Shown here piece by piece: positions 1 through 64,000 of a stretch of 64,000 nt of DNA. The DNA comes from Trichosphaerium sp. ATCC 40318 (lineage: Eukaryota > Protista > Tubulinea): the NCBI GenBank assembly GCA_038496445.1, contig JALMLS010000579.1, forward strand, positions 310,001 to 374,000. Direction: 5' to 3'. Made by a program: the position numbers and the translations under genes. How positions within the stretch are numbered: position 1 is the stretch's first letter; every line of letters begins with the position of its first letter. The notes beneath the pieces were generated by a model that was given only the letters and a program-made list of their open reading frames with translations, did no database searches and was not told the origin of the DNA.

Positions 1-741
1 ACCTGCAAGTGATTTAATGCCTTCATCTGTTACTGGAGTGTGAGAAATGTCAATAATGTGAACCCCAGCAAGTAATTTAATGGATTCATCCGCTACTGAA
101 GTAGCCCGAAGGTTAATTTTATAAACACCTTTGAGCGCTTTGACACCTTCATCTGTAACAGAAGTGCCTCCAAGGTTTATAGTATGAACCCCAGCAAGTG
201 CTTTAACACCTTCATTTGTTACCGATGTGCCTACAAGATTTATAGAGTGAACACCCTTGAGCTGCTTAGTGCCTTCACTTGTAACTGAAGTGTGACAAAG
301 GTCTATAGTATGCACTCCAGCAAGGGCTGTTACGCCTTCATCAGTTACATCACAAAAAGCAAGACAAATTTTACTAACCCCTGAAAGCGCTTTAATACCT
401 GTATCTGTTACTGGAGTGCCTTTAAAGTAAATACTTTGAACACCTGCAAACTTTTTGATGATATTGTCGTCAAAACAACTACCATCAAGCACGATTCTAG
501 TGTGTCTGAGAATACCCTGATGTTTTAGAACTGATTCTGCTTGAATTACTGTTTTAATGGTGATACCTTTGTAGCCAATAACATCATGGACGATGGATGC
601 GAACAAATGGCACGTTTGACAAGCTGCAAATCGCGATTTGGTTGTTTGGCGTAGTATATGCGCTAATATCTCTGTAGGCAGTCGTAGTAAACTCAAACTG
701 GCGATGTCGTTGATTTTAACACGCTTTGAGGAGGAAAGCAT
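1..741 (-). CDS. F-box-like + LRR repeat protein, intronless, 3' end outside window
   Basis: Open frame from ATG at 741: MLSSSKRVKINDIASLSLLRLPTEILAHIL (F-box-like), then 22-aa repeats of the type VTDEGVKALAGVHTINL. Paralog of 56572-57597. Absent from the ORF track because there is no stop in the window. Confidence 0.85.
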   Translation of the reverse strand, partial: MLSSSKRVKINDIASLSLLRLPTEILAHILRQTTKSRFAACQTCHLFASIVHDVIGYKGITIKTVIQAESVLKHQGILRHTRIVLDGSCFDDNIIKKFAGVQSIYFKGTPVTDTGIKALSGVSKICLAFCDVTDEGVTALAGVHTIDLCHTSVTSEGTKQLKGVHSINLVGTSVTNEGVKALAGVHTINLGGTSVTDEGVKALKGVYKINLRATSVADESIKLLAGVHIIDISHTPVTDEGIKSLAG

Positions 742-1002
742 AATATCGTCTCGTAAAAGTTGTAGTTATTATTTTTGCGCCTTTTACTGGCACGTTTTAT
801 CCCGTTTTAAACAATGGCTTGAATGATTGTGGTTAAGTCAATGTTTTTAGATCACGTGCAGACTCAGCACTCGTACCTCGGCTGTGACAGTGTACGACCT
901 GATACAGGACGGCTTTTTAGTGATGATAAAAGCTGAATTTTTCAGTTGTTGGAATGTTCTCGCTGCCTGTTCTCTTTAGCTGTGGCAGAAGCCACTGTGG
1001 TT

Positions 1003-1263
1003 TTATTCTTTAATATTCAATAAATTACAAACTTGGTCATTTAGGTCTTTACATTGTTCTTGTAGGTTGGTACATAGCTTTGTTAAAGATGCAAGTTGGT
1101 CTTCAAGTGTCTTTACCTTTGTTTTTTCTTGAAGGTTCTCAGTTGTCAGTGTCTTTACTTTGTCTTCTAAAGTGTCTATACGTGCCTTCATATCACCTAT
1201 TTCTTTTGCATCACCATATTCGTAATCTCCAAGATAAGGAGATTGAGGCATGGAACCTGACAT
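1003..1263 (-). CDS. small coiled-coil protein
   Basis: 86-aa ORF with heptad pattern (IDTLEDKVKTL...VKTLEDQLASLTKLCTNLQEQCKDLNDQV); no family recognised. Confidence 0.45.
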   Translation of the reverse strand: MSGSMPQSPYLGDYEYGDAKEIGDMKARIDTLEDKVKTLTTENLQEKTKVKTLEDQLASLTKLCTNLQEQCKDLNDQVCNLLNIKE

Positions 1264-1301
1264 TGAAGTAGAAGTTGATATAGTAATATTGTTTTGAGAG
1301 A

Positions 1302-3043
1302 TTAAAGAACTATCTTGCTTAGGTGCCGTGGTCGAGTTATCACAACTGTCCTTTTCGCGTTTTTGTTTTCCATCGCCTTATTAATTATTAGACTTGTGCA
1401 CCCCTGAGGCATCTTACCACCTGGAGTTGTTTCTTTCTTTTTTTCGTGTTTTTTGTTATGTGACCTGGTATCTCTACTTTGATTAAACACCTTTATCTGA
1501 TGTAGGGCATTATCATTTGCTAATTGATTTCTACTTATATCAAGATGTTTAAGGCTTTTAGATTCTTTAAACACTTTTGCCAACGCAATAGACCCTGTAA
1601 TTGCTAGTCAGAAGTACCGTAAAATGCAGTAAAAAAAGGAAAAAAAGAAGAAAAAATACATGCCTTCATCATCTACCAGGTGGGTTAGTCTCAAATGACG
1701 TAGAGTATTGTTTTTATATAATTCTTCAGCAATTAGAAGAGCAAGAGGTTCTGAAGCAACGTTTATAATATCCAGTTTTTGTAGGTTGTTGTTTTCTCCC
1801 AATCTTTGTCCGAGAAGATGTGCATAAGGCGACAATACTGGAGTGTTTGCAACTCTAAGATAAAACCATGAAAGTTCTACATTCTGTATAATAGTCGCTA
1901 TTGCTTTCATAACTAGATAAATAGAGTTAGAAACAATAAATTGTGTCAATAATTGTTTTTTGTACTAATGATGGAGCAAGAGTTTTAAACATTTTTAAGT
2001 ACTCCTTTTTGCCATGTACCTTTTTTGTTCTTCAGTACAACACCATAAGTGAACTCTAGGTAAAGTCCTGAGAGTGACGGATGACTTGAGGCACTTTTAG
2101 CGAACTCGACAATAGATTTTACAGGTTTGTCATAAACATAAAACATATCACCCGGACAAGTCCTCCCAGTGTGCGTAATTTCAAGGTCTCGCAAGGAAGA
2201 GAAATTAGGAGACTTAAGCATCTCCGCAATATGAAAGAAACAATCGCCATCAACAGATGAAAGAATAAGAGTATGAAGCTTCGGACATTTCGCAGTTACC
2301 AGTTTTTTCATGCTACCTTTTGTTATGCTTGCTTTTTCAAGCAGCTGAGATTTGATGTATAGCCTCTTCAAGTTAGGAAATGAGCCGTTTGAAAACCCTA
2401 GTAGACAAAGTGTAAGTGATTACGATAATACTGGACTACATAAGAATACAATAATAAACTCAACACGTGCCATCAAAAAGTTTGCTAAGATTGCAATGTT
2501 TTTCAACATTAACAAGCTCAAACTTCGTAAGCGTTTCTGGTAATGCTCTAATAATACCATCTAGGTCAGGCTACAGAACGAAATTATTAAATCAAACAGG
2601 TGATAACATACCATGTAGTTTCCAAACGTGCCAAGCGAAAGAGTCCTTCCCAAACCTTGCGGATGTATTGTAACACTATGAACCTTACTGTCAGCCTAAG
2701 TAGTTGTTAACGACTCAATGATAATTTTATTCCTCAGAAAACATCCGTGAGGTTCTCTTGTAACGAACAATCGCAACTGAAACGGGTTGTCTATCACGTG
2801 ACAAGTTTTTTTCTAGAAACAATAAAAATGCCTGTAATTTCACCAATTATGCTCTTGAGTACGTACTAATGCTTTAATCAACATTTCGCGGTTTTTTTCT
2901 CCAGTACGTGCATGAAAGCAGTCAATCTCGCGTGGAATTCTTTTTGCTGTGTTTATTACGGTTACTTCTCCTTGAGATATCATGCGACATAGTTTTTTAC
3001 ATCTTCTATTATTTACTTCCTTGTATTGTTTCTGATCGTTCAT
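1302..3043 (-). CDS. multi-exon RNI-like LRR protein
   Basis: Spliced exons give FPNLKRLYIK, CPKLHTLILS, LRDLEIT, NNNLQKLDI, NNTLRHLRL, DDEG/SIALAKVFKESKSLKHLDISRNQL. First exon is probably ORF 2840-3043. Two GC-AG introns. Confidence 0.7.
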
Positions 3044-3218
3044 GGCGTCACCTTTGTAGATTTAGCAAACTGACACGTTGTTAAGCTTGCGGGCATACAG
3101 TGAATAAGTGTGGGTTACACATGTAGTTTTGTAGGACGTCTGGCCCGATGTTTGACTACCCTTTGCAAATTGTTATCTGAACTGACCTAAATTAACGGGT
3201 TGGCGCCAAAGAAAAATA

Positions 3219-3329
3219 GAAGAAGGTATTAAATCTCTTGCAGGTGTTCATGTCATTTACATTGCAAATACTTCAGTGACAGATGAAGGCGTTAAAGCAC
3301 TAATCGGAACAAAAGTGGTTTTATTTTAG
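3219..3329 (+). pseudogene. orphan 3' fragment of the F-box/LRR family
   Basis: Translates EEGIKSLAGVHVIYIANTSVTDEGVKALIGTKVVLF*; no matching upstream part. Confidence 0.7.
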
Positions 3330-3745
3330 CCAGGCTTAATGTATAAAATGTCACTTCACATCATACATACTAAGCTGTACACAAAAGAGCATAGATCTAC
3401 TGTTATGATTAATATATTCGTTTGCTGGTTTTGCTTACCTAGGATATACCGTTGATTCCTTGCCATGGCAAAGAGTACCTGAAATAAGGTAGATCAAAAT
3501 ACTATGGTATGTTGCAAGCAAGTTTCTGAGAAAAACAAGATTGTACATAGATCTAAAGGTACAGTTTGAGGTTTGAAAGATATCTTAGTTTTGTTTATGA
3601 TGGACAATACCCAAAATACTCTTCCTCAACAAATACATTGGTACTTGAAACAGGTCATTACCAATTAGAAGAGATCGCTATTGTCATGACAAAGTAAGTG
3701 GTAGAGAGAGACGAGTTGATTTAGGTTTTTGTTTATTTTTTTGGT

Positions 3746-6700
3746 TCACATAAATGTACGATAAGGTCTTGGTGACTTTGACCTTGCTCCACCTTTTACA
3801 GGAACATATCTCCAACAAGCAACACTCTTATCCGATGAAAGAGAGCACACATATCCTTTTCCTACATTAACAATATACAATACAGCATTTGTATGAGACT
3901 GTAGTGCTTCCAAGCACTTGTGATCCTTTTTAAAAGTAAGAACAACATTAACAATGTAGACTTTGGCACGTACTTTAGTGTTCCATATTAGAATACTATT
4001 ATCTGATGAAGCACTCCAAACATGCCTCTTTCCTGACGGATTATCACTTACACTTATCAGGTGGGTTACCTGGCGGGTATGACCAGTAGCAACACCTTTC
4101 TCTTCAAGTGTCTAAAAACATGGTAAATAAAGAAAAGGCGATAACAGCAAGCAACTTGGACTTTAGGTGCCTTATACTTCCTAAAACATACCTTTTTGTC
4201 CCAGTATTTTATATCTTTCCCTCCAGATGTCCAAACTTCATCACCCACAGGAATAATAGAAGACACCTTGGAGAGAAAAAAATAAATATTTTAAAAAAAA
4301 AGTCAAACAAAAAATTACATTTCCAGTGTGACACTCCCATAACTTAGTGAATAGAACAAGTTTAGTTGATGCATCAAAAACATAAATGCAACCACTAGAT
4401 CCAACCCAAATAAAGTTCGAGTAACCTAACACAACATGAATAACAATCAATCTTTAAAATTTTGGTAGTTTTCAGTTCTCAAAAAAAAAGGCAAAAACTC
4501 CAAGCTAGCAAATCATGTGTACCGCCTCCTCTCTTCATATGAACCACACACATAGTGTTAACAAGTGTCTCCAATTTAATAGTATCAACTAGTTTGACTT
4601 TCTTAAGAAAGAGTCAGAAAACTCTTCAAAAAAACAAAAAAACAAAATAAAAAAAAATCGTACAAGGGTTGGTCCTTTTATCACTTCCCATACATGTATA
4701 GTCCCTTTAATATCACCTGATATGACCCAATACATTTCACCAGGTCTATTTATTGTTATCAACGAACGAACACCACTCTCATGTGTATCCATATCACGAA
4801 GCAACTTGTACGTCTAAAAAAGTAAGCTTGATTACAATGATGACGAAAGGTGTGCTTACCGATTTACTCCATACTCTTATCTTACCATCAGTAGATGCAG
4901 TCCATACATAACTACCTTTCAAACCAGCTATGACACTATTCACAGCACCTTCATGAGCCTTAAACTTAACAGTGACAGCTCCTTTCTAGGTGACGTTAAA
5001 AACCAATAAATACAAGTTCACTCACGGAAAGATTATATATCAGAATAAACCCACTGCTACATCCACACCACATGTATATACGGTCAACCTTTGAGTTTAA
5101 TTAGTACTAAACGCGTCGATAATAAAAACGTACAATAACACAACAAAGCGGTGTATGATCAAGAGTGACATTATCCTAAAGAATACGAATCAACTTTATT
5201 GAAAATGAAAGAAAATTAAATTATGTTACCCTGTATTCAATAAGCTTTGTTGCCGGCTTATGCATTGTAAGTTTTCGCTTTCTAGGATCCCAGTACTATT
5301 ACGATATTAGTCAAATATCACAAGTTGATAAAGTAGCTTCTGCACCCGTACCTGGACTTTTTTCTTTACGCCCAATAGTTTAGATATTGTATGAGTCATA
5401 GCTTCAAAATCTATGCATTCTTTAGCTTGAGTTTCCTTTAACATTTGATACAGTACCTGGGCGCATCCTAGGATCAGTTTCCCAACACTGACGAATCATC
5501 TGTGCGAAGATCTAAACGGAAAAGTCAAACTTGTGCTGTGACTGTTATTTCAGCTGAAAAAGACACAAAATTCGTTTGAGCTTTGCGTTAAAATGTGGTT
5601 ATTCAAAATAATGACATGCCTTATTTGTATCCTTTGGAAGCATTGGACGAAGAGCATCGTTGATTATACTAGACTTTAGTTGCCAAACATCCCATTCCTA
5701 TTTTTTTGAAGAAATAAGTAAGAAAGAATGGTGATTTTAAACACTGCTTCCTTGTACCTCTAGTACAGCAACGCAATCATTTATGCGCCACCCATGTTGT
5801 GTTAGGTTATCAATGAGTTCAGGTGTCTGCATTTGTTGCTCGGAAAGCTTTTGTTCTCGACGAATCATGAACTGATCGTAGTTCGAAAAAGGATGTTGTC
5901 TAAGGGCTCACTCCATCAGTTTACAGCATGACATCCACAAATGATGACGTACCGAGATACAAGTTCCCAACAGACAATACCAAAACTATACAGGTCGCTT
6001 CTTTCATCATACTTAACGCTCTTAGGATCAAAAACCTGAAAAATATTGTAAGAAACACATTTTTTTCTGTTTTTCTTTTTTTTTGGGTTGAACCTCAGGA
6101 GCTAGCCATTGCCTAAAAAACACTGTTATTACACCATACAACACCTTTTACTAACAATTAAAAGTATACATACCAAGTATCAAGGAGTTCACTCAAGTGA
6201 GGTGCAGCATGGCAAGCTAATCCAAAATCGCCAACCTAAATTAACATTTAGTTGGATTGTCAGCTTCAGAATATTCATCGTACCTTAGCACACACTGGAG
6301 AGTTGAAATCAAGTGATTCAATCTAGGATTTCAATTAGTTTGGTGATGTTATATGGAATACAACAAGTACGTACAAATACATTTGGACTCCTCAAATCCC
6401 TAACAAAATAAAAGTTAAATAAAAATGTCTTTTGTCATGTTCTAGTTGTTTGTCGAGTTATAATTACGAACCTGTGAATAATAGGTGGATTTATGGATTG
6501 TAAATAAGCCATGCCATGGGCAATATCAAGAGCAATCCTAGATATTATAATTAGTCACAACTACAAAGTAATAGTGTTTTTTATATTACTTTAGTCTCAG
6601 TTCCCAAGAGAAATCTTCATCGCTGTAAGTCGTATCTGATATTACGCCATGTAATGTATCTCCTTTTACAAACTCCATAATCATACGAAGTGGATTAATA

Positions 6701-9700
6701 TTAATCCCAAGAATCTGAACCAAAGTCGGATGTTGCAGCTTACTAAACAAGTAAAAAAAGTTAACAAAAATATCACAGGTAACTAAACCATTTTAAGAAA
6801 AAAGCAAGAACGATTCAATAAAATCATTCCCTTAGCTTTACAACCTTCCACTGAAATCTTGCACATAATGGAGTATTTTCGGGTTAAAATTAAATAAAAT
6901 ATCTTGAAGGTTACCTCATAACATAAACTTCTTGGTAGAAACTTCTAAATAATTCAACGCGATTATCTTCCTCTTCATTTTCTTGATTAATAATAAGCTC
7001 TTTCACAGCAACTTCTCTATCATTCCAAGTCCCTTTATATACAACACCATAACCACCTTCGCCCAATTTCTTACCAATAACAATACCATCAATAGTAGGA
7101 AGGTACGACAACGAAATATCTAAAAAAAAAAATTACTCAAGAAACAAAAACAACAATCCAACTTAATCCGTTGGCATCATACCAGGTGCTAAGCTTTCTA
7201 TCTTGATAGGAACACTGCCGCAATGGACTTCGAGTTTACCGTCTGTGTAAGCCTGCAATAGTTGGTTAATAAAATAAGAGTGAGGCTAGTTTTAGCATAC
7301 CTTGACTAGTTCATCGAACGAGAAAGCATGATGTCTCTCAGTATTTGTGCGCATGCACCGCATGCAAGGTATTTCTCTATTAACCTGCTGTTTATTCTTC
7401 AAGCTTTGAAAAGAATGTCAGATGAGTATGATACAAAAATGAAAATCTTACTAGAAGGTGTCAAGAAGAGAATCAACAGCTTGTATTAACATCAAGAACA
7501 AGTCAATATCATCCGTACTACAAGGTTGTTATTGCATATATTAAACGGTAATTTCACTTACTCGCAACGCAACATCCGGATAGCAACCGTCAGTTCATAT
7601 ATTTCGGGATCATAGCTAATAGGATTAAGATTGAGCCAAGTTGGTTTTTGATAGACGCACTCTAGGTATCCTTCTTTTCCATCGCACTCAACCATGGTTC
7701 CATTACGCCAAGGACTGACAATATCTATAGACTATACGATCATTAGCATTGTAAAACCTTCACATATTTACCTTTGGAGAGTGACACAACCTTGCAAATA
7801 ATCGAGCGAAAAACCCAACGGGCAAAAAATCAAACTTGTACACACGAGCGTACTGAAACATATCAACAGGAGGAGCAGCCAAGTCATACTCTTTAATCTT
7901 TTTAGGCTTTTCATAACCCAACATGCCTTATTTGAAAAATTAGGATGACACTACTATAGAGATACACGTACAAGGAATGATACTTGTTCCCGGTTTGCCT
8001 AATTTTTTTGGAAATAAGCCAACAGTTCGATCAAAAATGCATGGTTTGGGCACGTGCCTTTTAAAGGGAATACAACTTCAAAATGGTCTAATATTGTAAG
8101 CAACGTTCCTCTGATACTCTCAGGGTATTTATCCTTCCATACTACGCCAAGATCGTTTTGATTTAAGACACCATTTTTCCATCTAACTTTAAAGCTTACT
8201 AAAGTAGCCATTAAGTCAGCAAGCCATTGAGGATCCAAAATTATCAAGTCTCGTAATTCCTCCTATTTTTATTTGTTAGAGAAAATATTGAAGCTAATAA
8301 AAGATATTGTAGGTATCTTATACCTTCTCAAACCAAATTACAGAGCCAACATCATGGAAAAATAACATCATTTTTTTAAGTTGTTTTTCATTTACACTCG
8401 CCATGTCCTGTATATCCTTCCAATTCAAGAACTTTTCTGGTCTCTTTAACAACTCTTTTTCAATAGTCTAATAACATAGTCAGCTGTAAGTACAGCAAAG
8501 CAAAAAAAGAAACAATAGAACAATGAAAACGTGCAAAATAAAACTTTGGGATTGGCTTATTAAAAGCTGGTATGCTTCCTGCAATCTCTCTCAGTTTAGC
8601 TCGAAGATCAGCAATACCCTATAATACCAAAATCAGTCATGATGGGATATGAAACTTTCTATTTCTTACCTCCCCAGTCTTACAACTAACAGCAATTTCA
8701 TGCGAAAATTTGCAAGTGATACGTTGGTGGATCCTTTTTGTACATTTCTTTGCATTTGCATAATCCATAGTTTCTGCCTACAAGAAAAATCAGCACTACT
8801 TTACAACTGTTTATGTTCTAACCATATCCAAGTGAGTTCCAACAACGACAATAGGTGGTTGTGCCAACCCACCAACCTAAAACACATTAAGGTTTAAAAA
8901 AAACCAAAGGACCCTTACAAGTTTAATCTGTTTAATCCAATACTCGCAACGTGACATTGATGCTTTATCTTTCAAGTTATAAACAACCACGTATATGGAT
9001 CTTCCCGATAAGAAGAATTGATGTGTAGGGTAGAATACTTCTTGGCCACCTATAGCAACAAGATAAGCGTTTACTAACAAAACATAAAAAGTGAGTACCA
9101 AAATCAAAAACATTGAATTTAATTTTTGTGTTCTTTGAAGAGATTCGTGATACTTCAACACCGTCTGTGCTTATATTTTCTTCATAACTCTTTTTCTAAA
9201 AGATTTATCATTAAAAATCACATATTTAGAGTTACTATTCTCTTACCTGTAACCTCCTAACAAGATGTGTTTTTCCCACCTGTACAAAGTTGAACAAAAA
9301 AAAAATCACGTGAACAATTTAAAGTGTTTCTTGACGTACGTTCTCGCTTCCCACAACAAGAACCTTAACTTTATTCCACGTTTTTGTACCGGGAGTGACC
9401 AAATCCTTGTAATGTTTGAGAATATGCTCACCGCCACTACAGATCCGTTTATGGTACGTTACAATGCTGTTATGCTTACCGTTTAACCAAAGTTTGGTTG
9501 ACATTTTCAAGCTGATTGTTTTCTAGTACAAGACGACGTATATTCGTCAAGTTTCCCAATGATAATGGTAAGCTGTGTAGTAAATTGCTAGATAAATCTA
9601 GGACCTCAAGACCTGGTAGAAAACCCATTAATAACAATCCATAATAATTAGCTAAAAATGCCGCACGTGTCAAGCATCCAATGCCCGTAGGGATAGTGCA

Positions 9701-11783
9701 TAATGTATTATTAGACAACGTCAATTCAGTGAGGCTTGTAAGTTTGGATACACTATTAGGCAAAGCTTTAAATTTCTGTAAGTATAAAAGTAGTAGGGTC
9801 TTATTGGTTTGTTACCTGATAGCCTATTATCGTCTAAATTCAACGTTATGAGAGAAGTCATTCTCTCAGCGAAACTGAACACCTTTTGTGGTAAGGAGTT
9901 TAACTTTAATCCACGTAATTCTAATTCTGTTTGATCATGTATAGGTTTATACTTTGGCGACTAATACCATTAGACCGACAAAAGAACTGAAAAAAAAAGC
10001 TTACCTGAAGAGTTTTAAATCGCATGTTCAAGTGAAGACTACAAAGGGTACACGTTAGAGGTTTGTCAAAATATTTAGTTACAATAATTGTAGAATTTTA
10101 CCTTCCTAGAATATCTTCACGTGTCAAGCTATCAGATGCTACCTTATTTATTCAGTTAGTTTAAGATTACGCTTACAAAGTACCTGAAGACCGAGATTGT
10201 TTAATGCTGAGTTGACTTGAAGCGCATCACAAAAAGCTTGAACACCATCCCTAATAGACGAATCCAATGAGTGGATAACAACGTTTTAGAGTAGTAGTAC
10301 CGAGCAATGTTGTTGTATTCGAGATCAAGGGAAGTTAAAACAGTATTTCGCTCTAAACTCTTTGCTAATACGATACTGCCTTCATCTTCAAGTTCATTCC
10401 ACTAAACTTTGTGTCACGTGGGTGTAATTAAGCACCAAGTTTCGCTTACCTTTAATTTTAATGTTTTTAGCTTCTTATTTACGGCAAGAAAGTTTGCCAC
10501 GGCTATAGCGCCTCTAGGAGATATGAACTTTAGCGTCATAACAAGAAAACATGAAAAAAGTAGTACTTGTTTCCTGTGCTTGTCCCTGAAATATCAAGAT
10601 CCACGAGAGTAGTGTTTTCATGAAGAGCGACTGCTATTGCTGAGGAGAAATTGCGTTTAGTAAACTTATGGTATAACTCAACTTACCTGTCACTCCTTCA
10701 TTGCCGAGCTTATTTAACTAAATATATTAAGCACTTATTACGGAAAACATACTGTACCCCAATATTAAGAGCAGTCAGAGTAGTATTAATTGACAGAGCC
10801 TTTTAATAAATAGTCAAAATAACTGTGGTACGATTTAATAAAACACTACCTCACTCAACTTCTTCGTAGCGGCGAAACCTGCGCGAGATTAAGCATAAAT
10901 CAATTTAAAAACAAAACAGCTAATCTTATACCTATTTTATTAGCACTGACATCAACTAATCTTAATGGACTATTGTGATCCATGAGGCACTCTGATATAG
11001 CATCACAACCACCTGATTTCATTTCATTCGACTACAAAAAAAATAAGGCGTTAATAAACAGATTTCCAATCACGTGATATTAAAACGAAAAGGACTAATT
11101 AACGCAACAAAAATATTATCGAAAACATTTGCGTACGCCTAGATACAACGCCGTCAACGTTCGGTTTGCCATCAATGCTTTTTTAAGCTCTCGTACTTCC
11201 TTTATAAAAAGCCATCAATAACGCAGAACATCAAATGGAGACGCAAGTGAGCATCAAACAGTTGAACTTACAAAAAACAAAACTTCGGACCTTTAAAATT
11301 TTTGAAATAAAGGCAACGTATTTGCACGTGCGTGTCGCCTCAAAGCACTGTATTGATGCAAATACCTTTGCCGTAAAGGTCCGGTACGAAATTTTCTTGT
11401 GTGATCTGTAACTAAAAAGCACAAGAACGCACCTTTGGGCCAAGAGCATTCTTTTGAAGGTGTAGTTCCAAAATATGAGAATTTTTGCTCAAACAGTGAG
11501 ATAAAGCCATGACAATTCTTGGGCCAAAACCCTATTCGTAGAGCGTCAGAGTGTAGATAGAGTGCCTTTATGACAAGAAGATAGGTTTTTAGGCGGTTTG
11601 CGTACTGTAAAATCGCATTTTGTAACGGAGGGATCGTTTTCATTTATTTTCTTTAACTGATGTACTAAACGATGTTGTGCTTCGTCTGGAGGCGATAAAT
11701 GGATGTGGTAACCTAAAATAGCCTACAGTACCTGTTTTTTGTGTTGCCCTATCGAATTTATTCCTCCGACCAGGGCTGGACAT
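3746..11783 (-). CDS. Roco protein kinase (LRR-ROC-COR-kinase-WD40), many introns
   Basis: LRRs; ROC P-loop KVLVVGSEN/VGKT and GGQEVFYPTHQFFL; COR IILDPQWLADLM; kinase LGEGGYGVVYKG, HRDLRSPN, GDFGLA, WQWLAPE; C-terminal WD40 repeats ending TGA at 3746. Confidence 0.92.
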
Positions 11784-11998
11784 ATTCTGTATGAGTTTGA
11801 CTGGGAATGAGGTAAAAATGTGAAACGATGCGTGCACTCACTTTTAGTAGTTGAAGCATTGCTTTTCAACAAGTATCAATTGATGCCCAGCAACACAACA
11901 ACTAACAGCACGTCACTAAACGTTTTGAACTTCTTCCAACTCTTACTTATTGCTCGCTTTAAGCCAGATAAACAAAATAACGCCATAAACTACACAAC

Positions 11999-14389
11999 AT
12001 GGCTACCGTGGATATGTACGTTACCGGAAATGTTAAACGCTAGTTGCCAGTTATATAAAATAATTATTATTTGGCTTTATTTGCTCGCAAATGGTCTCTC
12101 TGTACCAAGTTTAATTGTCTAAACTACTGTAGACAAGAAGTTGATTCCATATTGGCAGAATTAGGATTAGAGCCTACAACTGGGCCTGCACCTACTCCTA
12201 GCGCCAATGGAGGTAATCGCATTTCGATGTCCGGCCCTGGCGCAAGAATGAGTGGCCCTGGCGCACAAATGAATTTTTCAGGTCCCGGCGCGCGTATGAC
12301 AGGTCCTGGGGCACAATCGAATTTTTCTGGCCCAGGTGCGCGCATGTCTGGCCCTGGCGCAATGATGAGTGGCCCTGGCGCGAGAATGAGTGGTCCTGGT
12401 GCTATGATGAGTGGTCCTGGTGCAAGAATGAATGGGCCTGGTGGTATGGGAGGTGGGCTTTCTTGCGGACCTGGTACATATTGACAGTTTAAGAAAATTT
12501 GTTAATAAAACACTTAACACGCGTAATAGGCGCAAATTGGGCACGACAAAAGCAAGAAGTCAGAGACGAACCAATCAAAATGGCCACACATACACCTGAT
12601 GGTAGGCCTATTATATACAAGGTACTATATAACAGCAATTTGACAAACCGTCAAAAAACAATTACCAAGATAGCGTCTGTTCGCGTTTAATTTTTTCTAA
12701 ACGGTTTTATAGGGACCACCTTGCGCCACTTGCGGTGAGATGATTATTGGTCAATGCGTCAATGCCCTTTCCAAAACATATCATCCAGATTGCTTCGTAT
12801 GCTCTTATTGTTCACAACCATTCCCTGGAGGTACGTTTTATTTAATGGGGATGCAGTCTGTACAAAATACTTTTTTTTTCTGAACTACCTATTACGTTAA
12901 CAATTTTTTTGTTGGTTTTCTTTCGACTGTGTTAGTCTAACAAGACTGTGGTTAGGTAAGTTTATTGTTCATGAAGACGAACCATACTGTGACCAAGATT
13001 TTAAGGAGTTGTTCGCTCCACGTTGTAAAGTATGTGGTGAGCCTATCGGAGGGAAATGTATCAGAGCAAGAGGTACTTGGTTTTTTTTTTGGAAACTACA
13101 AAAATACCAATTTTTTTTTTCTTGGTTTGTACCTTCGCTGGTATATTCTTTTATGACTTTGGTTACTTACTACAATATAGAGGACTTGGTATTTTGTCCA
13201 AATCACTTTGTTTGTTACGGTTGTGGTGTTCCATTAAAGGGATGTAAATATAAGGTTCTAGAAGGCACAGACGAAGTATATTGTGTAACTTGTCACGGAA
13301 AAAGAACAGTCAAAATCAGTACGTAACTTCCCTGTTTGGAACAAAACTTGTTTGTTCGCATTTCCTTTAGCGCCAGTGAGAGACTTATCGATTACTTAGA
13401 TCCTGAGCTTAAAATATGTCACTTCTGTAAAAGACCTATTGTCGGAGAATACATCCTTCTTCAAGGTCAATTCGTACATCCAGAACATTTCCGTTGTGAA
13501 GAATGCGGTTGTGAGCTTACAGGTGGTGACGCCCATGAGTTTGAAGTACGTACAAACGCTGAAAAAATGAAACCAAATAATAAATAAATTTGCACTTTTT
13601 TTCTTTTTAGTTCTAGTCCTAATTTATTACAGGGGCAACTATATTGTGCAGAACATTACTGGCAATTGCTTAAGAAGACCTGTGCGAAATGCCAGAAACC
13701 TATACAAGGTACTTGTCCGCGCCAATTTGGCACCTTTCACTGAATTTTGCGTTTAATGTAAAGCGAGACCTTTGCTGACTTTGTGCTCACTTGTTTTGGT
13801 TTTGCTTTTTTTTGCAATTTTTCACGTTGCTAACCTCTGTTAAAGGACGTTCCGTCACAGCTTTGGGAAAGTTATGGCATCCAGAGTGCTTCACTTGCGA
13901 GACTTGCAACAAACCATTTTCGGCGTCTTCGTTTTTCGAGAAGGATGGTTTTGCTTACTGTGAAGAGCACTTTATGACACTCTTTGGTGATCCTTGTCAT
14001 CGTTGCGGAAAAGGTGTCGTTTCTGGTGGTGTTCGGTATGTTTTTTTTGGTGTTTTTTTGCTTTGCTAATCTTTGGTTTCTAGCTTCATTGGAAACTTGT
14101 ACCATACACAATGCTTCTTGTGCTCGAATTGCGATAAACCTCTAAGCACAAGAAATGCCTTCGAATGGGAAGGTAAACCACTTGATAAGAGGTACGAACA
14201 ATAGCTCCTTTTTCATATCTTCGGATTATTAACTAATTTCTCTTTTTCTCTCTTAGTTGCTTTATGAAACTACCATCACGTGTACGTAAAAAAATTGAAA
14301 AGAAGCGTAAAGAAGAAGCAAAGGCAGCAAAGAAACGCAGAGCTGTTGAAAAGATGGAACGTAAAGCAAAGTTTGCTGGCGGACCTTGA
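11999..14389 (+). CDS. five-LIM-domain focal-adhesion adaptor (PINCH/paxillin-like, Dictyostelium LIM2-type)
   Basis: MATVDI/QEVDSILAELG (LD-like motif), Gly/Pro repeat, five LIM domains (CATC, CKVC, CHFC, CAKC, CHRC), PINCH-like tail KPLDK/SCFMKLPSRVRKKIEK. Confidence 0.88.
12227..12445 (+). repeat. coding tandem repeat, ~21-24 bp unit, (M/F)SGPGA(R/M/Q) x ~10
   Basis: Repeated agtggccctggcgc-type units translating MSGPGARMSGPGAQMNFSGPGARMTGPGA... Confidence 0.9.
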
Positions 14390-15252
14390 AAAAAAAACCC
14401 AAAGCATTTTTCGTTTTATATTGTTTATTGTTTGAAAGTAAAAGAATCTTATTGTATTGAAGTTGTGTTGCTTGCATTTTTGACTCGGTATTGAATGTCT
14501 CTTGTAGTGAATGACCGTACTGCGAACACTCTGTGCGCTTTCGTAGATGTGATAGGAGTCTGGGATGGGTAGTTTTTGGTGTTTTGTTGAGTTTTCAGAT
14601 TGTAGTGTGATTTATGCGCACTAGCGTGCTAGATGAATTGAACCATCGTATCTTAAAAGAGTGGTCACACCACGGAAAGTTCAAACTCGCGTAGTTCGTG
14701 GTTTGACTTAACTTTACGGGAAAAAATTAGGCGAAACGTTTCATCTCGAGCTGCACGTGACATAACGTTTATGTTGGAGTTAGTCGCAATAAAGTACCTA
14801 GCGTGTTTGTGCACAACAAAAACAACCTATTATGTTGTGTTTCCAAAACGTAAAGGTTGGCAATAAACCATTCAGCAAATACCTCTACACCCCAAAAAAA
14901 AGACCAAAAGCTTAAGATTGTAGTTGTAGTTAAAAACTACTAATTGGTATCGTCATATTTCAATTTAATTTCCCGGTGTACTTCGGCTTAAACAATTTAC
15001 GCTATACACTAAAAGAGGAGAAAAAAGTATTATGACTATTATGTATATTCAATGCTTTCACGTGTAGCAAAGGGTGTTTCGAGATCGTTTTCTCTAAATC
15101 ACTTTTTTGTTTCACAAGTTGGCTTTATTTTAAGTCAGGGGCTGCCCATTTCTGAAAACAATATTGTCAAGCGACAGGCACAGCAACAACAACTCCATAC
15201 CACTTATAATTCCATTACTTTGTGATCTTGGAGCAACACGAAAAACCAAAAA

Positions 15253-17717
15253 ATGAATCAATCTCAGATAACACTTCTCATAGCACTACTCATAGTCGCT
15301 GGTACTTACACTCAAACTATCGTGCGATTTTACTCTAAAGTACAATAGTATCATGTCACCGACGTATTCTTCTTTGTCAAAGAGACTTTGAACACGGCAC
15401 ACTACTCATAGATCAACCAGGATACTATGTATTAACAGAGGATATTGTTTTCAACCCAAACAACGCTCAATCTCTCGGTACTGACGCATACGATGCCTCA
15501 TTCCCGCTACCGTCTCAGTTCAAGTCGAATGGAGGTATTTACGATGACGCAGCGTATACACTTGGGTTTTTCGCGGCTATCTCTGTTTACGCTGAGGATG
15601 TTACTATTGACTTGAATGGTTATACGCTATCTCAACATAGAGAGCATGCGTTGCTACAGCGGTTTTTCGCTTTGATCGAACTTGCTGATAGACCTTTTAT
15701 ATCTGGAGCAGGACCTCACTCTTTTGGTGATCTTAACGCTGCTAAACACGTTACGATTAAAAATGGTACGTTTGCTTAGTCACGTGACGTATGAATTACC
15801 AAAAAAAAAATCGGATTTTTTTTGTTCCGTGATTGCTCATTTTAAACTGCTGTGTAATTTTAAGACATTATTTTAAAATTCTGAAACGCAATCACAAGAC
15901 ACTAAAAAAGATATCTCTTTTTTCCTCAAATGTCAGAAAATCAACTAATCTCCAGAAAACTGCAAATCGCGTAATAGTAATGTTTGCCTTTTTTGTAGTT
16001 GAACTTTCTTTTGTACTTATGATTGACTATTAGGCGTTCTTGGTCTCGCTGCTCATCATGGTATACATGGTAACAATAATGAGGATGTTAGAATCGACAG
16101 AGTAGACTTTAAAAATTTTGAAGTTGCTGCTGTGTCTCTTAACCTTGTCAAGCGACTTAAAATAACAAGATGTACAGCTACAAACAGAAAGGATATCCCT
16201 ATCATTGGCCTGTTTTCTATGACTCGCTTTTTACAAAGATATGTCGACTACTTGGTAGACCAAGGATCTTCTACTACTCTTAACGTAAAAGGTACAATAA
16301 TCAGTCAAAAAGAAACACAATCTTCTCGAAGATATTGATTTTTATCCACAAATAAAAGTCTTTTGCTGACAGTTTGTTCTAGGAAACGTAATGAACGTGC
16401 AGACCATTCAAGATGGCTTGAGGAAATACATTAATGATGTACACAACGATATTGTAGTTCATAGACGTTCTACTATCGATTCAGACGCTCATCCTGAGGC
16501 ATACGGATTGTTTCATAACGAAGGAGGTCTTCTTGATGGTAATGCATACGGTTTTGTTACAAACGGAAGAGGTCCAGCTGTCAATGGATTTCCATCTGTT
16601 AATGCCCAAACCGCATCTTATGACGTCTACTTCAAGGACGTATACGTCAGAGAAATTCAAGCTAGAGTCAATGAAGTTATTGTTTTGGCAGATGGTACGT
16701 CTTACATAATAAACAGAATACTTAGATATCATTCTAAATATTACACGATAGGTCCAACTGCCGCTATTGATCCTGTCGGTTCCGCTTTTCAAACGTTTAA
16801 CAGACATCCTGATACTGGAGAGTTTCTGACGTTATCATCATCGGAACTCAATGATGCTGAATACACAGGAAATGCAGCAGCAAACGCTCAAGCATTCATT
16901 GCCAAAGTAAGTTAACAATGCTCCTGTTTAGTTGGTTTTTAGTTGTCACACGTGGAAAAATCACGTGATTTTTTTCCTCTGGTTCACATCTGACATATTT
17001 ATCTAGGCTATCCATGCTGGAGAATTTGAAGGCACATCATTGAATACCATGCGTAATTCCATCTCTGAAAAAATGATCGAATGGGTTGAAGCACCTACTG
17101 GCACAGAAAAAGCAAAGCTATCCTATCTCTTAGAAGGAGGTTCAAGACTACAATGTAACGGAGATACTATGATTCACGTAAACAAGGGTGTTATTGGTTT
17201 CAAGATGGACGGTGCTTCACATGTTTACATGGAGAACATTGTAGCTGATGGTATTCGCAACTTTGGTAAAACAGGTTCAAACTACTGTGGACAGTATTAC
17301 AAGTCTCATCCTTTGGCTACATTACCTGGATACGGCGGTGCTTACTCAAGAGGATTCACATTCGCTGGTAGCTCAAACATTGCTGTAGCACAAGCAAGTG
17401 TTCGCAATATCGAGTCAGAAGGAGGAGAAGCTGTTGGTTTTGATGTTCTAACAAACTCTGAGGGAGTTAAGTTAGAATTGGTTAGCGTTCGCGATGCTGT
17501 TGCTGGTAAGGAGTTTGTTGATCAACTTGCAAATCCAACATCTCCTGCATACGCTACAGGTTTCCAATTCGGAAGAGATACAACCGACATCACGCTTTCT
17601 GATTTCCAAGTTTATAATCTCGATGCTCGGCAAGTTTTCTCTGTGGCAAGTCATAGTGAAGGTTGTCGTATAAGTAAAGGATTCTATCACTCGAAAAAGA
17701 GTGACTACTATCACTAA
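15253..17717 (+). CDS. secreted right-handed beta-helix (pectin-lyase-like fold) protein
   Basis: Signal peptide MNQSQITLLIALLIVA; GTLLIDQPGYYVLTEDIVFNP, VTIDLNGYTL, QRFFALIELAD, HHGIHGNNNEDVRID; Gly/Asn-rich beta repeats to stop 17717. Confidence 0.7.
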
Positions 17718-18206
17718 AAAACAACTTGGTGTTTGTAATTAAAAATAATAAAGTATAGTCGATTTTTTGGAACTCTTGGTTTTGTATTTATGTGCACTAG
17801 TTTGCTAACTGTTTATGTGTTAGGGATTATAGACTGTAATAAGAAAAAGACTGAGTAAATACAATACACTATTGCATAGTGGCTTGTGTTCCTTCAGATA
17901 ATACAATATACAAAGACTTAACATAGTTTAACAATGAATATAAATATTGCTTGTATCATAACGGAAGAACATTAGGCTACAGATTTTTGTAGTACCAAAC
18001 AACATTGACCAGACACAACGAAATAGTTGGCTACGACCATCTTTAACAATATTAGACTTATGTTGGTTCAGCATCAAAGAACCTTTGCAAACGAAATAAT
18101 TATCACATTTTTTGCCTTACAATTTATTAATTCTAACTAACTAGGTACTTTTTTTGTCAATTGAGTATTTTCTGTTCTAGCTACTAGACAGATTCTTACC
18201 TTCCAT

Positions 18207-19300
18207 TTACGGAAAGGCCGCAATACGTTCTCCATTATACTCTATTAACTTGCCATTCTCATTCCAATCCTTGTTTGTCAATTGTGAGCCATGGCAGAAA
18301 TGACAGTGTGTCTTCAATTGGCCATTCTCATACCAGAGTAAAAAATCTCCTTCTAGTCGACCATGGTGACAATTACTCAGAATTTTCAATTGGCCACTTT
18401 CATACCACTTATTGCACTGTCCATGTTGTCTGCCATGGAAGTAATTTAACTGGAACATCAATTTGCCGTTTTTATACCACTGCTTGTATTCTCCTTCTTG
18501 TTTGCCATTACTGTAATTAATCTGGCATTTAAATTTACCGTTTTCATACCACTTCCTGAATTCGCCATCTTTTTTGTCATTGATGTAATTACATTGTGAC
18601 TTGAATTGGCCATTCTCATACCACTCCCTGCGTTCGCCATCTTCTTTGTCATTGATGTAATTACACTGTGACTTCAATTGACCATTCTCATGCCACTCTA
18701 AAAATTCTCCTTCACGTTTACCATTGATGTAATAAAACTGACTCTCCAATTCACCAGTACAATACCACTCCTTACATTCACCTTCTCTTTTACCACTGAT
18801 GTAATTACAATGGATTCTCAAAGACCCGTTTTTGTACCACTTGTTGTATTCTCCTTCTGGGTTGTCATTGATGAAATTAAACTTGCACTTCAATATACCC
18901 TTTTTGTACCACCTCCTGTATTCTCCTTCTCGTTTGCCATTTATGTAATTATACTGCCTCTTCAATCGACCGTTCATGTACCAATCCTTGAACTCTCCAT
19001 CTTTTTTACCATGTTTCCAACACTTTTGGTGTACAATACGGTTGTCGCTTCTACAAAGCCATTTTCCGTGCTTCTTCAACTTATAATCATACCTTGTGTT
19101 GATTGCTGCCTGTTTTGAAAGGAGAGGCCACTTTAAATACAGCGATGCGTCTAAATCGATAATATCAAGCTGAATCTCAACAGGAAGGTTTAGTAAATGG
19201 CTCTCTTCTGGTTTTCCCTATTAATTCGTTACATAAGCACTTTATCTTGTAATTAACCATGTAATACCTTTAATGCACTGGTAGTGGAATAAGCAAGCAT
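18207..19300 (-). CDS. F-box-like + MORN-variant (YwqK-type) repeat protein
   Basis: Short first exon at 19300, one intron, then LLNLPVEIQLDIIDLD...KWPLLSK and about ten 24-aa G(E/K)xxxWYxNGxL repeats. Confidence 0.85.
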
Positions 19301-20447
19301 TTCAAATGAAATATTTATTTTAAAGCCACGTGTTGTTTAATTCTCAACTTTTCTTGTATGACACGTGTCACGAATAGTGGCGTACAATTATGTAAAGGCT
19401 CTCCATTTGAAACAATCAAGGTTTGAAGGACTAATTAGGCTCGGAAATTCCAGTTAAGTTTCCGCTTTCCGGCAATGAGGCCTAAAATTGTGCGAATTTC
19501 CTGTCATTGGAGTGTTTGTACAAACAAAACTCGCAGAAAATAAGGCTTCAGCCGCTTGCTTAAATAGGCTTCAAAACGCAAACTAGTACCCGTCCAGCTC
19601 TGCCTCGTGTATAAACTCCATACATATAGGAAACTTTTAAGTTGTAGTAGACATGTTAATCCAAAACAACACAATCTTATGTTGTAGGAACACATGTTGT
19701 AAGAATTGGAATGCTGTAGCTAAAACTATGTACTTAAGGAGGTACGAACTCTACGGGCCCTTAAATAATACACTGAGAGATTCTATCGTATCGTAGCAAC
19801 TCTTTTTGTACACTCCTATTGTTTCAAAAAAAAAGAACTTCAAAAAATCGAGTTTTTGTTAAATTACACTAATTCCTTTGCAGACTTTTTAACAAAACAA
19901 AATAACATACCATGACGCGGCAAAATTAGGAAAAGGCAATTACTTTAACACCTGCAAATAAGACAAGACATAAGTACAACTCCGAAATACGTTTTTTAAA
20001 CGAACTGTTCTAAAAAAGGAGAAGTTGCAAAAAAAGAAGGCAAGCACTAACCAGCGCTTGTTTTTACGTTAGAAAGAGTCAATTTTAGGAGTACACGAAT
20101 GAACTGTAACTCAACATTTCTATTTCTATTCTTTTGAATGTTTAGGCCATAAAAACAGCTCAATTGACATCCGTTGTATTCTTTTCGGCTTCACAAGTCG
20201 TTTATCGGAGAAATAAAGCTCGCAGTTACGTAACATATTTTGTTCATTTGCTTTCACTTCAAACTACTTTATAATCACTATACATAATGTTTCCGAGCGT
20301 AAGGGGGTACTTTCGTATTTTTAGGTTTCGCGCTTACTAAACAGTTGTAAATCATTACGTCATTTGGTTAAAATCAATAGCAGCACCTCCAACGAGGTTA
20401 AATAGAATATAAACAACAGACAGGTTACTTCATAGTGGTGGATACAA

Positions 20448-22914
20448 ATGTTAACGTCTGTAACATCAATAACATTTTTCTTTTGCATCGTTTTTGCTTT
20501 AGAAGCGAATGGAGAGCACTTTGACATTGGTAAGTTAACGATGGTTTGAAGAGAAGCGTTCTTAGTCGGTTTGTAGGCGTTTTAGCTATTAGAGGAGAAG
20601 AATCGACTTATAATCAATGGAACGCGACAGCGGAGTACCTAGAGGATAACTCCATCGCGTTGTTCTCGGGTGTACAACATACTTTTTCTATTATTGCTTT
20701 GGGTGCCACAGAACTTGAGCAAGCGGTGATCGATGAAACACTGGACATGGTTTTAACAAATCCATCCCAGTATCTCCAACTAGAAGTAAGAAATAGCTGT
20801 TTTTTTGCAGAAATTTCAAGCAAAAATAGCCGAAAAATCAATTCCTTGAGATTCAGTATTAACTTTATTACAGGTAGCTAATTCAGTGTCTCGTTTTGCT
20901 ACACTTATAAACCTTCGCCAAGGGTTCCCCCTAACGACGTTTGGAGGCGTTATCTTGACTTTGAATAACAGAAATATTTCAACGTTTGAGGATATCCAAA
21001 AAGCTTCAATACATGCTGTAAGCTTAACAGGACTTGGAGCATATCGTATGCAGATAGGTTACTTGGAGGATAACGGCGTAGACATCGAGAACCTTAATGT
21101 ATCGTTTGTTGGGAACCAGAATACGATAACTAAGAATGTATTCGATGGTTTAGCTGATGTTGGGTTTATAAGAACAGATCAACTTGAACGATTTATCGTC
21201 AGTAACCCAGAATACGCAACACGAATCAACGAAGTTTCTGTTTTTAAAGAGATTGCAGCTGATTCCGAGTATCCTTTCAGAAGGACAACAAGGCTATACC
21301 CAGAGTGGCCAATATCAACAACCAGTAGAGCCCTTACAAAAATCGATGTTAGGTACGTTGTGAATCGAAGACGAAAGGCCATCTACTATTCTCAGTTTTT
21401 TCCTTCTTTGTTTTGATCTGAATTCAAATTTAAATAAAAGCAACTTGGTGGTGCTCTAGCTAACTCTTTTTATGTATTTAGGCAATTATCATCAGCATTC
21501 TTTTCTATTGAACAAAATACAACAGCTGCAATTCAAGGAGGATACCAACAATGGACTTCTCCTCTGAACTACAGAAATGTCTTTTTACTTCTTGATCAAC
21601 TCGGTGTGTTTGATAGCGAGCAAGAAAAATGTTTGAAGACGTGTAACCAAGAACATGGTGTATGTAATAATGTATCTGTATGCGTATGTAGTATTGGATG
21701 GGAGGGTCTCACATGTGATATTGTATCACCTAAAATAGAGGTACGCTGCAAACGTTCCAACTACTTTCGAAGAAAAAAAAAAGTGTTATGTAGTTTTCTC
21801 GTCTGACGCTTCTTTTAGAGATGGGTTCGATTTGATAATGCTGGAACATACTTAATTGTTATAGTAACTATCATACTTATAATTGTTATTCTATCTATGC
21901 TCATTTATATTATCACTATCCGTGAATCAAAAATGATTAAGAAAAAAGCTGGATTTTGGTTCAGTGTAATGTCTCTTGCTGGGTTTGTCATACTACTTGC
22001 AAGTATATTCTTTTGGCTTGGTAAACCCACTGATGTAAGTTGTGGCTTACGCGTATGGGCTATAAGTATTGGATTCACGGTGGTACGTAAAAGCGGATAA
22101 CATGTTTTTTGGATACGCAAACTTTTGTACTTACTTTAGTTTCTTAGGCTTATGTCGGTCCGCTTGTTAAGATTTGGCGTCTTTCCAGAATATTCAATAA
22201 TAATTCTTTAAAGATATTGACAATTAAGGACTCTTTCCTTGCTAAGATTGCTGTTGTCGTTACTCTAATTGAAATCATTTTCTGCATTATTTGGCAAGTT
22301 GTTGCTCCTTCAGAAGCAATAGTAGTCCAAGTCCCAGATAGGCACGTTTTTCTTACTTTATTATTATATGCCTTAAACTATGGTTTATTTGTAGTATTAA
22401 TACGGTTTCTAGTTTTGAGAAAGTGGATCATAAATGTAGCATCAATGAATACTTTGGATTTGTATCAGTGGCAATCAAAATGCTTCTGTTGATTATCTTC
22501 GGATGGCTTGCGTTTACTGTAAGGAAGGTAGCTTCAGATTTTAAAGCTGTAGATCAAAAATACGTAAACTTATCAATATACAACTCAATGGTCTTTTGTA
22601 CGTACAAGCACACATCCTTTTTGGACAATACGCCTTCAACTTTTTTCTCACTTTTTTCTTCAAAAAAAAGAGTCTTACATTTGTCTTTAGCTCTTCTGTT
22701 TGTTGCTCTACTTATCGCTATACCTGATAAATCATATGATCAAGAGTTTTATATTGTTTGCGCTGGTATTCTCATTCTTACAATCACGGCTGTTACTCCG
22801 CTTATGATTCCTACTCTCATTTTATCTCAAAACTATAATTCATCAATCACTATCGGATCAAAAAATGGCGATAGGAGTGCGCTATCTCATGGTGCTTCTA
22901 CCATTGATGTCTAA
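20448..22914 (+). CDS. class C (GABA-B/Grl-like) GPCR with PhnD/TtrS-like periplasmic-binding ectodomain and EGF repeat
   Basis: Signal peptide; I/GVLAIRGEESTYNQWNATAEYL, LTNPSQY, FGGVI, ADVGFIRTDQLE, TTRLYPEWP; EGF CNQEHGVC...CSIGWEGLTC; 7TM with CGLRVW, KIWRLSRIFNN, LAFTVRKVASDF. Confidence 0.85.
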
Positions 22915-23357
22915 AGAAAAGCTACTTATAACCAATACAAAAAACAAACTTGGCAAATGTCAAGTTGAGCACAGAAGGACCTTGTACTATCTGTGAAAAA
23001 AAAACTTGTAAATAAACAACCAAAATCGTGCATGTCAACAATTGTGTGGTGCTTTGTTTCACAGTTCAAACGCTTTAAATGATCTGTTGATGTGTTTCTG
23101 GCCCTTTTATTCGATAATAATATTGTTAGAAGGCCTATAAGGAAGCTTCCGGGAGAGGGTAAAATCTGGAAATGTAAAGGAAGTATGATGAAAGTGCTTT
23201 TTCTCCCCACACCTCAGAATAAACATAGCAGTGAATAAATAAGGTCTATGTTTATAATACAAACACACTTTTTCTTTTTCGTGTACTCATCACTACCTGG
23301 TTACAGTTTATGTAGAGATGAGAGTGTGAGCAATGGATGTTTTTAGGAAGGCTCTTT

Positions 23358-26300
23358 TTAATTGAGGAAAGAGCAAATCTCCTCAAAAGTTGGTCTATCT
23401 TGAGGTTCTACCTCAAAGCACTGCTCCATCAAGTCCTCTATACCTTCAGGTACTCCATTAGGTACACCTGGGTTAATCTTATCCTTCATAATCTTATAAC
23501 CAACTTCTAAATCATTTACAGCTCCATAAGGAACAGAACGTCCACAAATCTCAAATCTAAGAGGTAAAAAAAGTTAATATGTTGAGCTCAATAGCTTATC
23601 ATAGTCTTTGTTGTTTATTGATGAGTATGTTTTCAATAAAGGGTAGAAGGCGATTTCAATGCAGGATTTAGAAAAAATTTCAATAGTACGGCACAGTGCA
23701 CGTGCAAGCAAGACTGGATTTTCTTCGAAAAAAAAAAAAAGAAAGGATGATACGTACAATGTAACACCGTATGACCATACATCAGACTTAACGCTGTATT
23801 CTCTTGTTTCTAAAGCCTCTGGAGGCATCCAACGAATAGGTACACCTGCTTCAGCTTTGGTAGCTCCTTTTTTAGAATACTTATCTACAATTCTTGCCAA
23901 ACCAAAGTCACAAACTTTTGCTGATAGGTCTGATTCTAATAGAATATTTCTACTAGCCAAATCGCGATGCTACACATTTTTTAGATTATTCAATCATATG
24001 AATGAGGGAAAAGCTCAAATAAATTGGATTTTTTATAAAGTCGCTATGCGGTGCGTTTTGTTAAGCGAAGAATAAAACAGAAATTTCGAAAAAAAACAGT
24101 CGTAGTGATAAGGAATTTTTGAATGACGTACGATAATATTATGTTGGTGTAAGTGATTCATACCAGCTGCAATATTCCTTTTAAAATAAAAGTATTAGAG
24201 AGAAAGATCTTCAATAAGTAAAAATTTTATTTCTCGGAAAAAAAAAAGAAAGTGAGCGAATGTGTTTGCCAAAACAAGGCACGTGGGTCGGACGTACTTG
24301 ATAAACTTCATCTTTAGGTCATCTGATATTTTCTTATCACTAAAGAGGTATACCTCTAAAGCTCCACCAGCCATAAACTCCATAACAATAGCGTGGTCAG
24401 GTAAGACCAAGCCTATTAATCCAAGAACATTTTCATGTATTGGTAATGCCATCATTACTGTAACTTCAGCCATGAAGTTTTCTTTAAATTCTTTTGTGTT
24501 GACGTTTGGTTGTTTTATAGCAACCTTTTTATCATCCCACAATCCTAAATAAAAAGTAAATATCAATCATCAATCCAACACCATCGATTTTCTTCGAATG
24601 AGGAAGTCTGCCACTACTCGCGTAGACAAAAACGTCTATTCACGTAGACGCAACGAATCTTCCAAATCGGACAAAGTGTATCCAAAAAAAAAAAGGCCTA
24701 TTTATAGCTATTTTTTTTCACTCCTTGTGGGAGTGCTCAAAGAGATATCCACATACCCATATGTACTACGCCAGAAGATCCTGATCCAAGTTCAGATATT
24801 ATTTCAATATCCTCAGAACGAATAATAGCATATCCTGTGCCTTCAAAGAGAGTTAGATGAAAAAATCAATTATACGAGAGTAAATAAATACTTGCCTTGT
24901 GATGAACCAAGTTTTCTTGGACTATCGCGACCTTTAAGATCACTCATAGGGTGATACGTAGTATTTGGTTTTCTTTCATTATCAGCAGACGGTAATTGAT
25001 CTATTAAAAAACAGTTAGTCACTGTTTTGTTCATTGAATGAGTAAATAAATGATAACATTCTTACTTAATCTGCTTGCTTCTTCCGCTACTGATCCATTT
25101 TTACGTTTACGCCTTATAAGAATAACGACAATAATAATAAGCAATAGTGCAATGATAACAGCACCAACAACAACGACAATAATAATGATCGGTAAACCTC
25201 CCTCGGAAGGCTCATCAATAACTCCAGAATCTGCTTTAAAAAAATCACTGGTTAGAGCTAAAACCAAATAACATAATAAGGATACCTGAAGGAGCTTGAA
25301 GCGTAGGGTCAAATGGCAGATTGGAGATATCTGCTTCTATAGTAATCTAGAAGTTCGTTAAGTTTTTTTTCTATTTCTAAGTTATATCTCTTTAACGTAC
25401 TGTGGTACCGGTTCCTGGTGGACTAGTCAAGTTAAAGACAAATAGACTGTCTTGTTCAATATTTCTTTTAAGTTGTCTCTTATTACTTGAAGGAATGGTC
25501 ATTTCAAAGGCAACAATCTACACGAAAATTACATTGGTGAAAAGCGGCAAAAAACCAAACTACCTCTGATGGCTGTTCGAAATAAGCTAAACTGAGAGAC
25601 GCGTCTATCTCTTGTTCGTCCCACATAATGCTCCTAAATTGTACCGCTACACGTGTACCTGGAGGTAAGTCTTCAAGTACACGTACAACTACAACTAGCG
25701 TGGTATTAATCTATTCAAAATATAAGATAAAAAATATGATAGTCCTGCTGTACCGTAAATGGGTTTCCAGGGCCATACTCATCGGCACACGTTGGGTCGT
25801 TTAATGGGCAAAATTCGAGATCAATATTACCGGTGTTGACTAAGTTGACAAATCAAAAAAAAAAAAGGCATCACGGCAGTCGTACAGTTTTCAACCGTAT
25901 CATTAACAACTGTTGGCGTTGTGGTACTCGCTATGGGAATGGTAGGTGCTACACTTGTAGGTGAAATTGTGGTAGGTGCACTAGTAGTAGGTGCGCCAGT
26001 AGTAGGTGGTGCTGGGCATGGTCTCTAAGAAAAAGGTCAGGTTGAAATAAAAAACTACAATATCAAAAGAGCTACGTACAACGTTTAGTATTGGAGTTAG
26101 TCTTCCCAGTACAAATCCATATCCATCAACATCAATCGGTGTATCCAAACCAGGTATTGTTCCAGTACCACCATCATTACCTCCTGTTCCACATTAGAAA
26201 AAAAACCAAAAGGATATGAAATTGAAATGTAGTTCCCGAGTACGTGCTTTTTAGTCCAGATACAAAAAAGATTTTACGTGTTGATAATCTCTGTGAACCT

Positions 26301-29157
26301 AAGTCTTTACCATCCACCTGAGTAAAAGATTTTTGAACGAATTGAGACTCTATAAAAATAGGATTAATGTTCCAATAATAATAATAAAAAATATGGAGTA
26401 GGCGAGTTTTTTTAATCAAATGTAAGCGTACTCAAGTCAATTCTAAAGTCTTTTGTATCAGGACCAGGTTGAATACTGTACAACTCTTGTACTCCAACAG
26501 ATGAATTATCAAATGGTGGACGAGAGGGATCAACAGACACAACAACAAGAGATTTAACTCCAGGAGCAGATTCCAGACTAAGCACAGGTTCGAGAGATCC
26601 CAAGTATACCCCAACGAATACTACAGGAGCCATATCAACGCCATTGCCAGCGGCTATATCATTCTGAACTCCTTTCAGCATTACAAGTTCCTAACAAATA
26701 AAAAGGTCAGTGAATGAGGATAAGAAAGATAACGAACAGGTTCTGTACTATCCGCACAAGCGGGATTCACTGCCCAATAATCTCCTCCAAAATCAGATCT
26801 TGCTAGCTTTTCTTGTATAGGTGGTGATTTATCCAGAATAGGGTGCATTACACTGTTATGTTCTGTTGTAAAAGTACTAGAAGTATTAAGTACAGGCACA
26901 ATAGCATCTACGAAGTAATAAATATTATTAACATTTAGGGGTGTGTTTTAAACATACGTTTTTGAAATCCTGTCACTGGGCCAAGGGATTTTATTTCTTT
27001 GCCTATTACGCAAAATGCACTATCAACATCTGAACAAGCAACTTCAAATGTAGCTAATGTTAGTTTCTCCTAAATCAATCAAAGTTAGCTCTTTTCTTCT
27101 TTTTTTCTTTTTGGACACATAAGAAAAGTAGGGGTTAACACACCTGAGTACCAATATCTTGTATTGTTATTTTACTCTCTGACAGTTGGTTTCTTGAGTC
27201 TAGATACTGAACTGATAATTCCTACAACAAAAATGCTTAGTTCAGATGAAGGACAGTGGTCGAGTACAAAAAAAAACTAGATATGATATTTTTAGATTAC
27301 GCCGTACCACATCATTACCGCCAGATAAACCAAACATCATGAACCAAAAGAAATGTCCTGGATCTGAATACAAAGCAGCATCTCCACCAAGAATATCTAT
27401 ATCTAGTAATTGTAAGAGATAATATTAAGATACAGAACAAGTTTTACGACGATTATAAATTTGAACGTACTTGGGGAAAATACATTACGAGAACTTTTTG
27501 TGCTGTAAATGTTTGTGGTTCTATAAACGATAGTGCATACCCAGTAATCCCTGATGTCGTTGGGAAATCAAAAATTGTACCACCTATAATATTATCATGA
27601 GAAATAAGACACCATGCACTTGGTAAAGCCGCGTTTTCTTCGAAAAGATGCAGCGAGTCAAAAAAAAAAATAGAAAAAATCTTGACATGACGATGAAGTA
27701 CGAATCCGTCCCTTCTGTGGTAAAAAAATAAAAGGAGCTTAAGTTTCTTTATCAAAACAAACCATATAAAATAACAACGTACGAATAGATAACGGTAGTG
27801 TTGTATCTGACAAAATAATATACATGTCATCATGTGTATAAATATTCATGCTTGGAATCAGTTCTTCTGATAATATAGGAGTGTCTCCAACTTCTATCTT
27901 TGTTGCTTGATATCTCAAATTCTCAAGAGAATAAACATCATCAATTGGATGGGTGTATAGGCCTGGAAGGTTGAGACCAGAAAACCTCCATGTGAAAAAA
28001 AAGTGACTTGTTTTTCCGGTGTCTCCAAGCGCTCTCCCAGGTATTGTTACTTGAACTGCATTTCTTGGTTGTAAAAAGAAAAGGGTACACTTTTTATCTA
28101 ACAAAAAAGTAAATATAAATCTGTGGAGAGGTAGAAACAGTTTAGTGTAAAAAAAAAAAAACATTAACAAAGAATCAATGCGCGTCAGGGTAATAGGTTG
28201 ACTCAAAACTTCTTTTTTGGAATCTAAACATTAAATAGAAACTCTGACCATTCCAAAAACGCATTGTAGTCACCTGAAAATTGTGACAAGGACGTGTCAA
28301 AAAAACCTTTTTTTTTTCGAAAAAGAAAATAAAAATCCAAGATGAAAAAACAAATGCGCACAGAACTGTCCACCGACTATAAATGAGTATCCATCTGCGA
28401 CTGTATACTCCAGTGTTGCTATTGATAATATTTCACAGTTTGCATCATCTCCTTCAGGTACTAAAGCGGGCCGTGAATTTCGCGAAAAAAAAATTATGAA
28501 TAAAATGAAATTACTGTTCAAAGTGAACCAACAAACACAAAAACCTATTTAATGAATACTTACCAGCTACTAAAGTAGCCACCGGCCAAAATTGAGTTCC
28601 TCCATCGCGTACTAACGGAAAAATTAAAGAGCTTGTTTTAACTATTTTTGTACCAATTCTAACAAAGCCTACGCGGCTGCCATCCACAACATTTGCTAAG
28701 GCATCTAATAGTTGAATAGTAACATTAAACTGTATTCGAATTGCGTCTGGAACAATTTCACTCGTTAAACTGCTTTTCAACCAATAACCAGACACTAAGG
28801 GCTGTTGTTAGGACTTTTTTGGGAGAGAATTGTATCGTTTGCAAGTTGCATGAATGTAACTTCGCTGCCGTTATTGCGTGTTTGGTGCGCTGTGGTTGAC
28901 TAGGAACCGATTCCATCTTCGGTACGTTTAGACAAAAATTAAGACAATTACCTGCAATTATATCCTGAAGTTCACCACTGATATTCAATACATCTGCTAT
29001 AGCGAGACCAGTTGGTCTAAGGATGTCGTGAAACTCAATCTCGTCTAAAACAGCATAAATGCATTATAGTCGCGCATACTGTACCTGCGTTTGCCGTTTG
29101 AGCAGTACAACATCCAAAAAATGCAGATAGTAGTGCAAGAACTACTACAAAGCGCAT
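23358..29157 (-). CDS. receptor tyrosine kinase-like protein with large ectodomain
   Basis: Signal peptide MRFVVVLALLS; Thr/Pro stalk; TM IIIIVVVVGAVIIALLLIIIVVIL-RRKRK; kinase LGSGSSG, VAIK, HRDLASRN, DFG, PIRWMPPE, SDVWSYG. Confidence 0.88.
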
Positions 29158-29390
29158 AGTGCCTTGTTTTCTTCAGTAGCACTGTGCCTCGTGCTTGCAC
29201 GTTGTTTTGATTGTAAATTGACCAAAAGTAATTTATTCGCTGCAAAAAAAAAAAATCTGCCCAAAAGCTCGTTGCTCTTTTTTGAGTATTAGCACTATTA
29301 CAACCTCTCGTGAACCGGTTATAGTTCAGCGAATGATACATTGAAGAGAACTACCACTTGAGAAGTTTTTCTTTTTAATATTGGCTTGCG

Positions 29391-31006
29391 ATGTCGTTAC
29401 GTTTAAAGGCTAAGGATGGCGACAGCCCTGCGAGGCGTCAGCGCTGTTATCTTTGCAAAAAACAGATCAATTCTACTTTTATAAAAGAGTTTAACAGGAT
29501 GTGGCACCAGGAATGTTTACAGCGGTTTAAACATAGAAGGTTCGTTATTTATTTTTGTACTGTACAGATTTTGTAACACGTTAACAATTACACAAGCCCA
29601 CGCGATGGTGATGGTAATACAATAGCCTCTCCCGCTCAAACAGGCTCACTCAGAAGAAATAAAAAACGAGCAGCCAATGAAGGCAGTGACGATGAAGGTT
29701 CCGCTGAAGAAGGATCGCCAGGTAAGGTAGAACATGTTCTTCCAAAACCCCTATCAGAACAGCTAAAAGATCAAAAAGGCGTCTTAAAGTGCGTGTAACG
29801 CGTAACCCAATGACGGGTTATTCTCTACCTTCTATTTGCGTTAACTTGCCCAAAAGGACTCGAAAATCAGAAGCTGCTGATCAACAAGCAATTGTTGTAA
29901 GAAGGAGATCTAGTACTAGAACAAGGACTCTAGGGTTACCAGACGCAACACGGGTAAATAAATCACGCCTACAAATGAGTGAACAGAAATCGAGGCAAAA
30001 CGATCAGAAATCAAGACAAAGTGATCAAAAATCTAGACAAAACGGTAGTGAAGCATTAGTTACTGAATCGTTGCATATCCTGAGAAACGAATTTGCTCGG
30101 TTTGAAACAAAGCTCAAACACGAGCTAGAAAGCGTACAGTCTAGTGGTTACCGTAAAGGACAAAATGAGGTAAACTATAACTTCGGTTGGCATCCCTGAG
30201 CTGATTTTTTTGAACTAACTTGACGTTTAGTTGAAAGGCCAGATATCCAATCTACAACAAAAGATAACACGCCTAAAGTCACAACGTGTAAGTTGTAATG
30301 TTTCTTTTTTTTTTTTTGGTTTCTATGGCGTCATTGCACACGTGATTATTGTATTTTTTTTAATGGCTTTGTAGCAAGTTATGGATGATAAAATAGAGGA
30401 TCTTTCGCGTGTAAATAAAAAGTTAGATACAGAAAGGAAGCATTTATGGTACAAACGAGAAAAAACGAGATTTCTGCGCCAACAGGGAAAAAAAAAAAAC
30501 CCAACAGTTCTTCGTTTTGGTTTATTTTTTTTCGGGTTTTTTGGGTCCATGCATGCAACACGTGCTATTTTTTTTGCGGAATTTCTGTATAGTCTGCTCT
30601 ATTATTGAGACGCGCTTTTTTTTTCTAGTGGTGAGGATGTAGATGAACTAACAATAGAGCAACTTGATCAACTCATAAACTGCCTCAAAAAATCATTACA
30701 AATTTGTCACGCAGCCAAAGACGATAAACTAAAGAAAGAGCTTGACAGAAGACGTAACGAGTACTCATGCAAGGTAACGTCAGCGTAGTATTCATAAATC
30801 TCTAAAGAATATATCAAGGTATGTTGGTCAGAGGAAGCAACCATGATAGTAATTCCTTGTGGACATTTGTGCTTATGCGACGGTTGTGCTGCTAAATTTA
30901 AAGTCGGAACACCTTGCCCTCTTTGTCGCACAGTACGTTCTATAAGATACAGACATCCAACTAATGAATATAGGCAATACAACATGTTATGAAGGTATAC
31001 AAGTAG
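29391..31006 (+). CDS. C-terminal C3HC4 RING E3 ligase with N-terminal LIM-like Zn motif and coiled coil
   Basis: CYLCKKQI...WHQEC; coiled-coil middle; CK/VCWSEEATMIVIPCGHLCLCDGC...CPLCRT/AIQHVMKVYK*. Confidence 0.8.
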
Positions 31007-31459
31007 TGTAGAACACAAAAAGGAACGAAGAGACTTTTCTTTTTTGGTTTGATTCAAAAAAAACCAAACATCTACTTTTGAAACATCCACAAAAACGTGC
31101 TCTCCGAAGTTCTTTTTTATCTTTCCACGTGATGGAAATGATAAATGTAATTATAGAAAAAAAACAAAAACATATCCGTACAGATTGTTTAATTAAAATA
31201 ATAGATAACAAGAGTAGCCACCCCACAGTAAAAAACATCATTTTACCCACTTCTGTTTTCTTTTTTCTTGTCGAAACTTTGTGCCCTTTTCTACGTCTTA
31301 TCATGTTAAAAACATCATCTATTATCTTCTCTGTTATAGAAAGAAACAACTACAGAGCACACAAGTGTTCCTGAGTTGAGCTCTGGATCACTAACTTAGC
31401 ACAACGCCTGACTTAATTCAAACTGTTACGTAAATTTTTCTTTATTAAAATCCAGCGCA

Positions 31460-32545
31460 ATGGACGCTAAATCAATATTGGACTTCCTCAAGAGACCATG
31501 CAACATAGCAGCTATCATCCTAATCACTGTAGCATTGCTAAACTGGTATTGGTACTTTGCTCCTCGTGTGAGCGTAATAACAACTTCAAATGCAAGTAAT
31601 ACGTTTCTATTTACCTAGTTTAACTTTAATCAAGGATCAGAAACCATCTCTCAGCCACGTGGTTGATGAAATACGTGGAGCAAAAGATAACGTATTTCCA
31701 GAGTTTATTACGGTAGCAGAAGAACTAAAAGAAACACTAGACAGCCAAATGTTTCGTGTAGGTGAAGGACATATTTGGCAGGAGGTACTGTTACTTTTTT
31801 GGAAATCATGATTTTTCTCGTCTTACGCGATAAATAGGGTATAGATATAATGCTTAAACGGCTCCTTACTCTAGCAAGTACCCCTGGTATACGTACTATA
31901 TGCGAGACTGGGTTTAACGCTGGATACTCATCGATTATTTGGCTTGAGTATGCGAAAGATGCTAGATTGATTTCTTTCGATTTGGGAATAAAAGACTACT
32001 CTGACACTGCCGTAAATTTTATACAAGAGAAATATGGCGATAGATTCGTATTTGTAAAGGGTACTGAAGAGATTACGAGCTTTTTTTTTGTTTGTTTTTG
32101 TACAACAACACGTGAAATAGTAACAACGACATTACACAGGTGATTCAACACAAACGCTTCCAGCATTTATAAAGAACAATCCCGCTTTGAGATGTGACAT
32201 TTTGCACATCGATGGAGGTAAATCAAATATAAGGAGTCCACGAATTCACTCCACTAAAGTTATGGTCGATGTCACTCATGCCACTTTTTAGGGCACTCTC
32301 AAGAAATAGCAGTTGCTGATACTAACAATATGTACGAATTGGCGAACAAGGACTGGAATGTTATGATAATTGATGATACGAAATGTGGCGCTAGTTGGTG
32401 TAGAGGGCCTGAGGCTGCGTGGAGACTTGGAGTGGAGTATGGTACCATTAAAGAGCTTGATTGTATTGGTGTAAAGGAAGGTAATTGGGCGAACAGGCGT
32501 GGGCATTGTGTAGGCAGTTTTCAAGAAATAAAAAAGGAAGTTTAA
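31460..32545 (+). CDS. membrane-anchored class I SAM-dependent methyltransferase (Methyltransf_24-like)
   Basis: N-terminal TM; ICETGFNAGYSS, LISFDLG, VKG/DSTQTLP, CDILHIDGG/H, MIIDDT. Confidence 0.85.
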
Positions 32546-32629
32546 GGTATACAAAAGCGTCAAGAGCGTGTGTATGGTTTAGAACAAGAATTTGCGTGTA
32601 TTTGCAAGTTGTAAAAAAAAATTAACAAA

Positions 32630-32703
32630 AGGCTTATCTGGGAGTCGAACCCAGGACCTCCCGCTTACTAGGCGGGCGCAATAACCAACTATGCTAACAA
32701 GCC
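32630..32703 (-). tRNA. tRNA-Thr(AGT)
   Basis: Full cloverleaf: acceptor GGCTTGT/ATAAGCC, anticodon arm CCCGC-CTAGTAA-GCGGG, T arm CTGGG-TTCGACT-CCCAG; followed by T-rich terminator. Confidence 0.95.
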
Positions 32704-33705
32704 ATTACTGATGACTGTTAACCTAGTACCAAGTCAACCGATCATTCACAACATAACTAACAAGCCCTGTTGACAATCTTACTACTACTATAGAGTGAAT
32801 ACGAAGTGTATTTGGGCAGAATTTCCATCTTCCGTTGCTATCGCGATCGAATACTCTGCAAACAGCCCACAATACAAGGTGCGTGACAGAGAAATTTGTG
32901 CCATCAATAGCAATGTATGGTCTGAAAGGCATGAGGTTGTAGTATTTACGTTTGGTAAACTCAACACACGGAAATTCTTTTGTATCTGCAAAAACTATTA
33001 ATCGTTTGCGCGGAATTAGGTAAAAAATTGTTGAAAAAGTTTAACTTAAGTTTAGGTTTTTTTTTTACAAACAAAGTTCAAACCGTGTTCGTGGCATGTA
33101 AAATGTTTCTTTTTTTGTTGATTGAGTTACCTTTGAACGTATCTTCCCATAATAATTCGCACAGTTCAACAGCAACGTGGTGAGGTATGCGCCTTATATC
33201 ATGTGCGATTTCGTGGCCTCCGGTTGCGCCTACTGCTTCGGACCACTCTTGAATGGCTTGTGCATCACATTCTCTATTCTTGTCGTATTAATGCCCACAA
33301 TTGATGCAAGCGAGTGTTCCCTTGGTCCATTGGGTGTGAGTGAAAACTTCACACCTGTCCAAACAGCACTTGTTCTTATCATGATTAGTATAACTTGAGA
33401 GAGGAGGAGGAGATGTGATGCTTGAGGTTGGTTCAATATAATGAGTGCACTGGCAAGCTTGATTTGAGTGATGGAGTGAATAGATTGATGTTTAGTGAGT
33501 GAAAAGTATTTCGATTTTCTTCCTTTTTGATTGATTAGGCAAGTAATAAATCATCGCTTCACTGTAGTAGTAAGATTGTCAACAGGGCTTGTTTGTTATG
33601 TTGTGAATGATCGGTCGACTTGGTACTAGGTTAACAGTCATCAGTAATGGCTTGTTAGCATAGTTGGTTATTGCGCCCGCCTAGTAAGCGGGAGGTCCTG
33701 GGTTC
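32647..33705. mobile_element. candidate element with ~142-bp tRNA-derived terminal inverted repeats
   Basis: 32647-32788 is the reverse complement of 33564-33705 (2 mismatches seen). Each arm is tRNA nt 1-57 plus ~85 bp of upstream flank. The IR is certain; mobility is inferred. Confidence 0.5.
32790..33440 (-). pseudogene. spliced gene fragment enclosed by the inverted repeats
   Basis: ...KCCLDRCEVF...CINCGH*YDKNREC...WEDTFK / intron 33130-32986 / DTKEFPCVEF...RPYIAIDGTNFSVTHLVLWAVC...; in-frame TAA at 33288-33290. Confidence 0.4.
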
Positions 33706-33714
33706 TAACAAGCC
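33649..33714 (+). pseudogene. truncated tRNA-Thr(AGT) copy lacking the 3' half of the T arm
   Basis: Identical to the tRNA through GGTTC (33705), then TAACAAGCC, the reverse complement of the tRNA 5' end; B box broken. Confidence 0.85.
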
Positions 33715-33802
33715 ATTTCTGACAACTGGAACTAAAACCAGCTCACTGATTTTTACTAGAGATAAAGAAAATATTTATTTAACTGCATCACCTCGTTTAT
33801 CT

Positions 33803-34568
33803 TTACTCCACTTGCGTGTACATAAGATCACTTCTAATGACGTACTTTCTACTATCTGTAGAGGTTATGGGAGAACCCTCATGAAGTGGGGAAAGCTTTC
33901 CAGTGTGGTGAAAGAACAAGCAAGTGCCCTGTTGTGGTTTGAATGGAAAAGCATCCAATTTTTTCGTTTCTTCATTCCTAAAGCATGTCAGTCATTGTCG
34001 TATACGCCTCCTTACCATTTGTAAAACGTTGTAGTACCGCCTTCGAAGTCGCCATTCAAATAAATGAGAAACGAAAATCTAGAGCGAACGCTAGCGTCTC
34101 GTTTAAAAGAATTGTCAAAATGCGCTTTAAACCGTTGGCCTTGCTCTACTCACAATTACAATCAATAATAAATATTTCGCAGTACCGTATCGATAGAACC
34201 TACATATCCTATTGAATGCACTGTGGCCTTCGCAAAGAGCAAATTTACCCTGCAAGCATTTAGATGCAGAAAATAATCTAACAAGCGTGTACATCGAATA
34301 TTCTACGCGGTAATAACTCTCCAATACGCTTCCATAATCGTTTAGTGTCTTTTATGCTTATTTGTACGACAAGCCTTTTATTACTCCTGTATCTAAGCTC
34401 AGCATTGTCTATACGTGCTGTTTGGTAGAAAGGGACTGTTGCATCGTCGAATCCTTTATCTTCAGCAAACTTAATGTATTCTTCACATTCTGACTTTGAA
34501 AGTACGTTACGTATGTAATAAGCCTCTGGAATACCGTCAACCTCTTGACGAGTAAGTGTGCTTGCCAT
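33803..34568 (-). CDS. 2-oxoglutarate/Fe(II) dioxygenase (prolyl-4-hydroxylase-like)
   Basis: Four exons: NVLSKSECEEYI, RSNKR, CRFYRY/EQGQRFKAHFD, LIYLNGDFEGGTTTF, LHEG, KYVIRSDLMY (HxD...H...K/R motif). Confidence 0.9.
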
Positions 34569-34667
34569 GACGTTGGTGTTGTTAAAGCTGATGCTTCAAA
34601 TTTACAACGTTAAACATTTGATTCTCTGAAAACATCTCTGAATTTCTGCCAAGTTATTTTTATTTAT

Positions 34668-35737
34668 TTACAAGCGATACACAGTGAAATGAACGTTTGT
34701 CTCCCAGAATGTTTCTGATACAATCTGTTTCACTTGTTGCCACATTAGACCATCTAATCCTGCTGCTATCAGTGGTATAGCCAACTAAACATAAGTTAAA
34801 ACAACAATGTTAAGAAAAAAACCAGTACCTTTGTAACATTATTTTCAACACAATGATCTCTCATTGCTTCCAGAGATGATCGTAATCCTGCATATGTAGG
34901 CTTCTGCCAGTACTTTGCTTTAGTTATTAGGTAGTATATGTATACTCCTTCATGCTCTAGGATAGCAACCTGACCTATCTTTGCTTGTTGTGCTTTGAGC
35001 TCGTCTACTTTTCCATATTTTTTTTTGAAAAGAACTGCAATTCCTTTACCCATTGCCAAGTCTACTGAGACGCAATGTGCCAGAGATGAACCAGGAGAGC
35101 ATGTGAATAAATCTCCTACATGCTTAGTATCAGTAGGGCTTATAAAGATGACAACTAACGCCGTACCGTTTCTCTCTTCGAAATGAAAAGCAAAATTTTC
35201 ACTTGGATTACTGAGGCTTTGACGCTCCCCTACAAGTTATTTGTTAAGGTGCCATAGAAAGAATAATAGCGTATTTAGTATACCTGGAAGTTGTGGCAAG
35301 TTGGCTGCGCCTCTGAACTTGTTTATCGTTGAAACAACTGAAAAGTCGAATGCTTTGAATTCGTCTTGAAGAACTTGCTACGAGTGGGTGTAAGAGTGCG
35401 TTCAGGTGGTACATGCATAAATTTGACAGGTAGAAGAAACGAAGAAATGTTTAAACGTTTAATAGTCTAGTTTATGCGCTAAAACGCTCAATAGTAAAAT
35501 ATTGACTAATATAACGTAAACACGCTTATTTTTATCGTTTAAAGCTAGTTTTCGTGTAACCACCCTTGGTACCTTTGTAATAGATGGAAACAACTCCACC
35601 AACTGTGTAATGCCTTGCTCTTTAAGCGTAGGCTGCCCTCGTCTGCCTTTGCCACGACCGCCTCCGCTGCCACCGCGACCTCTCCCTCGGCGTCCACGAC
35701 CTCTAAAACTACGTTTTCCGCCACCTGACTTACTCAT
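34668..35737 (-). CDS. OARD1: TARG1/OARD1-type macrodomain ADP-ribosyl hydrolase with N-terminal RGG tract and CUE-like segment
   Basis: GDLFTC...[55 protein letters not shown]; catalytic Lys and Asp positions present. Confidence 0.9.
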
Positions 35738-36353
35738 TACGCACTTGTCTAGTTTGTGTAAACTGTCAATTCTGTGAAATACGACCAAACTTTCTGCGTT
35801 TTTAACGAGAACTGGTAAAGTGAATGAGATCTGATGTCTGAAGGTTACATTTACCTGTAGTTTTCTGCTTGATTGTTTTGCTGACAGTCTTTTAACAACT
35901 TCCTTTTATCCGATAAGAACAATACTAATCGCAACAGTAATGCAATTGTTCTAATACTTGTTAAAGTATTGGTCACTACAGAAAGGCTGGAAGTGTTTTA
36001 TTGTGTTTAACCGTAATGTCGTACCATGCTATGCCTGTGGAGGGATACTGCAACTCTGTAGTTTATACCTAGAGAAGATGGGTGTTCGAAAACCTGTTAC
36101 CTCGCGATTTTTGATTACAAAGTATTTCGTTATAAAAAGTAACTATGGTGAGCACATATCTTGAACAGTTGAAGGACGTATGTAAAGAAAGTGTATCTAA
36201 CAGCAGGTGTAATAAACCTTAACTGTATGAGGCCTTACTAGTACCAACAAGTCACGTGCAGAACAGAATGCCTGAACCATGTGAAGAAAGTGGGGTGATG
36301 AAGAATAGGAGGATGGATTACGTGTGTTGGTAACACTGTTTATTGTATTTTTG

Positions 36354-39300
36354 TTAAACACCTGTGCCCCGAGTGTGTCTGCTTCTTGATTTTTTCCTTC
36401 TTTTTTGTTTTCTTTCCTTTTGTATGTTTGCTATACAGTACTCAAATATATCTTCAGTAGTTCTTTTACAATCTTTAAGTCCTCTGAATACTTCTCCAAC
36501 ACGAACATCGTTACTATCACAAAATTGCAAAAAGTTTGTTATTTGCTTTAAGGAAGAAAAAAGTAAGAACACACGTGTTGATTTTTTTCGTTGATTTAGT
36601 ACCGTGCATAATCCATCTTTATCTTTGAAAGTGCAATATATTAAATTCATTCTTGCATGTGAAGCGGCTATAATTTGCTCAATAGCTTTCAACTGCTTAT
36701 TACCACCATACCCGCCACAACCCTTTTCTGAGGATAAGAAAGTTCAAATTCTTTTTCTTATGTTTCTTCTCCTCGTACCCAGTTTCCAGTTGCAGTATCT
36801 ATATCTTTGAGTACAGTACTCCCGAGGATCTCTGTATTATTTCCGAACGCTGTATAAGCTGATATTAAGGGGTTAGAAGAAAAGTTGTTTGTTCAACATG
36901 TCTTACCCTTATTTATGTCGCGTTTAATTCTATCCACTCTGAACTCTTCAGAATTATTTCCTTTCTTATACCTTATCGCATCTAAAAGAAGAATGTGGCA
37001 ATCCAAGCAATTCATCTTATCATTGTATAGTGTATCATCAAGAAATTGACCTTCCAATATTCAGTAATTACCAAAAGAGTACAATCTTGCCTTTGAAAGT
37101 GAAGCTCTGTCCAAAACCATCATAGTGACTGAACCGCTCTGCACCGCTAATTACAATGGCCTAATAGCTATAAGTCAGAAGTGATGTGAGCGAATACAAA
37201 GGTAATACCTCATTTGGGTTTAAAGACTCACAAAGGAGGATGACCTACAAAAAAAATCACTAAGAACGGCTGAACAAATTGTGATCATCGTACAATGTAA
37301 CATTCTGGTTTAATGGCATAGGTGATTTCTTGTTGTGCGCATATCCCTGTAGGATCTAAAGAACACCCGCCAATTTCGCTATTACAAAACATTGATTGAA
37401 ACAAAGCTCTCGAATCTTCAATCTTTACATCATCTACTGCCTCAACTAAAATAGCTATAAGCGGCGTTTTGTACACAGGTGATTAAGTGAGGTACCGTGG
37501 CTTATTAGAAAACTAGAATCTGCCCATCGTATTTTAGTTTGAGTCACTTTTCTTTGGATTTTGATTTCACCTGCCAGTGAAACATTGTTGGCTTTCTTCA
37601 GTGCTCTATTTATTGTTAAATGTTTCCAATATCATACAGAACTTACAGCTCACGAAAATACTCAATTATGCAAAATAGTACTTGCTAATAGAGTGTTAAT
37701 GATACGAGGATGTACTAGTAATCTATGTACCTCCTTTGCAGAGCCTGGTTTTGCTGTGTACAACATTGAAAACGACCTCAGAAAAATTTAGTTTTGTGCT
37801 TTACTGTGCTTACTTTTTTACCATTGCTTTTTCCCTGGCTTACTTCTTACTGTACATAAAAAACAATGTGATAAAAGACAAGCTACCTAGAGAGATATTA
37901 GTATAGCAAGAAAAAGAAAGGAGGCAACAGAACACAAAATAAAAAGAAGGTAAAAAATCAAACCTGATCTCGGGTGTAAGAATAATCTGCGTTAACACCT
38001 TTACATAGCCTAGGTAGCTTTGATTCCTTGAATAAATTAGGAAGATCCAACGCTGATGAAAGTATAAAAGGCATAACAGTAGTGTAAAAATCTTTAAAGT
38101 GTTCACTCTTTGCCTTTTGCTGATTTCTAAAAAAGTTTGATTAGTCAACACTTTGTTATTTTTAGAATATCACGTGCGCAAAAAACTGAGGTTTGATTTC
38201 AGGATTGATTTTCTTGAACAGGTTTTGTAGGTCCTTGAGGTCTCTCACTCCTTTTCTAAGCCATCCTGATATCTTTGTCCAATATTCTTGGTTACAATGT
38301 GGTAGATAACAATAGTCTCTACTATCAATCTTTGGTTCTTTTTTCTTTTCAGGATTTCTACGCCTTTGTTTCATTACATGTAATCCCCATTTAACCTCAC
38401 GACTCCAAGAGACAACACCATATTCTATACGTTGGCTGATAATTTTCATGCTCTCTTCAACTAAACAAAAAAAACTGTTTTGAGTTTCTGCAAGGTCCAG
38501 CTGTCAAGTAACTTACTTGTATTAGAAAGCATAAAGCTTTGATCTCCTGAAAGAAACAAACGTAATTCCTTCGTTCTGTTGAGCGGTTCCTCCTTCAAAC
38601 AAAGTTGTTAAACAACGTTCTAAAACCTTTTTTTTGATAAATTAAGAGACAAAAACTAGAGTAGAACATACGGGGTGGTCTATTAGAGCTACTGCAAAGT
38701 TTGAAATCATACTAGCTTGATTTCTTAGCACACCATAGGCATCTAACTCGTGGTGTTAACAGAAACATTTAAGCAAAACGCTTTTCGTCGGACCTTGACA
38801 AAGAGATATAAATTGCTTCCATCTGTCGCTACTCAGCCTTTGTTTCATTTCTACATTCCAAACTTAGTTTTTTCGTGGTTTTTGTTAATAAATACCTGGA
38901 TGTATCGCAAGACATGGCGCATCAATAAATACAATTGATTTATTGAACGTATAGCCAAAATCAATATGGAACAAAGTGTAGTAGTCATCAGCTCCCTAGT
39001 AGCTCCAACCGTTAGTTTGCTTTAAATCCATACTGTAGTTATGTACGTGTATTAGTATATTGTCTTGGTGTCTATCTCTTATACCTAATAAGTATACTGC
39101 AATATAAGATCCCGCTGCGGAAGCTAAGAAATGAGTCATTTCCTTTTCATTCATTGAATCTAATTTATCCCAATTAAAATCGCTCAGAGGTTCACAGTTT
39201 TCTATAAACTCTACTATTCCAGTCGACTTACTATTATGAGAGTAAATAATATCAAAGCTGAAATATTTTAACGCACGTGTAAGGTAAAACCTTGTATAAC

Positions 39301-40515
39301 TTAATGAAAGGTTTTATTTTAAGTGATGAAGTTGCCCATAGTCGATTAAACACATGCATTAATGTAATAATAGCCAAATCGTTACGTAAGTCATCCCCTA
39401 CGTTTACGTCATATGAGAAAGTTGACTTAAATATAAACGTACCTATTTTGAAGATACCTAAAGACTTTTCTTCATGTGTCGATGAGCTAAAAATTATTGT
39501 TATTGTTTTCTCAGTTTTTTCTTCGAGCTGTACCTGAACTCTATTAGCTTTGGTTTACTTCCGCTTGTGAAAATCTTTTTAATAAGCATTCTGTCAGCAG
39601 TATGACCTACGTAGAGTAGTGAGCAAAGTCAAATAATTAAGATCTTGCAAGAACCTGCTAATGTCATTATTGGATTGTCTAGTTGGATAACCTTTCCTGC
39701 TTTGCCTTTTTTTAATGAGGATTCAACAGTTTTTTCTGCGTTTATGAGCGTATCGGATGTAACCCAACTTATAGATTCATTAAAGAACGCAAACCGTGAC
39801 TTAGCAAGCCTAAGAAAAAAATGAGAGTGAACCCTTATTGAAACAATAATACCAAAACGCTAAACTTCCAAGTGTTTTACTTGCGCTTATGCGATCCAAA
39901 AGTGCAAAGGTATCGTCACGTGGATAAATGTCACCAGATCTCTCCATCATGCGAGCAATAAGCGGTAAGAACCAGTACATTTGATTGTCTGTCATCAGCT
40001 ACATAAACAAATAACATTAATCTTTGCAAAAACAAGTCTTAAAGAACTCATTTAGGAATGTAACAAAATTATCCTTTCTAGCTGTGATAGCAACGCTTGG
40101 TAAATACCTTAAAGTCGCAAGGGCGAAAGGTGCATCCGTACTGATTTAAAGTGTGCCAAATGTCAATATCTTTTAACGGTTCGTGGCACGTGTTTTCAGG
40201 ACCTCTTGGGAACCCTGCTACGATTACGCCAGATGCAAGCCTTTTTAGAGCCTTTTGACGTTATGAATACGTTCGATAAGTGTTGTTTACTTACTTGTGA
40301 AGCCTCTAGGCGCAGTTCCTTGTTTTTTGAGTTTAACAAGTATAAAAGCGTTTGTATGGCTCTTGGAGCTTCTATATCACGTGTTTGATTTGTTCGTTCG
40401 CGTTCCTCTGTATCTGACACTTGTAGGGTTTCAAACTGGCTTGAAGAATCATCATCTATACGGACAGTTATTCTATTAAGCTACTAGGGAGGGTTAGCTC
40501 ACCAGACTTTTCCAT
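36354..40515 (-). CDS. PI3K-family kinase (helical + catalytic domain) fused to C-terminal PARG domain
   Basis: Kinase: FKI/GDDLRND, GIVEFI, LLGIRDRHQDNILI, LFHIDFGY. PARG: ALDLPNLF, Q/VACLLSHCFLCT, FCIIEYF, IED...FCNSEIGGC...AQQEITYAIKPEC, GAERFSHYDGFG, LLDAIRY, RDINK/AYTAF, ATGNW/GCGGYGG...LKAIEQIIAA. Confidence 0.85.
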
Positions 40516-40730
40516 ACGGCTCTGAATAGCTTAAATCCTTAAGTTTTTGGAATTGTTTTTTTTAAGGCCTTGTGGTTTAACTGAAGGAAAAAAGGGCAAT
40601 CTCATTTTTAGAGCTTAGAGGGAGAAGACTAAATTGATATCAAACAGGTTTTGACGCGTGATGTCACGATAATCGTCATGTACTTAGATACAATAAAACA
40701 CTTAACTACAACTCGTAACTCGCACTAGGG

Positions 40731-40897
40731 TTTCAGGGTGTGGTACTGTACACTTTTTAGACTGTAGTATCGTACACTTTTTAGGTTGTAGTACCGTACT
40801 CTTTTTAGGTTGTAGTACCGTACTCTTTTTAGGGTGTGGTACTGTACTCTTTTCAGGGTGTGGTACTGTACTCTTTTTAGGGTGTAGTACCGTACTC
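40731..40897. repeat. 24-bp minisatellite, 7 copies
   Basis: Consensus TTTTTAGGGTGT(A/G)GTAC(C/T)GTACTC, head to tail with no spacers. Confidence 0.9.
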
Positions 40898-42774
40898 TTT
40901 TTTTTACCAGTTATAACGTGCTTGACCATTACTTTACAAGCGGCCACTTGATGTAACTTGAATCTAGAGCGTAGAAATAATTTTCAGGTATGACATTTAG
41001 TTAGATAGGGGTAAGTTGAGGACAGTTTATTGTAATGATTTATTTAGGGTTTAGTGCTAGTTTTTGTTTACTTTTTAGGTGGTTGTATAGGACCAAAAAT
41101 GACAGACTTTTTGTACTTCAGTTTTAGTTCTGCATCATCACGTGATAGTGTACCTATAATATAAGAAAAGGTGCAACGTGTGTAAGTAAGTAAAGATGTT
41201 TATTCGGTTCAAAGTCAACATCGGTTCAAGACCAAATGTGACTATTACATACCACCTTTTTACAGCGTTCTTGTTTAGTCGTCTAGGTAGGGGGGAGTAC
41301 GTAACTCTTTTTTGTTCGTGTGAATACAAGATTCTTTTATTCAATCTACACGCGAAGCCCATGCGAGCGCCAGTGCCCTTGAGTCGTCTAGGTAAACCTT
41401 GAGCAGGTATCAAGGTTTGCCGAAAGTAGACATACCTGTTTGGTAGTTTGTATTGATCAATCTTTTGGTTTCACATTTTTTAACTAGGTAGGTGGGAGTA
41501 CATAACCATTTATTGAGGGTGTGGAATATTGCCAAATCCCGTCAACAAAAATCGCGTGTACTATTTATCACCTCCACCTATTAAGCTCTTGCGTTCCCAT
41601 GAGATGTGCTAGTTTCTTGTATGATTTTTGGTGCGATAAAAACACAATTTAGTACGTTTTGACCGTATTATTTTAAAAATAACCCATCACATCTACTTTT
41701 TGAGCTCAAACAATGCTGGAGGCTTTGGAAATGCTACATAGAGGCTACTCTATTAATGTGATAGCGGGCTGGGCACGTGGGTACGAGAGCGAACTTTTTT
41801 TTTTGTCTATGAACGTCGGAGTCATTTTTTAAGTTGTTTTTACGCAATCACAGGAGTAAATAAACCCAACACATAACGCGTCAAGTGTCAGCGAAATTTT
41901 GTATCTGTAAAAACGACAAACATGTTTGCAAACACAATAAATACATTGTATCTACTGTTCCCGAGCACTTTCAGTCCGATTCGTGGCCTTCCGAAACCCT
42001 AACCCTAGTAAAATTCAGATAAATACAGGGATTAGGCCTTAAATGGATTTGGCAATTAAGCCATTGCCTAAACTCGCACCTTTTCTTGACAGTTGTTTCG
42101 TATTCAGACGTAGCTTTCAATATAGTTTACGTACAATTAGATAATCAGGTAGCTTAACACCTTCTCGTCATAGTCTTCTTTCTTTACCCAACATAAAGCT
42201 AACCAGATTATAGCTTACTTCTGACAAAGCAAAGGATAGAAGCCTGATGGTGCTCGCCTTTGACTGAACCCTCATTAAGGTAAGGAGTCTAGAATCTTGA
42301 AAGGAAAGGAAGTTAGGGATATTTACCCAGGAGAACCCCGTTGACTGCTATAAGTCGCACTGTGAACAGAGTTAGTTCTCCTGTGTTTTATATTTGTTAT
42401 GTTACGCCAACAGAGAAATTTGATGGGAAGAGTGGGATAGAGATGGTTACGGGTGTGAATTTATTGGTGCGTCTAGCGAGGGCTTCCCATTTGACATATT
42501 TCATGGAGACATGTAGTCCATTGGAGTGGTTGTTCCATAGAATCTTGCTTACCGACTATGTTTGACTTTAAAAATCATCTACAAAATCTCACTATATAAC
42601 TTTCAATTGCTGTCGCATACACAAGTACACTCTTTTCAAGGGGCAACACTTCGCAGCTTTGGATACTACAGAAAGTGCGAAAATAGTCAGGCTTTTTGGG
42701 CACTATTTACCAATCTTGTGATTGTTTTTACGCACTCTAACTTATCTCTTACGCACTAATTTAGAAGTACCATT

Positions 42775-44212
42775 ATGAAGGCATTGAATACATTCCTTAT
42801 TCTGTTGGCATTTTTCCATTTCAAATTAACAAACGCGTATTCTTATGACGAAGCTAAAAGGGCGTGTGAAGAACGGTAAGTATCACGTGACCACAAAAAA
42901 AATTGCTTTTGTACAAACTCGAATTTAATTTACGACATTTAGAGGAGAAACACTTTACGACGTACTCACAAAGGACGCATATGATAGAGTTCGACCTGAA
43001 AATGTTTTTTCTACTGTATTCGTAAACGCAATGCGAATAGGCAAGTGGAACTTACTTTTACACGTATTTTGACGTAAAAAAAAGGATCTGATTTTGGAAG
43101 CAGCACATGCTTGAAATGCAGGATAGCCAACGACTGTTCAGAATGCTACAAAGCCCTTTCAAACTTTGTATGGCAAGGAAGTGGTTTAAAGATGACTGAA
43201 ACAGATCTGTTTATCAAAGATGCAGGCGGTGACACCCGAACTTTTTTGTTTAACTTCTTCGATTCCAGTCTGGGACAGGAACCATCAATAATTAAGCCAA
43301 GCTTTTTCTCCAGAAGACAAGAGAGGTGTCTTGTTAGACGCCATACAGGTACAGTATTACTAGACGTCAAATGAGTTAATTGTTAATAGGATTTAATGAT
43401 GTTCTATGTAGTGAAGGCTATGATACCGCATGTATAGCTGTTCCTCCGAGCGCAGCGCCAACTGCAGCTCCAACGTTTACACCAACGTCATCACCAACGT
43501 TTACACCAACGTCATCTCCAACAGTGATACCAACTTTGCTACCAACATCTATTCCAGACAATACAGTGTATATTAGTGGCAATGTTTCTTTTGTAGGAGT
43601 AAAACTCGGTGTACCTGGTGAGCTGACCGTGCTTGTACTGAACTCTTAATATTTTTAGGCGACTTTGTAGTCAATGATAGGTCTGTGTTATACGTAGATG
43701 CGATAACTAATATAACAATTGCTGGATGTCCTCAGTTTGATGGTGATACACACATCGTTCTCGTTAATACAGTAGATGTAAGTGTCCAGAAAAATTTCTT
43801 CCTTTAACTTCCTGTAGAACAATTCACCGTTGGAGCTACTTCAATTTCCAAACGACTGTAATATCGAAGTAGACAATGTAACGCTTTCAGATCCACAAGC
43901 GTGCTTCGATTCAAGTACGTACTAAACGTGAAAATGTACTGTTTTAAGTTTTGTATAGCTGCAATTGGGCGACTAGTAGTATTATTTGGATCTTCTTGCG
44001 GGCATCAATCAAAAAATTCTGACGGTGGGATTCCAACAGTCACAGTTGTTGCTGTTACAATAGTAGTCATTGTTGTTATTCTAGTGATTATAATAGTTGC
44101 TTTAACACTGCTCATTCCATCTTGGCGTCGTCAGGTTTATCCATACAATCGATCAGATAGAATAAATGCCAAGGCCAACAATGGAGTAATGGCTGTGGAA
44201 CAAGACCAATAA
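42775..44212 (+). CDS. type I membrane protein with C-type-lectin-like N-terminus and Pro/Thr stalk
   Basis: Signal peptide; SYDEAKRACEER/GETL, FVWQG, ERCL...C...C; PTAAPTFTPT stalk; TM VTVVAVTIVVIVVILVIIIVALTLL. Confidence 0.7.
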
Positions 44213-44384
44213 AGTAGTAAATAAGTAGAACCAGAATGCGTCTGAAAGGTCAAACTATTCGTTGAGGTTTTGGTTTATTTAGTCACAGACATGCTCCTAT
44301 AAATCGCAACGATAGTACACGATAGCGAACAGTTGTTTGCCTAAACACCCAAAAAAAGTCATTTTACTTCTTTATTCTCTTTAA

Positions 44385-47070
44385 ATGGCAAGAATTGCAC
44401 TTGTGCTCCTAGTTGGACTGTTAGGTCTAATATTTGCGTGCCAAGATAACGAAAGCGCTTGTAAAGAACTATGCGAAGGAAACTCAGGGTAAAGAGGAGT
44501 AAAAGAAAAAAAACAGCTCGACGCACGTGTTTTCGTATTGTCATAACCAACGTTTAGTTGTCACGTTGTTTGGGACGAAGAAACAACTCCTAAATGCCAA
44601 ATATTTGCAGACGGTACGTTTAGGCTTCATAACTTGTTACTAGCTCTCTAGAGGCGACGGCTTTCGATTAAAAAAAACGAGCAAAACTCTAAAACTAATT
44701 ATTTTACCAGAACATCCGGTTTGGCCAAATGACCCTGGTCCAAAAAATGAGTGCCAGAAAGGTAGGAAATCAGGTAAAGTGCGCATTTGTCATAAAGCAG
44801 GAGATAAATATAACTTTATCGAGGTTAGTACGACTTTTCTATTTTGAAAATTTTTCATTGCCAAAAAAAAAAAGATCCTCTCAACAACGTGGTTCATTTA
44901 CACTTTCGCTATTACTTTTCAGAACTTCCTGAATATAAATTGCGTTATGATGTCATTAAAAAAGCACCTATTGTGTCACGTAATATGTAGTTCTGCCACC
45001 GAAAACGTGTGGCTACGGACACCATTACAATACCCTTGAAAACTCACATAACAATTAACTCGCGTTTCTTCTTTTTTAACTTTTTGTCATAAGATGAGTA
45101 AGAATGGTATGAATGGACACGCGAAACATCCAGACAAATGGCCGGGATCACAGTTAGAACGAAACACTACTTTTTTGAATTGTAGGTGCAAGATAATAAA
45201 CACTTGCGACCCAGCTCCAACAACAACTCCACCGACTACTTCTCCACCAACTACTCTATCACCCACAACAGCCGCTCCATCACCACCAGAGCCAAGTGCG
45301 CTTAGTTACATCTTATTTCTTTATGGCTAACACCATGCCAAAATAGGGTGTCTTGGAGAGTTTTTCGTACCTCTTGAAAATCCATTTGAAGCGTACAATA
45401 TTTCAAGCTTCAACGTTATAAGTTTTGGGACTCTTGCTGGTGCGGATGGTAGTATTGAAGGTAGAGGTGCTTCAAGCTCCAATTGCGACATAGGAGACAA
45501 CTTTGACATTGGCACAGCCAATGATGAAGACCTTGAATACGGACTGGTATGTGGTATGTAATATTTTTTCATGTTCCGATATTTTTCTACTTTTGCTTTT
45601 GTTGTTCGCAAATCGTTAGTTTGAGCAAGGAGCTCTTATTATATTTTACTTGCTTTTACATGATGTTGGAACTAAATTAATATAGGACGTAATCTCCAAT
45701 GGTTGAGTGGGACGTTGAGCCCAGAAAACGAAAACATTTTCGTTGGTGGTAAAACAAGCAATAAAACCGCACCAGAATTAAAAGATCGTGTGTCTGGAGG
45801 ACCTAGAGATATAAACTATGTTTTCAGGTCAGCATACAATAAGCTGAAAAGGGTACAGTATTGTTTTCACAAAAAAAAAGCCATCTGAATCTCACGTGCT
45901 TCCTAGATTACAGATATGTATGACTCTCTGTCCATAAACACAATAGCTACAGTAAAGATAAATGCGTTGATAGTGTACCATCATAAATCCCTACCTCGTT
46001 ATGTATTGGAAGTACCTGCAGCAAAATGGAATAAAATAAGATACTTCTACTTCAGCCCAAGAGTACGTTATAGCAACACCCAATTCATCCAACTTACGTC
46101 GTTCTGACCATGTGATAGATTAATATGAAAGCGAAATTTATTGTAAAGATAACAAGCGAAGACGGAGATACCATTTCATTCACAAAGGCTGCATGGCCAA
46201 AGACATCATCAGAAACAATTTTTTATGTTCCAACACGGTCAAACATAGCTGCTTCCAAGCCTGTCCGAAGCTCTATCATAGCACCTACATCTTCACTAGT
46301 ACAAAGTGCTGGTACACTGAGGATTTAATCGCGATTGTATTAAGAAATGATAGGGTCCATAACAGGATTAGTTTACGTCCAGACAAGCCAGCTCTCACGT
46401 GTAAACTTGCCTGAGTGTTTCGGTTCTGAGCCACCAGACGAGCCTTCGTTTGATATTGAGTACACAAGCGATCCATCAGCGCCTGTTGTTAAAGTTAAAA
46501 CATCGTCAAGTGTGTCATTCGCGGTAAGAAAGCAAGATACAGTGGAGTTTGTGACTTATTATTTTTTTTCAGATAAAATCCAAATCAATAGAACTTGACG
46601 TTCTAACACTTGCAATGATAAACCAGCAAGGTATTGGGATATTTTTATATGATGACAATACTCCCACTGAGATAGGAAAGAGTGCTGGACTGAACGTACG
46701 AGATGATAAAAACCACTAACACTAATAGCTGCTTCAGGTTTCAACAACTTCGTCCGGAATCTCGTTCACCTTCAGGTTCACCAAGGAAATGAAAAATACT
46801 CTTTCTAGCAAGAAAAATACTGTTATAGTGTTGCAAAGCTATCTAGCAGTTGCTCAAAGTGCAGGGAAGCGTAAAACAGCTGACTCTGATGAATCAACTT
46901 ACTTGGCAACATCCGGAGATATTTTGATTGATAGTGGAAACTCTACGCTTGCTATTGCTTTAGGCTTATGTATACCCATTGCATTCATTCTTATAATAGT
47001 CATTGGCGCAATAATATACTCTAAACGACGATCACTTACATACAAAAGGATAAACTCGACATCACAATAA
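44385..47070 (+). CDS. type I membrane/surface protein of unknown function
   Basis: Signal peptide MARIALVLLVGLLGLIFA, Cys-rich exons, PTTTPPTT linker, C-terminal TM LAIALGLCIPIAFILIIVIGAIIY-SKRR. Confidence 0.65.
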
Positions 47071-47316
47071 TTCGGAAATTTCCTTGTTTTTTTTAAATAA
47101 CATGCTATTGCTTTTCCTTGGAATTCGTTTAGCAATTCTTCTTTGTTCTCTTATTAGAACAACAGACAAACACATGCGTTTATCTAAGGTCACGTGACAA
47201 TAGCGAATTGTTACCTTTTTTTTCTTAATTTTCTTGAACTGTACAATGTATTGTTGGTCACGTGCTCAAAACTTCAATCTTAGTCTTCCAAGTTCTTTTG
47301 GTTCGCATCAAAGCTC

Positions 47317-49685
47317 ATGAGTGCCATATCACTTCTTCCACCTGAAATTGTTGCACATGTACTGCTTAGACTGTTTCTAGGATACAGCGTGCTAAAAACA
47401 ACTTTTAGGTGCTTAAATGGTTACCATACGCAGTTTTATGTTCAAAAGTACTGGTACGGTACTTTAATCGTATTTTCTCGTGATAATGAGTTTACATTTT
47501 TAACCGCTCATCCTAAAACCAAGACGTTTTCAATAGGTTTGCAGACAGTGGAGCGATTTAATTTCATTGCCCATTGTATGGACGAAGCCGCTTTCTGTCA
47601 TCTTAGGATCAACGATCACCGAAAGTACGCATTTTTAAAGCCTCTTAAGTACCGATGGGCGATACAAGTCCAAATGATTTGTGAGAAACCCTAATCAAAC
47701 AAACAAAAAAGGTAAGTTTGCTATTACATATTAACATGCTCTTTAAGTGGAAAATACAATGAAATCATGTCAGTGTACATGGCAGATCATGCTAAGAGCT
47801 GTATTCCGTCCAACTATAACATTACTACAAAGATTTCCACCAATAACTAAGGTTTCTTGCTTTTTTTTTCTTTCTTTTTTTGTGATGTTAATAACGTTTA
47901 GATACTTTACGATTCTATTCAAAATGAAGAAAGTATCCTATGGAGAACTAATAATATACCAGAAACATTTTGTGTAAACAAAACAAAAGCGTTCACATTA
48001 GATGGGTTGGTTAAACTCATTACAAGCCCAGTAAATTTTGCAGCTGTAGAAGAATTCAAAGTACTCAAACGGTTCTATAGAATCAGCAAGCGCTATAACG
48101 TTACAAGTATGTAACTTCATACAAACAAATGTGTCAGAACTTTCTCACTTAACAACATTTTGGCATTAGGCTTTTTTACCCACGAATCTTGATTTCTCGA
48201 GTGTTATTCTAAATGCGGATTTAGGCGATGCATTGTGTTTGGCTGTTGCAGGTATTATGAACCACCCTGAGTTTGATAATACACTTGTAGATGCCCTCAT
48301 CAGCGTGTATGATAAAGATTCATATGGATACAGAGCATACAAGTACTACACCTCCCTCACAATACGTGACTGATTCTTACCAGAATCGTTCAATTCTTTG
48401 GGTTTATGCTATCTAATCTCCCTCTGCCAAAGCATATTGCCACAGAGGATGACAACAAATACAAACTGACTATTGAATTTAAGGATCTATTGGAACACCT
48501 AATGCCTCATCACAAATCTATTGTAATCGAAGCATTTGAAGATAGGGTCACACATTGTAAAGCTACTAATGCAAGTTGCCTTTTTTTTGGAAAACAAACC
48601 ATAATTTATAATATCTCAGGAATCACTACAACAGCTTTCCTGTCCACCTGTGAAACATAAGGTGAACTTGCTCCCCATACGTAGAACAAGTTTCAAGATT
48701 GAACCAAGTAGTATCTGGGACATACCACCAAAAGAACTTGCAATAGAGCGCACTCTATGCTCTCATGAAATGTATGACAAGTGTCTTTTTGCCGAAGTGT
48801 CTTTTTACAGTAAAAATACCCATGCATTTATTGTTTACTAGGCCCTTTTATTACTCATACACCTTAGGTTAAAAGCAATAAATATTGGAGAGTTCTTGTT
48901 CCTTGAAAAACTTCCTGCAGTAGAAGGTATCAAGGACATCTGTACTTTATTCAACGAGGTAAATGAAGGGCGAATTTTTTTATTCGTGTTGATTTTTGTT
49001 AGATATTTGAGTTTGTTTTGTATGCTGTCATCAGTGAAAACCAGTCCCCACAGAAAAGAGCTGATAAGTTATCATACCTTATACAGTTTGTGGATGAGCT
49101 TATAAAACTTGGAAATACAAACGATGCAATGGCTGTAAAGTCAGCAATAAGCGTAATACAAGATAACTTAAATACAACATGGAATCATGTGCGCTTTTAT
49201 ACTATACCCTATTTGTCTTACTGAATATACATTTTAGCTTTCCGCATCCATTGTAAAGAAGAGTAGTGATGCAAAGGAATTGTTGAGCAGAAATATGGGC
49301 TACAGAAAACTGAGAGATTTTATGAGGTCATCATTGTTTTGTTTTTGGGTTTTTGTCTTACTCTTTGTACAGCAAGCGAAGTGCTGAACATGAACCACTG
49401 GTTGATTACTTTGGTATATTTCTTTGCAACCTTCAATATGTCAACGATGGCTCTGCATTGGCATATACAACACACGGAAGGCTGTTCTTCTGTGCAGGAA
49501 AATGGCTGTTTAAGTTTCGTGATGTTGTAGCCTTCTATAATTCTCTCCAGGCTGAATATCCATACGTATCTATTCCAGCTATACGAAGAATGGTACAAGG
49601 TATGAAATCTCCATTAAGCGATGAAGAAATGTATCCAATAATTAAACAGTTGGAAAAGCAATTTGTAGTGAATAAATATAATTAG
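47317..49685 (+). CDS. divergent RasGEF (REM + CDC25) with F-box-like N-terminus; apparent +1 frameshift near 47690
   Basis: LLPPEIVAHVL; FTLDGLVKLITS (REM-like); DIPPKELAIERTL, KRADKLSYLIQFVDELIKLGNTNDAMAV, PLVDYFGIFLCNLQYVNDG (CDC25-like). Confidence 0.7.
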
Positions 49686-50375
49686 CACGTTTACGTAACT
49701 AATCAAAGTGACTGACCTGACTGAAAGCGAACAGACTTTGGGTTGACACCACTAGGTAATACGATACATCCTAGTTTTGGGGTATGCCAATGGTTAAAAT
49801 ACTATCACGTGATTAGGAAATCATCAATATCAGTTTGAAGAGTTGTTGTTAACATACCCGTTACCTGCTTCGTCATCAAGATTATTAGTAAAGGAAAAGT
49901 TCGCTAGCAGTTACTGTTAAGCAAATGCGAATTTTAACACCAAAAATAAACGCTATTCAATGAATACGAGTTGGCATGTTTTCTCGAAGGAACTAACTTT
50001 CTGATGAACCAGGAACGTAAATGCATGGAGTAATATACCACAATGATCCAAGATAGGATAGAGCTAGATCGTGTTTTAGATGGCTGAATAGTAAAACGTC
50101 TGATTTGATGATGTTGATTGTTTGGTCTACTGTTAGATAAGCGATTGAGTATTTAATCCACCGAAAAGATATGTTGATATCAGACATCTAACAAGCTTTT
50201 TTTAACAGCTTCTCTATAACTTGATGCTTTTTAAGCCGCATTAAATTTGGTTGTCCATTCTCAAACAATCATGTGATTTCCGTTTATTTTTTGCTTGACA
50301 CGAAATTCTAATTTGAAAAAAAAAAACATGGCATGTGAAGGGGCTTTATTAAAGCACTTTTAGCGATATATGCGC

Positions 50376-51122
50376 TTAGGTACAGGCATTACAATCGCCG
50401 TTGAGAGGCAGTACAACACTTGCAGTAGTAAGAGGGTGGATAGCAGCATCGCCTTTCCAACAGAAATGAAAAGAGTTAAAGATTTGTACTTCTGAGAACT
50501 CCCAGCCATCGTTAGCGAATATTTTCATCTCAACACCTTGAAGTGTCTTGTCTTTGTTCTTTGCAGGTGCGACCATGTAGAATACATCAACAGCACCTGA
50601 TTGGAACTCGTTGACTCGGGGATCTTCAAGAGCAGCGCTGTAAGGAGAATAGGTTCCATCAGTGTAAGCGTATCGGTACTTAATTGGAGCATTTGTTCCA
50701 TGGTATTGGCCGCTCTTTGTCTTTGTCATTATCATTGTGTTCTCGCTAGTAACCTTCTCGTATGTATCTCCGGGTGCTTGACTGTTAGTGTTCGAACAGC
50801 TGGTCATGTAGAATAGGTTGCATACACTTCCGTAGTAGGATGTGTAGTAATTACAGCGGTCGTCTGCATTACATAGTTGTTCACATTGAGCTTTTGTAAC
50901 TGAGGTATCTCGAGGGAAGGAACATTCTCCAGAACCGCCAACCCAACTGCAGTGTGTTACTGTTGATCCGGGAACAGAACCATCGCAGTACACAAATTGA
51001 CCGGCATGCATGTCTTTACGACAGCCAGAACAAGTGTTGTGAGCGTTGATAGTAATGGCTTTGTAGTTGAAAGCCAGTGCTAATGAAAAGCAGAGATAGA
51101 GTAGAATCGATGAATAGTTCAT
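50376..51122 (-). CDS. secreted intronless protein: Cys-rich PAN/apple-like + PLAT/LH2-like domain
   Basis: Signal peptide; CEQLCNADDRCNYYT...CNL; T...GTNA, NEFQSGAVDVF, DGWEFSEVQI. Confidence 0.75.
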   Translation of the reverse strand: MNYSSILLYLCFSLALAFNYKAITINAHNTCSGCRKDMHAGQFVYCDGSVPGSTVTHCSWVGGSGECSFPRDTSVTKAQCEQLCNADDRCNYYTSYYGSVCNLFYMTSCSNTNSQAPGDTYEKVTSENTMIMTKTKSGQYHGTNAPIKYRYAYTDGTYSPYSAALEDPRVNEFQSGAVDVFYMVAPAKNKDKTLQGVEMKIFANDGWEFSEVQIFNSFHFCWKGDAAIHPLTTASVVLPLNGDCNACT

Positions 51123-53605
51123 GAGTGGAGGGGCTTGGGCGTAAAATAGAACTGTTGTTTGTTGTTTGAGGGTTATTGGTAAATGATCAACAATGTTGAC
51201 TTAAAGCACGTGTGCACGAAAGAAAAAAAAAAAACCAAACAATTCTCGCGCTAGTGAAAAAAGAAACGAGAATAAATACTATGTAATGAACAGCTTTATC
51301 GGGTTTTTAAACGAAAAAAAATACAAAAGCCCAAGTCCATTGGTATTGTGATACGCTGTATTAAAAATATCTCAATATTGTTAACTATTTAAATCCGAAC
51401 AGGTGGAAGAGTTTTGAGCTTGTTTTTGGCGTGTTTTAGGGTATTCAATGTGTTCAGTGAACTATTGAGTTTACAAATAATTTCGCTCTTCTGCCGACCC
51501 GAATAACTTCTATGAACTGTGTCTGTTTAACTGTTGGTAACAAAAATTTGAGCACAGAAAACAAACTCAAAGTACAAAGGGAGTGCTTTTTTCTCAAAAC
51601 CCCAAAAAAACAAGATTGCAAAAAGTGACTACGCCACACTTTTTCTTGTAGTACCTATCCTCAGTCCAAGTCCAAGTGCACTAAATATTCCACCAGTAGG
51701 ATCGCAGTATTTTAAACAAGGCTCTCACACCCGACAGCGCTATCATTCCCACAGTGACAGCATTCTTGTCTCCGCAAATCTCAAGTTATTTACAATGACC
51801 TTTCTGCTACCCGATATCAGTACCCCTGGGTGTTAAGAAGTGCCCTATGTTCAAGTTACATTGCAGTGTTTGTAGTTATATTTTAAGACTGCCTGACATC
51901 GCTCTCATTGTAAGAACGATCTTTTGTTTGCAGTATCACAAGTTGCAGTATGAAGTTTTAAAAGAAAAATACTGTTTCCATACTCTTGAGAAACCACTGT
52001 AGTTGTATAGTAGCTATACCACACAACAACAATGAATGAGCAATAAACCATGTGATTCAGAAGAGAGTGCTTGCTAAACAACACAGTCGCTCTCATACCT
52101 GATAGACACTTTAAATGTTCCTCCCAACATAAACTGTTTTTATGTTCCCGTCCTCACATCTTTCTTCACTGTTAATACCAACTACAGCGGTACATGGAGG
52201 GTTGGTGGAAAATAGAGGCATACCGCAACAATAGGTCACAAAAAATTAGCAAACTAGCTGTGCAACACTTTTTGATTTAGCAACTAGCGTGTATAACTTG
52301 AGGAGGACTAACGTCTCTTCATTGCTGATGCCACCAATAGAGGGTGTTTGTTAATTTTCCTACGCAATGAGAGAAACTACTAACACTAAAGTACATATCA
52401 CAAGAGATTGCTACAGAACCTAACTGCCAATAGCTCATCCGATTTTTTTCGTCCAGCGCTCACTAATATTTCAATTACACGCCCACTGCAGTATACGGAT
52501 GTGACGATTCACGAAATAGTTCTTACAACACTTCGCTCAATAATCACAGCGACTACAAAGTGACGTAGCAGAAAGTATTCCTGTTCAAAGGTTCAAAATT
52601 TGCTGTTGCGAGCCTTAGATTATAAATGCGTTTTAATCCTTTACAAGGCATAGATTTTGAGATGATAGAATTAATCTGTATCAAGCACATTGTAAACTGC
52701 AATTCTAATGCGCGGTAAAGACTTATTGAACACTCTAACTCAGGCCTTAAAATAAAAACTGCAAAGTTTTAGAGTTTGTCGTGTTGTTTAGAGGACACTG
52801 ACTTGAATAGAATTGATCTTTTTAACCTGAGATCACTTGAATAGAGTCGTACATTGTGATGACAAATACTCGTTACGCTGATATAAAATATTGCTGCTAT
52901 CAAGCAACACGTGATTTATAGTGGTAGCACCAATTTCTGACCTTACAACCACCAAGTAATCTAACTAATTCGAACTTTCATCGACACCAATCCACTACGA
53001 ATGAGAAACAGAGGGCTTTGTGCGTTTCACAAAGTACTAAAATGACATATCAAGGCCTGCGTACTCTAGAAGTGCTACATGTGCTCACAAACCCTTGGTA
53101 ATAAGTCACTCCGCAAAAACGTCGCCACACTTCAACAATGAAACGCTTTGTAATCTTCGCTGGCCTCTTGCCAGTCTATCACAGATACAAGTTGCGACCT
53201 TTAAACGAGCCCATAAGCACGCAGATTACCGCGAAGCCTACATTGCAAAAGAACATGATATAATCAGGAAATTCAATGCATAAAAGAGTCCGTTGATCTA
53301 AGCTACCATCAACAAACAATAAACTAAACATACTCATTAAGTACCAAGACGATCCAGACAAGGATCTGCTTTGTGTAATACCATGTGTCTTTGAAGCTTT
53401 AATCTGTGAATACTTCTTCAAAGACGAGCAACTTTAATCTTTGGCTGTACCTAGTTAGTTATTGCGGTCTTAGTATTCTGTAGAAGCGCACAGTCTTTTC
53501 AAGTATCTTACAAACTGGTGAAAAAAGATGGTTTAACGAAACAACAGACATGTGAAGGCAAGAAGGAACTTGACCTGTATATCTTGGGCACGGTGAACAC
53601 AAAAC

Positions 53606-55841
53606 ATGGGAAACTACACTTACGCCATTTTACTAGCGTTTGTAGTGTACTTTTGTACTACAACGCACGCAAACGGTTCATACAACGTGCATGAAGCTAC
53701 AATAAAACGAGTACATGACGCTATACTTTCTGGCGAGAGCTGTACAAGTAAGACCGCACGTGCGCCTATTAGATTTTTTTAAACAATAGACAGGCATTGT
53801 AACAAAGCATTTGGCTCATATTGAAGCAAACGACGCACAGCAGAAAGCATACAACGCTATGACTGCCATCAACAATAACGCACTTAAGTAGGTCCCAACT
53901 TAATGATGTTGTGGTAATGTATCCACTAGGAGAGCCGCAGAATTAGATGCTCTGATAAATTCGAAGGCTACCCGTCAGAAAGGTTTGGCAGAAATGCCAC
54001 TGTTCTGTGTTCCAACAGTCGTAAAGGATAACATTAATTTTGAAGGCAAGTTTCCAAGATTATTGTCTGGCTATGTATGTGTAGCTCATTGAAATTTAAG
54101 GAATGGCAACTACAACTAGCGTTGAAGCGTTGCGTGATGTCATGCCACTCCAAACCGCACCAGTGCTTGAAGTCATGATAAGCAAAGGTCAAGTAAAATT
54201 TATGTTTTCCTATTTTTTTCTTAGCATTAACGTTCGAGCAGGAGTTGTTGTGCTTGGTAAGACAAACCTGGCTGAATTTGCCTTGTCACGACAAAACACA
54301 ATCAGGTAATACTAGTGTGGACTTTTATGATGGCAGCAAAATGCCGTTCTCACGACATTGTTTATTGATTTTACACTTTTATAGTTCTTTCGGTGGACAA
54401 ACAAAAAACGCTTATGGAACTTCAATTTATACCCCTTACGGTTCAAGTGGGGGAACAGGAACTGCAGTAACCGCAAGCTATGGTGTTCTAGGTATTGGAT
54501 CAGGTACATAGTTACTGAGTGACTGTTTAGTTGATCTAAGTGTTTAAGATTCTTCTGGTTCCATTCAAATGCCATCAAGTGCAGCTGCCATTGTGGGTAT
54601 TCGACCAACGAAAGGACTTATTTCAACAGAAGGAGTGTCGCCGCTTATGATTTTCGCTGATGTTATTGGACCTATGTGTCGTACAGTTGAAGATGTTGCA
54701 GCACTCTTCGAAGTTACTACATACGAATCTCTATTATTTTAGTTTTAACAAAGTGTAGGTAATGGTAGATGACCACTCTGACTCTGGAATTGACTATCTG
54801 GGTTATGTAAATATACATGGACTTAAGAATACTAGAATTGGTTTTGCTGTTGAGACTCTAGAGCGTGGAATACCAGATAGAGAGGTATCAACTTTATTTC
54901 CGTCACATTACAAAAATTATCTGTTTGAGTCAAGTTTTTGTTCAAACATTTATTATGGTTCATTTGCGATTCTTACCACCTTATGTAGGTTGAAGCATTG
55001 GTTAGATCATCTATTAATGCAATGGAAAAGGGAGGGGCTGAGGTTATTAATATTGAATTTATAGATGAATTTGATGTTATAGAAAGCAAAGGAAATCAAT
55101 ATTATGATAAGTGCTTCCCACCAGTACGAAATATGTTAATTCCTATTCTATTCTCACCTGCTTTCAAAAAGCAATTCTTTTACTTCTTTAACGAATATTT
55201 GGAGACGACAACCTCAAGTGATCTTAATATGCGAGATGTTTATGCTTCAGGTTAGTCAAGAAAGTTCAAAAATTAATGCTACTTTTTTATATTCGCCGAT
55301 TCGAAAGTTAGCTATTTCTCCTTTTTGTATTTTGAAAGAATGAAATGACGGTGTGCTGTGTTATATTCTCAATGGTTATGCTGATAGGTCAATTTCTGGA
55401 TTTTGTTAGACCTTGTTTGCAACGCGCTGTAGCAAGTAATGCAACAAGTGATCCAATGGGTAATGAAGATTGCAGAAACATGCTATCATTAAAAGCAGAA
55501 GCTGCCGACTTTCTCGATTTTATCATCGACAATAATAACTTGGATGCTATTGTGTTTCCTCTTGTTAATCAACCGCCTTATAGCCCTCCTGGGTGTTCTA
55601 CACCTCCTGGTATAGCACAAGTATCAATAACATTACTTACCACCTTCTTTTAGGCTACAGGCAGTTCTCTTATATTGCTCCTTTTGCAGGATTTCCAACT
55701 ATTACTTTGCCTATTGGTAACACGAACAACGATCTACCTGTTGGCTTCAACATCATGGCAAAACGATTTGAAGAGCCAGTGCTTATCAAGCTAGCATCAG
55801 GGTTAGAACATGAAATCAACGGTAGGATACCACCAAAATAA
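53606..55841 (+). CDS. secreted amidase-signature family enzyme
   Basis: Signal peptide; VHEATI, PLFCVPTVVKDNI (Lys), GKTNLAEFA, PYGSSGGTG, G/DSSGSIQMPSS (Ser-Ser), GFPTITLP, LPVG. Confidence 0.9.
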
Positions 55842-55869
55842 AAGAGTTAGTTTGATCATTGTTACAACT

Positions 55870-56500
55870 TTACATCCATCCTTGAATGATACGGACACCT
55901 GTTAATTTACATAGTAATTTATTGTTGTGACAACATAGCTTTCGGTTCACCAATATACACTGGTTACATCCAAGTGTAACTTGTAGTCTGTCTCCTACTT
56001 GCAAATTATCAAGATCTGCGCCAACTGGATTTATATCGTGCCTGTAATTGTAAAGGTTAGTTATTGGTACATCGCTGTTTGGTAAAAGGGTACCAGCAAG
56101 ACAAAGTAGGAACAGCACAGACATTGTTAATTGCAATTTCGCCATCAGGATCTATTGATACACTATGTTCAATGTAATCAACTGATCCTAATTGATCTAT
56201 TCTATCTCCGAACGGTATACATACATCAATACCGCCTGAGCTCTGGCTGAATATATCTGAGCAGCTCATTTCAAGAGTCACGATTTCTAAAGCGCAGTGC
56301 TCTGTAATGACATTATAAATAGTATCAATGTATGTAGATGTAAGCGTTGCTCTTTCTAATGAATATATATCTGGCATTACTGTGTGGCAGTTCAGTGATA
56401 AAAGCAAATGATGCAAATACAAAAAAGTGTGGACAATGCAAATACATTGCTAACACAAATAACTGTGGATTTATTGATGTAACATGTGGAAGACCAGGAG
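55870..56500 (-). pseudogene. possible frameshifted Cys-containing gene remnant
   Basis: Overlapping coding-like ORFs 56057-56422 and 55870-56145 in different frames, with no convincing intron joining them. Confidence 0.25.
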
Positions 56501-56571
56501 GAGAGAATCATAAAGGTTCTGTTGATTTTTGGTGTAGGAAACAATTTATGCAACTGTAAAAAGTTTGTACA

Positions 56572-57597
56572 CTACATCAGATAGTAGTCAAGATAAATAT
56601 CCGTGCTTGAACCATTGTCAACAATTGATTTAACACAATCACGTGTAACATTTTGGCAACAACTAACATCAATAGCATGAACACCTTTCAGCGCTTTTAT
56701 ACCCTCATCAGTAATTGGAGTATGAGACAGGTCAATTGTATGAACACCAGCCAATGCTCTAACACCATTGTCAGTGACTGATGTGTAACCAAGACCAATT
56801 GTATGTACACCAGCCAATGCTTTAACACCCTCATCTGTAATTTGGGTATGAGACAAGTCAATTGTATGAACACCAGCCAATGCTTTAATGCCTTCATCTG
56901 TAATTTGGGTATAACCAAGACCAATTGTATGTACACCAGCCAATGCTTTAACACCCTCACCTGTAATTTGGGTACGAGACAAGTTAATTGTATGAACACC
57001 AGCCAACGCTTTAACACCTTCATCTGTAATATCACAGTCAGATAAGTTAATTGTATGTACACCAGCCAATGCTGTTACACCCTCATCAGTAATTTGGGTA
57101 CGAGACAGGTCAATTCTATGAACACCAGCCAACGCTTTAACACCTTCATCTGTAATCTGTGAAGCAAACGGAATGAACAGTGTTTTAATTCCAGAGAGCT
57201 GTTTAAGATGTTCATTAGTAACTGATGTTTTGGATCGAAAGCGTATCCAATTAACAACTTTGAAGTCAGTAAAGTCTATTTTTCTAAGCTTTTTATCAAT
57301 TTGAAGTGCGTATGCACCTTGTAGGTACTGTAAATGCTTTTGTTGAATAGGAAACATGATAGCAATCTTGTGTTCTTTGATGAGATGAGGCGCTTTTTTG
57401 AATAGTTTCCGTAGATTTCTTTTCTTCTTTAACATGATAAATTTCCTATTTGCATAGCCAAGGTGCTGTTTTGCTATGTTTGAAAGTAATTTGGATACAC
57501 GCACAACGGAATGCATGGATACTATTGAAATAAACTGTAGAACGTTAACAATGACTTCTACAGGTATCTCATCAAAGAATGAGCTGTTTTTGTTCAT
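56572..57597 (-). CDS. F-box + LRR repeat protein, intronless
   Basis: FDEIPVEVIVNVLQFI...VRVSK F-box; about eight near-identical 22-aa (66-bp) repeats ITDEGVKALAGVHTIDLS. Confidence 0.9.
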   Translation of the reverse strand: MNKNSSFFDEIPVEVIVNVLQFISIVSMHSVVRVSKLLSNIAKQHLGYANRKFIMLKKKRNLRKLFKKAPHLIKEHKIAIMFPIQQKHLQYLQGAYALQIDKKLRKIDFTDFKVVNWIRFRSKTSVTNEHLKQLSGIKTLFIPFASQITDEGVKALAGVHRIDLSRTQITDEGVTALAGVHTINLSDCDITDEGVKALAGVHTINLSRTQITGEGVKALAGVHTIGLGYTQITDEGIKALAGVHTIDLSHTQITDEGVKALAGVHTIGLGYTSVTDNGVRALAGVHTIDLSHTPITDEGIKALKGVHAIDVSCCQNVTRDCVKSIVDNGSSTDIYLDYYLM

Positions 57598-58554
57598 CTC
57601 TGTAGAAACGCCAGATAATACTAAACGTGACCAAAAATCCGGTTTTACATATCACGTTTTTCAAACCGAAAAGGCACTGAAACTGGTCAAAGCGTCATGA
57701 ATACTTCCACGCATATAGATTATAATTATATACGCGATCTTTAGCTCTAGCAATAAAAAGTCGCTAGTGTGTTAATCACGTTACAATAACGTTTCTGCGG
57801 CCGAAGCAAATGTAAAAAGACTCTAAATCGCCACTGGGGCCTGTATATGCTCTGGTATAAATATATACGCGATTTTAGACGAAACAAAAGCTAAAAACCG
57901 GTACGATCACGTTTTTTGAATCGAAACCTTTAAAAACGACTTTTTATTTTTGGATAATGTTTCACTACAAAAGCGAAAATAAAAACATCTAACAGATGTT
58001 CCTACTCGTAATTAGTTTTATGAAAGGTTTTGGCCTCCGCGTTGACATTGGTCCGGGATGGGCGTCTCTTGACTGCTGTTACCTTCGTTACGGTATTTAA
58101 TCGGGTATTGAAAGATTAAACCCTGATACAGCAACATTCTACCTTAACTCAGTGGAATGGTGTTCGACAGGCGCTGTCAGGTAGGGATCTGTGTAACACA
58201 GGGACTTTGTGGCACCCTATACTGTCGCATTGGAATCAATGAACTTTTTATGGTTTCAACAAATATTCCTTTGATTTTGGACCTTTTTGCTCCAGTCTCT
58301 TTATTTCGGTCAACTGCTATATTGGCCTCTAACACACTTTCCAAAAATTATAACATTTCCAGTTTAAGTGAATAGTGGATACAATAACACGTTTTACTAC
58401 CACTGTCGTGAGACTGAGGCGGCGTCTATCTTCGTCATGTTAAAAGACATAACTGTTCGCTTGTTCTATCTGGGTGCTCGACTTATCAAAGACACATGCG
58501 CGTTAAAAACGTCAATCTTAGTCTTCCAAGTTTTTTTTGGATTTATCAAGCTCT

Positions 58555-60913
58555 ATGAGTGTCATATCACTTCTTCCACCTGAAATCGTTGCACACGTAT
58601 ACTTAGAACGTTCCTCGAATGTAGTGTGCTAAAATAAACATCTTAGGTGCTTAAATGGTTACCATACGCAGTTTTACGTTCTAAAGCATTGGTACGTTAG
58701 CATCTTTCTAAAACTGTATTTCTCTGATACATGGTTGATAATGAGTTTACATTTTTAACCGATCATCCTAAAACCAAGACGTTTCAATAGGTTTGCAGAC
58801 AGTGGAGCGAATTAACTGCACTGCCTAATGTATGGAAGAAGTCACTTTGCATTGTCTTAGGGTCGACAGTCAGCGATGGTACGCACTTATATTCAGTCAT
58901 CAAGTTTAAACAATTCTGCTGGGCTGTACTTGTCAGCTGTATCTGCGCATTGAAAAACCAAACGGTTGCTTACCTCTAGATTCACGTGTTTTGTTTTAAG
59001 TGGAGAAGATTATGAAGTCATGTCAATGTACGTGGGAGATAATGTTAGAAGCTATATTCCATCCAACAATAACATTACTGGAAAGGTTTCCACCGATAAC
59101 TCAGGTAAGCCCTTTTTTTTTCCTTTTTTTTTTCTTTCTTTTAGTACTCTGTTGACCTATGGCCTACCTTTAGATACTTTATAATTCTATTCGAAGCGAA
59201 GAAGGTATTATATGGAAAGGAGATGAAAGGATTCCAGAAATTTGTGTGAACAACATACAGGAGTTTACTTTAGATGGGCTAGTTGATCTGATTTCAAGCC
59301 CAGTAAATCTTGCTTGCAGAGAAAAATTCAAGGTAATGGAAAATTTCTATAGAACCAGCAAGTGTTACAACATTACAAGTAAGATTTCTACCAAAGTCTG
59401 TTTCTACTTAAAACTATTGAAACTGCAATGTTTTCTAGGGTTATTCTAAAAGTGGATTTAGGCAATGCAGTGTGTTTGGCTGTTGGTGCTCTTATGAATC
59501 ATCCTAAGTTTGATACAACACTTTTAGATGCCCTCATTAGAGTTTATGATAAAGATCCATACGGATTCAAAGCATACAAGTACTACACATCCCTCACAAT
59601 ACATGACTGATTCTTACCTTAGAATCGTTCAATTCTTTGGGTTTATGCTATCTAATCTCCCTCTGACTCAACATATTGCTTCAATTAATAACAACCAATG
59701 GGACCTAACAATTGACTTTAAGGATCTATTGGAACACCTAATGCCTCATCACAAATCTATTGTAATCAAAGCATTTGAAGATAGGGTCATACATTGTAAA
59801 GCTACTATGTAAGTTGCCTTTTTTTGGAAAAACAAACCATAATTTATAATATCTCAGGAATCACTACAACAGCTTTCCTGTCCACCTGTGAAACATAAGG
59901 TGAACTTGCTCCCCATGCGTAGAACAAGTTTCAAGATTGAACCAAGTAGTATCTGGGACATACCACCAAAAGAACTTGCAATAGAGCGTACTCTATGCTC
60001 TCATGAAATGTATTACATCTTTTTGCTTTTAAAACAATCCTTTTTAATTTACTAGTAGTAGCTTGTAGTGTACTCATGCGTCCTAGGTTAAAGGCAATAA
60101 ATATTGGAGATTTCTTATACGTTGACAAATTTCCTGCAGTAGAAGGAGGTATCAACGACATCTGTACTTTATCCAACGAGGTAAGCACCAGAGGCTCAGC
60201 AAAATGTGATTTTTTGATTTTTGTATTAGATTTCTGATTTTGTTTTGTATGCTGTTGTCAGTGAAAATAAGTCCCCACAGACAAGAGCTGAAAAGTTGTC
60301 ATACCTTATACAGTTTGTGGATGAGCTTATAAAACTTGGAAATACAAACGATGCAATGGCTGTAATATCTCCCATAAGAGAAATCCAACAGCGCTTACAT
60401 ACAACTTGGAGTCTTGTGCGTGAACAAAACCAATCTATCACTACAACCTTAATCCTTGGCATAGATTTCTGAATCTGATCCCATTATAAAGAAATACAAT
60501 GAGGCAAATGAATTGTTGAGTAGAGGTAGTGGTTTCCTAAGACTGAGATATTTTATGAGGTATTGTTTGGAGCAACTTTTTCTTGCTGGCATTCTTTCCT
60601 AGTTTTTTCTTACTCCCTATCATGTAGAAATCAGAGTGCTGAACGTAAACCTCAAGTGGAATACATGGGTATATTCCACACAAACCTTCAGTTTGCCATC
60701 CAAGCCACTTCAGCAACAATCACACGAAATGAAAAGACTTTTTTTACTGCTTACAGATGGTTGATAAGATTCAACGATGTTATTTCGTTCTATAACTCTC
60801 TACAGCCTCAGTACCCTTATGTGTCTATTCCATGTGTAAGAAGAATTACAAAAGGTTTAAAATCTCCACTAAGTTATGACGAATTGAGTCTAAAGCTTAC
60901 CAACCTGGAATAA
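58555..60913 (+). pseudogene. second copy of F-box-like RasGEF, disrupted
   Basis: Collinear with 47317-49685; early frameshift/stop (VVC* near 58632) and a 1-nt loss at the donor near 59808 that shifts the next exon. Confidence 0.7.
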
Positions 60914-61036
60914 CACAAAGTTGTAAACAAATATAATTAGCACTACAAAGCTGGCACATGTTTATTTGATGTTCATTAATTAAAGGATTTTAGTGGATTT
61001 TAAATACACATCTAAACTGTGTGTATAAGCTCTACT

Positions 61037-61975
61037 TTATCTTGTATTCACACCCTTACCATAAATACAGTGCCTACATAATTCGCCGTTTTCGTTCCAT
61101 TGCTTGTATTCACCATGTTTTACACCCTTTACATAATAACAACTTTCTCTTAACTGTCCATTTCTGTACCACAACGAATACTTTCCTTCCAGTTTGTGAT
61201 TCACATGACAATACTGTGCCCTTAGAACACCATTGTCGTGCCACTCGGTGGTATTTTCTTTTGGCTTATTAGTGTAATCTGTTACCATCTTTAATTGACC
61301 ATTGCCATGCCAGAACTTAACATCTTCTTCTATCTCACCATTGGCATAAATGACTTCCATCTCAAGTTGTCCATGGAAATACCATGTCTTTGCTTTACCA
61401 TCAAGCTTGCCATTAACTTTATGAAATATCCTCTCCATTTTTCCATTTTCAAACCAATACGTATTATCTCCTTCACATTCGCCATTAACATAGGAACACT
61501 TGTTACATAGTTGGCCACTGCCATGCCACATCATGTAATCTCCTTCTCGCTTATTGTTTGCATAATGACTGTGAACATATAATTTTCCATTCTCATACCA
61601 CTCCTTGTTTTCTCCCTCCTGTTTGCCATTGACAAAGTATGTTATCTGCTTCAATTGTCCATTTTCATGCAAACGTTTAAACTCTCCATGATACAGACCA
61701 TGTTTAAAATATGCTTGAAGAACAACAATACTTTGGTTTTTTGAGTTTACACTGACATTCTTTTGTTTGATCCACTTTCCATGTTTGTTTAATTCAACAT
61801 CAAACCTCGTTGTCATTGCTGTGTATTTTGACAACAGAGGCCACTTTTCATACACCTCAATGTCCATATCAATGATTTCAAGATGTAACTCAACAGGAAT
61901 GCCTAACAACTCATATTTTTGTTAGTGAGGTGTAAAAATACATATTTAGAAGAGTACTTGTTGCGATGACGTCAT
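61037..61975 (-). CDS. F-box-like + MORN-variant repeat protein (paralog of 18207-19300)
   Basis: MTSSQQ / intron / LLGIPVELHLEIIDMD...KWPLLSK...KHGKW, then WYxNGxL repeats. Confidence 0.85.
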
Positions 61976-62142
61976 TATTTGAGATTAACAAGAACTTTCT
62001 TTACTCTGTTTGTGTCTGTAGACAGCACGTGTTTATTTGTAAAATGCGTAATTCCACAACAATCAAACTAAGATGGCTTATCGACTTGACTTCATCAGAA
62101 AACTCTGCTCGTAGTTTAAACCTGCCGTGTTCGTCTTTGAAA

Positions 62143-63060
62143 ATGGCAACCAAACGCAACATAACAGTTCATCCGTCAAGCGAAGATGCTACAAACCTGT
62201 TTTCAGTGCCAATAGAGATACTTTTAAATATTATTATCTGTAATGACCTCACGTGGCAAGATTTGGCTTCATTACAACAATCAAACCAATATCTGTGCGA
62301 AATAATACGAAGTGACTCAGAATACATTTACCGACACTTGTACCATCATAAATGGGGTTCTGATATTGAAAAAATCGATTCTGCTATCCACCATAACATC
62401 GAACTAACACTGGGAAAGAAAGTATCTGAGACTTTGTATAATCTTAATGCTGTCACGTGGAAAAAAAAATATCTCAACAAACTTGTTCCGAATATCATCT
62501 CAGAGTTGAGTTGTGACACCAATCATGTTCACAAAGGACAAACAGTAACACTCACACTCACACTCGAGAATATTGGTAAAACACCAGAGAAGATACACCT
62601 CGGTCATGGAGCAAGACTTGTCAATTCTCATATCATTGAAGGTGGCAGTGTTGTCTATGTTTGGAACCCTCCAGTCAAGGATGGAAGAGTGTTTCTCAAC
62701 AATTTCAGGAAGAATCATCAAAATTATTATGGGGTGTGGAACCGTGACTGGTACAAAACATTGAACCCAGGAGATAGAAAAACTTATCAAATACCGTTAC
62801 GTTTTCAACAGGTAATTTCACAACAAGAAAGTAAATTAGCAATGGCAAGCCCCTTTTATTTACCTGTGCCCTTTGGTGCCTTATCTCTTAAAGGTAGCGT
62901 CTATGAAATTTATGTTGCCTCCTCTGAAACACCAGATGTATTTCCTCTTCAAGTATTTACCATAGTCAACACTGAAAGGGGAAACCATGATGGCCTATTT
63001 GGCCATTGTTCAATTGTTACAAGCAATGTTGTAAATCTTACAATGTACAAAACGTCCTAA
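62143..63060 (+). CDS. intronless F-box protein with beta-sandwich-like C-terminus
   Basis: LFSVPIEILLNII...DLASLQQSN...IYRHLY; later GQTVTLTLTLENIG. ATG 62143 preferred because 61966 overlaps the divergent gene start. Confidence 0.75.
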   Translation: MATKRNITVHPSSEDATNLFSVPIEILLNIIICNDLTWQDLASLQQSNQYLCEIIRSDSEYIYRHLYHHKWGSDIEKIDSAIHHNIELTLGKKVSETLYNLNAVTWKKKYLNKLVPNIISELSCDTNHVHKGQTVTLTLTLENIGKTPEKIHLGHGARLVNSHIIEGGSVVYVWNPPVKDGRVFLNNFRKNHQNYYGVWNRDWYKTLNPGDRKTYQIPLRFQQVISQQESKLAMASPFYLPVPFGALSLKGSVYEIYVASSETPDVFPLQVFTIVNTERGNHDGLFGHCSIVTSNVVNLTMYKTS

Positions 63061-63307
63061 TAAACCCGTTTTACCCTTAAACAGTTATTCCTTACTTTTA
63101 TCATATCTATTATCTATACTACCTTTGCTTCCAGTTTGTTAAAGCAAGTCAAAACACCACACCATAGAAGTTTACCCTACATTCTCATATCGCTGGTTAT
63201 TGTTCTTATACTAATTGCTAAAAGGGACTTCTTCTATCACGTGATAGACATCATATTTTAGAATAGAAAATAACTTTTTTTATTTATTTCTTTTTTTTTG
63301 GACTTCT

Positions 63308-64000
63308 TTATGAATCATCTGAACTTACATCTTCTACTTTAATCTCTGGTGTTTCTTCTTCAGTATTTGTATTAATAAGATCAGCTTGAGACATATTGAA
63401 TTTCCTCTTCAGTACAGCTATCTGCATGTACAAGTGTTGTATTGCATCGGGTATATTTTTTGGTTCATGACTTGCAGCGGACTCTATTTGTAGCTGCTTT
63501 TTCACTTCTTCTTTTATCATTTCACTGATTTTTGCACGTGATAAAGGAAGACCTGATGATTCCCTTTCAAAAAGCTTATTGATTTGAGTTAATATTTTTT
63601 TACGATGACCAACTGCTGTTATACCCATATCTCTCAGATCAGAACTTGTAAGGCTCTTAAATAACATTAGTAGGTATGTAAATACAAAAAGATTCAAGAA
63701 AAAAGAGAAGGTAGGTAGAAAATACTCACGGCAGTGTTTCGCCATCGATTTTGTGTTCAGTGAAATTCGAAACGAACTCGCCAAGATCTTTGTTCGCAAG
63801 CCATGCAGATACCTCGTACATACCCCATGCTCTAGGACCGACTTTTTCAACCTTTTCACTCTCCTCTTCACCGCTTATAGCACCATCAATATTCTTTGAT
63901 ATCTCTTTACGAAGAGCTGAAATCTCAGATAACAAACTTTCGTTACCTGACGCTCCCATTGAATCAGAAGGTACATCAAGTGACGCATCACTCTGTTCTA
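63308..64000 (-). CDS. SAM-domain protein, 5' part outside window
   Basis: WGMYEVSAWL...FTEHKIDGETLP/SLTSSDLRDMGITAVGHRKKIL. Confidence 0.85.

Follow-up and report, generated by a model that had tools for sequence, protein, structure and literature searches.

The analysed stretch of DNA (64,000 nucleotides, in the following called the window) contains, on its minus strand, a real and expressed gene of the marine amoeba Trichosphaerium in which a PI3K-type kinase is followed by a PARG fold. In the gene model built here, it extends from the ATG at 40515 to the stop codon at 36354–36356, exactly the ends given in a preliminary description of this DNA, and its 26 exons encode 946 residues in an unbroken frame. 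The features are as follows; introns backed by spliced cDNA are called RNA-backed.

36354–40601, minus strand: whole transcription unit (26 exons, 946 residues), beginning at a cDNA 5' end near 40601; start codon at 40515
40503–40515, minus strand: exon 1, residues 1–5; downstream intron 40502–40456 RNA-backed
40295–40455, minus strand: exon 2, residues 5–58, acidic and Ser-rich start; both flanking introns RNA-backed
40108–40251, minus strand: exon 3, residues 59–106; both flanking introns RNA-backed
39853–39998, minus strand: exon 4, residues 107–155, N-terminal helical region without a Pfam or PDB match; both flanking introns RNA-backed
39655–39809, minus strand: exon 5, residues 155–207; upstream intron RNA-backed, downstream intron 39654–39607 predicted
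39534–39606, minus strand: exon 6, residues 207–231, with FTSGSKP, which corresponds to the phosphate-binding loop of PI3Ks; downstream intron RNA-backed
39443–39486, minus strand: exon 7, residues 231–246, ATP lysine K244 in GIFKIG; both flanking introns RNA-backed
39277–39397, minus strand: exon 8, residues 246–286, DDLRND and the next helix; positions 10–46 of the PF00454 profile
39047–39230, minus strand: exon 9, residues 286–347, catalytic loop GIRDRHQDN; PF00454 match
38896–38995, minus strand: exon 10, residues 348–381, HIDFGY and a short activation loop; both flanking introns predicted
38794–38850, minus strand: exon 11, residues 381–400, predicted; intron 38793–38743 picked among frame-keeping options
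38672–38742, minus strand: exon 12, residues 400–423, predicted
38517–38592, minus strand: exon 13, residues 424–449, predicted; donor is the consensus GTAAGT
38174–38460, minus strand: exon 14, the fusion exon, residues 449–544; both boundaries predicted
37964–38119, minus strand: exon 15, residues 545–596, start of PARG_cat_N; positions 4–47 of the PF20811 profile, E 5e-04
37822–37886, minus strand: exon 16, residues 597–618; positions 50–66 of the PF20811 profile; the following intron (37821–37777) was deduced from a cDNA contig with loose letters, CAAT, that equal the exon end
37776–37731, 37684–37647, 37605–37496 and 37445–37294, minus strand: exons 17 to 20, residues 618–733; introns of this block all RNA-backed
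37327–37374, minus strand: counterpart of the PARG catalytic loop, IGGCSLDPTGICAQQE, residues 707–722, aligned with Tetrahymena PARG 4EPP
37244–37209, 37160–37091, 37050–36907, 36858–36779 and 36722–36603, minus strand: exons 21 to 25, residues 734–883; introns all RNA-backed
36699–36787, minus strand: diphosphate-binding loop GNWGCGGYGGN, residues 841–851, interrupted by intron 36778–36723
36354–36545, minus strand: exon 26, residues 884–946 and stop; upstream intron RNA-backed
36419–36375, minus strand: polybasic tail, residues 926–940, within exon 26

Spliced cDNA contigs back 16 of the 25 introns. The introns are of the GT-AG type, measure 40–109 bases and absorb all in-frame TAA and TAG codons; a GC-AG intron (37090–37051) is RNA-backed as well and was seen in two runs. 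A ciliate-type genetic code, which these codons had brought to mind, was rejected, since all of them are located in the GT-AG introns. Likewise, the seeming interruptions of the frame at about 39830, 38757 and 37830 were not taken as signs of a pseudogene or of homopolymer errors in the assembly. According to the cDNA joints and an enumeration of frame-keeping introns, they were due to misplaced introns and were replaced by the introns 39852–39810, 38793–38743 (predicted) and 37821–37777; a 33-base intron was dropped from the model on the same grounds. The cDNA that starts near 40601 has the template-switch adaptor and an extra G at its 5' end, which looks capped. Because of the position of this end, the divergent plus-strand transcript beginning at 40931 and the in-frame TAA (40533–40531) upstream of the ATG, there is no room for further 5' domains.

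Comparisons with Pfam, with the PDB and of folds were made on single exons. The Pfam matches of the single exons occur in profile order, beginning with PI3_PI4_kinase and continuing with PARG_cat_N and PARG_cat_C. Exon 9 alone matched PF00454 (PI3_PI4_kinase) with 31.2 bits (cut-off 27.1; E 2.7e-07), and exon 8 is collinear with it on this profile. The best PDB matches of exon 9 were PI3K-C2alpha and p110 beta, delta and gamma, which scored better than Vps34, while the ESM Atlas returned only a generic PI3_PI4_kinase answer for it. The top PDB matches of exon 8 were all p110-gamma at the homologous position, each of them weak on its own. A match of exon 10 to FNIP-repeat proteins of Cafeteria roenbergensis virus was attributed to chance, as FGYTFNKSI mimics the repeat motif.

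The catalytic motifs DDLR, DRHQDN and DFG, described before as intact, were all found in exons (residues 242–361). IFKIGDDLRND is located at residues 242–252 and includes the ATP lysine K244, DRHQDN at residues 338–343 (39076–39059) and DFG at residues 359–361 (38962–38954). In the alignment with PI3K-C2alpha and p110, the ATP lysine, DRHQDN and DFG are thus kept, and IFK-x-GDDLR-x-D, DRHxxN and DFG are common to the amoeba protein and the class I/II enzymes (p110 beta, delta and gamma; PI3K-C2alpha, PDB 7BI4). The domain, which has all residues for ATP binding and phosphotransfer, is probably an active lipid kinase. The activation loops of class I/II PI3Ks, including p110, have basic boxes for phosphorylated inositide substrates. 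In contrast, the loop that follows DFG in the amoeba protein (YTFNKSIVFIDAPCLAIHPE) is not basic and lacks such boxes; because it is short and has a single lysine, it suggests plain phosphatidylinositol and not PI(4,5)P2 as the substrate.

The part ahead of the kinase comprises only about 225 residues, which leaves no space for a C2, Ras-binding or adaptor-binding domain. The kinase is therefore a minimal form, consisting of a helical region and the kinase domain. It differs in this from the PI3Ks of classes I, II and III, which all possess a C2 domain, and from those of class I also by the lack of the other two domains. By eye only, the N-terminal region resembles the consensus of the PI3K helical domain. 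Of the profiles named as a check in the preliminary description, PI3_PI4_kinase and those of PARG were matched exon by exon; for the helical domain PI3Ka, neither a Pfam nor a PDB match was obtained among the single N-terminal exons submitted. By alignment, the end of the amoeba kinase presumably coincides with the natural C-terminus of p110. Whereas p110 terminates there, after its C-terminal helix, another domain follows in the amoeba protein.

This second domain matched PARG_cat_N (PF20811) in exons 15 and 16 and PARG_cat_C (PF05028) in exons 20, 22, 23 and 25, at positions 18–62, 76–98, 103–145 and 169–204 of the latter profile. The four exons together reached about 104 bits against PF05028. 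Exon 25 alone reached 38.9 bits (cut-off 26.3) and matched human, mouse and rat PARG with E 7e-06. The diphosphate-binding loop is intact; its counterpart in human PARG is GNWGCGAFGGD. Canonical PARGs (human 4A0D/4B1G, mouse 4FC2, Tetrahymena 4EPP) likewise contain PARG_cat_N and PARG_cat_C in full and in this order, and the loop GNWGCG-x-(F/Y)GG is common to them and the amoeba protein. From the profile matches, the PARG part is predicted to be a complete fold of the canonical type with a helical and a macro domain. The earlier statement that the PARG motifs follow in order was hence borne out by the collinear exon matches and the loop near the end, and the word 'complete' is appropriate for the fold as defined by Pfam. 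It does not hold for the catalytic signature, which is GGC-X9-QQE.

When the loop of the amoeba protein was aligned with that of Tetrahymena PARG 4EPP (...IGGGILGNGLVQEE...), the third glycine was found to be replaced by cysteine, two extra residues were present, and the first glutamate was changed to glutamine. The second glutamate, the key one for catalysis, is kept; its counterpart in the QEE of mouse PARG is the general acid. The signature thus fails the canonical rule GGG-X6-8-QEE (PMC4245714, PMC4287526). Apart from this signature, the amoeba domain differs from canonical PARG by its position C-terminal to a kinase and by the extra polybasic tail. In Arabidopsis PARG1 (AtPARG1), the exchange G264L at the third glycine abolishes activity (PMC4287526). 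AtPARG2, a canonical-type paralogue and natural GGL form (GGL-X7-QEE), also lacks this glycine; it plays a biological role although its PAR hydrolase activity is below detection (PMC4287526). This stand-alone protein has kept both glutamates, whereas in the amoeba PARG part the first one is changed and the loop is longer. Because of the altered signature, the PARG part is more likely an ADP-ribose binder or a weak hydrolase than a full eraser, and the function assumed in the preliminary description, degradation of PAR, therefore cannot be taken for granted for this protein.

An active eraser would nevertheless be compatible with the retained second glutamate, the intact diphosphate loop and most of the other fold landmarks. 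Moreover, the mouse PARG variant E748Q still shows activity, even if only a residual one (PMC3897571), and the protein sequence of the variant loop is identical in the related strain X1. In such a protein, a working hydrolase of PAR or ADP-ribose could be delivered to membranes rich in phosphoinositides, either by the kinase part or by the polybasic stretches; alternatively, both enzymes could simply work side by side. On the other hand, three departures from the signature (third glycine to cysteine, a spacing of 9, and first glutamate to glutamine) occur together, and the change of the third glycine by itself is sufficient to inactivate AtPARG1. We therefore regard an active eraser as unlikely, though as the most serious of the competing explanations.

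The two halves are joined within exon 14, which was described before as a single exon at about 38162–38460. It is indeed one stop-free exon, with 95 in-frame codons in 287 bases (38460–38174), but its true 3' edge lies at 38174 and the last 12 bases of the former range belong to the intron. The exon reads EESMKII...WGLHVMKQ, followed by the linker RRRNPEKKKEPK and then by YCYLPHCNQEYWTKISGWL... to ...PQFFAH. The last kinase helices run to about residue 480 (38366), a basic linker of about 14–15 residues occupies residues 479–492 (38371–38330), and the N-terminal region of PARG starts at about residue 498 (38314). We take the two parts of the exon to be the C-terminal helix of the kinase and the helical start of PARG, on account of their position between the flanking domains and of a comparison with human p110-alpha and PARG. 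By sequence, the fusion exon matched none of the Pfam families or solved structures. No relatives of it were found in the word-index, metagenome and viral collections, and the ESM Atlas gave no usable hit for it. Its sole match among 1.84 billion representatives (P0001) was a tandem-repeat protein found via basic repeats and was considered spurious, and AlphaFold gave an uninformative model for this exon alone (pLDDT 47.6).

At the DNA level, we regard the fusion of the gene as nearly certain. An assembly error that joined two genes inside 38174–38460 would agree with the lack of reads over the join in the runs examined. However, the join is located inside an exon that is in frame with the exons on both sides, no repeat or break in composition occurs there, and the kinase and PARG halves are co-oriented and share the same style of introns, so that such an error is very improbable.

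It is likely that one continuous mRNA and one protein are formed from this gene. The region 37830–39320 is covered by no cDNA contig, and the joins between exons 13, 14 and 15 are thus known from the DNA only. This gap would also be expected if the halves were mostly separate products, arising from an internal promoter (the protein then starting with M453 or M478), from internal polyadenylation or from retention of intron 14. Two ends of cDNAs could be read in the same way. A second adaptor-tagged 5' end inside exon 16, at about 37826, might mark an internal start and not just a truncated cDNA, but it is located within the helical domain of PARG and lacks the extra G of the two probable cap sites. 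The 5' cDNA contig ends at about 39322, just ahead of the A-rich run AAAATAAAA (39320–39312), in keeping with internal oligo-dT priming. If intron 14 were retained, the frame would close after a complete kinase and a protein of 547 residues would result. In contrast, no stop codon closes the kinase frame ahead of the PARG sequence, a complete kinase C-terminus is impossible without reading on into PARG-coding sequence, and cDNA depth is alike on both halves (5.6–6.9). Mostly separate products are consequently rather improbable.

Between this gene and that of strain X1, seven synonymous changes, one conservative change (A651V) and one intronic change were found, distributed over both halves; three of the differences are located in exon 9 and are all synonymous. 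The excess of synonymous over conservative changes points to purifying selection on the gene. This has to be weighed against the possibility that heavy domain shuffling in this lineage produced the fusion recently and by accident, and that it is neutral or decaying and lacks its own function, in favour of which the degenerate PARG loop and the lack of a relative with the same join in the collections searched could be put forward. Beside the pattern of changes between the strains, the frame that is open over 26 exons, the expression and splicing of the gene and the conservation of all catalytic residues of the kinase speak against an accident, which appears quite improbable.

The preliminary description had known of no comparable fusion, and in the literature searched there was also no description of an architecture of a PI3K-type kinase and PARG; the head-to-tail arrangement is a new domain architecture. 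PARGs with extra domains were reported by Perina et al. 2014 (PMC4245714), namely with PBZ (Adineta vaga), a Nab2 zinc finger (Entamoeba dispar), G8, TM and Ribosomal_L32e. As in the amoeba, a PARG fold is combined with an unrelated module in these protists and invertebrates, but unlike in the amoeba, the listed partners include neither kinases nor lipid-modifying enzymes (PMC4245714).

As a whole, the observations are best explained by a fused kinase with an ADP-ribose-binding PARG fold, an explanation to which we give an even chance. The protein would be composed of three parts, a helical N-terminus of about 225 residues, a PI3K-type catalytic domain and, after the linker, the PARG fold. Most likely, the latter would bind ADP-ribose or PAR with little or no hydrolysis of PAR and act as a targeting or allosteric module, which brings the kinase to places where proteins are ADP-ribosylated or switches it there. 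In known PI3Ks, the C-terminal helix gates membrane binding and catalysis. Since the PARG fold is attached right at this helix, the kinase could plausibly be affected by ligand binding. This mechanism, in which the PARG fold is reader and regulator, is put forward tentatively. A more far-reaching idea, to which we attach little probability, is that the many PARG-fold fusions of the amoeba, whose gene exchange with giant viruses is extensive, together make up a modular system for sensing ADP-ribose that resembles innate immunity. In the member described here, the rewritten PARG fold would bind ADP-ribosylated targets and thereby switch on local synthesis of PI3P. This PI3P could, for example, start autophagy or phagosome maturation around such targets. 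In an even bolder variant, the ADP-ribose bound to the PARG fold might itself be phosphorylated by the PI3K-fold domain, at a hydroxyl of its ribose.

To our knowledge, no direct enzymatic link between ADP-ribosylation and phosphoinositide signalling is known. Fused genes count among the best hints that nature offers of crosstalk between two pathways, and the coupling of ADP-ribosylation to phosphoinositide signalling suggested in the preliminary description is a reasonable inference, drawn solely from the architecture. The phagosome or anti-pathogen responses named there as an example are speculative. The weight of the finding is limited, as it concerns one poorly studied protist, a join seen at the DNA level and activities predicted from sequence. 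A single protein of a PI3K-type kinase and PARG would provide a concrete and testable link between ADP-ribosylation and phosphoinositide signalling, and it would add a case in which the PARG fold seemingly serves a new purpose, as a module for binding or regulation and not as an eraser.

The PI3K-PARG gene was modelled with 26 exons (E1 to E26, 5' to 3') and 946 codons, running on the minus strand without a frame break from an ATG at 40515 to a stop at 36354-36356, exactly the limits named in the preliminary description. The window is eukaryotic DNA with a GC content of about 37% and short introns, which agrees with the published Trichosphaerium draft genome (37.69% GC; mean intron length 75 bases; PMC10521059). 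A tblastn search of the model against the window revealed no second copy.

Two sequencing runs, neither recorded as RNA, were aligned over 35400-41200 (fractions of sampled words contained, 0.13 and 0.27). Run X2 (>99% identity to the window) is cDNA, as shown by the SMART template-switch adaptor at the ends of its contigs, and run X1 represents a related strain (about 95-99% identity) with partly spliced contigs. Together they gave 15 listed minus-strand splice joints; a sixteenth was deduced from four loose letters of a contig, CAAT, which match the end of exon 16. After the joints had been shifted to the splice signals, 15 of the 16 RNA-backed introns (14 listed and the deduced one) were of the GT-AG type. 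The other one was:

37090-37051, minus strand: GC-AG intron of 40 bases (GCAAGA...GGAAG), removed in contigs of both runs

Nine further GT-AG introns (45-79 bases) were predicted within the cDNA-free stretch; their sizes, GC content and splice signals are like those of the RNA-backed introns. A pseudogene, or a sequence with indel errors, was ruled out by the cDNA joints and by enumeration of the frame-keeping introns; the gene is intact. Its cDNA starts at 40601, where the adaptor and a single additional G are attached, a plus-strand transcript begins at 40931, and an in-frame TAA lies six codons 5' of the ATG; further 5' domains are therefore impossible. A 24-base unit repeated in tandem about eight times (40731-40926) occupies most of the 330-base gap between the divergent cDNA 5' ends (40601 minus, 40931 plus) and may constitute a repeat-built bidirectional promoter.

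Profile and structure searches were run with single exons as queries. The Pfam matches were collinear across PI3_PI4_kinase (PF00454), PARG_cat_N (PF20811) and PARG_cat_C (PF05028):

E8: PI3_PI4_kinase, profile positions 10-46
E9, kinase catalytic-loop exon: PI3_PI4_kinase, profile positions 126-156 (31.2 bits; cut-off 27.1)
E15: PARG_cat_N, profile positions 4-47
E16: PARG_cat_N, profile positions 50-66
E20: PARG_cat_C, profile positions 18-62
E22: PARG_cat_C, profile positions 76-98
E23: PARG_cat_C, profile positions 103-145
E25: PARG_cat_C, profile positions 169-204 (38.9 bits)

The nearest solved structures of E9 were PI3K-C2alpha and p110 beta, delta and gamma, with Vps34 behind; the best structure matches of E8, each individually weak, were all to p110-gamma at the homologous position. 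The kinase motifs had been described as intact, and DRHQDN (338-343) and DFG (359-361) were located, beside FTSGSKP, the counterpart of the phosphate-binding loop, and the ATP lysine K244. The DFG exon E10 (38897-38995) gave summed matches to FNIP-repeat proteins of Cafeteria roenbergensis virus (PDB 6NYR, 7ZAL); this relationship was judged to be due to chance, the DFG segment LFHIDFGYTFNKSIV mimicking the FNIP repeat motif. With only about 225 residues ahead of the kinase domain, the protein lacks C2, Ras-binding and adaptor-binding domains; PI3Ka gave no match with the N-terminal exons queried singly. The activation loop is short and contains one lysine; judged by the PI3K classes, this speaks against PI(4,5)P2 and for plain PI as the putative substrate, provided that the domain acts on lipids in the first place.

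The two halves meet in E14 (38460-38174), a stop-free exon in which the final kinase helices, up to ...WSREVKWGLHVMKQ near residue 480, are followed by a basic linker (residues 479-492) and then by YCYLPHC...EYWTKISGWL...KKIN. The PARG_cat_N match starts one exon later, and E14 matched no Pfam family or solved structure by sequence and gave a poor structure prediction when folded alone. Its halves were tentatively named from their position between the flanking domain matches and by comparison with p110-alpha and PARG of human. Neither a repeat nor a composition break was found in E14. Translation of the complete kinase C-terminus in the DNA frame necessarily enters PARG-coding sequence; retention of intron 13 would cut off the kinase at residue 466, and retention of intron 14 would give a 547-residue product with the entire kinase and a short tail.

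The claimed fusion is confirmed in the DNA, and in part at the RNA level: both runs have a gap at 37830-39320, and E14 with its two splices is predicted. The similar cDNA depth on both covered halves (5.6-6.9) lends weak support to a single mRNA. From depth arithmetic, the 5' contig ends at about 39322, directly before an A-rich run, consistent with oligo-dT priming within the transcript. A second cDNA end with the adaptor, at about 37826, falls in exon 16, within the PARG helical domain, and is without the extra G of the two probable cap sites. It fits a truncated cDNA; otherwise it would be an internal start, giving a macro-fold-only product from near M622. We consider it quite probable that the mRNA is continuous from kinase to PARG.

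A complete PARG domain had also been claimed. The fold is complete, E25 matched the structures of human, mouse and rat PARG (E 7e-06), and the diphosphate-binding loop GNWGCGGYGGN is conserved. The catalytic loop (...IGGCSLDPTGICAQQE...; Tetrahymena PARG ...IGGGILGNGLVQEE...), in contrast, deviates from the canonical signature: the third glycine is replaced by cysteine, the spacing is 9 instead of 6-8, and glutamine takes the place of the first glutamate. The second glutamate, whose equivalent in mouse PARG is the key catalytic residue, is retained. In the mouse enzyme, E748 binds the 2''-OH, E749 is the key residue, and E748Q leaves only residual activity (PMC3897571). In Arabidopsis, PARG1 loses its activity when the third glycine is changed, and PARG2, a natural GGL form, is inactive (PMC4287526). 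From these variants and the loop changes, the PARG half would be expected to bind ADP-ribose or PAR but to hydrolyse PAR weakly or not at all.

Among the nine listed differences between X1 and the window in the gene, one was intronic, seven were synonymous and one caused A651V. All three in E9 fell at third codon positions, and the protein sequence of the variant PARG loop was identical. Within this small sample of nine differences, the pattern suggests that both halves are under purifying selection.

A co-oriented TARG1/OARD1 orthologue lies 1.3 kb beyond the stop, with an RGG-rich gene in between:

35459-35788, minus strand: small ORF containing a long run rich in Arg and Gly, between PI3K-PARG and TARG1
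34799-35059, minus strand: TARG1/OARD1 exon (human O-acetyl-ADP-ribose deacetylase 1, E 6e-25, 76 aligned residues)

The TARG1/OARD1 exon gave no Pfam match at E values up to 1. The RGG-rich gene is highly expressed (cDNA contig depth about 65 versus about 6 for the fusion gene). Elsewhere in the window, a plus-strand ORF (20886-21416) in eukaryotic surroundings matches PF12974, a periplasmic phosphonate-binding domain of bacteria (E 4e-12), and may be laterally acquired or a piece of a larger receptor. Further ORFs are rich in MORN_2 repeats (18207-19079, E 4e-37; 61037-61909, E 6e-27; both minus strand, 290 residues each) or LRR_6 (56572-57597), or carry a SAM domain (63308-63871).

Relatives of E14 were found neither in a library of 1.84 billion representatives, where the single match was a spurious repeat protein, nor in a word-indexed set of 5.8 billion within its length limits, nor in metagenome or viral contigs. 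These blanks are weak evidence; the collections seem to be without the proteins of this amoeba. The extra domains on PARGs catalogued by Perina et al. (2014) include no kinase (PMC4245714), and full-text literature searches for the pairing of PI3K and PARG returned nothing relevant.

The gene is a new architecture assembled from known domains, and the fusion is most probably genuine and subject to selection. Its PARG half would probably act as a reader or regulator, not as an eraser. From the architecture alone, we may fairly infer that the protein could couple ADP-ribosylation to phosphoinositide synthesis.

Follow-up and report, generated by a model that had tools for sequence, protein, structure and literature searches.

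A PARG domain with a rewritten catalytic loop, probably a binder rather than a degrader of poly(ADP-ribose), predicted in one reading frame with a PI3K-type kinase in the amoeba Trichosphaerium

The window examined here, a 64-kb stretch of Trichosphaerium DNA, is AT-rich (G+C of 37%), and its minus strand around 37327-37401 is broken into short open stretches, the pattern expected for a eukaryotic gene with many introns. We modelled this gene as a series of exons (Table 1) whose reading frame, in a frame check, continues uninterrupted from 40477 to the stop codon and takes in both a kinase and a PARG region. Transcript evidence was taken from contigs of four public runs aligned to 36300-40600; run X1 comes from organism A, and runs X2 and X5 come from organism B in two other studies. 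The contigs show many clean skips of 40-109 bases with minus-strand ends GT..AG, or GC..AG in two cases, and therefore represent spliced transcripts. Joints within such spliced contigs back 18 of the 23 introns, and the other five (38593-38671, 38743-38793, 38851-38895, 38996-39046 and 39810-39852) were positioned manually so as to give GT..AG ends and keep the frame. The 5' end of the model is provisional, as an in-frame ATG is absent between 40294 and 40477 and a candidate upstream ATG at 40515 joins the frame only via a putative 35-base intron. When the model was searched against the 64-kb window with tblastn, no second PARG copy was returned. A TARG1/OARD1 homologue lies downstream on the same strand; its match to OARD1 is clear, and a predicted intact terminal ADP-ribose hydrolase therefore adjoins the kinase-PARG gene.

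Table 1 Features of the kinase-PARG gene and its neighbour, in window coordinates
Feature	Coordinates	Strand	Basis or remarks
Coding model	36354..40477	minus	24 exons, 969 codons, single open frame; stop codon 36354-36356
PI3K/PI4K-type kinase exons	38672..39486	minus	PF00454, E 2.6e-7, 31.3 bits
IFK-x-GDDLRND	near 39375-39452	minus	read in model
DRHQDN	39059-39076	minus	read in model
HIDFG	38954-38968	minus	read in model
Junction exon, open frame into start of PARG region	38178..38460	minus	joints 38126/38178 and 38460/38517 in X3
PARG helical accessory domain (PARG_cat_N, PF20811) exons	37731..38126	minus	positions 4-47 (E 5.8e-4) and 51-67 (E 0.043)
Signature-loop exon	37292..37445	minus	model residues 688-737; joints 37242/37292 and 37445/37496 in X1, X2 and X5
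Ile695-Glu696, equivalent of human Ile726-Glu727	37417..37422	minus	aligned with IED of Tetrahymena PARG
Rewritten catalytic loop, F-Q-S-M-F-C-N ... G-G-C-x9-Q-Q-E	37327..37401	minus	alignment with Tetrahymena PARG 4EPP and codon map
Human D737 position, Asp to Met705	37390-37392	minus	4EPP alignment (QVDFAN Asp)
Third signature Gly to Cys714	37363-37365	minus	4EPP alignment
Human E755 position, first Glu to Gln725	37330-37332	minus	4EPP alignment; codon CAA
Human E756 position, Glu726 kept	37327-37329	minus	4EPP alignment
Y-D-G-F, counterpart of Tyr-clasp YTGYA	37113..37124	minus	motif read by eye against YTGYA of PMC3519477
Diphosphate-binding loop G-C-G-G-Y-G-G	36702..36778	minus	split by intron 36722-36777; joint 36721/36778 in X1
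TARG1/OARD1 homologue	34799-35236	minus	E 1.5e-33 to human OARD1; about 1.1 kb downstream

The kinase exons exceed the PF00454 cut-off of 27.1 bits, and their best solved relatives in the PDB are class II and class I PI3K. The kinase catalytic motifs (Lys/GDDLRxD, DRHxxN and DFG) are all intact in the model. The sequence-only reading had described the PARG domain as fused to this kinase, and that description stands in part. In its favour there is one continuous frame and a very tight spacing of exons, with gaps of 79 and 56 bases between the final exon recognisable as kinase (38672-38742) and the first exons on the PARG side, which share its frame; against it, contig coverage has a gap at 38604-39035, so that no displayed contig bridges the kinase and PARG halves. 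Because the displayed contigs skip this interval, a single mRNA that spans both halves is rated as no more than likely from the layout of the exons, and retention of intron 38593-38671 would put a stop right after the kinase. The junction exon between the halves has no match in Pfam, and a phmmer search of it against the PDB gave neither a PI3K nor a PARG match. Its first 40 residues look like the end of the kinase domain and may be that domain's last helix.

The PARG region is recognised by two profiles that match collinearly over six exons. Four of these follow PARG_cat_C (PF05028) in order at positions 14-64, 77-98, 99-146 and 169-203 with scores of 24.4, 19.3, 24.3 and 35.9 bits, of which one passes the cut-off of 26.3 bits singly and which come to a rough sum of about 104 bits. 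The signature-loop exon accounts for positions 14-64 (E 2.6e-5) and exon 37092-37157 for positions 77-98 (E 9.4e-4). The matches to PARG_cat_N are likewise collinear and reach a rough sum of about 35 bits, with each exon alone falling below the cut-off of 25.6 bits. By these profile matches, the PARG part is a complete catalytic unit of the canonical type, with helical accessory domain and macro fold, and not a fragment.

Across the catalytic loop the minus strand translates to FQSMFCNSEIGGCSLDPTGICAQQE, in agreement with the sequence-only reading. A phmmer search against solved structures aligns this loop with the LQVDFAN..GGG-x7-QEE of Tetrahymena PARG (4EPP); the Tetrahymena counterpart is LQVDFANCDIGGGILG-NGL-VQEEI, and the Trichosphaerium gene appears in the same alignment as FQSMFCNSEIGGCSLDPTGICAQQEI. 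The substitutions that had been reported at human D737 (now Met), the third Gly (now Cys) and E755 (now Gln) are all borne out by this alignment, as are the two features said to be kept, the equivalent of E756 (Glu726) and the phosphate loop, whose CGGYGG is matched by mouse PARG. Met705 thus sits where the human enzyme has the buried Asp737, and the loop reads GGC-X9-QQE against the signature GGG-X6-8-QEE, departing from it in the third Gly, the spacer and the first Glu. The spacer, which the earlier reading had passed over, is 9 residues long, compared with 7 in Tetrahymena PARG and 6-8 in the signature. Relative to the canonical form, the loop has two additional residues, one of which is a Pro, and three Cys that are new. 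An alternative register, in which QEI is the counterpart of QEE and the spacer has 10 residues, was rejected because the phmmer alignment and a conserved E-I pair both favour the QQE/QEE pairing. All three changed codons are identical to the window in contigs of X1, X2 and X5, and the sole contig difference in the signature-loop exon is a synonymous change in a Ser codon (37393 T>G). The second Gln codon, at which GAA had been set beforehand as the counter-evidence to look for, is CAA in the contigs of these three studies, and GAA was not seen.

Many of the residues that hold ADP-ribose in other PARGs are kept around this loop. The pair equivalent to Ile695-Glu696 contacts adenine N1 and N6 in the human enzyme (PMC3519477). 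In the loop itself the first two signature Gly are kept, along with Gln724 (human Q754, a backbone contact to phosphate), and in the 4EPP alignment Asn708 corresponds to human N740, the 3''-OH contact. The positions of the acid/base Glu (human E756) and of this Asn, whose roles are described for the human enzyme (PMC3519477), are occupied by Glu726 and Asn708. Toward the C-terminus, Asn846 is kept as the equivalent of human N869, and an A-T-G-N-W at 36779-36793 precedes the diphosphate-binding loop, whose CGGYGG aligns with the CGAFGGD of mouse and human PARG (E about 1e-3). The stacking Phe (human F902) is also kept, in a YCTF that aligns with the YFTF of mouse PARG, and the position of human Phe875 is occupied by Tyr. 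In the Tyr clasp, which reads YDGFG, Tyr792 appears to be kept and Tyr795 to be replaced by Phe, a placement made from the exon-level profile match at positions 77-98; phmmer searches of the short exons 37092-37157 and 36908-37048 against the PDB gave chance matches only.

Published mutagenesis describes what substitutions at the equivalent positions do. The acid/base of human PARG is Glu756, which contacts the 1''-OH; Glu755 accepts a bond from the 2''-OH and is held in position by the buried Asp737, a possible relay for protons. The substitutions D737N and E755N (D738N and E756N in the bovine enzyme) leave no activity but do not significantly weaken inhibitor binding (PMC3519477). A review regards both glutamates as critical and has the first one pre-activate the attacking water (PMC4030884). 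In the mouse enzyme, E748Q, which is the same Glu-to-Gln change as in the amoeba gene, has residual activity and an unchanged loop conformation, and E748N is dead (PMC3897571). Replacement of the third Gly by Leu in AtPARG1 (G264L) kills activity, and AtPARG2, with a natural GGL-X7-QEE, has no detectable activity even when the Gly is restored (PMC4287526). In cells, catalytically dead PARG traps PAR-containing complexes (PMC3439892). Multiplied PARG genes and paralogues with variant signatures of unknown activity are known from protists, and the few extra domains found on PARGs are PBZ, Nab2 zinc finger, G8, transmembrane and L32e, with no kinase among them (PMC4245714). A text search of the literature for PARG paired with PI3_PI4_kinase in amoebae turned up no account of such a pairing.

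Relatives of the gene were sought with exon-level queries, and no orthologue was found in any collection searched. A phmmer search of the signature-loop exon against a library of 1.84 billion representative proteins gave five matches, all of them spurious bacterial repeat or surface proteins (SLH, Big_2, DUF11), and neither the gene's own product nor a close relative was present in that library. The last exon returned nothing in a word search and no usable match in a feature search of the ESM Atlas. Two metagenome scans, one with the signature-loop exon and one with the junction exon, and a viral scan with the last exon returned pattern matches, none of which was upheld by tblastn.

Because three catalytic residues are lost and the residues that bind ADP-ribose are kept, the PARG domain probably binds poly(ADP-ribose) and does not degrade it. 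The lost set comprises the first Glu, which would orient the 2''-OH and pre-activate the water, its supporting Asp and the third Gly; as each of these three changes is independently damaging and the loop is longer besides, efficient PAR hydrolysis is unlikely. The groups that would still hold ADP-ribose are the Ile-Glu pair, the stacking Phe, the phosphate loop, the Asn at the 3''-OH, the backbone contact of the Gln and, it appears, most of the Tyr clasp, and with the pocket preserved in this way ADP-ribose binding is likely; we infer its retention solely from these kept contact residues. The most probable outcome is a domain that still docks on ADP-ribose or on PAR chain ends, with PAR hydrolysis that is very poor or nil. 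Such a domain would serve as a reader or substrate trap, through which the attached kinase is brought to ADP-ribosylated targets or coupled to them. We give a probability of about one half to this reading, in which the domain serves for binding, has no useful turnover of PAR, and couples the kinase to ADP-ribosylated targets. The earlier proposal of a pseudo-enzyme or reader is plausible: the part that expected lost or strongly impaired PAR hydrolysis is backed by the published mutagenesis, whereas the residual activity of E748Q and the kept acid/base Glu weaken a plain dead-enzyme verdict. Purely as conjecture, the PARG domain might target or regulate the fused kinase.

Several observations weigh against a domain that binds without turnover. 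Mouse E748Q keeps a wild-type loop shape as well as residual activity (PMC3897571), and with the acid/base Glu in place, the nearby Glu710 and Asp717 could compensate for what is missing. The two extra loop residues, one of them a Pro, and the three new Cys could instead disturb binding, and the link to the kinase is unbridged by displayed contigs over 38604-39035 and involves introns that are inferred. As an alternative, the domain may still be a hydrolase that is slow on PAR or has shifted to another linkage or substrate, such as mono-ADP-ribose or nucleic-acid ADP-ribose, with Glu726 as the acid and Gln725 still hydrogen-bonding the 2''-OH. Such an enzyme would fit with the retention of the entire binding pocket together with Glu726, Asn708 and the first two signature Gly, with the behaviour of the mouse Gln mutant, whose loop is unchanged (PMC3897571), with a bias of variation toward synonymous changes, which indicates that the domain is under constraint, and with the variant signatures of other protist PARG paralogues, whose activity is unknown (PMC4245714). 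We nevertheless consider it somewhat unlikely, as the three changes coincide in one loop, any one of them is enough to abolish activity or lower it strongly in other PARGs, the spacer falls outside the 6-8 range, and AtPARG2 stays inactive even after its Gly is restored. It is improbable that ADP-ribose binding has been lost as well and that the PARG fold is a mere structural or protein-interaction scaffold for the kinase. The loop that touches ribose'' and the diphosphate is two residues longer and has gained the Pro and the three Cys, and the summed PARG_cat_C score over four exons marks a divergent member; against a scaffold, nearly all known ADP-ribose contacts outside the three changed sites are kept, which is unexpected if binding were dispensable.

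That the rewritten loop belongs to a decaying pseudogene copy, or is a product of sequencing or assembly error, we find scarcely credible. Small indel noise does exist in the contigs, one of which (from X3) shows a T inserted into the A7 run at 39706 that we take for contig noise or a rare variant. Against an artefact stand the frame that is open across 24 exons, the identical codons at all three changed sites in spliced contigs from three studies, and the nature of the differences from organism B. Ten exonic differences are listed for the whole gene in this shallow comparison with one very close relative (about 0.5% divergence), and eight of them are synonymous, A655V and K184E being the two that are not; the synonymous excess has a binomial P of 0.0004-0.005 against a neutral expectation of 75% or 65% non-synonymous changes. 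In the PARG half the split is four synonymous to one non-synonymous. This bias argues against a decaying copy and, together with the open frame and the spliced contigs, largely refutes the pseudogene and sequencing-error readings. The gene is real, expressed and selectively maintained in the amoeba.

Building on the reading of the domain as a binder, it is possible that the gene encodes an ADP-ribose-sensing phosphoinositide kinase, in which a hydrolysis-defective PARG pocket reads PAR or ADP-ribose and recruits or activates the PI3K-family kinase, so that ADP-ribosylation would be coupled straight to phosphorylation of lipids or, in PI3K-like fashion, of proteins. The pocket might even be under redox control through Cys714 and Cys722, two new residues that bracket the loop, and the protein might be part of a wider amoebal repertoire of PARG-fold readers. 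We regard this fuller scheme as tentative and, taken as a whole, unlikely.

Natural inactive PARG paralogues are already known, and it is their role that remains obscure. What distinguishes this one, as far as it can be read from the gene, is the combination of a kept pocket, the loss of three determinants of the catalytic loop and a single frame with an apparently active PI3K-type kinase. The gene provides a concrete candidate for a PARG fold converted into a reader, one open to testing, and it raises the possibility that ADP-ribosylation is linked directly to phosphoinositide signalling, a connection not described in the papers searched. If the domain is active instead, then the GGG-X6-8-QEE rule is less strict than has been assumed.

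The closest precedent for the state of the active site is Arabidopsis PARG2, which is likewise a canonical-type paralogue that has been kept in its genome, is expressed and has the third signature Gly replaced (PMC4287526). It differs in being a stand-alone protein in which the Asp, both glutamates and a 7-residue spacer are all preserved; the amoeba gene has changes at the Asp and the first Glu as well, its spacer has 9 residues, and its PARG domain comes after a PI3K-type kinase. Engineered inactive mutants hit the same positions, namely bovine D738N/E756N, human E755A/E756A, mouse E748Q/E748N and the PARG-DEAD E756D PAR trap (PMC3519477, PMC3897571, PMC3439892). Little or no activity remains in these mutants, although the pocket is kept and inhibitor or PAR complexes are still bound. 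Each is, however, a one-residue change made in the laboratory to an enzyme that is canonical in all other respects, and the PAR-trap mutant alters the second Glu, which the amoeba gene retains. Naegleria gruberi offers another multiplied protist family with variant signatures (GGA/H-X7-QEE) and unknown activity (PMC4245714), but its PARGs are bacterial-type, single-domain proteins that keep QEE, unlike the canonical-type amoeba gene with PARG_cat_N, PARG_cat_C and QQE. With regard to the proposed mode of action, the nearest likeness is to non-catalytic macrodomain readers, whose pocket holds ADP-ribose, does not turn it over and recruits the remainder of the protein (PMC4756826, PMC3439892); the known readers are small classical macrodomains, and no natural reader has yet been demonstrated that uses the PARG-type macro fold together with the accessory domain. 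Set beside these systems, the Trichosphaerium gene appears to encode a naturally degenerate PARG paralogue in which the rewrite is more extensive and a kinase partner has been added.

The introns of the kinase-PARG gene are very short, ranging from 40 to 109 bases and mostly falling between 41 and 56, and two of them, both supported by spliced contigs, have GC..AG rather than GT..AG ends. Near the 5' end of the gene, the ATG is not in frame with the open frame that follows it. A 35-base GT..AG intron in the interval between them could link the two; against this, a contig from the public run X2 passes through the interval without splicing. Just upstream of the gene, 24-base tandem repeats give rise to a repeated open stretch of the KKSTV(L/P)(H/Q)P type.

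One contig from a second public run, X3, carries an extra T within a coding exon, so that the coding strand reads A8 rather than A7 and the frame would shift. The A7 version, which is that of the window sequence, leaves the frame open.

The PARG half of the modelled protein contains 20 cysteines in 473 residues, as compared to 6 in the preceding 497. Three of the 20 (Cys707, Cys714, and Cys722) lie in or adjoin the rewritten catalytic loop, where GGC-x9-QQE replaces GGG-X6-8-QEE.

Features in and around the kinase-PARG gene (window positions)
Feature	Position	Strand
24-base tandem repeats	40705-40983	-
ATG	40515-40513	-
Possible 35-base intron (within)	40478-40515	-
Beginning of open frame	40477	-
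Extra T	39706	
GC..AG intron	38127-38177	-
GC..AG intron	37050-37089	-
PARG half	36354-38323	-
RGG-like open stretch	35462-35905	-
TARG1/OARD1 homologue	34799-35236	-
Oxygenase-like open stretches	34015-34595	-

Farther downstream, open stretches resemble, as judged by eye, an oxygenase of the 2OG-Fe(II)/prolyl-hydroxylase type; a Pfam search of 34281-34595 (-) at E<=1 returned no match. Between the PARG stop codon and the TARG1 exon lies an open stretch in which an ATG is followed by a Gly/Arg-rich (RGG-like) run. It could belong to the TARG1 gene as its N-terminal exon, or be a small gene of its own. The TARG1/OARD1 homologue itself is a strong one, encoded on the same strand as the kinase-PARG gene and lying downstream of the PARG stop codon at a distance of approximately 1.1 kb. 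Whereas Pfam gives no match to it at E<=1, a PDB search is clear, matching human OARD1 with an E value of 1.5e-33 over 98 aligned residues.
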